Part shown: piece by piece, positions 1 through 41,995 of the stretch | How positions within the stretch are numbered: position 1 is the first letter of the stretch | Layout: every line of letters starts with the position of its first letter | DNA from: a virus | Taxonomy: Duplodnaviria > Caudoviricetes | Reading direction: 5' to 3' (one strand) | Virus record (IMG/VR): IMGVR_UViG_3300035396_000040 | Span: 1 to 41,995 of that record | DNA: 41,995 nucleotides | Position numbers and translations under genes: made by a program | Notes under the pieces: generated by a model | The model's database searches: none | What the model was told of the DNA's origin: nothing | The model's input: only the letters and a program-made list of their open reading frames with translations

Positions 1-48
1 ATCACGTTGCTATAGTTCATACATCAACAACGAACTAAGGAAATAATC

Positions 49-264
49 ATGTATAACATCATTGACAGGCAGACAGGTAAGACAGTAAGAACGGCTAACA
101 CTTTAAAAACAGCATCAGCAATAGTTAATAGACTTGACCTTGAATATGGTGCAGTACGTTACACTTATAAGCGTGTTCATACTGTTGAAGAAGTGCTTAC
201 ATGGTTCAATGAAGGTAAGCTGACAGAATCTGAATATAGAAACATGATGACTACCGCTCGTTAA
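49..264 (+). CDS. small early hypothetical protein (71 aa)
   Basis: SD AAGGA before ATG; preceded by extended -10-like TGCTATAGT near the window start. Confidence 0.75.
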   Translation: MYNIIDRQTGKTVRTANTLKTASAIVNRLDLEYGAVRYTYKRVHTVEEVLTWFNEGKLTESEYRNMMTTAR

Positions 265-282
265 TATCTTTACCCTAAGCAC

Positions 283-311
283 TTGACAAGGTGCTTACAA
301 TAAAGTATATT
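283..311 (+). promoter_or_regulatory. sigma70 early promoter P1
   Basis: TTGACA (283-288) - 17 nt - TATATT (306-311). Confidence 0.7.
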
Positions 312-383
312 ACATACATGCACTCGATGAACCAGTAATAAGCCTTCAGGCTTCAGTCACATAACGATGCATGTAGAAATAGA

Positions 384-412
384 TTGACAAGCTTCACAGA
401 TGTATGTAGTAT
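384..412 (+). promoter_or_regulatory. sigma70 early promoter P2
   Basis: TTGACA (384-389) - 17 nt - TAGTAT (407-412). Confidence 0.8.
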
Positions 413-418
413 GTAGTC

Positions 419-1010
419 TAGCAGTACGGGAGACAAGCAATTAGCTTGTTGTTGTTCCCTTCTTTGAAAATTTACGGAATATCTAGATTGTTCGCATGTT
501 AGTAGTTCTGGCATGTGGCAAGCTTCATTAAATAGTATAAAGGCTTAACAAGCTCGATGTATAAACACGCTTAGTGCATGGACTGTGCGTTAGTAATCAT
601 CCCCTTGTTATGTCTGGCAGGATTCGGCTGTCTAATACATTTTCTCGCTACATGAAAGAATGAACACCGTCTTAAATGACAATGATTGTTCAATTGCCTG
701 ACATAAGGCTACAATTGTGTATAGATGTTCCCATCTTTAAAAATTCCCGTATGTACCCTTTGTTCCTTATTAGTTTGGTCTGAGACTATAGTAGTTCAGC
801 CATGCCGAAAGCCGCTATCATGAATTTCCTTACGAACAGTTCAAAGGTTTATCAAGTATCTAAATAAGATGCTCGAGCATACGGGATTCGCTTTAACTAT
901 CCGGCGGAATAAATAGGATACTTCGTAACGAGTAACTCGTTAAATTGTTGTTAATGCGTATTGGTAACAGTACGCATTCCCATGCAATTTTGCATGTTTA
1001 TAATCGAAAG
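419..1010 (+). ncRNA. candidate large structured non-coding RNA / 5' leader with boxA-like sites
   Basis: No credible ORF between P2 and the SD of ORF 1019; long-range helices 476-485/722-731, 608-619/695-706, 745-753/878-886 and many local hairpins; boxA-like TCTTTRAAAATT at 461-472 and 734-745. Confidence 0.6.
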
Positions 1011-1018
1011 GAAACATC

Positions 1019-1603
1019 ATGGCGCACATTACACAAATCAATGAATCTATCGAAACGCTGCAGAATGCAGAAAAGGTTACAAAGGCAGTTCTTTCGGAAC
1101 TGTCACGCTCTATTCTTGAATACATCTGTGTTGATACGGATGATGGAAAAGCATCAGAAGATAGCCAAGTAGCAAATCGGCTTATTGATGTTCTCACGCC
1201 AGTCAATAAGAAAGTGGCAGTAGAATTCTTTGTAAAGATGCTTCCTTTCCATGTTCTTCGTACTGAAGAAGGGGAATTCCAAGCCTTTGCGAAGAAGGAT
1301 AAGAAGCAATGGGAATCCAAGGTAGATAAGATTGTGGAATTCTTGTCTGATCCACATCAGAATATTTGGACGTGGGCAGAGCGTAATATTGAATTGGTGT
1401 CTAAGCCAATGGATTTTGCAAAGCTTAATCAAGCAATGGGACAATTGATTAAGAAGGCAACAAAGGCTAAGCTTGGGCATGATCATATCGTTCAAGCCAT
1501 GCTTGCTAATGGAATTAGCATGGAAGATATGATGGTAGTCATTAAGGCAGCCATTGTTGAACAGCCAAAGCCTGAAGAACAGGAACAACTGAAGGCAGCA
1601 TAA
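1019..1603 (+). CDS. early hypothetical protein (194 aa, predicted helical)
   Basis: SD AAGGA; protein-like composition; flanked by RNase III-like hairpins. Confidence 0.9.
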   Translation: MAHITQINESIETLQNAEKVTKAVLSELSRSILEYICVDTDDGKASEDSQVANRLIDVLTPVNKKVAVEFFVKMLPFHVLRTEEGEFQAFAKKDKKQWESKVDKIVEFLSDPHQNIWTWAERNIELVSKPMDFAKLNQAMGQLIKKATKAKLGHDHIVQAMLANGISMEDMMVVIKAAIVEQPKPEEQEQLKAA

Positions 1604-1681
1604 TTAAATTGTATTATCGAATGGCTTGGGAACAGGCCATTCTATTAATATAGTTTTCTTTTATCAACCAAGGGGAATAAT

Positions 1682-1798
1682 ATGTCAGAGTCTCTTTATA
1701 AAATCATTAGTGAATTGTTCCACAATCATCATGATATATTTGTAAAACTGCCGAATGATATTATTGATGCGTATTATTCACGTCTCTTACAAAAATAA
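1682..1798 (+). CDS. small hypothetical protein (38 aa, MSESLYKIISELF...)
   Basis: Read from sequence; SD AAGGGG upstream; below ORF-track cutoff. Confidence 0.6.
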   Translation: MSESLYKIISELFHNHHDIFVKLPNDIIDAYYSRLLQK

Positions 1799-1806
1799 TT
1801 ATTATT

Positions 1807-1891
1807 GCGGGTATGGTGAAATTGGGAAACACAAGATGCTTAAGACTTCTCGCCTATTGGCTTGTCGGTTCGAGTCCGACTACCCGCACCA
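1807..1891 (+). tRNA. tRNA-Leu(UAA)
   Basis: Acceptor stem GCGGGTA/TACCCGC, discriminator A, encoded CCA; anticodon loop CTTAAGA; long variable arm; T arm GTCGG-TTCGAGT-CCGAC. Confidence 0.95.
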
Positions 1892-1920
1892 TTCTTTCTT
1901 TCATAACACAAGGAACTGAT

Positions 1921-2076
1921 ATGACACAGCATAAACTTGCCTTTAAACTCAATGAGGATATTACCCTTGAAGATGGAACTATCTATGAGCGTGATGATAT
2001 TCTTTCTTTTGAAACTCTTCTTGTAGTGATGGAAGAATGTAAAGAAATATCAGCGGATATTCTAACACTATTTTAA
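1921..2076 (+). CDS. small acidic hypothetical protein (51 aa, MTQHKLAF...)
   Basis: SD AAGGA before ATG 1921; the longer track ORF (1813) overlaps the tRNA. Confidence 0.7.
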   Translation: MTQHKLAFKLNEDITLEDGTIYERDDILSFETLLVVMEECKEISADILTLF

Positions 2077-2155
2077 TCCGTAGTATTACACTAAGATACA
2101 TTCTAACGAGTGTATCCAATGGGTAATATTGCCCGATATATTTGGAGCATATCAA

Positions 2156-2344
2156 ATGGAACATCCACGTCCTGATTACTTTGGAGTTGTCTACAATCCA
2201 TTGACCAATGAATTCGATGGTCGTCGTTCTTCTGCCTTTGCTAATGTACGTAAGGCTACAGGAAAAGAGGTGCTATCATGCCTTCCCACAAACGGATACA
2301 AGATGTTCAAGATTGAAACAATCGCTCATATCAAGGGGAATTGA
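2156..2344 (+). CDS. small hypothetical protein (62 aa, MEHPRPDY...)
   Basis: SD GGAG before ATG 2156, just after hairpin 2080-2132. Confidence 0.7.
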   Translation: MEHPRPDYFGVVYNPLTNEFDGRRSSAFANVRKATGKEVLSCLPTNGYKMFKIETIAHIKGN

Positions 2345-2345
2345 T

Positions 2346-2555
2346 ATGATGGTGTTCACTAGCGTAAAGAAGCTTTCCCCTGATTATGCTGTATCTGCCA
2401 CATTTGAGCATCAAGGTGTACAGTACGAGGAACGTTTCAATAAAATTGGAACATTCAAGGTGAAGCTTAGGAAAACCAAGGATGCATTTATTTGTGCAGT
2501 GGATTATACATGCATGAAAGTAATTCATCCTATCGATGTTAGGGACTACGTATGA
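2346..2555 (+). CDS. small hypothetical protein (69 aa, MMVFTSVK...)
   Basis: SD AAGGGG; abuts previous stop. Confidence 0.7.
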   Translation: MMVFTSVKKLSPDYAVSATFEHQGVQYEERFNKIGTFKVKLRKTKDAFICAVDYTCMKVIHPIDVRDYV

Positions 2556-2650
2556 GCGAGAAACTAAAGGTGCTTCTCTTGGATCATCTCATCCTTGCTG
2601 CTTTTCTCTTTGTTCTTCTTATTGTTCCACAAATTATTGGGAGCTTGTAA
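2552..2650 (+). CDS. small single-pass membrane peptide (32 aa, MSEKLKVLLLDHLILAAFLFVLLIVPQIIGSL)
   Basis: ATGA overlap upstream and TAATG overlap downstream; one hydrophobic segment. Confidence 0.65.
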   Translation: MSEKLKVLLLDHLILAAFLFVLLIVPQIIGSL

Positions 2651-2799
2651 TGAACCAGAAACAGATTGATCGTAAAGTGGAAGAATTTCATCGAGAACAA
2701 ATTAAGCAATACTATTATAAAGTATTTATGGATGCATGTATGCATAAACAGTATTTACAATTCTTTAATCCTGCTTCCTTCTTTAAAGGGGTAAAATAA
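2650..2799 (+). CDS. small hypothetical protein (49 aa, MNQKQIDRK...)
   Basis: TAATG coupling; SD GGAG. Confidence 0.65.
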   Translation: MNQKQIDRKVEEFHREQIKQYYYKVFMDACMHKQYLQFFNPASFFKGVK

Positions 2800-2800
2800 T

Positions 2801-2992
2801 ATGCGTCTCAACAATGTATTCATGTGTAAATCGGGAGTAATTGGGATGCAATTCAATTATGGGAAGCAAGCTATCCTAAGCGTTTATCACGATGGCAAGG
2901 CTCTTCAAGTAAGTGAAGACCATCCCGAGGTATTCCAGACACAAGCCATCAAGATGTATTCATTCTTGCATAATCGCTATAAGAGGCGTTAA
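2801..2992 (+). CDS. small hypothetical protein (63 aa)
   Basis: SD AAGGGG; tight packing. Confidence 0.7.
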   Translation: MRLNNVFMCKSGVIGMQFNYGKQAILSVYHDGKALQVSEDHPEVFQTQAIKMYSFLHNRYKRR

Positions 2993-3022
2993 AAGCGTCT
3001 TACCTATACCATCCTATCAATT

Positions 3023-3050
3023 AGCCCCTAGAAATCGCTCTAGGGGCTTT
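3023..3050 (+). terminator. terminator-like hairpin with an alternative pairing partner
   Basis: AGCCCCTAGA-aatcgc-TCTAGGGGCT followed by a short T run; second TTCTAGGGGC at 3059-3068. Confidence 0.45.
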
Positions 3051-3072
3051 CCTGTGCGTTCTAGGGGCATTT

Positions 3073-3336
3073 ATGAAGGGATACAAATGGGAATATATCA
3101 CTTATCTTGGAATCAGGAAGATTTCAAAGAGATATTTTCCTAACAAGGAGGAGTTTGTTAAATCAATTTCTCCTTATGATGTGGCTATCGGGCCAGTGTT
3201 AACAACTGAGAAATTTATTCTAAGGATACAATCATGGAAGAAGCCTTTGCGAAATGGTGGGAAGAAAAGCGTATTCGTGTTCTATTTATGTTTGATCAGG
3301 AACTTGGGTATGAAATCTTTGAAGAAATCTGGTTGA
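3073..3336 (+). CDS. hypothetical protein (87 aa); 3' part overlaps ORF 3234
   Basis: ORF track; SD AGGGG; uncertain because of ~100-nt overlap. Confidence 0.4.
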   Translation: MKGYKWEYITYLGIRKISKRYFPNKEEFVKSISPYDVAIGPVLTTEKFILRIQSWKKPLRNGGKKSVFVFYLCLIRNLGMKSLKKSG

Positions 3337-3365
3337 AAGCTCACACATATGCAAAAGAAAATTAA
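3234..3365 (+). CDS. small hypothetical protein (43 aa, MEEAFAKWWEEKR...)
   Basis: Read from sequence; SD TAAGGA; overlaps start of next gene. Confidence 0.6.
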   Translation: MEEAFAKWWEEKRIRVLFMFDQELGYEIFEEIWLKAHTYAKEN

Positions 3366-4149
3366 GAAACCTACTCTTAGTGTTTGTCTAAATAAAGCTA
3401 TAGATGCTCGTCCTCAGGATGGAAGGCTTAATGGATGGGGAATTAGATTTAAAACAGGACAAGATGTTATTGTTCCTTATCATATTTGTTGTTCTGATCT
3501 TAGACAGAAGAATTATGGAATACCTATTACAGAATTCATCTTCTCTATCAAACATAGGAAAGGTACAGGAGATTGGTTCAATCATCCACGTTATAATGAA
3601 TTTCTTTATTTCATGTTAAACCATTCCTTCATTAGTGATGTATTCCTCACCAAAAATATCAGGGTGGCTAATAGGTATGGTGTAAAGATGAATATAAAAT
3701 ACGATAGTAACCAAGTTCTTGCAGGATTCTTTTTCCTTCGTTGTGCATGGGAATATAAATACTATCTAAACTCATTCTTTTGGTTAGTAGATAAGGGAAT
3801 AGATAAGAATCTAGCTCTATGTATGTGCCAATATATTGAGAAAGATGGGAATAAAATCACTCGTAAATACAGGACAGGGCATACACCTTTCTCTGATTTA
3901 TCTAAGCCTGATTTAATCAATATCCTTAAGACAGACAGTTGGAAAGTAACGAATAAAAAACCTGTATCTTCTGGACAATTTCATGAGTTTAGAGTGAATG
4001 CTCTTTTTTCTCCAAACTATTTTGAAGGCTCAATCCTATTTGATAATTTACAAAAGAAAACTATAGGAAAAGGATGGGATAGTTATTCCACCTATCTAGC
4101 TACCGATGTGCTTAATAAAATTAAGGAGATGCAAGAATGGCTAAAGTAA
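3349..4149 (+). CDS. hypothetical protein (266 aa) at the head of the amidoligase cluster
   Basis: Long ORF, translationally coupled to the next gene. Confidence 0.85.
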   Translation: MQKKIKKPTLSVCLNKAIDARPQDGRLNGWGIRFKTGQDVIVPYHICCSDLRQKNYGIPITEFIFSIKHRKGTGDWFNHPRYNEFLYFMLNHSFISDVFLTKNIRVANRYGVKMNIKYDSNQVLAGFFFLRCAWEYKYYLNSFFWLVDKGIDKNLALCMCQYIEKDGNKITRKYRTGHTPFSDLSKPDLINILKTDSWKVTNKKPVSSGQFHEFRVNALFSPNYFEGSILFDNLQKKTIGKGWDSYSTYLATDVLNKIKEMQEWLK

Positions 4150-4769
4150 AACGTGTACTCATTGTGTGTAGTTCTAGTGACTATTATGATATGTTTCTTG
4201 ACAAAGGGTACGAGATTGTAACAGATATTACCAAGGCTAATCTTGTATGCTTCACTGGTGGATCGGATGTATCCCCTTCTATGTATGGAGAAGAGAAACA
4301 TCCTAAAGCTTATAATGATATGGTGAGAGATACACAAGAAGCTAATGTGTATAAGGAATGTATCAGTAAGAATATACCAATGGTAGGCGTCTGTAGGGGC
4401 GGGCAATTTTTAAATGTGATGAATGGTGGCAAGATGTATCAGCATGTTACCAATCATACAGGTAATCATAATATGTATGATGTCCTTTCTTCTCAGACTC
4501 TCATGTGTTCTTCCACTCATCATCAGATGATGCGTCCTTCAGATGAAGGAACCATCCTTGCATTTGCTAAGATGGGAGGAGTGAGAGAACATATGATTGG
4601 ACAGTGTGTCCATGCTAATATCGCTCCTCAAGATAGTATTGACCCTGAAGTAGTGTTCTATAAGAAAACACAATCTCTATGTTTTCAACCCCATCCTGAA
4701 TTTATGTCACCTATTTATGACGGACTACGTGCATATTTCTTTAACCTATTGAATCATTGCTTCCAATAG
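4137..4769 (+). CDS. class I glutamine amidotransferase / peptidase C26-like
   Basis: FTGGSDV, GVCRGGQ (nucleophile Cys), STHHQ, FQPHPE (His-x-Glu). Confidence 0.9.
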   Translation: MAKVKRVLIVCSSSDYYDMFLDKGYEIVTDITKANLVCFTGGSDVSPSMYGEEKHPKAYNDMVRDTQEANVYKECISKNIPMVGVCRGGQFLNVMNGGKMYQHVTNHTGNHNMYDVLSSQTLMCSSTHHQMMRPSDEGTILAFAKMGGVREHMIGQCVHANIAPQDSIDPEVVFYKKTQSLCFQPHPEFMSPIYDGLRAYFFNLLNHCFQ

Positions 4770-4787
4770 AAGCAGGAGGATTATAAA

Positions 4788-6056
4788 ATCTGTGGATTAG
4801 TTGGATGTGCTGGCCTTATAATGGCTAAAGAGGAGAAGCTATTCAAACAGCTTCTTATCGTAGATTCCCTAAGAGGAGAAGATAGTACAGGTATTGCAGC
4901 AGTGTTCACTAATGAAGAAACTACTATTACTAAACAAGTAGGTGATCCTTTCCTTCTGCTTGAGAATAAGCAGACAACAGATATATTTAAGCGTGGTATT
5001 CGTGTCCTTATTGGGCATAATCGTTGGGCTACAACAGGAAAGATTACCCGTAAGAATGCACATCCTTTTGAGACCCCCAATCTAATTGGTGCCCATAATG
5101 GGACACTCTCCAATAAGTATGAGATACCGGGCCACATGCAATATGATGTAGACTCTGAAGCCTTGCTTAATGCTATGGATGAGATTGGTGTGAAGCAAGC
5201 TATCATGAAGGCACGAGGCGCATGGGCATTAACATGGTATAACAAAGAAGAGAAGAGTATTAACTTTCTACGTAACAAAGAGCGTCCTCTTTACTATACA
5301 TACTCTTTAGATCATAAGGTGGTGTTCTGGGCTTCTGAACTATGGATGCTCCAATCTATCTTAGGTCGAGAAGATTATAAACACACTGAAGTTTATATGG
5401 TGCAAGAAGATTTCCATTATAAATGGATTGTGGAAATGAAGCAGGAAGGTATTGGAAAACCTTATATGACTGAGGTGAAGGGAGCAGAGCCTCTCCCTAT
5501 CAAGGGAGGTTTAGCCGTTACGACTACAGTGACTACTACGACTAGACAAACTCCCCCAAAACACCAATCCGTAAATCAAAGAAATCTATTTACAGAGAAC
5601 TCATTAGACGCCTCTTACCTTGATTCTTTTGTGGATATTAAAATAGTCTCTGAAACTAAAGATGAGAGTGGTTGCCCTTATCTTGTATGTGTAGATCAGG
5701 ACTTCCCTAATAGAGATTTACGGATTTACTTCCACAATGAAGTAGTGAGCAATCTAATTGGTTCCTATGGTTCGATTAATATTGTAGGGGCTAGGAGAAC
5801 TAAGAGCACAGCCTTTATCCACTATAAGGCTGATCTAAGTTCTTTTATTAAGGATGTTACTACAGATAGTACCCCTTGTGATAAGGATGGTAATCTAATA
5901 TCAGAGGATGATTTAAGAGATTTTTATAAAGAGTGCTGTTGGTGTTCTAGCCCTATTGACCATAACAATCCTGATAATTATTATGTAAGTAAAGGAACAG
6001 GGGCAGTATGTGCTGATTGTGCAATTAATCCAGAAATTCAACAGTATTTAATGTAA
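4788..6056 (+). CDS. class II (Ntn) glutamine amidotransferase with C-terminal Zn-finger extension; probable ATC start
   Basis: (M)CGLVG read upstream of the track start 4821; RGEDSTG, GHNRWAT, NAHPF, HNGT, DSE motifs; SD AGGAGG 8 nt before ATC 4788. Confidence 0.9.
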   Translation: MCGLVGCAGLIMAKEEKLFKQLLIVDSLRGEDSTGIAAVFTNEETTITKQVGDPFLLLENKQTTDIFKRGIRVLIGHNRWATTGKITRKNAHPFETPNLIGAHNGTLSNKYEIPGHMQYDVDSEALLNAMDEIGVKQAIMKARGAWALTWYNKEEKSINFLRNKERPLYYTYSLDHKVVFWASELWMLQSILGREDYKHTEVYMVQEDFHYKWIVEMKQEGIGKPYMTEVKGAEPLPIKGGLAVTTTVTTTTRQTPPKHQSVNQRNLFTENSLDASYLDSFVDIKIVSETKDESGCPYLVCVDQDFPNRDLRIYFHNEVVSNLIGSYGSINIVGARRTKSTAFIHYKADLSSFIKDVTTDSTPCDKDGNLISEDDLRDFYKECCWCSSPIDHNNPDNYYVSKGTGAVCADCAINPEIQQYLM

Positions 6057-6066
6057 GGAGATTATA

Positions 6067-6201
6067 ATGAAATTCTTATGTTGGCTCGGATTACATTCTT
6101 GGGGATTTTGGTCTGATCCTATTCAAGTGAATTATTCCGAGCTTCTTCATCAAGAGTGTAGATGTATTCATTGTGGTAAAATTATTCATCGTGTGATTTA
6201 G
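6067..6201 (+). CDS. small Cys/His protein (44 aa, MKFLCWLGLHSW...CRCIHCG), DUF1660-like
   Basis: Read from sequence; SD AAGGAG; CxxGxH...CxxC pattern. Confidence 0.75.
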   Translation: MKFLCWLGLHSWGFWSDPIQVNYSELLHQECRCIHCGKIIHRVI

Positions 6202-6210
6202 GAGATGTAA

Positions 6211-6372
6211 ATGGAAACAGTTGCTAGTCTTATTGAAAGATTAAAGAAATATCCTCCTCTTACGCCAATTAAATTCTGGGCTTCTGAAACAGAAGTTTTA
6301 TTTGTCTGTGACATTTCTATGAACTATTCAAAAACAAAACCAATCCTTAATATTTCTATGGAGTATGAGTAA
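6211..6372 (+). CDS. small hypothetical protein (53 aa, METVASLIERLKKYPP...)
   Basis: Read from sequence; SD AGGAG; fills gap exactly. Confidence 0.7.
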   Translation: METVASLIERLKKYPPLTPIKFWASETEVLFVCDISMNYSKTKPILNISMEYE

Positions 6373-7167
6373 ATGAAAATCCTGCTGGGCTGTGATCCCG
6401 AGGTCTTTGTAAAGCGTGATGGTGTCTTTCATTCAGCACATAATCTTATCCCCGGTGATAAGAAGAATCCTTTTAAGGTAGATAAGGGTGCTGTTCAGAT
6501 TGATGGTATGGCTCTTGAGTTTAATATTGAGCCAGCAGAATCATGTGAAGAATTTGTTACTAACATCAGTACAGTATATAATATTCTCAAGAGCATGGTT
6601 CCTGAATATCAAGTGTTTGCTGTACCTGTAGCTGATTTCACTCCTGAGATTATGAAGGCACAACCAGCAGCAGCATTGGAACTGGGATGTGATCCTGATT
6701 TCAATGCTTGGACTCAAAGTGAGAATGTTAAGCCTAATGGTGATCGTCCTATGCGTACTGCTTCAGGACATATCCATGTAGGATGGACTGATGGACAAGA
6801 TAAGAATGATTCTCAACATCAGGCACGTTGTAATGCTGTTATTAAGCAGCTAGACTTCTACCTTGGACTACCTTCCTTGTTTGTTGATAAGGATGAACGT
6901 CGTCGCTCTATGTATGGTAAGGCTGGATGCTTGCGATATAAACCCTATGGTGTGGAGTATCGTACTCTGAGTAACTTCTGGTTGAATAGCAAGGAACTGA
7001 TGGCTTGGGTGTATAATAACACTATCCTTGGTATGAATTCTCTCTTTAATGGTAATATGCTTTATGAGAAATATGGGGATATTCAAGCTATCATCAATCA
7101 ATCGGACAGAGATGCTGCTCTCTCAATCATCAATACAGAGAGTATCCCTTTCCCTAAAGGTGTGTAA
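6373..7167 (+). CDS. phiEco32-like COOH-NH2 ligase type 2
   Basis: LGCDPEVF, DGMALEFN, GCDPDFNAW, RTASGHIHVG, RRSMYGKAG, YGVEYRTLSNFW. Confidence 0.9.
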   Translation: MKILLGCDPEVFVKRDGVFHSAHNLIPGDKKNPFKVDKGAVQIDGMALEFNIEPAESCEEFVTNISTVYNILKSMVPEYQVFAVPVADFTPEIMKAQPAAALELGCDPDFNAWTQSENVKPNGDRPMRTASGHIHVGWTDGQDKNDSQHQARCNAVIKQLDFYLGLPSLFVDKDERRRSMYGKAGCLRYKPYGVEYRTLSNFWLNSKELMAWVYNNTILGMNSLFNGNMLYEKYGDIQAIINQSDRDAALSIINTESIPFPKGV

Positions 7168-7778
7168 TGTTTAAAGATGCTAGTCTTGATGACTTAAAGA
7201 TGATGTTTGCTAAAACCATCATTAGGTATAAAGAGTTTCCTGTATTCGTTGAAGATGTGGCGATTAGTAGGGATGAGAAAGTGATGCTTGAACTCTACTC
7301 TCTCTCTACTGGTGAATGTAAATGGTATCCTTTTAATGAGGAAGATTATAATTTTAAACCTGTTAGACTTGGTTATCTTAATCTACGTGGTTTCTCCTAT
7401 TACCTCTATCGCAAACCAGTACGTAAATATAAACAAGGACTAGCATTAGAATCTCTAGCTATTGTTGATTCTGGATACCATTTTCTTGATAATGAGGAAA
7501 GAGGTAGGTCACAAAAAGTCTATAAGTCGATAAAAGAGTTGCATAGTAAAGAATTAGTTGCTACAATTAAAGGATACTATCCCTCTCTTAAAGATGCTCT
7601 CACTATGTTTGAGGATATGGCATGTGAGGTGGCATTTGATAGGCAATTCTCAATTGATAGGAAAATGAATATCTTCTATAAAGGTTGTCCTGTTGGATGT
7701 TATGAGGATGGAAAAATCTCATTCAATAAAGGTCAAGAATATCTTTCTAATGCTTTAAGGAAAAATTATGAAATTTAG
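7167..7778 (+). CDS. hypothetical protein within amidoligase cluster (203 aa)
   Basis: Coupled ORF between the two ligases. Confidence 0.85.
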   Translation: MFKDASLDDLKMMFAKTIIRYKEFPVFVEDVAISRDEKVMLELYSLSTGECKWYPFNEEDYNFKPVRLGYLNLRGFSYYLYRKPVRKYKQGLALESLAIVDSGYHFLDNEERGRSQKVYKSIKELHSKELVATIKGYYPSLKDALTMFEDMACEVAFDRQFSIDRKMNIFYKGCPVGCYEDGKISFNKGQEYLSNALRKNYEI

Positions 7779-8673
7779 TGACATTCTAGGTGCATATGGG
7801 AAAGATAAATGCATCACCTCTAAAGATATTGGAATTGAAATTGAGGTAGAAGGTAGAAACTTACCCAAGATTGATAATTCTTACTGGGTAACTGTGAAGG
7901 ATGGTTCTCTTCGTGGAGAGTCTTACGAATATGTGAGTAATGGGCCACAATATCTCAACAAAGTTCCTCTAATCCTTAAATCACTTAAGAATCGATTAAA
8001 GGATTCTGAATTAAATTTATCATATAGAACAAGTGTTCATATCCACATGAACATGACACAAGAAACTCTTCAAACAATTCAATCCACTGTATATCTCTAC
8101 CTCTTGTTTGAGGATGCCCTTTTAAATTATGCAGGTGAATCCCGTAAAGGTAATAGATTTTGTCTAGGATTTAAGGATGCTGAAGGTTTAGTAGGGAGTG
8201 TCCTCCAATATCTCACACCAAATACTATTATGCATGTTAATGGAGAAGAAGTCCGTTATGCTTCTATTAATATAGCTTCTCTTCCCAAGTATGGAACATT
8301 AGAATTTCGTGCATTACGTGGCACAGTAGATGAGAAAGTTCTCCTTCCTTGGATTAACATTCTATTTAAATTAAGAGAAATTGCTAGGTATGTATCTCCC
8401 GAGGATATATACAACCTCTCTATGAAAAAAGGTACAGAGGGATTTGCAAGAGATACTCTCCAAGAATATTTCAATATATATTACTACGATAGTATGTATG
8501 AGGATATTGATTATAATCGTAGTTGTTTGATTGATATTCCTTTTAAATTTACTACTAATGCCCTCCTTCCTCTCCCACAGAAACGGATAATAAAACAACG
8601 TATTATTCTTGATGAGTTTAATGAAGAGGGGGAAGAGGAGCAACCTGATGAAGAAGATGAGGATGGAGAATGA
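7768..8673 (+). CDS. putative amidoligase (Amidoligase_2 / COOH-NH2 ligase fold) with acidic tail
   Basis: GIEIEVE, DGSLR, EYVS, SVHIHMN, GTLEFR motifs. Confidence 0.88.
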   Translation: MKFSDILGAYGKDKCITSKDIGIEIEVEGRNLPKIDNSYWVTVKDGSLRGESYEYVSNGPQYLNKVPLILKSLKNRLKDSELNLSYRTSVHIHMNMTQETLQTIQSTVYLYLLFEDALLNYAGESRKGNRFCLGFKDAEGLVGSVLQYLTPNTIMHVNGEEVRYASINIASLPKYGTLEFRALRGTVDEKVLLPWINILFKLREIARYVSPEDIYNLSMKKGTEGFARDTLQEYFNIYYYDSMYEDIDYNRSCLIDIPFKFTTNALLPLPQKRIIKQRIILDEFNEEGEEEQPDEEDEDGE

Positions 8674-9422
8674 AAAAGTTATTCCTATATAGCTACAATC
8701 GTGGAGATAGTGCTAAGGCTTTGAAAGAAGCTCTAGGATGTAAGCTTATCGCTCTTGAGAACTCTAGGTATAAAGGTTCTCAAGATAAGGTGGTGATTAA
8801 TTGGGGATGTTCCTCCCTCCCTGATGAAGTGATGAAGAGTGTAGTTCTCAATCACCCTAATGCTATTAAGAAGGCTGTTGATAAGCGTCTGTCCTTTGAA
8901 TCATTTAAGGAAGTGATGGAGACTACCCCATTCACTACCAACAAGGAAGAAGCTATTGAGTGGATCAAGAAAGGAAAGGAAGTGGTAGTACGTGGAAAGG
9001 TTAATGGTCATGGAGGAGAAGGTATCTCTCTCTGCTCTAATGAACAAGAGCTTCCTGATGCCCCTCTTTATACCCAATATATCCCTAAGACTGAGGAGTA
9101 TCGTGTTCATGTGTTTCAAGGGAAGATTATCTTTAGACAACGTAAGGCACGTAGCTTTGATGTACCTAATGATAAGGTTAATTGGAAGGTGCGTAATCTA
9201 GCTGGTGGATTCATCTTTGCTAATCAGGAGATTATTCTGACACAAGCATGTGAAGACATGGCTATCCTTTCTGTTAAATCTCTTGGGCTAGATTTTGGAT
9301 CAGTGGATATTATCTACAATAAGACACGAGATGCGTATTACGTTTTAGAAGTTAATACCGCATCAGGGCTTCAAGGGAAAACCTTAGAGGCTTATGTAGG
9401 AGCTTTTAAAGAATGTGTATAA
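8670..9422 (+). CDS. ATP-grasp (RimK-like) peptide ligase
   Basis: INWG, DK, GHGGEG, YTQYI, EYRVHV, GLDFGSVD, VLEVNTASGL. Confidence 0.9.
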   Translation: MKKLFLYSYNRGDSAKALKEALGCKLIALENSRYKGSQDKVVINWGCSSLPDEVMKSVVLNHPNAIKKAVDKRLSFESFKEVMETTPFTTNKEEAIEWIKKGKEVVVRGKVNGHGGEGISLCSNEQELPDAPLYTQYIPKTEEYRVHVFQGKIIFRQRKARSFDVPNDKVNWKVRNLAGGFIFANQEIILTQACEDMAILSVKSLGLDFGSVDIIYNKTRDAYYVLEVNTASGLQGKTLEAYVGAFKECV

Positions 9423-10123
9423 TGAAAACAGTAGAAGAGATTGCGCTGGAAGTACGTGATGAACTAGTGGAAGGCAGCAACTTTTACATTAGCCCGGCGG
9501 ATGCGATAACTTTCGCCACCCGCTTCCTCGCCGCAGTTGATGCGGAGCCTTGCCCGAAGTGCGCCGAGTGGGAAAACAAATACCTGATGGAAGTCGCAGT
9601 CAACGCCGGGGACGGCGTGCTGTTGTCGGAGAATGAGCGGCTGAAAGAGAAGTGCGCCGAGCTTGAGGCCGAAGATTCCGCCGTCCAGCTACTGAAAGAC
9701 AGCACAATCAATCAACAGACCGAGCGTATCAAAGAGCTTGAGGTCGAGCGTGCAGCGCTGAGAGAAGACAGAGACGAGCATTTACGTGTTGGCACTCTGG
9801 CGCTGCAAGAGCGTGATGCACTGGCGATTACATTGCAGCAGATGCGGGAGGCTATAAAGCGGCAATGGGACGCTGACGATAGGCTGATGAATGCGCCATT
9901 CAACGTAAAGAAAGAAGAATACGAAGCCGCACTTGAAGAGCATACCGCATCACATGATTCATTTATGAAACTGCTTAACGAACCCGACCACGCCGAAATC
10001 ATCAAGCGGCACAATTCGGAGGTGCTATCCGAAGTCATTGAGCGAATCATTGATAACGCAATTAATACCCTTACAAGTATAGATGTAATACGTTTAATGA
10101 TTAAAGAATTAGAGGAGAAATGA
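9422..10123 (+). CDS. coiled-coil hypothetical protein, GC-rich relative to the genome
   Basis: TAATG coupling; CPKC plus long heptad helices; many CG-containing codons. Confidence 0.8.
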   Translation: MKTVEEIALEVRDELVEGSNFYISPADAITFATRFLAAVDAEPCPKCAEWENKYLMEVAVNAGDGVLLSENERLKEKCAELEAEDSAVQLLKDSTINQQTERIKELEVERAALREDRDEHLRVGTLALQERDALAITLQQMREAIKRQWDADDRLMNAPFNVKKEEYEAALEEHTASHDSFMKLLNEPDHAEIIKRHNSEVLSEVIERIIDNAINTLTSIDVIRLMIKELEEK

Positions 10124-11790
10124 ATAAAGGAATATGTGTAGAGAAACTCCCTCACCAGACAGATAAATGTGATTCTGGTGATGGGTTGCAAGTATTTATG
10201 AACGAGGATGGAACATACTCTGGGTATTGCTTTGCTTGCTCTACATATGTTCCTGATCCTTATCACGACAGGCCAAAGAATTATAAGCCTGTAGCTATTA
10301 GACGCCCACAAAAAGAAATAGAAAGGGAAATAGCAGAGATATACGATACCTATATCACAACAGACCTACCAGCAAGAAAATTAAGAAAGGAAAGTCTCTC
10401 TCACTTTGGTATTAAAATTGGACTATCCGAAGTAGATGGTGTAACACCCACTCTCCATTACTATCCTTATTATAAGAATGATGTACTTGTAGCTTACAAG
10501 GTACGTATCATCGAGAATAAGAAGATGTGGAGCATTGGTAATCAATCAGATGTAGATATGTTTGGCTGGGATCAGGCTATTAAGGCTGGTGCTAAGAAAC
10601 TCTTTATCACTGAAGGAGAATGTGATGCTGTTGCTCTATATCAAATCTTTAAAGATCATAACAAAGGAACTCCATATGCTGATATGGAGCCTGCTATCAT
10701 CTCTCTCCCACATGGAAGCGGAGGGGCTGCGAAGGACATTGCAAGAGCAGCTAAGTCCATACGAGAGTTCTTTAAGGAAGTAATCCTCGTATTTGATAAT
10801 GATGTAGCTGGTAAGAAAGCTGTTCAGGATGTAATGACTATTCTTCCTGAAGCTGTTAGTGCTTCTCTTCCAGCTAAGGATGCTAATGAATGCCTAATTC
10901 AAGGTAGAAGTAAGGCTTGTTACAATGCTGTAGTGTTTAATGCACAGAAGCCTAAAAACACCAGAATCGTTCATGGTGAGGATTTAAGAGAGGCAGCTAA
11001 GGCAGTGCCTCAGTATGGAGTTTCATGGCCTTGGAAGCACACTACAGAACTTACAAGGGGTATTCGCTTAGGTGAAACTATCTACATTGGTGCTGCTCCT
11101 AAGATGGGTAAGAGTGAGGTGGTTAATGCCATCACTGCACATTGTATTAAAGAACATGGGTGGAAGGTATTTCTATGTAAGCCAGAGGAATCTAATGTAA
11201 AGACATTTAAGCTTGTAGCAGGTAAGATGGTTGGTAAATTCTTCCATGATCCTTCTAAGCAATTTGATGATGAGGCATTTGAGCAAGCTGCTGATCTAAT
11301 TGGTAGCAATCTTATGATGTTAAATCTATACCAACATGTAGGATGGGATACGCTTAAATCGGATATTAGAGAGGCAGCACAAGAAGGATGTAAAGCCATT
11401 ATTATTGACCCTATTACTAACCTAACTAATGGTGTCAATGCAGCAGATGCTAATACTAAACTACAGGAGATTGCTCAGGAACTTTCTGCTATGGCTCTTG
11501 ATCTAAATGTAGTGATTTTTATCTTCTGTCACTTAAAGAATCCCGAATCGGGACTACCACATGAGCGAGGTGGGAAGGTATTAGATAGTCAGTTTGCTGG
11601 CAGTAGAGCAATGGCACGTAGTTGTAATTATATGTTTGGCTTAGAAGGTAATCGTGATCCTGATATTTCTGCTGAAGAAAGAAATATGAGGAAGCTAGTT
11701 TGTATTAATGACCGAGAGTTTGGTGAAGTGGGTACTACACGTCTTTACTGGGATTCTTCCACCTCCCTCTTTAATGAGATAAATCAATGA
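10120..11790 (+). CDS. DNA primase-helicase (T7 gp4-like)
   Basis: N-terminal Zn ribbon (C..S.D...CFAC), TOPRIM (ITEGECDA, FDNDVAG, KDANE), DnaB-like helicase (GAAPKMGKS, IIIDPI, FAGSR). Confidence 0.95.
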   Translation: MNKGICVEKLPHQTDKCDSGDGLQVFMNEDGTYSGYCFACSTYVPDPYHDRPKNYKPVAIRRPQKEIEREIAEIYDTYITTDLPARKLRKESLSHFGIKIGLSEVDGVTPTLHYYPYYKNDVLVAYKVRIIENKKMWSIGNQSDVDMFGWDQAIKAGAKKLFITEGECDAVALYQIFKDHNKGTPYADMEPAIISLPHGSGGAAKDIARAAKSIREFFKEVILVFDNDVAGKKAVQDVMTILPEAVSASLPAKDANECLIQGRSKACYNAVVFNAQKPKNTRIVHGEDLREAAKAVPQYGVSWPWKHTTELTRGIRLGETIYIGAAPKMGKSEVVNAITAHCIKEHGWKVFLCKPEESNVKTFKLVAGKMVGKFFHDPSKQFDDEAFEQAADLIGSNLMMLNLYQHVGWDTLKSDIREAAQEGCKAIIIDPITNLTNGVNAADANTKLQEIAQELSAMALDLNVVIFIFCHLKNPESGLPHERGGKVLDSQFAGSRAMARSCNYMFGLEGNRDPDISAEERNMRKLVCINDREFGEVGTTRLYWDSSTSLFNEINQ

Positions 11791-12215
11791 AAATTAATTT
11801 TAAACGTACAGATGGGAAAGCACAAACTCCCACATATGCAACAGATGGTAGTGGAGCATTTGATTTCTATGCCCTAGATTCTAAGATGATCATGCCTCAA
11901 AGTTCTAGTATACTCCGTACAGGGATTTCAGTAGAAGTTCCTGAAGGATATGTAATGCTTATCTTTAGCCGATCAGGACATGGATTTAATAGTAATATCC
12001 GTCTTAGTAATTGTGTAGGAGTGGTTGATTCAGACTATCGTGGAGAGGTGATGATCTCCCTATATAATGATGCTCAAGTGAATTACCTAGCTTCTACAGG
12101 TTCTCGTATTGCTCAAGGTATTCTATTTCCTGTAGAGAAAGTAGAGTTTGTAGAAGTGGAGAGTCTGTCTGAGACAGATAGGGGTATGCATGGATTTGGG
12201 AGTACAGGTGGATAA
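11787..12215 (+). CDS. dut: trimeric dUTPase
   Basis: GAFDF, SRSG, GVVDSDYRGE, RIAQ, RGMHGFGSTG. Confidence 0.95.
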   Translation: MKINFKRTDGKAQTPTYATDGSGAFDFYALDSKMIMPQSSSILRTGISVEVPEGYVMLIFSRSGHGFNSNIRLSNCVGVVDSDYRGEVMISLYNDAQVNYLASTGSRIAQGILFPVEKVEFVEVESLSETDRGMHGFGSTGG

Positions 12216-12217
12216 TT

Positions 12218-12373
12218 ATGTGTGCTGATGGATGGTTTAATGGGGAACCTACAGGGGAATGCCCTGAATGTGGGGAACCTGTTGATGAGGATGGTGATGC
12301 TGTATCAGGATGTAGCTACTCCCCAATTACATGTGATACATGTGGTGCTAGACCATGTGATGGGAGTTGCTAA
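12218..12373 (+). CDS. small Cys-rich metal-binding protein (51 aa, 8 Cys)
   Basis: Read from sequence: MCADGW...CPECG...GC...CDTCG..PCDGSC; TAATG coupled to sigma gene. Confidence 0.8.
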   Translation: MCADGWFNGEPTGECPECGEPVDEDGDAVSGCSYSPITCDTCGARPCDGSC

Positions 12374-12885
12374 TGGATAAATACCAAATCATTAAAGATC
12401 ACTACATCCAACATCATCAACGTCTAGAGAAGAAATATGCTTATATGACTGGAAGTGTTGAGAATGGGCAAGATGTAGTGCAGGAAGGATATACCCGTGC
12501 TGTCCAATATTTCCATTCCTTTAATAAGGGAGCAGACTTTCAACATTGGTTCTCTCGTATCCTACGTAATTCCTTTGTAACATTTAAGATGGAAGAGAGA
12601 GGACGATATGATGAAGAGTTTGATGAGGAGAATTTTGAAGGTGTAGAAGGGCCGGGATTCCATAAGGTGCTCTCTAAACAACTATATAAAGAGATGGAAG
12701 AATATCCAGAGCATCTACAAGAGATTCTTCTCCTCTATTATAAGAATGGATTCTCTCCAACTGATATTGTAAAGATCACTGGAATCAAGAAGAATACAGT
12801 AAAGCAATTCTTACATAGGTTTAAATTGAATGTCAGAGAAAAACATGGCCCAGATTTGCAAAACGTGTGGGAGAAAACTTCCTGA
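12373..12885 (+). CDS. ECF-type (sigma70 family) RNA polymerase sigma factor
   Basis: Region 2 QDVVQEGYTRA...FQHWFSRILRN; region 4 HTH GFSPTDIVKITGIKKNTVKQFLHR. Confidence 0.85.
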   Translation: MDKYQIIKDHYIQHHQRLEKKYAYMTGSVENGQDVVQEGYTRAVQYFHSFNKGADFQHWFSRILRNSFVTFKMEERGRYDEEFDEENFEGVEGPGFHKVLSKQLYKEMEEYPEHLQEILLLYYKNGFSPTDIVKITGIKKNTVKQFLHRFKLNVREKHGPDLQNVWEKTS

Positions 12886-13318
12886 TGGTTGCAGGAAAGA
12901 CACACAATACTGTAGTTTAAAATGTGCAAACCAATATCGGAATCAGATTTATCGCATTAAACATCCTGAAAAAGTCAAGGATAGGAGGTTAGTTGATAAT
13001 TCATTTACTGAACGAAGGATGTTAACACGTATTAAATCTCGATGTAAATTAAATAATATACCTTTTAATTTAGATTTAGATGATATAAAGATTCCAGAAT
13101 TCTGTCCAGTTCTAGGTATTAAATTAAACCCGAGGACGTTGAAAGCTACTTGCTCCAATGAATCACCATCACTAGATCGAATCTATCCAGATAAAGGTTA
13201 TATTAAAGGTAATGTCCGTGTTATCTCAGCGAGAGCAAATCTATTAAAAAGTAATGCAACAGTTGAGGAACTTGAGTGTGTATTAAATGATCTGAAAATT
13301 CTATATGGAAAAAACTAA
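12830..13318 (+). CDS. free-standing HNH-type homing endonuclease with N-terminal Zn finger
   Basis: CKTC...YCSLKC; CPVLG, SPSLDRI..DKGYIKGNVRVISARANLLK; start may be 12845. Confidence 0.85.
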   Translation: MSEKNMAQICKTCGRKLPDGCRKDTQYCSLKCANQYRNQIYRIKHPEKVKDRRLVDNSFTERRMLTRIKSRCKLNNIPFNLDLDDIKIPEFCPVLGIKLNPRTLKATCSNESPSLDRIYPDKGYIKGNVRVISARANLLKSNATVEELECVLNDLKILYGKN

Positions 13319-15194
13319 TATATGGATTGGAGATTTAGAGAGTGATGGGCTTCTAGATACAGTAACGAAGGTACATTGCGGTGTATTCAAGAACTTACAT
13401 ACTGGTGAGATTATGCAATTCACACCAGACTACATTCTTGAGATGCTTAGATGGATGGATACTACTGATGTTCTTATCTTTCATAATGGTGTAGGGTTTG
13501 ATTATCCAGCACTAGAGAAACTGTATGGGTATGTCTATAAAGGAACTAAAGTTGATACATTGGTTATGTCCCGACTCCTTAATCCTAATAGACAAGTACC
13601 TTTCAACTGTCCTAATAAGAAGATAGGCCCACATTCAGTAGAAGCTTGGGGATGGAGAGTAGGACGTGGTAAGCCTGAGTATGATGATTGGGCTAACTAT
13701 TCTCCTGAGATGCTGCATCGTTGTACTGAAGATGTAGAGATTCAATATCTCATATATCAAGCTCTCCTTAAGGAAGCTAAAGGGAAGAATTGGAAAGATG
13801 CCTTTAAGTTGTCTTTCAAATTATTTGAGACATTACAAAGACAGGAGCAGTATGGATGGTTAGTTGATCAGAATGCTCTGGCATTTGCTATACATCAGCT
13901 TGAACATTGGATAACTCGTATAGATAAAGTCCTTACTCCTAAGCTCCCTCTCATTGTAGAAATAGGGGAGAACAAAGAGAAGGGTGAAATTAAATATATC
14001 AAGAAGCCATTTCTCAAGAATGGCATGTATAGTAAGAGTGTTGACGATTGGTTTAGGATTAATAATATACCTGAGTTTGTTCATATCACTGGGCCTTTTA
14101 GCCGTATCTCTTTTCGTCCTGTTGACTTAAACAGTAATATGGAAACAAAAGCCTATCTGATTGATTCAGGATGGGAACCTTTAGAATGGAATTATAATGA
14201 TGATGGAGAACGAACCAGTCCGAAGCTATCGAAGGATGATCCATTTGATGGGATTGTTGGAGGTATCGGTCGCCTCGTTGCGAAGAGGGTACAGTGTAGG
14301 CAACGTAAATCCATCATTGAGGGACTCACAAAGCTTATTAGACCAGATGGGAGGATTGCAAGCAGAGTTAACACTCTTGCAGTTACAGGTAGAGCAACTC
14401 ATAGGAATATTGTCAACATCCCAAAAGTAGGTAGCTTCTTTGGTAAGCAAATGAGAAAGCTTTTCATTTGTAAAGAAGGATGGACGTTAGTCGGTACTGA
14501 CTCAGACAGTTGCCAACTTCGTATGTTGGGTGGTAGAATGGGTTCTAAGGACTACATCCAAGCTATTTGTAATGGAGATAAGTCTAAAGGAACTGACCTA
14601 CATTCTCTCACTAGGAAGATTGGTGAATTAGAAAGCCGAGACATTGCTAAGAATGTAATGTATTGTTTGCTATTTGGTGGAGGAGATGTTAAACTAGGAA
14701 AGACAGCTAAGAAACCCGGAGAAGGAGCAGACCTTAGAGAACGTCTCTACCAAGGATTTGATGGACTTGGTGAATTAGTAGAACGTCTCACTAAGGAATG
14801 GAAACGTACAGCAAAGACAAGATACAGTGAGAAATGGAATAAAATCGAATATTACGATGGCTATATTACTGGCTTAGATGGCAGGCCCATAAATGTTCCA
14901 TTTGAACATCAGCTTCTTGTCTATCTGTTACAATCAGATGAAGCAATTATGATGACTCTTGCTTATATTAAAGTGGAGAGTTTGTTACTTAAAGAAGGGT
15001 ATAAATGGTATGAAGACTTCGGAATTGTCTGTTGGTACCACGATGAATTCACTATTGAATGTAGAGAAGAAATCGCTGAGAGAGTGGCTGAGTTGGCAGA
15101 GTATTCAATTGCTTGGGCTGGCCGTCATTACAAAATTGCGTGCCCTCACATCGGGGATGCTAAGATCGGAAAAAGCTGGTACGCCATCCACTGA
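13305..15194 (+). CDS. DNA polymerase family A (T7-like) with 3'-5' exonuclease
   Basis: Exo I DLESDG, Exo II HNGVGFD, Exo III CTEDV; TGR; motif A GTDSDSCQLR; motif B RDIAKNVMYCLLFGGG; motif C YHDE. Confidence 0.95.
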   Translation: MEKTNIWIGDLESDGLLDTVTKVHCGVFKNLHTGEIMQFTPDYILEMLRWMDTTDVLIFHNGVGFDYPALEKLYGYVYKGTKVDTLVMSRLLNPNRQVPFNCPNKKIGPHSVEAWGWRVGRGKPEYDDWANYSPEMLHRCTEDVEIQYLIYQALLKEAKGKNWKDAFKLSFKLFETLQRQEQYGWLVDQNALAFAIHQLEHWITRIDKVLTPKLPLIVEIGENKEKGEIKYIKKPFLKNGMYSKSVDDWFRINNIPEFVHITGPFSRISFRPVDLNSNMETKAYLIDSGWEPLEWNYNDDGERTSPKLSKDDPFDGIVGGIGRLVAKRVQCRQRKSIIEGLTKLIRPDGRIASRVNTLAVTGRATHRNIVNIPKVGSFFGKQMRKLFICKEGWTLVGTDSDSCQLRMLGGRMGSKDYIQAICNGDKSKGTDLHSLTRKIGELESRDIAKNVMYCLLFGGGDVKLGKTAKKPGEGADLRERLYQGFDGLGELVERLTKEWKRTAKTRYSEKWNKIEYYDGYITGLDGRPINVPFEHQLLVYLLQSDEAIMMTLAYIKVESLLLKEGYKWYEDFGIVCWYHDEFTIECREEIAERVAELAEYSIAWAGRHYKIACPHIGDAKIGKSWYAIH

Positions 15195-15348
15195 TGTCTA
15201 TTTCCAGCAAATCTGTGAATATGAATTAGCAATTGAACAAATTAATAATCAAATCTCTCAATTAGAATTAGAGAGGGAGCAAGTGTCTAATCAATTAGAT
15301 GTTGCTTTTATGATTTACTCAAATCTTAATATTAAAGGAAATAAATAA
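15157..15348 (+). CDS. small coiled-coil protein (about 63 aa)
   Basis: Fills gap between polymerase and SSB; start uncertain. Confidence 0.55.
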   Translation: MLRSEKAGTPSTDVYFQQICEYELAIEQINNQISQLELEREQVSNQLDVAFMIYSNLNIKGNK

Positions 15349-16031
15349 TGGCTTTGAATGCAAGCAAGGTAGCAAGTGTTGGTGGTGGTAAGGCTCAAGA
15401 ACTTCTGGATGCTGGTGTCTATCCGGGTCGTCTAGTACAAGTGTTGGACTTAGGGCTTCAAGCTCAACGTCCATATCAAGGACAAGAGAAGCCTCCGATG
15501 CAAGAGATTATGCTGACGTATGAATTGTCAGATGAGTTTATGAAAGATGATGATGGTGACGACATTGAGGATAAGCCTCGTTGGGTTTCAGAGACTATCC
15601 CTCTTCATCATCTAAAGGCTGAACTGGCTAAGAGCACTAAGCGTTATACTGCTCTTGATCCAGAGGGTGTATTCGAAGGAGATTTTAGTCAATGTCTAGG
15701 TATTCCAGTTAATATTACATTGGTAAATAATGAGTCTAAAGGTAAGACATATACTAACGTGGCTGGTCTTGCTCCTATGCGTCCTAAGGATGCTGCAAGA
15801 ATGCCGGAGTTGGTTAATGAAGCTAAGTTCTTTGATCTAGATTCTCCTGATCTAGATGTACTCCTTAAGCTTCCTGATTGGATTCAAACTAAGATTAAGG
15901 AGAATCTGAATTATGAAGGTAGTGTGCTTCAAGGGATGTTGAAGGGTGCTCTTAAGAAGGAAGAGAAGAAGGATAAGCCAGCTAAGAAGAAGGAAGCTGC
16001 TCCTATCGAAGATGATGATGTTCCTTATTGA
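15348..16031 (+). CDS. probable single-stranded DNA-binding protein
   Basis: Position after polymerase; Lys/Glu-rich linker and acidic-aromatic C-terminus DDDVPY; SD AAGGA. Confidence 0.7.
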   Translation: MALNASKVASVGGGKAQELLDAGVYPGRLVQVLDLGLQAQRPYQGQEKPPMQEIMLTYELSDEFMKDDDGDDIEDKPRWVSETIPLHHLKAELAKSTKRYTALDPEGVFEGDFSQCLGIPVNITLVNNESKGKTYTNVAGLAPMRPKDAARMPELVNEAKFFDLDSPDLDVLLKLPDWIQTKIKENLNYEGSVLQGMLKGALKKEEKKDKPAKKKEAAPIEDDDVPY

Positions 16032-16837
16032 TTATGATTCCCCTTATTGATGGAGATGTTCTTATCTATGAAGTAGGGTTTGGTGTAATGACAGGATGGG
16101 AGGGAGATGACCCTCCTCCCTTCGATATGGCTAGGGAGATGTTAGAGAATAAGATTTCTAACATTTGTGCTCTAGCAGGAGGGACTAAACCACCAATCAT
16201 CTATATTACAGGTAAGGGTAATTTCAGAGAGAAGATTGCTACACTTAAGCCCTATAAGGGGAATCGTTCTCAACCTAAGCCATTCCATTATCACAATCTA
16301 CGAGCTTATATGGTTGGGGTAATGGGGGCTATCCTAGTAGATGGAATGGAGGCTGATGATGCTCTCGCCATGTATCAAACTGAAACACTAAGTATCCTAG
16401 AAGGAAATCCTCTGTATTCTGGCCCACGTGAAATGACAATCATTTGCTCTAGAGATAAAGACTTAAAGCAAGTACCGGGTTGGCATTATACATGGGAATG
16501 TGGTAAGCAGCCTTCATGGGGGCCATCTTTTGTAGATGGATATGGTGAGATTTATCTAGATGATAAACGTAAGCTTAAAGGATATGGGGATAAATTCTTC
16601 TTAGCTCAATGTCTAATGGGAGATGCTACAGATAACATAGGTGGTATTCCCGGTATGAAGGACGTAGGAGCGTTTAAAATTCTTTCTGATACCCTGACAT
16701 ACCCTGATGGTTTAAAAGCTGTCCTAGAGGCTTACAAGGGCTTCTATGGGGATGATGGAGAGAAGAATCTCCTAGAGAATGGTAGATTGTTATGGATGTT
16801 ACGAGAACCCGATAAAATGTGGGAGATAGATGTATAA
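16028..16837 (+). CDS. 5'-3' exonuclease (T7 gp6/FEN family)
   Basis: LIDGD, NFR, YKGNR, EADD, DKDL, GDATDNIGG. Confidence 0.92.
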   Translation: MIMIPLIDGDVLIYEVGFGVMTGWEGDDPPPFDMAREMLENKISNICALAGGTKPPIIYITGKGNFREKIATLKPYKGNRSQPKPFHYHNLRAYMVGVMGAILVDGMEADDALAMYQTETLSILEGNPLYSGPREMTIICSRDKDLKQVPGWHYTWECGKQPSWGPSFVDGYGEIYLDDKRKLKGYGDKFFLAQCLMGDATDNIGGIPGMKDVGAFKILSDTLTYPDGLKAVLEAYKGFYGDDGEKNLLENGRLLWMLREPDKMWEIDV

Positions 16838-17207
16838 TAATAATCAATGGTCAAATGCCCGATTCAATTCATTCATTAAGAGTGCATTGAGGGCAGCAAG
16901 TAGTAGGTGGCCTGTGAAATATGTAGTGTTAAAGGAAGCTGCTACAGAGAAGAAGATAAATTGGAAGACAGGACGAGTAGCACAGCATTATCAATGCGCC
17001 TCTTGTAAAGAAGAGTTTCCTTTAAAGGAAGTGCAAGTAGATCATATCAATCCTGTAATTAACCCTGCTACTGGGTTTGTCTCATGGGATGAAGTGATTA
17101 CTAGAATGTTCTGTGAGAAAGAAGGCTTCCAAGTGCTGTGTAAAGTGTGTCATGCTGCAAAGACTCTTGCCGAGAGGCAACATAAAAAGGATAATAAAAA
17201 TAAATGA
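16830..17207 (+). CDS. HNH endonuclease (possible resolvase)
   Basis: CASC...VDHINP...LCKVCHAAKT. Confidence 0.85.
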   Translation: MYNNNQWSNARFNSFIKSALRAASSRWPVKYVVLKEAATEKKINWKTGRVAQHYQCASCKEEFPLKEVQVDHINPVINPATGFVSWDEVITRMFCEKEGFQVLCKVCHAAKTLAERQHKKDNKNK

Positions 17208-17443
17208 AAACTGAAATCTACGGCTATTCCCTCTTCAATGATATTGAAGATAGTGATTTGCAAGAACGTAATCGTGCTGTTGTAATGTCTAACATGGCTG
17301 AAGCTTATACAAAGAAAGGGAAGATTACATTGAAAGGTACTGGATTGATTGTGAATTACTTCAATGAAATTCCACAAGAGAAACGCCAATCTCTCTATCA
17401 ACGGTTTGAATCTACAATGAAGGAGCGTGGATATGTTGTCTGA
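17204..17443 (+). CDS. hypothetical protein (79 aa)
   Basis: ATGA overlap; SD AAGGA. Confidence 0.8.
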   Translation: MKTEIYGYSLFNDIEDSDLQERNRAVVMSNMAEAYTKKGKITLKGTGLIVNYFNEIPQEKRQSLYQRFESTMKERGYVV

Positions 17444-17714
17444 TGTACTCCCTTCATATGGGCAGATAGTAGAGAACACAATGAAAGAACTTCCTCCCCA
17501 CCCTTATGACCCTCTCTCCACTCAGATCGGAGGGGGTCATTATAAGAAACTAAAGATTCAACCTGTTGAATACATCCATGCTAACAATCTCCCATTTATT
17601 GAAGGGAGTATTGTGAAATACATCACAAGATGGAAAGATAAGGGTGGTAAGGCTGACCTAGAGAAGATTAAACATTTTGTTGATCTTCTTATTAAATTGG
17701 AGAAACTAGAATGA
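17433..17714 (+). CDS. DUF3310 / T7 gp1.7-like putative nucleotide kinase
   Basis: QIGGGHY, IQPVEYI, GSIVKYITR..KGG..DLEK. Confidence 0.85.
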   Translation: MLSDVLPSYGQIVENTMKELPPHPYDPLSTQIGGGHYKKLKIQPVEYIHANNLPFIEGSIVKYITRWKDKGGKADLEKIKHFVDLLIKLEKLE

Positions 17715-17893
17715 GGTCTGAATATTGGGTTGATCCACCATCAGGATGGATGTATGGATTCCCTAAGAAATGGGACGGGAATGGGGAGATTAATGATTGG
17801 CTAATCCAAGAAGGTTATCCAGAACCATTGCTTAATAGTTATGGCGAGTATTTCTACACAAGGATGTGGTATGCAGATGAAAGTAGTTCTTAA
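17711..17893 (+). CDS. hypothetical protein (60 aa, DPPSGWMYGFPK)
   Basis: ATGA overlap; aromatic-rich phage-like motif. Confidence 0.75.
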   Translation: MRSEYWVDPPSGWMYGFPKKWDGNGEINDWLIQEGYPEPLLNSYGEYFYTRMWYADESSS

Positions 17894-18452
17894 ATATATA
17901 ACACCAAATACAGAATCATTTATTGGAGAGATGGCAGCAATCTGCTATAATGGGTTAATTGATAAATCAGCTAATATCAGACGTGCTGCTAAATGTGCTG
18001 ATGATGGACATCTCAGTACTCTTAGGTTTGCCAATGCTGTCTTTGGTATTTATAATATTAGTCGTGTATGTTCTCATCAATTAGTAAGAAGCAAGCATCT
18101 GGATTTCTTACAACGTTCTCAACGTTATTGTAAAGAGGAGCTTGATATTGAAGACTTCACTATACCAAATGTAGCTAATTCCTACCAGAAAGATTGTATT
18201 ATCATTCATAATGAAGCCTGTAATAATCTTTATAATAGTCTTCTTAAAGATGGATGGAAGAAGGAAGATGCTAGATTTGTCCTTCCTGAAGCCACACACA
18301 CTGATATGAATGTTACAGGTAATCTGCAAGCATGGATGGATTTCATTAAACTACGGACACATAAGGCAGCACAATGGGAGATTCGAGAAGTAGCTACACA
18401 GATAAATAACATCTTAGCTAGAGAGTGTCCACATTTATTTAAGGAGATGTAA
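17877..18452 (+). CDS. thyX: FAD-dependent thymidylate synthase
   Basis: GHLS, SRVCSHQLVR, QRSQRY, EDARFVLP, AAQWEIR; start 17871 or 17877. Confidence 0.9.
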   Translation: MKVVLKYITPNTESFIGEMAAICYNGLIDKSANIRRAAKCADDGHLSTLRFANAVFGIYNISRVCSHQLVRSKHLDFLQRSQRYCKEELDIEDFTIPNVANSYQKDCIIIHNEACNNLYNSLLKDGWKKEDARFVLPEATHTDMNVTGNLQAWMDFIKLRTHKAAQWEIREVATQINNILARECPHLFKEM

Positions 18453-18580
18453 TGGTTATTGCTAAATTCTACTACACGAATGGTAGTACAATGGTAAGGC
18501 AGTTTAGGGATAAAGGCGCTATGGATTGGTTTGCAAAGATGGAAGGTGATCATCTTTTACGTTATGAGGAATTACATTGA
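18452..18580 (+). CDS. small hypothetical protein (42 aa, MVIAKFYYTNG...)
   Basis: Read from sequence; SD AAGGAG; coupled on both sides. Confidence 0.65.
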   Translation: MVIAKFYYTNGSTMVRQFRDKGAMDWFAKMEGDHLLRYEELH

Positions 18581-19341
18581 AAATTTTAGTTATACCGGAC
18601 TGTCAAGTTAAGGAGGGGGTGGATACATCCTACCTTAATCACATTGGACAATACATTGTTGATAAGCAACCCGATGTTATTGTAAATCTAGGAGACTTCT
18701 CCGATATGCCCTCTCTAAGCTCCTATGACGTGGGTAAGAAGAGTTTTGAGGGGAGACGTTACACAAAGGATGTTGAAGCCTCTCAGAGTGCTATGGGTGC
18801 CTTGCTGACCCCTATGATGATGCTTCAGGCTAGACAATATAGAGATAAGAAGAAAGTGTATCGTCCAAAGATGATCCTTACTTTAGGAAACCATGAAAAT
18901 CGTATTGATCGTGCTATTAATAATGACCCCAAGCTTGAAGGACTTATTGCTCAGAGTGATCTTGGCTATGAAGGATTTGGATGGGAAGTAGTTCCATTCT
19001 TGAGAACTGTAGTAGTAGAAGGTGTTGCATTCTCTCACTACTTTGTTACAGGACAAGCAGGGAGGCCAGCTTCTACAGCTAATGCTCAACTGAATAAGAA
19101 GCATATGTCTTGTGTAGCTGGTCATCAGCAAGGACTACAGATTGCTACAGCACACAGGGCTGATGGACAAAGACTCACTTCTATTATTGCTGGCTCCTGC
19201 TATTTACATGATGAAGAGTATCTCGGAGAACAGGGGAATATTCATTGGAGAGGAATTCTAATGTTACATGATGTACATGATGGGGAATTTGACCTGATGC
19301 CTGTATCTCTTAAATATCTTAAACAACGATATGAAAAGTGA
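18577..19341 (+). CDS. calcineurin-like metallophosphoesterase
   Basis: IPDCQ, GDFSD, GNHE, FSHY, AGHQ; TTG start with SD GAGG. Confidence 0.88.
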   Translation: MKILVIPDCQVKEGVDTSYLNHIGQYIVDKQPDVIVNLGDFSDMPSLSSYDVGKKSFEGRRYTKDVEASQSAMGALLTPMMMLQARQYRDKKKVYRPKMILTLGNHENRIDRAINNDPKLEGLIAQSDLGYEGFGWEVVPFLRTVVVEGVAFSHYFVTGQAGRPASTANAQLNKKHMSCVAGHQQGLQIATAHRADGQRLTSIIAGSCYLHDEEYLGEQGNIHWRGILMLHDVHDGEFDLMPVSLKYLKQRYEK

Positions 19342-19495
19342 TGATCTAATAGAAAGACTTAGACTTAGAGCATATATCCGTAGAGGTATCTCTACAAGAA
19401 AGAGTGTTCAAGAAGGGAAGCCAGATAGGATTGCAGACCTTCTTGAAGAAGCAGCTAAGAGAATTGAAGAATTAGAGAGGATTATTGTTGATTAA
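19331..19495 (+). CDS. small hypothetical protein (54 aa, MKSDDLIERLRLRA...DRIADLLEEAA)
   Basis: Read from sequence; fills gap, overlaps both neighbours. Confidence 0.7.
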   Translation: MKSDDLIERLRLRAYIRRGISTRKSVQEGKPDRIADLLEEAAKRIEELERIIVD

Positions 19496-21143
19496 AAGTA
19501 AATTTAGAAGCCAGCTTGGTGAGAACATCTTTAAACAGAAATATGCTCAAGGGCCAGAAGATACATGGGATCAATGTGCTGAACGTATTGTAGAAGATGT
19601 ATGTGGAAGTAGATGGGGGAAAGCCCCCGTCTTGATGGGTAAGGGTGACCGAGATCAACTAGCTCAGTACATCAAGGAATTCAAATTCATGCCGGGAGGA
19701 CGCTACATCTATTATGCTGGTCGTCCTAATAGCTATTTTAATAATTGTTTCTTGCTTAAAGCAGAAGAGGATACTAGGGAAGAATGGGCAGCATTAGCTC
19801 AGAGAGCAACGTCATGCTTGATGACGGGGGGAGGAATTGGTGTGGATTACTCCATCCTCCGTGCAAAGGGGAAGCCGATCCGTCGGACTGGGGGTGTTTC
19901 ATCCGGACCTATTTCTTTGATGAATATGTTGAACGAAATTGGCCGGAATGTCATGCAAGGTGGAAGCAGGCGCTCTGCAATCTACGCTAGTCTTAATTGG
20001 CAACATGAGGATATTCCAGACTTCCTGAATGCTAAGAACTGGTCTGAGACAATTAAGAAACTCAAGTCTGAAGATTTCAATTTCCCTGCTCAATTAGATA
20101 TGACTAACATCTCATTAAATTATGATGATGCGGCATTGAAAGACTATGATCCTTATGGTGGATGGGTTAATAAGCTTGGAAAGAACCCAATCTTCCTACA
20201 GAACTGTAGGCAAGCAATGGAGACAGGAGAGCCCGGATTTAGCTTCAACTTTGGTGATAAACAAAATGAAACATTACGCAATGCCTGTACTGAAGTTACT
20301 TCTGAGGATGACTCTGACGTTTGCAATCTCGGTAGTATTAACCTTGGCAACATTTCTAGCTTTGATGAGTTTAGGGATATTGTCAATCTTGCAAGCAAAT
20401 TCCTTGTCTGTGGAACCCTCAGAGCAGACCTTCCTTATGACAAAGTATATCAGGTTCGAGAAAAGAATCGTCGTCTTGGCCTTGGACTTATGGGGATTCA
20501 CGAATGGCTCCTTAAACGAAACTACCAGTATGAAGTAGTTCCTGAACTCCACCAATGGCTACAAGCATATAAAGATCAATCAGAACTCTCTGCTATTGAG
20601 CATTGTGACAGATTCTTTATTAGCCGTCCTGTAGCTTTTAGGTCTATTGCTCCAACGGGAAGTATTGGAATTCTAACAGGAAGCTCTACAGGTATTGAGC
20701 CTTTGTTTGCTGTCGCATATAAGAGACGCTACCTTACAAATGGAACAGTATGGAAATATGAATACTGTGTAGATGCTACAGCAGAGATGTTGATTAAGGA
20801 TGGTATCAATCCAGACAAGATTGAAACAGCTTATAGTCTAGCGAATGATTATGAAAAGCGAATTAAATTCCAAGCAGACATACAAGATTACGTTGATATG
20901 TCAATTTCCTCAACCATTAATCTCCCTTCTTGGGGATCAGAAGGCAACAACGATGACAAAGTTGGGAGCTTTGCAAAGATACTTGCTACCTATGCACCTA
21001 GGCTACGCGGATTCACCTGTTATCCTGATGGAAGTAGAGGAGGTCAGCCAATTACAGAAGTAGCTTATAAGGAAGCTATTAAGCATAAGGGAATTGTGTA
21101 TGAGGAAAATAACATGTGCTCAAATGGCGTCTGCGGTCTGTAA
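19485..21143 (+). CDS. nrdJ: ribonucleotide reductase, probably class II (AdoCbl-dependent)
   Basis: PGGR, NNCF, RRSA, GEPG, NACTE, CNLGS, APTGS, C-terminal CSNGVC; no nrdB-like gene in window. Confidence 0.85.
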   Translation: MLIKSKFRSQLGENIFKQKYAQGPEDTWDQCAERIVEDVCGSRWGKAPVLMGKGDRDQLAQYIKEFKFMPGGRYIYYAGRPNSYFNNCFLLKAEEDTREEWAALAQRATSCLMTGGGIGVDYSILRAKGKPIRRTGGVSSGPISLMNMLNEIGRNVMQGGSRRSAIYASLNWQHEDIPDFLNAKNWSETIKKLKSEDFNFPAQLDMTNISLNYDDAALKDYDPYGGWVNKLGKNPIFLQNCRQAMETGEPGFSFNFGDKQNETLRNACTEVTSEDDSDVCNLGSINLGNISSFDEFRDIVNLASKFLVCGTLRADLPYDKVYQVREKNRRLGLGLMGIHEWLLKRNYQYEVVPELHQWLQAYKDQSELSAIEHCDRFFISRPVAFRSIAPTGSIGILTGSSTGIEPLFAVAYKRRYLTNGTVWKYEYCVDATAEMLIKDGINPDKIETAYSLANDYEKRIKFQADIQDYVDMSISSTINLPSWGSEGNNDDKVGSFAKILATYAPRLRGFTCYPDGSRGGQPITEVAYKEAIKHKGIVYEENNMCSNGVCGL

Positions 21144-21259
21144 TCTGCCAGACTGGTATCTTTGGCATATGAAGAAATATTGGTCACACACATGGAAATG
21201 TGGGAAGAAGATGACAGGAAAAGATAGGCTTACCCGTAATTACTATTTAGGAATTATAC

Positions 21260-21433
21260 GTGGAAACACTCTCTTGGGCAGTAGTTGATCTAGGGAAAGA
21301 AACACATGTTATTCCTTATGTTAATGAAGAATATATTCTCCCTCCTCACACTGAATCCCCTAATTGTCCATGTCATCCTGAAATAGAGGAGTATGAAGAA
21401 GGTGATGTAATTATCCACAATATGATACATTAG
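21260..21433 (+). CDS. small hypothetical protein (57 aa, H...CPCHP...IIHN)
   Basis: Read from sequence; GTG start with SD AGGA; ends just before terminator. Confidence 0.6.
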   Translation: METLSWAVVDLGKETHVIPYVNEEYILPPHTESPNCPCHPEIEEYEEGDVIIHNMIH

Positions 21434-21440
21434 TAAAAAT

Positions 21441-21478
21441 AAAGCCCCAGTCCTAATTTCTAGGATATGGGGCTTTTT
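21441..21478. terminator. bidirectional intrinsic terminator between the converging arms
   Basis: AAAGCCCCA-gtccta...taggat-aTGGGGCTTTTT with A tract before and T tract after. Confidence 0.85.
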
Positions 21479-21671
21479 GTTGTCTAGCACTTACCCTTCT
21501 TACCGGGTATTTTCTTCTTTGGTTTTGCCATTTTCTTTTTCCTTTTGTCTGAGGGAGACAGGGCATTTAGAGCATTCTTCTAAACATCCTGTATAAATAT
21601 GCCACTCTCTCTGTCTGAGAATGTATTTTTTCTTACATTTTACATCTTTTTCTGATATATTTTTAATTTGA

Positions 21672-21700
21672 TGTACCCTTTTGTTAAAATTTCAAGTATA
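21672..21700 (+). promoter_or_regulatory. candidate phage-sigma (ECF-type) promoter, antisense to late operon
   Basis: TGTACC-CTTTT...(17 nt)-AGTATA; same motif and spacing as at 37470-37498 (-). Confidence 0.45.
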
Positions 21701-21787
21701 TCAGGGTATCACCCGGGGAAATAATATATCTATGTAATAGTATACTGGAGTATACTAGGATGTATATTATTATAATAATATAGTATA

Positions 21788-22072
21788 CTATCTCTTCTTA
21801 TTCTTCTTAAGTCTAGGATCATGTTGATTCATAGCTCTGTTCTTACTCTTAGATACTACCTTTAGATTCTTAGAGGATTTATCTTTAGTATTGTGATTGA
21901 CGTGATCAATATCATTCCCATCACCCTTCGATACCTTCCCCTTCTTCTCCATCAAAGCTCTAGCAGAATTCCTCTCAGCTCTCCTAGTCTTCTGAGTTTC
22001 TGAGCTATTATACTTCCTCTGTCTAATAGAGTCTGCTGTAGCTCCCTTCTTATATTGTCCCCTCTTAGGCAT
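21788..22072 (-). CDS. small basic HNH-like protein (94 aa)
   Basis: Start MPKRGQY with SD AAGGA; DIDHVNHN...NLKVVSKSKNR. Confidence 0.75.
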   Translation of the reverse strand: MPKRGQYKKGATADSIRQRKYNSSETQKTRRAERNSARALMEKKGKVSKGDGNDIDHVNHNTKDKSSKNLKVVSKSKNRAMNQHDPRLKKNKKR

Positions 22073-22073
22073 C

Positions 22074-22640
22074 CTATTCCTTTCCCATAATCTTATTGAT
22101 ATAAGGAAGGGTTTCTTTAGGCTTAGGAAGATGTTCCTTCCAATCCCCTCCAAATCTTTCAGCTTTACCTTCAGCCTTCATTACTGAGCCAACTCCTGCA
22201 TTGTAAGCAGCTAAGGCTTTCTCCCAGTCTCCAAACTTATCATAGAGCTTTCCTAGGTATTCCTTACCTACCCTGAGATATTCTTTCTCAGAATTGTCCT
22301 TAACAGGCTCAATACCAAATCCCGGTCTTTTCGCAGTCTTTGGCATCAATTGTGTAATACCTTGAGCACCAGCAGAAGATGTGATTAGATTACCCTTAGC
22401 ATCCATATGCACCCCATTACTCTCTGCTTGTAGAAGATTAGGGAAGATTGTATCAATAGAATGCTCAGGAAGGAGCTTAGGAGAGGCTACAGGAGGTTTA
22501 TTCTCTCTCTTGATATTCCATATCCTCTCCCAAGGTTTTAATTGAACCTGATTGGTTTCTGTAGGTTTAGGGGTTTCAGTGGTTACGGCTTCCCTCATCC
22601 TATTCCAGACTCTCTCCCAAGGAGGTGTATTAGAATCCAT
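22074..22640 (-). CDS. virion-associated lytic transglycosylase (SLT domain)
   Basis: QAESNG, GAQGITQLMP, ALAAYNAG, ETLPYI; SD GGAG before ATG 22640. Confidence 0.9.
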   Translation of the reverse strand: MDSNTPPWERVWNRMREAVTTETPKPTETNQVQLKPWERIWNIKRENKPPVASPKLLPEHSIDTIFPNLLQAESNGVHMDAKGNLITSSAGAQGITQLMPKTAKRPGFGIEPVKDNSEKEYLRVGKEYLGKLYDKFGDWEKALAAYNAGVGSVMKAEGKAERFGGDWKEHLPKPKETLPYINKIMGKE

Positions 22641-22674
22641 TAGTAATACTCCAATCAATATAATTCATATATAC

Positions 22675-24477
22675 TTATTCCTTCTTAGGAGTTTCTTCCT
22701 TAACCCAATTAGCTGCATCTTGATCATTTCCACCTAAATATTTATAACCATCTACCACTTGTCCCAGCTTTAGCATCTCCGGTTCTGGATAGATGGTAGG
22801 CATAATGTTATGCTTATTCTCTTCCCAATACTTAGCATAGTCAGTGTGTCCTTCCATATGAGCGCCCATATGAATGATTTTATTCACTTCCTTCTCTACA
22901 GGTTTAAGCCCTAATAGGCGTGTATCCAGTTCATCACGATAGAGAGGATCAACTGGCTTAGGCTTGAAAGCAACACCAGCCCCATTCCAATCAATCTTAA
23001 TAGCCTCAGAGAACTTAACAGGTTTATCTGGTTCTCCACCAAAGGCTTGGTATCCACTCCCCATCTGAACATCTTCACTGAGCTTCTTAGAAATAACCTT
23101 CTCTACATTCTGCTGATACATAACATTCATTACCATATTAGCATTCTGTACTGCTTGCTTATCTACCATCTTCTTCTCTACTAATTGAGCAAAGGTAGGA
23201 GAAGCTAAGAACTCAGCAGTAGATTTAAGCTGTTCTGGTTGAATCCCTGTAGAAGCTGCTTTCCCCACTTGATGTAGAAGATTGTTAGTAGCATTAGTTA
23301 CTTGCACTTGAACAGCTTCAGGATTGTCAGCCTTACCACTATTGATAAGCTTCATGTTATGCTCAATCATGGAGAAAGAAAGCTTCTCTGCTGCCTTATC
23401 TCCAATTACAGGAGGGGCAGTGGTAGGATCAGAACTAGCTCCTAGACGCATGATAGCATTCTGTGCAGCCTTGTTAGATTGCCAGAATAGTTCAGGAATC
23501 TGCCCACCTAGTAGTTGAGAAGTAACTGTCACTGCCACCATGTTAGGGTCTTGTAAAGCTGTAAGCTTACCCTTAGTGATTACAGTTTCTAGCTGTTGCT
23601 TAAGAGCATCTAGCTCAGTCTTCCCTTCAAGAGCTTTAATCCCTGTAGTCTTTAGGTTATCAAACAAGCTTCTCCATTGTCCAGCTAGTTCTGGATTAGC
23701 AGAAGCAGCAGAAGCAATAGCCCCTTCAATATTAGAGAAGTGAATTAGAAGATCATTGTTAGCCCCCTCTACATTCCCCTTACGTGCCTTCTCTACTGCT
23801 CCTAGAACAACTTCCTGACTAATAGGAAGCTGACTAGCTCCAATCTCAGAGAGAAGCCTTACACTTCCTTGTTTCAATTCCCATTCTGTTCTATTACGAT
23901 CAGCCCCTTCTTTTGCTCTAGCTTCCGTATTAATCTTCACTTGCTGTTCAAATGCAGCAGTCTTCTGACGTTGTATCTGAAAATTAGATAACATATTATT
24001 CACTAATTCAGGAGAAGCTCCATCAGGAATGAATCCACCAGAAGCTTGAAAATCTTTCTTCAGTTGGATAACTGCATCTTGCCTTGATTGTTCTACTTCT
24101 TTAAACTCACCAAGATTAGTATGTGCCCATAAATTCTTATCCACTTCACTAAATTCTTTACTGAGGTGAGGATTATTAGTCACATATTTAGCGTAATTAG
24201 CTCTAGCCATAGAAGCAATACGAGCAGGATCAACTCCTTGCTTCTCTGCATCAGCAAGAGCTACTTGTGACTGAGTGAATTCATTAATCACTTGTTGCTG
24301 TGCATCAGCCTTACGTTTCTGTTCTTCTTCCTTCTTATTCTGAAGGAATATACCAGTAAGTTGTCCAGCTAGGCCAATCAGAGGATTGCCAAAGTTAGAA
24401 ACATCTCTCTGTACGGGAGCAAGAGGTTGTGCTCCTGCCCCTTGCGGAGCAGTGAGTCCTGTATTAAAATCAGCCAT
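22675..24477 (-). CDS. internal virion (ejection) protein, 600 aa
   Basis: Ala/Gln-rich helical protein in podoviral ejection-protein position. Confidence 0.75.
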   Translation of the reverse strand: MADFNTGLTAPQGAGAQPLAPVQRDVSNFGNPLIGLAGQLTGIFLQNKKEEEQKRKADAQQQVINEFTQSQVALADAEKQGVDPARIASMARANYAKYVTNNPHLSKEFSEVDKNLWAHTNLGEFKEVEQSRQDAVIQLKKDFQASGGFIPDGASPELVNNMLSNFQIQRQKTAAFEQQVKINTEARAKEGADRNRTEWELKQGSVRLLSEIGASQLPISQEVVLGAVEKARKGNVEGANNDLLIHFSNIEGAIASAASANPELAGQWRSLFDNLKTTGIKALEGKTELDALKQQLETVITKGKLTALQDPNMVAVTVTSQLLGGQIPELFWQSNKAAQNAIMRLGASSDPTTAPPVIGDKAAEKLSFSMIEHNMKLINSGKADNPEAVQVQVTNATNNLLHQVGKAASTGIQPEQLKSTAEFLASPTFAQLVEKKMVDKQAVQNANMVMNVMYQQNVEKVISKKLSEDVQMGSGYQAFGGEPDKPVKFSEAIKIDWNGAGVAFKPKPVDPLYRDELDTRLLGLKPVEKEVNKIIHMGAHMEGHTDYAKYWEENKHNIMPTIYPEPEMLKLGQVVDGYKYLGGNDQDAANWVKEETPKKE

Positions 24478-27400
24478 TAATTATCTTCTCCATATTCCTT
24501 GGCTTGTTGTTGTAAATCTTTCATCATCTGTAGAGCCTTATTACGCTCATCATCATTTAGAATCTTCATGTTATTGATGGTTCCTTCATAGGAAGAAGTA
24601 GGAAGCTTCGCATATTCGAAAGCATTCTTAGTAATACGCATATCATTGTTATACAAATCCTTCTTCAGTTGAGAATAGATAATCTCCATTGCTTTAGGAT
24701 CATCCTTATACATATTCTTCATTGCCCCTAAGATGGTAACAACCCATTCTGGATTGTCATTAGTCATCTTCTGTTCTTTAGACAAGAGCTTGATGTATGT
24801 ATTATACACTTGTAAGACAGAATCCTTATGCTCTTTAGTGCCTTCCTTGAAGGCATTCATTACAGCATAGTCAATAATCTCATCCTGTGTCTTAAATCCA
24901 AACAACTGAGCAGCAGCTTGAACATAATTAGCATCTTCATTCAATGTGCTACCCTTAGAGGTTTTAATCTTACCAGTCTCATATATGGCCTTAGCTTTAT
25001 TATAATTACTCCAACCACTACTACCAGCTTCAGCAAATGAATTAAGAACTGCTAATGCATCAGGTACTTCCAATCCTTGTTGAGTATCAATGAATCCTGT
25101 ATATCTTCCAAGTCTACCAAGAGCTTCACGCATTCTACTACCTTCTTTAAAATACAAAGAGAAGGAAGGACTGTTAGTGATATACTCCGAATATCCACCT
25201 GTGGCAATAGCATCAAATAGATGAGCAAACCCTTCAGTGTTATATGGAGAGAATCCAGAGAAATCAATATGAGGATTCTTTCCAACTACCTTCATCAATG
25301 AATTATTGAATGCTGCACTCTCAAGACCAAATACTACAGCCTCTCTAGCTACAGAATCCTCAGGAAGCATGTCCTGTCCCACTAGGTTCGACAATACAGT
25401 AGCACCCGGTACTCCCCATAGGAGGGAGTCAGTTAAAATCAACCTGAGCTTATCCTGTGGCTTTATGATACGATTGGTGGTGACAGATGTAATAGCCTTG
25501 TGTGGCACTTGCATAAACTGTAAGAAGACACCCATACTATTCTGATTATACGGCATATCTCCTGCATGATTCATACTATAACTAAGAGCATCTGCATAAG
25601 CATAGGCTTCATCTCTCACTGTCTTATTGGTAAGGTCTTTACCCTCACGAATAAATTTATCACGTACAGATAAGAGGTGATGTAAGCGATTAGTTTGCTC
25701 ACCTAAGTCAAACCCCATCCTACGAGGAATTGCTATAGCTTTTCCTACAATACGCTTCACAGGATTGTGAGCTTCTACTAAATCAGTAAGAGTTCCTCTG
25801 ACAAGATTCTGCCTATCCACTCCTTGAAGCACCCCACTCTCTTCAACAAAGTCAATCATCTCTTGTTGAGCTTTAGAGAAACCTCTCTCACCCATCTTGT
25901 ATCGACCAAACACCATTGTATCACTAGGCCATTTACCTGAGAGAAGGTACATAGGATTGTATCCAGCTAACCGTGTAGCTTGATGACTTTGGATGATGAA
26001 CTGCCTAAGAGGATTTAATGCAAGATAAGAAGTGAATACACCACTCTTTAACAACTGAGTGGGTCCAACTTGTCCAGCAGCGAGCAGGCCACGTTCAACT
26101 TTATAGGCTCCCATGTCAGCAGCTTGAGAAGCAAGAGTATTGAACAATCCCTTAATCTTCTCATCCATACTATTAGCATAGCCATACTGAATGTAGTTAA
26201 TATTTTCTACAGTAGTACGAGCATCTGAAATCTTCTTATCATACAATGTACCACGTTTAGCAACTAAACTAGCTGCATCTTCTACCCACATTGGTTGATT
26301 AAACTTATCTCTAGGGAAGAATTCCTCATACTGCTTCACAGCACGGGCTTTAGCTGATTCAATATAATCACGCATACTAACACGTGTAGCAAGACTACGA
26401 GAAGACCTAATAGCGGATTCAGTAGGATCAACTACATATTGGCTGTCAAATGAAGTGATTGGATTAGTAGCTTCCTCTAGACGCTTACCACGATGCTTCT
26501 GTGCTACACGACCACTTGAATTTTGTAAATCCCAATAATGATCTGTATCAACCTTCATTTCATTTAAATCAGCACGTACATATACATCCTCATCTTTCAG
26601 TCCTTGAGAAGTGATTGTACGCTGGCGTAGATGTTCTGCTTCTCCTGAATCTCCTGCAACACCAATAGCTTTAGTGTAGAGTTCATTTCCACTTCCATCT
26701 CGTACAACCCGTACAATAAACTTAGGTGCTTTATAATGTACTTGATAATATCCGGGACGATAATTAAGAATCTGATCATTATCTCGAATGGCTCTAGCAT
26801 ACTCAGAAGGTGTATTTCGTACAATAATATGTTCTACTGTAGTTCCACCCATATCTGTTGGCCTACGGAGTTTTCCATAGTATCCCCCATTAGCATAGAG
26901 ATCATCCAATTCTTTCTGGCTAATCCTACGTACTTGCTGTAAAGCTGGATCATATACATCCGTAATAGTAGAATTCTTAGCAGATTGCTTCACAAAGAAA
27001 CGATCATTAGTATTCTCAAAGATTTTATAATCTTGATTACGTAACGTCTTAGCTACATCAGCATTCTCAAACCAGAAATGAGTATCCCATCCTTTACGCC
27101 ATGCTTTAATAGCCTCTACTTCTTCTTTCTTAAATCCCTTACCTAACAGGGTAACTTCATCATGCTCCACTCCAAGAAGATTAGCTTCTTTCAAATAATC
27201 ATATACTTTACCTTGTCGTACTGAATCAAGAGCTTCATGCTTCTGAGCAAAATCATGGAAGAGTTCTACCAACTTCTTATCAAGAAGGACACTCTTATGT
27301 TCTAATACTGTAGCAGCTTTAGTCAGTTGTGGATGGAGCATAGAAGCTGCATCTAATAGATGACGGGCAATACTACCAGACTTCTGGCTAATGAATGCAG

Positions 27401-29060
27401 GAATACGATCAAACCAATTATGCTTAACATCTAGAGGCATTGGATTGAGCACTTCATTCATACTCATAGGTTTAGATACTTCTACCTTCACCATGTAGTT
27501 ACCAAATCTACCTTTAGTTTCAGCTAAGGTGATTGGTACATACTCCCCATCTACCTTCTTCATCAACTGAAGATTCTCTGCCCCTACCCCATATTCCCTA
27601 AGAGCATACAAGGCATGATTGAAAGCTTCACTAGCTTTCTTAAATCCACCTTCAGTAGTTCCAAGCATAGCATTAATCTGGAACTTCCCATCCCCACGAG
27701 CAACTACACCAAGCATATTATCATGGAGAACAATTCCATTGATATTACGTAGGTCATTTACAATATGTGCTTTAGCTTGTGCAATCTCATCAGCAGAGAA
27801 AATAATATCACTCGTATTCTCATATTCTTTAATAATATCTTGATCTGGTGTAATGACACGAGTAGGACGATCTGGATCAATAAGCTTCACTGCTACTGAA
27901 CCATCCCCCTTAGCTGCTTGAGATACCTTCTGATCAATAATAGCACTAGCTCTATCCGTACCAGCAATAGCTTGTGCCACTTCATCACTCTCAGACTTAA
28001 TAATAAGAGAATAAGCATTACGAGCTTTCTCAGGATTAGTGTCCTTAAGAATGTTAATAGGTGACACAGGGCTAGTGGATTCTGTTACGGCTGTCTGAAG
28101 AACCTTAGCTTCCTCTAAAGCAGGAATCCTCTTGAAGATGGTTGTAAGCCTCTTAGCGCCCTTTATAGTAGCGCCTAACCCTATGGCATCAAGGACACCT
28201 GATACGTTGTCTAGAACGCGATCAAACGTGCTGTAATCACCTTCTAACACTTGTTGCATCTGTGTTAGTTCAGCAAAGTTATTGTCACTGTTCAAGAAGA
28301 GGCTACTATTGTTTTGAATAATAGTAGAGAGCTTATCTACCACTTTAATCTTCTCAGAAGGAGGCATTCTATCCATAGCATCTTTAATCTGAGCCATAGC
28401 TTCTCCGGGAAGGATAGCAGCTTTACCAGTAGAAATCTTTCCCTTCAATTCCTCAATAATAGGTTTGAGAGTTGAGACACCATACTTATTAACAGAGAAT
28501 GGTTGTAGAAGTGAAAGAAAATCAACTACTGTAGAAGCTGTAGAGGATTCAGAAGATAGTTTATGCTTATTCATAACCGATTGTTTCTCACGATTATAAT
28601 CAAAGATAGGCTTAAACTGATCTGCTCCCATTAAGCGAACATCTTCCTGCTCTACATCCTCACCCTTACTAGGCTGCTCTAATGCTTTAGAAGCTAAGAG
28701 AACTGATGTATCCTTATGCCATCCACTATTAATATTAGCAATAGCTTGTTGCTTCTGTTCATAGGGAATAGAAGGGTCTGCAAGAATAGACATAATAGTG
28801 CCAATATCCTTTGGACCTTCTTCATCATTCCTTCTCTTCATAATAGAAGAACGTGTATAATCCTGACCAGCTTGGTTCTCACCAATAATAGCTTGATAAG
28901 TTTCAGCCATACGTTCTGGTTCATCAGATAACAGAGATGTAATTGCAGCCCTGTTTTTTACAGCATTCTCAGGAAAAGGAAGAGGCTTTAATGGAGACTC
29001 TGAAACCGGATCATCCAAATTAATTGGACTAACTTCAACTACATCTTCTAATTCATTCAT
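24477..29060 (-). CDS. large internal virion (ejection) protein, 1527 aa
   Basis: Size and position after tail genes. Confidence 0.75.
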   Translation of the reverse strand: MNELEDVVEVSPINLDDPVSESPLKPLPFPENAVKNRAAITSLLSDEPERMAETYQAIIGENQAGQDYTRSSIMKRRNDEEGPKDIGTIMSILADPSIPYEQKQQAIANINSGWHKDTSVLLASKALEQPSKGEDVEQEDVRLMGADQFKPIFDYNREKQSVMNKHKLSSESSTASTVVDFLSLLQPFSVNKYGVSTLKPIIEELKGKISTGKAAILPGEAMAQIKDAMDRMPPSEKIKVVDKLSTIIQNNSSLFLNSDNNFAELTQMQQVLEGDYSTFDRVLDNVSGVLDAIGLGATIKGAKRLTTIFKRIPALEEAKVLQTAVTESTSPVSPINILKDTNPEKARNAYSLIIKSESDEVAQAIAGTDRASAIIDQKVSQAAKGDGSVAVKLIDPDRPTRVITPDQDIIKEYENTSDIIFSADEIAQAKAHIVNDLRNINGIVLHDNMLGVVARGDGKFQINAMLGTTEGGFKKASEAFNHALYALREYGVGAENLQLMKKVDGEYVPITLAETKGRFGNYMVKVEVSKPMSMNEVLNPMPLDVKHNWFDRIPAFISQKSGSIARHLLDAASMLHPQLTKAATVLEHKSVLLDKKLVELFHDFAQKHEALDSVRQGKVYDYLKEANLLGVEHDEVTLLGKGFKKEEVEAIKAWRKGWDTHFWFENADVAKTLRNQDYKIFENTNDRFFVKQSAKNSTITDVYDPALQQVRRISQKELDDLYANGGYYGKLRRPTDMGGTTVEHIIVRNTPSEYARAIRDNDQILNYRPGYYQVHYKAPKFIVRVVRDGSGNELYTKAIGVAGDSGEAEHLRQRTITSQGLKDEDVYVRADLNEMKVDTDHYWDLQNSSGRVAQKHRGKRLEEATNPITSFDSQYVVDPTESAIRSSRSLATRVSMRDYIESAKARAVKQYEEFFPRDKFNQPMWVEDAASLVAKRGTLYDKKISDARTTVENINYIQYGYANSMDEKIKGLFNTLASQAADMGAYKVERGLLAAGQVGPTQLLKSGVFTSYLALNPLRQFIIQSHQATRLAGYNPMYLLSGKWPSDTMVFGRYKMGERGFSKAQQEMIDFVEESGVLQGVDRQNLVRGTLTDLVEAHNPVKRIVGKAIAIPRRMGFDLGEQTNRLHHLLSVRDKFIREGKDLTNKTVRDEAYAYADALSYSMNHAGDMPYNQNSMGVFLQFMQVPHKAITSVTTNRIIKPQDKLRLILTDSLLWGVPGATVLSNLVGQDMLPEDSVAREAVVFGLESAAFNNSLMKVVGKNPHIDFSGFSPYNTEGFAHLFDAIATGGYSEYITNSPSFSLYFKEGSRMREALGRLGRYTGFIDTQQGLEVPDALAVLNSFAEAGSSGWSNYNKAKAIYETGKIKTSKGSTLNEDANYVQAAAQLFGFKTQDEIIDYAVMNAFKEGTKEHKDSVLQVYNTYIKLLSKEQKMTNDNPEWVVTILGAMKNMYKDDPKAMEIIYSQLKKDLYNNDMRITKNAFEYAKLPTSSYEGTINNMKILNDDERNKALQMMKDLQQQAKEYGEDN

Positions 29061-29063
29061 ATA

Positions 29064-29612
29064 TTAAGGCTTAAAAATTGTATCTGATGTTGGTTCGTAT
29101 GTTCCACCAAGAGGTGAAGAGTTGCTAGTAAAGTTCTTAAACCCATCTACTTGATTAAAGATACTGGTTCCTAAACTTCCCACTTGCCCCCAAGTATTAG
29201 CAGAGTTAATGTGGCTCTGTGCAGAGGAGAGATAGTCAGCAGCATTCTGGTTAAATGAACTGATGTTATTAGCTCTTTGTTGAGAACCTAGGTTAGCACC
29301 TAGATTAGACCCTAGTTCTGTTGCTAGGCCACCTGTAGAGCCTGCTGACCCTGAACTGACACCTACCCCTGTGTTCTCACTCGATTGTAGAATACGTGCT
29401 CTCCGTGAGCGTTCTTCACGTATCTGTGCCCTACGCTCTTGTGCAGCTTGGGCTGCTTGTCCTGCTTGTTGTTCTTGTCTAGCTTTAGTTTGTTCATTAG
29501 CAGAATTCTGTTGAGCAGCAGCAGCTTTCTTCTGTTCCCCATGTTGGACAACAGCACTTACACCACTCATTGCTAAACTGGCAATACCAATGGTTATAGG
29601 GTCAAGTCCCAT
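29064..29612 (-). CDS. internal virion protein (T7 gp14-like)
   Basis: MGLDPITIGIA hydrophobic N-terminus, Q/A-rich coil, Gly/Ser-rich tail. Confidence 0.75.
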   Translation of the reverse strand: MGLDPITIGIASLAMSGVSAVVQHGEQKKAAAAQQNSANEQTKARQEQQAGQAAQAAQERRAQIREERSRRARILQSSENTGVGVSSGSAGSTGGLATELGSNLGANLGSQQRANNISSFNQNAADYLSSAQSHINSANTWGQVGSLGTSIFNQVDGFKNFTSNSSPLGGTYEPTSDTIFKP

Positions 29613-29884
29613 TTAAACACCTCATATGTCAATCCTTCTTTTTCTAGAATACCAATTGATCTTCCACCCATCATCTCACAGAACTTTGGATTTGGAGATA
29701 TACTGTAAATTTCATTAAAACCATTCTCTTTAAGTTCTTTCATCATTCTCCCAAATATTTTGAATCCTTTACGGAGAGAAGAGAGTTTCCAATCATACAC
29801 GAGACAATGGAGAAAGACTTCATTATTAACTACCGTTATAGATAGTTTGAAGTCTTCTCCTTCATAATATACATCCTTGATCAC
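29594..29884 (-). CDS. small protein, possibly GNAT-fold (T7 gp13-like position)
   Basis: FLHC...ISPNPKFCEMMGG pattern; between nozzle and ejection proteins. Confidence 0.55.
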   Translation of the reverse strand: MIKDVYYEGEDFKLSITVVNNEVFLHCLVYDWKLSSLRKGFKIFGRMMKELKENGFNEIYSISPNPKFCEMMGGRSIGILEKEGLTYEVFKWDLTL

Positions 29885-32172
29885 GGTAGATTATTTCCTG
29901 TTAATGCTAGGCTCCATCCAAGGATACGACAATCTTTACCACTCTCAGTCTCAAAGTATAAAGACATAGCCTTCCCTCTTCCCCTTAGTTTATTCTTGGT
30001 AATCACTGTTTCAAATCCATTATCATAATCATCAGTGATGTCTACAATAAATTGAGGACGCCTATACCTATAAGCTTGAAAAGCACTGCTCCATTTATTA
30101 GAGATAATACTATTGGCCCAATCCCATTGTGTCTTAATGAGGCAACTCGATTGGTTCATAGGTACAAGATTACCACCTACATCCTTAACACCATTCTCTG
30201 TTCTTCTCATATGGATAGTGAGATATGGCATCTGTTTAGCAACAGAAGAGTCACCTGCTGTAGTATGTCCTGTTAGGATGAAAGCTTTCGCATCAACTCC
30301 AATACCATCTACTGTCTTCCAATCCTTGAAAGAAGTGTCTTTATATTGAGAGAAAGTAAATCCGATATTCCCACCAACAGTTCCAGAGAGAGTGATATAC
30401 TTAATAGATTGTATTCCTGATGTTCTCACATTAGAGCTAATCACTACATTATCACCAGAAGCAACTACCATATCCGAACCTACTACCACATCTTCAATTG
30501 TATCTCCTGATAAGAAAGAAGCAGTGGAGATATAACCTACCACATCAGGTGTATTCGCAGCAAGAGTGTATATCCGATTCTTTGAGAAACTACCAAGGCT
30601 TGTATCAATAATGAGTTCTAACACTTCATTACGATTAGTTCTATCCCCATCTTGATTATACAACCATCTAATCTTCTTATCAAATTGATCATAGATGCCA
30701 ATACAGCTTCTCTTATCACTATCCTCAATATTATCATAGAATGTCTGGATAGTCTTTTCAGTGATATTACTCACTGTCCAATCACCATATTGATTCTTAG
30801 CAATTACGAAGATACCTTCTGGACCCCAGAAATAAATCTGATCATTAACTACAATAATAGAACGAGTGTTAAAACATCCAAAAGAGCTAACCTTCTTTAC
30901 TGAGTAGTTAGTCGCAGAGAACCCATAGTCACTTCCACCAAGAATCTCCCATACGCCATTATCAGCTAGAACAAATAGATTACCTGAAAGTGTTACAAGA
31001 CCATAAATTACTTTAGCACCTGATACGCGTAGATACCCACCATCTGTATCCACAATTGTATTAGTCTCTCGTGAAGTAGGATCACCTTCTTGATAACATT
31101 TAATAATGCTCTCAGTGTTATTGACTACTTGAGAGAAGAGAACATAGCTTGTAAGGATAGGTGAATTACTGTCCCCATCTGTAACACTTCCTTCAAATCC
31201 ACTGTAGAAGATACGTCCTGCAAAATCAGCTACAAGAGAACATCCTCCTGAAGTTGTATCAGATGGAAGTGTGCTTACTGTTTGTGTGAGTTGTGGAAAC
31301 TTAGTTTTGTTATTGTCAAATTCAGTCTTACGCGATGTTCCTCGTTTAAGAGCATCAATAATAAAGTATCCACGTGCTGCTTGTGCATCTAGACCAAGCT
31401 GTTCATCATACAGATTTGGATAGACTCTCTCAAAAGGAGTGCCAGATGTAACAGGAGAGAATTGCAGTCCAGTATAGACCACTTCGATATTAGAAGGATA
31501 TGTACCGTAGTTATTCTTAAAGATTGCTACTGGATCAGTGAGAGTTCCCGTGGAGTCTTTACGTGGGACACCCCATCCTTGATTATATAGATTATATAGA
31601 TGGGCATTAGAAACTACAGATGGCCTAAGATTAATATTATTCTTATCATTTCCCGGAAGACCCCATTGATCACGCACTAGAAGTCGATTAGTTGTATAAA
31701 CTAAGCTACTTCCTACATATTCAATAATATGAATTACATCTGTACCAGCAGCAATTACCAATTTCCCATCAATAGATGCAAATGATACTGTATTGGTTAT
31801 AGAAACACCAGTAAGGGTTACTGATCCAATATATCCTTCACTTGATACACTCGTCTTAGCTGAATTAAATACATGAATTCTATTTCCAAATTGAATCACT
31901 GAGAATTCATTAGTGGAAATATTACCTGCATTGAACCATTTATATGCAGAGATTTTAGCTGTCTTTAACTGTACTTCAGTAAGTCCAGAATCTTTAATAG
32001 CATAATCTAGTTCTAAATCAATACCTAGACGCCTATCCCTAGACCCATCTCTATTTAATTCAAAATTTTCCTCATCTCTACTAGCATCAGCAGGAGAGTT
32101 AAGAGGACTTGCTTCTGTAATTAGTCCCTTAACAAAAGAACTAATTTCAGCTTTAGTTACTGGCTTTACCAT
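29881..32172 (-). CDS. tail tubular protein B / nozzle
   Basis: 763 aa beta-rich; FVKGLITE, FAGRIFY; follows adaptor. Confidence 0.8.
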   Translation of the reverse strand: MVKPVTKAEISSFVKGLITEASPLNSPADASRDEENFELNRDGSRDRRLGIDLELDYAIKDSGLTEVQLKTAKISAYKWFNAGNISTNEFSVIQFGNRIHVFNSAKTSVSSEGYIGSVTLTGVSITNTVSFASIDGKLVIAAGTDVIHIIEYVGSSLVYTTNRLLVRDQWGLPGNDKNNINLRPSVVSNAHLYNLYNQGWGVPRKDSTGTLTDPVAIFKNNYGTYPSNIEVVYTGLQFSPVTSGTPFERVYPNLYDEQLGLDAQAARGYFIIDALKRGTSRKTEFDNNKTKFPQLTQTVSTLPSDTTSGGCSLVADFAGRIFYSGFEGSVTDGDSNSPILTSYVLFSQVVNNTESIIKCYQEGDPTSRETNTIVDTDGGYLRVSGAKVIYGLVTLSGNLFVLADNGVWEILGGSDYGFSATNYSVKKVSSFGCFNTRSIIVVNDQIYFWGPEGIFVIAKNQYGDWTVSNITEKTIQTFYDNIEDSDKRSCIGIYDQFDKKIRWLYNQDGDRTNRNEVLELIIDTSLGSFSKNRIYTLAANTPDVVGYISTASFLSGDTIEDVVVGSDMVVASGDNVVISSNVRTSGIQSIKYITLSGTVGGNIGFTFSQYKDTSFKDWKTVDGIGVDAKAFILTGHTTAGDSSVAKQMPYLTIHMRRTENGVKDVGGNLVPMNQSSCLIKTQWDWANSIISNKWSSAFQAYRYRRPQFIVDITDDYDNGFETVITKNKLRGRGKAMSLYFETESGKDCRILGWSLALTGNNLP

Positions 32173-32344
32173 TCTTAGAGTCCTTCTGAACTAAGTAAGC
32201 ATCAATTGTTTCTTTAGCAATACCAATAGAAGTGAAAAGAGAGTCAAGTACATTAGGGATTTTACCACCTTGTCCTGCTGTTGCCACTTGATAGAGCATT
32301 GGAGAAGGACCATAGGGTTTGATAAGATAATTCTTATATTCCAT
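32153..32344 (-). CDS. small hypothetical protein (63 aa)
   Basis: Coupled between tail genes. Confidence 0.7.
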   Translation of the reverse strand: MEYKNYLIKPYGPSPMLYQVATAGQGGKIPNVLDSLFTSIGIAKETIDAYLVQKDSKNGKASN

Positions 32345-33102
32345 TATTTGTTACCTTTTCTTCCATAAGATTCATAACGGATACCACCATGAGCTTTCCA
32401 TGCTTTACGGGATAACCATCGTTGTTGTCTTCCAGCTTTCTGTTCAGCCTTCTGATTTGCCATCTGTTTCAATACAAGGAATGCTGTGCTCTTCGCTTCT
32501 TCAACAAGAAGAGGGAAAGCTTCACTAGGCATCTCAGGAATAAAATCATCAGTGAGAGAGAAGTCTAATTCCTTATAACATACAATCTGTGTCTTACTTT
32601 TCTTTAGCGTAGAATCTACTTCCAAATCATAAGCGTCACAAACAATCCATTCATCATCAAAGGTAGTCCAATATTCAGGAGCTTTATCATTGTAAATAAG
32701 GAGAGAAACTCCTGAATTGTCAAGAACAGTCTGAACATTATCTGCTGAACTATCTCTAGCATATGTAAGTTGTAAGAATTCATCTGGATAGATAAATTTT
32801 ACATCAAGATACTGTAACTTAGTTTCATCAACCTTAGACTTCTCATACTTAAACTGTAGGAGTTCCTTTACTTCAGAGGGAATCTTCAGATAGTTTGGTC
32901 TAGAAAGAGTACCTGATGCATCAAGTTGCATAACACGTTTCTGATGAGGCCAATTCCTATTAGTAGATAGTTCCTCATAACAAGATTGAACAATCTGTGC
33001 TATTTGCATTGATTCTACTGTATCATTAATAGAATTAACTTCATCACTATCTAGATCATTGAGGATGTCCTGTACGATCTTAAGAAGTGTTTTCTTAGCC
33101 AT
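32344..33102 (-). CDS. tail tubular protein A / head-tail adaptor
   Basis: TLLKIVQDILNDLDSDEVNSI...RNWP; position. Confidence 0.8.
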   Translation of the reverse strand: MAKKTLLKIVQDILNDLDSDEVNSINDTVESMQIAQIVQSCYEELSTNRNWPHQKRVMQLDASGTLSRPNYLKIPSEVKELLQFKYEKSKVDETKLQYLDVKFIYPDEFLQLTYARDSSADNVQTVLDNSGVSLLIYNDKAPEYWTTFDDEWIVCDAYDLEVDSTLKKSKTQIVCYKELDFSLTDDFIPEMPSEAFPLLVEEAKSTAFLVLKQMANQKAEQKAGRQQRWLSRKAWKAHGGIRYESYGRKGNK

Positions 33103-33773
33103 TAGCTCACCAAATGCATTGTAACGTTAGCATCTTTAATTAGGAGATTACCAGTAGCATCACTGGCAATAACTTGTTGGATGTAATCCCCAATAGTTAG
33201 AGAGACAAGACCTGTACCAACTAACTGCCCTTCAGCACCCGTTCCTGATGATTTAAGTGTAGGCTTTCTCGTACCATAAGTGGTTCCATTAATAAGGAAG
33301 CGTAAAGCGAGTTTAGCTGTACTAGAGGGGAAAGCACCGATATTAAAATAAGATACAATCAGATAGACACCAGTTTCAGGAATAATCAATCTATCTGTAT
33401 TAAAAGTAATACCACTAAGATTCTCACCAACCCAAGGAAATCCTGTACTAGTCATCACCGTGTATTGGGAAGGAGTATTAAAAGTAGTATCTGCTACAGC
33501 AGTTAGGGCTCTAACGGTGCTATTGCTCGTAATTGTAGCAGCACCATACGCTTCACCAACTACAAATTTAAATCCATTAGAACCATCTGAAACAATGTGT
33601 TTATTTGATACACCACTATCCCCTGTCATTCCTTGTAGATCACTAGAGAGTGTTTTACGCCATACACCACTACCACTACCATTAGATTTGTAGCTTGTGT
33701 TAATACCTGCAACAGAAGCACCTTTTGGTTCATGGAGGTTAGCTTCTGTAATGTCTTTATGTTCGATGCTTAT
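33102..33773 (-). CDS. virion structural (head fibre-like) protein, about 223 aa; probable ATA start
   Basis: Frame open 48 codons upstream of track start: (M)SIEHKDITEANLHEPKGAS...SNGSGSGVW; SD GGAGG 8 nt before ATA 33773. Confidence 0.75.
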   Translation of the reverse strand: MSIEHKDITEANLHEPKGASVAGINTSYKSNGSGSGVWRKTLSSDLQGMTGDSGVSNKHIVSDGSNGFKFVVGEAYGAATITSNSTVRALTAVADTTFNTPSQYTVMTSTGFPWVGENLSGITFNTDRLIIPETGVYLIVSYFNIGAFPSSTAKLALRFLINGTTYGTRKPTLKSSGTGAEGQLVGTGLVSLTIGDYIQQVIASDATGNLLIKDANVTMHLVS

Positions 33774-34198
33774 GATTTTACCCTCCGAGAGTTATTGATA
33801 ATATCAATAGTGCCCTCAATTGTATGTTCAGTGAACTTTATACCACGACCACCAAAATGGCTATGGAAAATAAGATGACAATTAGCACATAATACTATCG
33901 CATAACCGGCATCAACATCTTGTACATTGTACATTTTATCTTGTGATGATTTAAATCTTTTATATTGGGTATCAAGATGATGTACTTCTAATGCATCTGG
34001 ATGTTTGTATCCACAACAAATACATCCTTTATTCTCAATCCACTGTTTATATTCTATATGTCTTTTTTTACTATATTCTTTATCATATATTGCTTTACAC
34101 TTTCTACATTGACTTCTGATAAATTTCAATGAATTTAGTGTAAACTCTGATAAAGGAAGTTCCTCTTTACAATCCGAACATTTTCGGAGTTCCGACAT
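33770..34198 (-). CDS. HNH homing endonuclease with Zn fingers
   Basis: CSDC, CRKC, CICC..ALEVHH...LCANCH; AT-rich insert among structural genes. Confidence 0.85.
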   Translation of the reverse strand: MSELRKCSDCKEELPLSEFTLNSLKFIRSQCRKCKAIYDKEYSKKRHIEYKQWIENKGCICCGYKHPDALEVHHLDTQYKRFKSSQDKMYNVQDVDAGYAIVLCANCHLIFHSHFGGRGIKFTEHTIEGTIDIINNSRRVKS

Positions 34199-34214
34199 GA
34201 TCTTTTCCTAGAAT

Positions 34215-34252
34215 AAAAAAAAGGGGGAAGCCCTTTTAAAAGCAACCCCCTT
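34215..34252 (-). terminator. intrinsic terminator after capsid/decoration genes
   Basis: On - strand AAGGGGGTTGC...GCTTCCCCCTT followed by a long T tract. Confidence 0.8.
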
Positions 34253-34258
34253 AGTGTC

Positions 34259-34753
34259 TTACACCTTAGTGGCGCAAGTGTATTTCATGATCAGCGTAGC
34301 CTTACCAGAGGTAGCCGCAATTGCAGGAGTAGTACCCGTAAGGGCAAACCCAAGCTTCGCAGCAGCCGTAGTACCAGTGGCAGAACCAACAGCCATTGTA
34401 CCAGCACCAGTGGCCGTAACCTCCTTAGTACCAACTGCTTCCAACTCAGTCTCACTCAGAGTAATGTAGTTAGTACCTACAGAACCAGCAAGACCGATTG
34501 AGAGAGCAGGAGTAGTACCAGTGACTACGAAGGCTTCATCAACTCGAAGCTTAAAGCTATCGAAGTTAGCACCCTTTGGGATAACAACCGGAGGGATAAA
34601 CCCTGCGATTGCATCAGCAATGCTCTGACCCGTTAGATCGATACGAAGAACAAACTCCGTACCATATCCATGTTCCAGACCAACTGCACCACCAGTATCT
34701 CGAACCCCATACTGATTATTGACATTCAGACCAGCTTTGTTTTCATAACTCAT
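34259..34753 (-). CDS. capsid decoration / minor structural protein
   Basis: Directly after MCP; SD AAGGAG; G/A/T/V-rich. Confidence 0.75.
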   Translation of the reverse strand: MSYENKAGLNVNNQYGVRDTGGAVGLEHGYGTEFVLRIDLTGQSIADAIAGFIPPVVIPKGANFDSFKLRVDEAFVVTGTTPALSIGLAGSVGTNYITLSETELEAVGTKEVTATGAGTMAVGSATGTTAAAKLGFALTGTTPAIAATSGKATLIMKYTCATKV

Positions 34754-34764
34754 ATATTATCTCC

Positions 34765-35657
34765 TTAGATGCTGGTAGCAGAAGTAATGTAGATACCAAG
34801 AGTATCAACACGCTGACCACCAAAGCCCCAACGAGCAGAGGTGACGAATTCATCACGGCGAAGGTCTTTATTACGCTCACCTTCCACACGTGGCATACGC
34901 CGCCATGCAGCCATAATAGGCTTAGTGTTGTCATCTGCTACACACATGAACACATTAGCCACACCACCAACAACAGACGTAGTACCATCGCTGAACGTGC
35001 CTTTAGCAAGGCGATTCGAGCTAATGATATTCCAACCATACAGATTCATCAAGAATTGGTGATCACGATCAAAACCATTCTCAAGAATACGTTGGGCAAA
35101 CGGGGTAACATCCTTACCAATACTAACCAAACCATCAAGGGTAGCAGCAGTGACAGGATCAACAATGGCGATACGACCAGACGTAGGAACGTTAGCCTTA
35201 TCAAAGGCCAGCTTCATCTTGATCAGATCAGACAGTTGGAGAACGTTATTACCAGCAGTAGAAGCAATACGGTGAGCAAAACCATTAACGGTATTTGCAT
35301 TCGCATTCGTTTGAACACTGTTACACTTCGCAAGGAAGCGAGATTCAAACACTTCTTGAATAGCACGAGTCGATTCACTCGAACGACCAGCCATCAGTGC
35401 TTCTACCTGCGCCCCATCCTCACGCAGTTCATCAGTAACATACCATGCATCACCGACATAGTCAGAGATGGTCATAGTAATCGTACCAGACTCAATCGGG
35501 CTGTATTCAAACGGAACTTCTTCAGCACCATCTTGAATGGTTACAGAACCAATCGTCTTGATATTAAGAGTAGAGCCACTACCGAAGTCAGAGACATTAC
35601 GGAAGAAGCTACCGGGTAGCATACCATCATGCAGGTTGCGGAGGATGAAAGCAGAAT
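34765..35657 (-). CDS. major capsid protein, exon 2
   Basis: Frame extends upstream of track start as (Y)SAFILRNLHDGMLP; podoviral MCP motifs RNVSDFGSG, FDKANVP, SARWGFG. Confidence 0.92.
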
Positions 35658-36540
35658 CAATACATATAATATGTTCAGACTATAACTTACGCCGTAGCGT
35701 TATTCTCATTTAGTCGTTGCGGCTGTATGTGAAAAGCAATCATTTGTTCAATCTTATGTTTCTTTAATCGTGAATGTTTCACAACACCACGAAGAAACAT
35801 GAGAGCGAAAGATTTCTGAGAAGGTCCAACACCATGTCTCCATAATTGTGTATTATCTTTTTGAGGTTCATATAAAGAACCACCAAAAGCTTTATACAGA
35901 AATTGTAGAGCACATACATCTTTTACATGAGCAATAACACCAACGTGCATTGCATTCTTCTTGAAATTGTAACAACCATCTCCATCGAGATAACCTGCTA
36001 CCCAAGCCCATGTAGGATGTACTTTAGGTTTTAATGGACCAGTATTGTTTCTTGATTCCTGAGAGAGTTGTTTTAACTCTTCTACACGATCCGTAATATC
36101 AATACCTTTTAATTCTGTATAGTAGTTATAGAGTGTTTGCCAATGTTTAGCTTTAATCACCATATGTTTTAAAAGTCTTGGGACAAGTTGATCTAGATCA
36201 GATCGTCCTTGTACTCTCCAACATCTTGCATCAGAGTATGTTTCTTTTTCATACTCTATTCCTATTACAGAACCAGCTCTGTCAGCTAATGTTTGCATAT
36301 AATTATGCACATCAATCTTAACTGATGCTGATATTGACAGGATTAGGTATAAGAATGTCTTACCTGAAGTTGATTTACAAAACTTAAAACTTAAACTACC
36401 ATCTGCATCTAACAAACCTGCTAGATATTTAATCTCATTTTCTTTAAATGTTTTCACTGTTTCTTCCTAGAAGATAACTTACTTGCCTCGTGTTAGCTTA
36501 CGCCTCCACGTTATTTAGAGAGTATTCAGCACTCTTTAGA
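35658..36540 (-). mobile_element. group I intron (883 nt, IA-like) in major capsid gene
   Basis: 5' splice after U, terminal G; P1 CAGU/GCUG; P10 AGAGU/AUUCU; P4-P5 CGUG..GGC-GUAA-GCU..CACG; core GCAACGACUA and AAGUUAUAGUC (P7); splicing restores the frame. Confidence 0.93.
35687..36457 (-). CDS. intron-encoded two-motif LAGLIDADG homing endonuclease
   Basis: YLAGLLDADG and WVAGYLDGDG; GTG start, SD AGGA; 3' end overlaps intron core. Confidence 0.92.
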   Translation of the reverse strand: MKTFKENEIKYLAGLLDADGSLSFKFCKSTSGKTFLYLILSISASVKIDVHNYMQTLADRAGSVIGIEYEKETYSDARCWRVQGRSDLDQLVPRLLKHMVIKAKHWQTLYNYYTELKGIDITDRVEELKQLSQESRNNTGPLKPKVHPTWAWVAGYLDGDGCYNFKKNAMHVGVIAHVKDVCALQFLYKAFGGSLYEPQKDNTQLWRHGVGPSQKSFALMFLRGVVKHSRLKKHKIEQMIAFHIQPQRLNENNATA

Positions 36541-36589
36541 ACTGTTCGCTTTCAATGAAAGCAGTGCTATTAGCACGATTTTGAGACAT
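36541..36589 (-). CDS. major capsid protein, exon 1 (MSQNRANSTAFIESEQ + T)
   Basis: SD AAGGA; 49 nt; joins exon 2 as CAG T|AT TCT (Q-Y-S); spliced product 313 aa. Confidence 0.9.
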
Positions 36590-36607
36590 TGATTATTCCT
36601 TTACTTA

Positions 36608-37411
36608 TTAAGATTTACCAAAATACTTAAAATACGTTTTTGGATCAGTTAAGTCATAAGTCGAAAGACCTTGGTTATGGAGTTCCTCTACAAGTTTATT
36701 GGAATTATCACGTTCCATATGTAGTTCTTCTGTAGAAGCTCCTAAGATAACTGGTTTCTTATTTCGACCTAATAGACTTTCATTTTGTGGTTGATAACCT
36801 GCTGTATTAATACTAGGTTTAGTAGAGGTTGATCGGGTAGTCCCAATCTCTTGTTTCTTCTCAATCCCTAGAATCTTAAATACAGCTTGTGGACTTTTAG
36901 CGGCGAGAGTGTTCATCTCTTCAACGCTCATACCTAGTTCTTTTGCTTTTGAATAAAAATTCACTTCAGCATCTTTACCAAAAGATTCCTGAAGCTGAGA
37001 CACTACAACTTTGAGATTGGCATCTTGTGTTGCTTTAGTCTCTCGTTGTGAAAGTGTTTGTGTGACTAGATTTGCTACCTCTTCAGCACTTAGTCCTGTT
37101 GGCGTTTGTGTCGCCTGTTGTGACTGTCCTGAAGTGAGCTTAGTAACAGTATCTTCTACTGTGCTTAGACGTTCTACTTCTTTTTGCAGATTAGCAAGTT
37201 TAATCTCAAGCTGCTCTTTTTCTGTTTTGAGTTGTGGAATAAAATCTTGAGAATGCTTCAATGCATCTAGTGCAGTTTGAACATCTTTATACTTAGGCTC
37301 TCCACGTTCATTCTTAATTGATCCTAGCAGGTCAGCAAAGGAATTATCTGAACTCGTAGTTTGTTTCTGTTGATCAGTTGTCTGATCTTGAAAAATGTTT
37401 GTATCTGGCAT
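36608..37411 (-). CDS. capsid scaffolding protein
   Basis: Coiled-coil, Q/T-rich, between portal and MCP. Confidence 0.8.
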   Translation of the reverse strand: MPDTNIFQDQTTDQQKQTTSSDNSFADLLGSIKNERGEPKYKDVQTALDALKHSQDFIPQLKTEKEQLEIKLANLQKEVERLSTVEDTVTKLTSGQSQQATQTPTGLSAEEVANLVTQTLSQRETKATQDANLKVVVSQLQESFGKDAEVNFYSKAKELGMSVEEMNTLAAKSPQAVFKILGIEKKQEIGTTRSTSTKPSINTAGYQPQNESLLGRNKKPVILGASTEELHMERDNSNKLVEELHNQGLSTYDLTDPKTYFKYFGKS

Positions 37412-37469
37412 TGGTATGCTATTTAATCCTATAAATATTTATATACTAATTAACTACTATGTATTTATA

Positions 37470-37498
37470 TATACTAGATATATAAGAAAAAGGGTACA
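37470..37498 (-). promoter_or_regulatory. candidate late promoter for scaffold/MCP
   Basis: TGTACC-CTTTT...(17 nt)-AGTATA in an AT-rich intergenic gap. Confidence 0.55.
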
Positions 37499-37741
37499 TT
37501 AATCTGATAATAAACTAATGATTTCTTCTAAAGCTCGTTCATACCCACATAAATCTGCTTGTTGATATGCCCAATTAGGACTTTCATAAGCTGATTCAGA
37601 AATACGTTTAGCTCTTAATACAAGAATCTTATCTTTACTAATCTCAGTAAGCTTCTCTCGTATATCTTTAGATGCACCAAAAGAAGCCTTGAGAGACTCC
37701 TTTTGTTTTGCATTCATTCCTTTTAACCAAGTGACTTTCAT
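37499..37741 (-). CDS. hypothetical protein (80 aa)
   Basis: Between portal and scaffold; YESPNWAYQQAD..GYERAL. Confidence 0.8.
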   Translation of the reverse strand: MKVTWLKGMNAKQKESLKASFGASKDIREKLTEISKDKILVLRAKRISESAYESPNWAYQQADLCGYERALEEIISLLSD

Positions 37742-37742
37742 A

Positions 37743-39497
37743 CTATCCTATCGGGGGAGGGGGAGTAGATTGCTCTACTTCTAAATCTTCCTGAGCTTGC
37801 CCCATTAAACGTTGTGTCTCTTGTTGTTCAAAGATTGCAACATTTGGACTAAATAACTGATAACGTTGTAACCCCATTACATCCTCTACCAACTTAGCAA
37901 GGCTCTTAGATGACGTGTGAGGTGCTAGGAGGGCCGCCATTGGACTTGCCATGATGCCCTGAAGGTTCTGCATCAACTGAGCCTGTGCAGCGAAGTGTCG
38001 GGCTCCTATGGGCCTTAGCTTGCCAGATGCTACAATGTCATCCTTAGTGATTTCAATAAACTGTTGAACACCTAGATCATCATTCATAACACGGACAATA
38101 TCATTACTATCTAGATTACGTCTTGCAATCTCAAGCATAGCATTTAAAACAGGTTCCAAGAGTTCAATCTCAAATGTAGTAATCTTCTCTTGAAAGATAC
38201 GCCCAGCAGCATTCTGTAACTGTTGTACTTCAAATGCTGTCTTTTCTCCCGGAGTACGGATACCCATAGCTTCAGAAGGAGCACCTGCAAACTGCTCCAT
38301 AAGAGCTAGAAGATATTGAATCTCATTATTAGCTTGAATAACCCACTGTGCATTCTTACCCAGTTCTTGAACAGAACCATTCTCATCAATATGAATTTCA
38401 CCAAATGGTTTATACTCAAATTCTTCTACTTCACCAGCAATAACCAGAGGAGGAGCAACAGCTAAATCCATTGCATCTGCTTTAAGATTCTCTAAGTGAT
38501 CTAGACGATATTGGAGCCCTACAAGATTATCTAGTGGGCCCATAGACCAAAGATTATCTGGACGCATACGCCAACCAACATGGTAGATGGGTGCATGAGC
38601 AAGCCATGAGGGAATAGGTTCTTTACGAATAACCCATGCTCTATCAATGACTGTCACAACCATATTTGTTTCAAGTTCATTAGTTTCTTGGTTATGAATG
38701 TCACCAAAAAACTCTAAAATCTCTACATAACCACTCTGCAAATACTCAGAATAGTTACCAAAACCATCAACAAGAAAACCTTCTGACTTATCTAAGTCTT
38801 CCAATCCATAAGCATTTGAATACTTCAATACCTTATCTCGTTGTGTAATTGCATTCTGTAGATACCTATTATCAGGTTCATCCTTAGACATAGCAATTAA
38901 TTCACCAATAGTTTTTAGACTACGTACAATCTTATAACTATCTTTGAATGTAGAAGCAATAGGATTAAAAACAATATCAAGAGGAGAGATACGTCTAGCG
39001 ATAGGCCCAATGTAGTCAATCATTTTATTGCCTTGAGCATCTTCACGGACAGATGATTCAAAATCAACTGTTACAAATGAATTCCCATAGTCAATATAAT
39101 CATACAAAAGCTTACTCATTTCTGTACGAAAATGGCTCTCTCGTGTCTTATTAGACATATAAGCTTCAATTGCTACTACCTTTTTCTTAAAAGAATCCTC
39201 TTTGGTGTATGCTTCCCATTTAAGCCATTCATCATTCGGGAACAGAGCAGATAGGTAGTTAGAATGTAGATTATCTCGAATTTGACAAAGCTTTGGGAGA
39301 GTAGTGCTATTCTTCCAAGGAAGCTTCTTATTAGTCGTTGTAGTAGTGTCTGTTGCAAAGATGTAATTCCTAAGTTCTTTCCAAGCTTCAATCTTAGGGA
39401 AACGTTGTGAATTATAATTATCCCAAGTGGCTGCGATATAACGAGCCATCGTATCCCTACCAAATAGGGAAGTGATTTCTAATGCTTTATTACCCAT
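37743..39497 (-). CDS. portal protein
   Basis: 584 aa after terminase; DYGNS, ISPLD, GIRTPGEKTAFEVQQL. Confidence 0.9.
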   Translation of the reverse strand: MGNKALEITSLFGRDTMARYIAATWDNYNSQRFPKIEAWKELRNYIFATDTTTTTNKKLPWKNSTTLPKLCQIRDNLHSNYLSALFPNDEWLKWEAYTKEDSFKKKVVAIEAYMSNKTRESHFRTEMSKLLYDYIDYGNSFVTVDFESSVREDAQGNKMIDYIGPIARRISPLDIVFNPIASTFKDSYKIVRSLKTIGELIAMSKDEPDNRYLQNAITQRDKVLKYSNAYGLEDLDKSEGFLVDGFGNYSEYLQSGYVEILEFFGDIHNQETNELETNMVVTVIDRAWVIRKEPIPSWLAHAPIYHVGWRMRPDNLWSMGPLDNLVGLQYRLDHLENLKADAMDLAVAPPLVIAGEVEEFEYKPFGEIHIDENGSVQELGKNAQWVIQANNEIQYLLALMEQFAGAPSEAMGIRTPGEKTAFEVQQLQNAAGRIFQEKITTFEIELLEPVLNAMLEIARRNLDSNDIVRVMNDDLGVQQFIEITKDDIVASGKLRPIGARHFAAQAQLMQNLQGIMASPMAALLAPHTSSKSLAKLVEDVMGLQRYQLFSPNVAIFEQQETQRLMGQAQEDLEVEQSTPPPPIG

Positions 39498-39500
39498 TCA

Positions 39501-41105
39501 TTATCCTCTGTAAGCAATTCCACCGAAGCGCGAATTAAACTGTACTACATTCTTATAAGAATCATCTCTATCTCTAGATGACTTAGGTTTAACAGCAATC
39601 TCTACAACAGATGCTAGACAGTCCTTTACGTCATCATGTGGGGGCTTAGAGAGCACAAGTTCTTCTTCAAGAACATCAATATATCCACCCTTAAAATGCC
39701 ATATATCCTGATTATCATATCTATGCTCTAGGGCTGCTGCTATACGCTCTTCCTTCGTCCCTTCATTGCGTGTTGGTCTATGCTCATCAATAGAGAGACG
39801 AAGCCCTTCTAGACGCAATCTGTCCTTCAGATCACCTACAATAATCTGTTGGGCTACTGTTACTTCAGCCCTAAGTTTCTTAAATTCCCATTTAATTAAA
39901 AGAACTTTGATATGCTCAAAATACTCATTAATCTTATCTGATTTAAAACGATCAATATCTAGAACATAGATGTATCCATCTGAATCAATTCCTACAACAA
40001 CAATTGCAGTGTAGTCACTCTTCTTATGCAGAGAGAAAGCAAAGTCAATAGCTGCATACACATTAAGTTTCTTATTCTTAAAGTGCCAACCATTATCTTT
40101 TAGTTGTAAATACTTCTTATCATAATATTGGAATCTATCTCGATTAATACGATTTGATCCGGGATCATTTGGATTGTTATAGTATTGAGCATAGAACTGA
40201 ATCTTATCAGAATACTCTGCCCTAATACGTGCTAGAACATTTTGATCAAATCCAAATTGCTTCCCATCTGATCTAATTGCTTTAGGCCAAACAAACTCAC
40301 CATCAATCTCTACAACATATTCTTTAATATCCCATACGGGCTTACGATCTACCACTTCATTATCTGAATTATAAATATCATATTCTTGAAGCTTCCATAC
40401 AGCGTATATATCTGCTGGATGGTAACGTGTTCCGCATGCCATAGTGAATCCACCTGAATTACGGATAGAAGTGAATTGTGAAGACTTACGGCTTACATTC
40501 TCACGACCTTCTTCAGTATAGGCATTCTCAGGAACCACTAAGTCATCTGCTACAACAATATCAGCATGCCAACCAGTTGTATTAGTAGTAAGACCAGCGG
40601 TAGCAATAGTAGCATCACGAATACCTTCGCTACGCCTCCGAGGATGATCAATACAGAGTTTTTCGACACTCCATTTCTCACGGAGTCCCTCCTGTGGATT
40701 TACATATTCAGGGAAGTATCTCCGATAGACAGTTGATCCTAGAATATTCTTAATAGCATAAAGCTGTGTCTGAGCTAATTCTGCTGTAGCTGAGACGTAT
40801 AGCATTGTAATTTCTGGATGCCTAGTGATCACCCATGCACACCAAGTAGCCACCATATGACTCTTCAAGTGTGCTCGTGGGAGCATGATTAGTTTATTGC
40901 TAGTAAGAGAATCTCCCATACCAAATAGGTTATACTCTTGCATCCATTTGAAGATTTCTTTATGAACATCCCCATACATATAACCCGGATTCACTAGCTT
41001 TGCGAAGAAGAAAAGATCATTGAGAGCATTCTCCCGCATCTGCTTCGCTTCTTCAGGCATCCTCTCTTTTTTCTTCTCTGCTTCTGCAAGCCAATTATCA
41101 ATCAT
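39501..41105 (-). CDS. terL: terminase large subunit
   Basis: Walker A-like PRAHLKS, Walker B VVADD, GTRY, nuclease IDFA...DYTA...HDD. Confidence 0.93.
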   Translation of the reverse strand: MIDNWLAEAEKKKERMPEEAKQMRENALNDLFFFAKLVNPGYMYGDVHKEIFKWMQEYNLFGMGDSLTSNKLIMLPRAHLKSHMVATWCAWVITRHPEITMLYVSATAELAQTQLYAIKNILGSTVYRRYFPEYVNPQEGLREKWSVEKLCIDHPRRRSEGIRDATIATAGLTTNTTGWHADIVVADDLVVPENAYTEEGRENVSRKSSQFTSIRNSGGFTMACGTRYHPADIYAVWKLQEYDIYNSDNEVVDRKPVWDIKEYVVEIDGEFVWPKAIRSDGKQFGFDQNVLARIRAEYSDKIQFYAQYYNNPNDPGSNRINRDRFQYYDKKYLQLKDNGWHFKNKKLNVYAAIDFAFSLHKKSDYTAIVVVGIDSDGYIYVLDIDRFKSDKINEYFEHIKVLLIKWEFKKLRAEVTVAQQIIVGDLKDRLRLEGLRLSIDEHRPTRNEGTKEERIAAALEHRYDNQDIWHFKGGYIDVLEEELVLSKPPHDDVKDCLASVVEIAVKPKSSRDRDDSYKNVVQFNSRFGGIAYRG

Positions 41106-41293
41106 TATTCAACCCATTTTTTACTATAAGCAGGACGTTCCTTACCTTCAGCAGCTTTTGTATCCCCCTCAGCTTCAGCAATTGCAGCATCCACCTTACT
41201 CTTACGAGAGCGAATTTCCTTTTCAGCATTACCAGTCATACCACCAAAGATAGTCTCAACAATACCCTTAGATTTCTTTTTTTCTTCTGCCAT
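41105..41293 (-). CDS. small hypothetical protein (62 aa)
   Basis: TAATG coupled on both sides. Confidence 0.7.
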   Translation of the reverse strand: MAEEKKKSKGIVETIFGGMTGNAEKEIRSRKSKVDAAIAEAEGDTKAAEGKERPAYSKKWVE

Positions 41294-41694
41294 TATTTCG
41301 TTCCTTTAATTTTCTCTACTGTACGTAATCCACCAAGACCTAACATCCCTAAAAGAATAGGAAACATCTCTTCTAGACTTGCTGGTGCTAATGTAATATT
41401 ATAACTAAGTACAGCACATGCTGTCTTAACTATAGAGATACCAATCCAATTCCATGCACATGCTACTCCACAAGCCCATCCAATAAAAGGACGCCAACCT
41501 GAAGTGAAGAAAGAAGAACTAGCTGCTTCTACCTTATTTATCTCAAGTTGTCCTTGTGCTAATTGGAATTCCTGTGTTGCTTGCATAACAGCAAAAGCTG
41601 CTGCATTCTTCTCTTTCTCGCCTGCATCTGGAAAGATTTTATTAACAATAGAAGTAGCAAACTCTGCTACTGCTCCAATACCTGTAATATCCAT
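41293..41694 (-). CDS. holin (GTA 3TM holin-like)
   Basis: EINKVEA, SGWRPFIGW, LLGMLGLGGLRTVEK; SD GGAGG before ATG 41694. Confidence 0.85.
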   Translation of the reverse strand: MDITGIGAVAEFATSIVNKIFPDAGEKEKNAAAFAVMQATQEFQLAQGQLEINKVEAASSSFFTSGWRPFIGWACGVACAWNWIGISIVKTACAVLSYNITLAPASLEEMFPILLGMLGLGGLRTVEKIKGTK

Positions 41695-41995
41695 TAATAC
41701 CTCCAATTAGCGGGAGTAGGGAGAGAAGGGTCATCATCAACATGAATAAATGTATTAGCAATCCCTATTCTCTCAAATCCTGCTTCTTTACATGACTCTA
41801 GAATGGCCTTCTTTGTCTCTTGGTTGCATTTAATATCTACAGCGTAGCCCTTGGTATGGGCTGAGTGATCTTTGCCCCCTACAGCGCGATTGTGTGCCTC
41901 ACATCGAAATCCAGAATTAATGTAGAAAGGAATGTTGGCAATAGAACGAGCTTCTTCTAGTTTATTTAGTGTACTAGATTTCATTTCATTCTTTC
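41694..41995 (-). CDS. endolysin, peptidase M15 family (5' end probably outside window)
   Basis: SGFRC..HNRAVGG...SAH..G.AVD...FIHVD. Confidence 0.88.
   Translation of the reverse strand, partial: KNEMKSSTLNKLEEARSIANIPFYINSGFRCEAHNRAVGGKDHSAHTKGYAVDIKCNQETKKAILESCKEAGFERIGIANTFIHVDDDPSLPTPANWRY

Follow-up and report, generated by a model that had tools for sequence, protein, structure and literature searches.

The rRNA operons (rrn) of bacteria carry a boxB-boxA-boxC signal and are transcribed with a complex of NusA, NusB, NusE, NusG, SuhB and S4 (PMC10250234; PMC8632103; PMC13753749). BoxA binds NusB-S10 and nucleates the complex, Rho is blocked (PMC8632103; PMC13753749), and the RNA just behind boxA stays fixed at the exit channel as the rest of the transcript is looped out (PMC8632103); boxA alone has been reported to be sufficient (PMC13753749). 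The boxA consensus is given as GYTCTTTAANA for gammaproteobacteria (PMC5725501) and as AUGAUCUUUGAAA for B. subtilis (PMC13753749). In phage T7, boxA is presented as an anti-termination element for host polymerase in a source that cites Savalia 2010 (PMC3709561). The T7 sequence GCTCTTTAACAA lies 65 nt after promoter A3 and about 110 nt before gene 0.3. No N protein of T7 is known to us. The Nus factors are thought to chaperone rRNA folding, with the post-boxA RNA held and the transcript looped out, and we know of few natural substrates of such chaperoning other than rRNA.

The stretch of DNA analyzed here (referred to as the window; 41,995 nt, CheckV completeness 86%) is a Zobellviridae-like podophage with genes in two converging blocks, the replication and metabolic genes being on the + strand and the terminase, portal, capsid and tail genes on the - strand. 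Its terminase is 68-72% identical to those of PA11- and VPMCC5-like phages, a sigma factor is encoded by the phage, and no RNA polymerase was matched among the 39 window proteins scanned. At the ORF-poor head of the early (+) block lies an RNA leader with two boxA-like motifs; paired boxAs bracketing a folded domain recall, by analogy, the layout of an rRNA operon in miniature. The features concerned are as follows.

283..311, +, promoter P1, sigma70-type TTGACA-17-TATATT (11/12, consensus match only)
384..412, +, promoter P2, sigma70-type TTGACA-17-TAGTAT (10/12 consensus match; spacer sequence common to relative L031)
428..459, +, 5' hairpin, placed as boxB is in rrn (p 0.81-0.97)
459..471, +, boxA-like motif 1, core TCTTTGAAA, equal to the B. 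subtilis core and predicted mostly unpaired
476..731, +, domain 1, multibranch, 256 nt, with a predicted 10-bp closing helix 476-485/722-731
732..744, +, boxA-like motif 2, ATCTTTAAAA, 9/11 to consensus, without its own promoter
745..886, +, domain 2, 142 nt, closing helix 745-754/877-886, paralogous to the 5' half of domain 1 but diverged from it
814..821, +, GCTATCAY motif, of the word family that ranks second by enrichment in the leaders of relatives
887..996, +, 3' hairpin cluster 887-908, 926-942, 953-978 and 981-996 (fold prediction)
1019..1603, +, first early gene (194 aa), conserved in Zobellviridae
1619..1642, +, GNRA-capped hairpin, second of its family, just 3' of gene 1019
1807..1891, +, predicted tRNA-Leu(TAA), likely on the same early transcript

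Related loci and database searches

Among the related loci, L009 is identical to the window and L041 and L061 are the contig of L031, none of these being independent. The leader sets were compiled without the closest homologues, P0002-P0009 (60-80% identical), and without L010, L014, L017, L020, L025, L026 and L064, which have less than 350 nt upstream. L034 (upstream GC 0.58) was not included in the leader counts, as the DNA ahead of its gene resembles coding sequence of bacteria; at positions 1-1600 of this locus, on a 3-kb contig of a metagenome-assembled genome, the gene-1019 homologue adjoins GC-rich, bacterial-looking DNA, which is likely a chimeric join.

In Rfam 15, the window gave no match at the gathering thresholds (lowest E 0.61, far below them), and the window together with 14 related loci gave no match except tRNA. 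BLAST of 300-1100 against 50,697 phage records returned three weak matches, two of which (one phage, filed twice) covered the promoter only, and BLAST of the L031 leader returned none. Exact domain-2 DNA patterns occurred neither in viral contigs nor in GTDB genomes, so that no bacterial chromosomal copy was seen, and a hairpin-boxA pattern search retrieved 24 loci, only the contig of L031 being relevant. Among the sequencing runs listed as carrying the sequence none was an RNA run, which has no bearing on expression.

The early leader and its fold

The gap 265-1018 (754 nt) is the longest among the 54 listed genes and ORFs, in line with a preliminary description of this DNA, which had pointed to an ORF-free stretch in an otherwise dense genome; the second longest, 6057-6372, measures 316 nt. 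That the stretch holds no credible ORF was equally borne out: + strand ORFs wholly within 419-1010 reach 35 aa at most, and the Shine-Dalgarno duplexes of the leader ORFs are -2.9 kcal/mol or weaker, as compared to -3.6 to -7.6 kcal/mol for eight genes. The near-consensus sigma70 promoter proposed earlier corresponds to P2, but the better P1 upstream had been overlooked. An inverted repeat at 268-305 carries the P1 -35 hexamer in its loop and is a possible operator or terminator of the upstream gene. No strong terminator requiring read-through was found. Further downstream, a cluster of amidotransferase, COOH-NH2 ligase, amidoligase and ATP-grasp genes (4137-9422) resembles that of related podophages.

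Region 419-1010 folds at -163.2 kcal/mol (z -3.59), with one of 100 shuffles as good. When 592-nt tiles were placed at alternate positions over about the first two-thirds of the window, with 15 shuffles each, this region had the lowest z of 24 tiles (-4.45; next -2.47). Blind 150-nt tiles, which cut the domains, left the leader unremarkable (z -0.5, +0.9, +0.3 and -2.7), so the folding signal is long-range; the lowest values of this tiling (-3.7 and -4.0) were seen at 2821-3120, among small early genes. For the whole region, z is -3.59 on the + strand and -2.64 on the - strand, and the per-domain values, which are biased because the boundaries were picked from the fold, are -3.0 and -1.0 for domain 1, -3.2 and -2.6 for domain 2, and -3.5 and -3.7 for the 3' cluster (+ and - strand, respectively). 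The strand asymmetry is modest overall and clear for domain 1 only, and G-U pairs make up 16 of the 151 centroid pairs; the earlier argument that G-U richness favors the + strand was not confirmed. The fold z, the lack of ORFs and the lack of an Rfam match support the view that a structured, untranslated and uncatalogued RNA heads the early operon.

Both closing helices named in the preliminary description were predicted, that of domain 1 with p 0.79 and that of domain 2, placed there at 745-753/878-886, in the slightly longer form listed above (p 0.98); the hairpins expected after domain 2 were predicted at 926-942, 953-978 and 981-996 (p 0.86-0.97). Inside domain 1, a hairpin at 493-517, a long arm at 541-615 and a hairpin at 616-632 are predicted. 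The GCATGTTAG/CTGGCATGT hairpin was confirmed, though at 494-516 rather than 495-517. A further helix, 608-619/695-706, is 11/12 complementary, yet its pair probability is 0.00 and a fold forced to contain it is 6.1 kcal/mol less favorable, as it is outcompeted by 541-552/604-615 and 616-632. A hairpin similar to that at 428-459 precedes boxA in L031, and a version with a longer stem occurs in an X2 contig. A 14/15 antisense match links 168-182, within the 71-aa gene (49-264), to 559-573 in the long arm of domain 1; this match was picked post hoc, and 5 of 300 shuffles give one. A tRNA-like reading of TAGTTCAG was discarded, as ARAGORN found none.

Two short elements recur outside the boxA motifs. 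GCTATCA was counted 23 times in 14 of 26 leaders as compared to 2.5 expected, and all six GCTATCAY copies of the window follow the direction of transcription; the motif lies variously in a hairpin loop, in a helix strand or within short ORFs. A fixed GCTATCAY hairpin loop is not general across relatives, and an alternative domain-2 helix using the motif costs 3.4 kcal/mol. The second element is a family of GNRA-capped hairpins between early genes, TT(A/G)-GNRA-(T/C)AG on a stem of 7-17 bp, which was present in 11 of 37 related loci (12 sense, 0 antisense) and brackets gene 1019 in the window (953-978 and 1619-1642). It is often followed by a second hairpin, like that at 981-996. The GNRA-capped hairpin is a candidate processing, stabilizing or protein-binding site.

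The sense-only recurrence of these hairpins on either side of gene 1019, the recurrence of GCTATCAY and the location at the operon head would fit direct binding of RNA polymerase by put-like RNAs, or an N-analog role of the 194-aa protein at boxB-like sites. We regard this as very unlikely, since the 194-aa protein is modeled as a compact helical fold (pLDDT 90), whereas N is described as unstructured (PMC8632103), and since neither a sequence or fold link of this protein to RNA-binding families nor an Rfam match was found. The protein matches 32 phage records at 25-39% identity; the eight examined, including CVT22, CW02, Pecta, VPMCC5 and PS32B, are all Zobellviridae, and its family has 381 representatives. 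No PHROG, no Pfam family at cut-off and no PDB entry (Foldseek) was matched by it, and the 71-aa protein likewise matched neither a PHROG nor a Pfam family at cut-off. The best VIA hits of the 194-aa model (Z 5.9, rmsd 3.2, 90 aligned) are unrelated helical proteins, the Atlas clusters are unnamed, and its structural look-alikes are uncharacterized proteins of RSB3, Spp16, tf, TL, Percy and other podophages (E 1e-3 to 6e-2). The look-alikes suggest that it belongs to a widespread unstudied family. A ribonucleoprotein of the leader with this protein, as put forward previously, was not supported: small genes or a tRNA gene intervene in many relatives, and neither a known fold nor a known family could be assigned to the protein.

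BoxA-like motifs in the window and in related leaders

A direct repeat, 453-472 and 726-745, holds TCTTTGAAAA and TCTTTAAAAA, and each boxA-like motif occupies a linker that immediately follows a helix and leads straight into the next domain. Motif 1 carries the B. subtilis core UCUUUGAAA, lies 48 nt after the P2 -10 and has the hairpin 428-459 directly 5' of it, while motif 2 carries the AUCUUU start of the B. subtilis sequence. Both are 9/11 matches to the gammaproteobacterial consensus, the first G missing, and the boxA of the host may differ from this consensus. TCTTTNAMAA occurs three times in the window, twice in the leader and once antisense to a late gene, and two copies were found in none of 2000 shuffles of 265-1018. 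The two motifs of the window are likely functional. Among the roles considered in the preliminary description, that of an antiterminator is retained; both boxA-like motifs and the diverged module duplication described below had been overlooked in it.

In 24 related loci, TCTTTNAMAA was found 22 times in sense in 27 kb of upstream DNA (14 of 24 loci) and never antisense, as compared to one sense match in 51 kb downstream; 200 shuffles give a mean of 0.37 and a maximum of 2. Because this pattern had been chosen after seeing the loci, the count was repeated with the published consensus: exact GYTCTTTAANA has 26 matches in the leaders of 17 of 25 relatives, none of them antisense, and boxA words rank first in an unguided word count. 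No shared word was found in this count at the position of boxC. The cultured phages VPMCC5 and PS32B have no core match in 1.5 kb, Pecta has none under the strict pattern, and for CVT22 only 563 nt were examined. Matches to CCGCTATCAT in L026, L017 and L020 are apparent only, as they fall in coding DNA.

The strict sense bias of boxA (26 versus 0) and the G-U-tolerant compensatory changes in relatives (see below) argue against the repeats being DNA-level signals, such as an injection stop, an origin or an end-processing site, or chance features of a duplicated promoter region. Such an origin, for which the position near the genome end, the folding of the minus strand as well (z -2.64) and the unremarkable 150-nt tiles would speak, is hardly credible to us.

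Up to four boxAs occur per leader, many behind strong promoters of their own: 18 of 34 boxAs have a sigma70-type promoter 8-80 nt upstream as compared to a background of 16%, and the others have none. This abundance would suit a leader that titrates NusB-S10 or SuhB away from host rrn operons and disturbs ribosome synthesis. We consider such a sponge improbable, as use in cis, and not titration, accounts for the closing helix whose position follows that of each boxA (described next), and the single boxA of T7 acts on its own transcript (PMC3709561). For an anti-defense sponge, which had also been suggested, no support was found.

Paired boxA motifs bracket domains predicted to fold

Consecutive boxAs 180-380 nt apart were treated as pairs, the pattern being loosened to variants already seen, which yielded 19 pairs in 15 of 30 leaders, 13 of them without a promoter before the second box. 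In these 13, the 25-nt stretch following the first boxA is complementary to that preceding the second: the mean energy of the closing duplex is -12.5 kcal/mol for cognate as compared to -7.2 ± 3.0 kcal/mol for non-cognate combinations, the cognate partner ranks third or better of 19 in 11 pairs, and nine pairs beat 95% of the 25-mers from the same locus. In the window, which fits a boxA-helix...helix-boxA bracket of 180-350 nt, the closing strands of 476/731 are each other's best partner of 19 and beat all 1115 25-mers of the same region. The two misses are L029 (-885) and L061, a small hairpin being inserted before the second box of the latter, where the closing helix is still predicted (p 0.94). 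When a promoter separates the boxes, one of six pairs passes, and that one rests on a weak promoter call. The closing helices, 10 bp long in the window and 10-17 bp across the set, have unrelated sequences between most of these phages, and the bracketed pairs include that of the cultured Salinivibrio phage CW02 (L007).

The relative L031 (45% protein identity) shares with the window the promoter spacer, the first hairpin and the order of parts, promoter-hairpin-boxA-domain-boxA, whereas its closing helix differs in sequence and measures 17 bp. A model of the window's domain 2 returned the second domain of L031 as joint-second match (E 0.82), which is not significant alone. Model R1, which is a one-sequence model because it was built from the window and its identical copy L028, found no significant relative.

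Module duplication and conservation of the domains

Modules 1 and 2 of the window resemble each other (local score 210 as compared to 141 ± 18), and so do domains 1 and 2 after removal of boxA (159 as compared to 97 ± 13), in each case with none of 1000 shuffles scoring as high; the blocks common to both modules are collinear and come after each boxA. Based on this sequence similarity, the leader appears to be the product of a tandem duplication of a boxA-headed unit. Low-depth contigs (depth <8) from two other runs, X2 and X3, match 649-819 at 96-99%. The X2 contig differs from the window at 2 of 151 positions over 669-819, both in the boxA-2 linker (732-744), and X2 pieces on the gene are 81-85% alike, although these may derive from another phage than the leader contig.

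Segments taken blindly after boxA in relatives have a mean fold z of -3.1, with 23 of 33 at -2 or lower, as compared to -0.65 and -1.38 for coding and upstream controls, of which 1 of 17 and 4 of 13, respectively, reach that level. L063 and L060 can be aligned across the whole domain, and 21 of 67 pairs, in a structure derived from these two sequences themselves, change on both sides while none is broken. A search with a model of their core retrieves L061 (E 0.004) and L015 (E 0.006), and in the alignment of the four, which was fitted and thus leans toward the structure, 19 of 32 pairs are double-sided. The domains are presumably under selection as RNA folds. Between the covarying stems lies a GTGTCG/GYCTCC internal loop, found in 6 to 7 loci, in L029, L030 and L065 by pattern. 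The positions of this RNA are as follows.

L063, 1355-1445, GTGTCG/GYCTCC RNA
L030, 1368-1457, GTGTCG/GYCTCC RNA
L065, 1297-1383, GTGTCG/GYCTCC RNA
L015, 756-843, GTGTCG/GYCTCC RNA
L060, 1545-1632, - strand, GTGTCG/GYCTCC RNA
L061, 1646-1734, - strand, GTGTCG/GYCTCC RNA
L029, 3228-3292, - strand, GTGTCG/GYCTCC RNA

The GTGTCG/GYCTCC RNA is an uncatalogued family and is better supported than the window's own domain. With MAFFT and RNAalifold, hardly any consensus emerged from six or seven sequences, the alignment being poor. Within 476-886 of the window, the L063/L060 model found nothing better than E 7, this model being weak as it misses L029, L030 and L065 too, and the loop is absent from the window domains. 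The frame is therefore common to the window and its relatives, and homology of the core is unsupported; the compensatory changes support the domain in the four relatives L063, L060, L061 and L015, not that of the window.

That 6 to 7 loci keep the loop while the stems around it covary freely is also what would be expected of an RNA that acts in trans, with the boxAs serving an rRNA-like cassette whose 250-nt domain is folded on the Nus complex, trimmed out and used as a protein decoy, scaffold or regulator. In 11 of 13 pairs, the bracket has a boxA immediately on either side, as 16S has with the leader and spacer boxA, the window has duplicated the module, and the X2 and X3 contigs (depth <8, possibly another phage) keep 649-819 at 96-99% as compared to 81-85% for the X2 gene pieces, all of which would fit this reading. 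On the other hand, RNase III processing requires about two helical turns, for which the closing helix is short, the loop motif of the relatives is absent from the window, and no terminator ends the RNA, which runs into the ribosome-binding site of gene 1019. We therefore regard a trans-acting product as possible but doubtful. In a more far-reaching form of this reading, which we likewise regard as possible but doubtful, Zobellviridae would carry miniature rRNA-operon-like cassettes in which host ribosome-assembly chaperones fold a 250-nt RNA into a particle with conserved ligand-binding loops. If this were true, the product would be a non-coding RNA of a new class, synthesized by the phage within the first minute of infection, and Nus-chaperoned folding could be studied on a short natural substrate outside rRNA, the cassette being duplicated in this phage.

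Discussion

Since a boxA-like signal heads each module, the phage likely borrows the host machinery for rRNA transcription, and by analogy with rrn we consider it rather probable that the region is a leader that works in cis and, independently of N, recruits the Nus factors of the host. The domains most likely act in cis, in an antitermination or transcript-stability apparatus. Judging from the promoter consensus, host polymerase would start at P1 or P2, and the boxA motifs would load an rRNA-type Nus complex (NusB-S10, NusG, NusA, SuhB) onto it, as in rrn. The complex would carry the polymerase through 600 ribosome-free bases into the early genes in the absence of a phage N protein and would block Rho, for which a ribosome-free leader of 600 nt and an early region of short genes would be natural targets. 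The RNA 3' of boxA would be held at the exit channel, and the closing helix, which starts within 5 nt of the boxA end, where such a tether would hold the strand, would form when its partner emerges 250 nt later; the second boxA would then reload the complex for the next module. Against the cis-acting leader counts that the conserved internal loops of the relatives exceed the needs of a cis spacer, and that in the window the motifs match at 9/11, no boxC was noticed and the closing helices have 10 bp.

The chaperone model predicts a layout like that of these leaders, whose long-range helix, unrelated in sequence from phage to phage, opens right behind one boxA and closes right ahead of the following one. 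The bracketed leaders are small enough for mutation and probing, and one is present in the cultured phage CW02. If the cis reading holds, N-independent use of host antitermination extends beyond T7 to Zobellviridae. In the literature searched, no description of a boxA or leader RNA in Zobellviridae and no earlier description of a paired-boxA bracket around a folded domain in this family was found, although subscription papers or supplements may hold one; the Klyazma paper mentions neither 'promoter' nor 'non-coding'. The term 'undescribed system', used in the preliminary description, is too strong for the boxA part because T7 has a boxA behind its early promoters, but it stands for the bracketed domain; the boxA trick being already known, the surprise is limited.

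Among the known systems, GOLLD and ROOL are likewise large, multi-domain, untranslated RNAs near a tRNA gene, whereas the window has no Rfam match and its RNA runs into an mRNA leader. The nut/N system of lambda and put of HK022 also comprise cis-acting RNA near early promoters that modifies host polymerase. However, nut has boxA followed by boxB, whereas the window has the rrn-type order of hairpin then boxA, and no N-like protein was found among the 194-aa protein, the model of which is folded, and the 71-aa protein. Put RNAs are several-fold shorter than the window domains.

T7 is closer in being a lytic podophage with host promoters A1-A3 and an rrn-type boxA before gene 0.3, but its boxA is the only one in 300-1500, and a bracketed 250-nt domain is absent. 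The closest likeness in layout is to the rrn leader and spacer, with tandem promoters, boxA preceded by a hairpin, a long-range helix whose first strand comes immediately behind boxA, another boxA once the enclosed RNA has ended and a tRNA downstream (PMC10250234; PMC8632103; PMC13753749). The phage leader differs in enclosing 256 and 142 nt that are not rRNA (no Rfam rRNA match), in its 9/11 boxA variant, in that no boxC was noticed, in an RNA that continues into mRNA, and in a closing helix of 10 bp as compared to the 25-40 bp stated for the rrn leader-trailer helix (PMC10250234). Taken together, boxA in the leader of a lytic phage is already known from T7, and the predicted folded domain bracketed by boxAs appears to be the new part.
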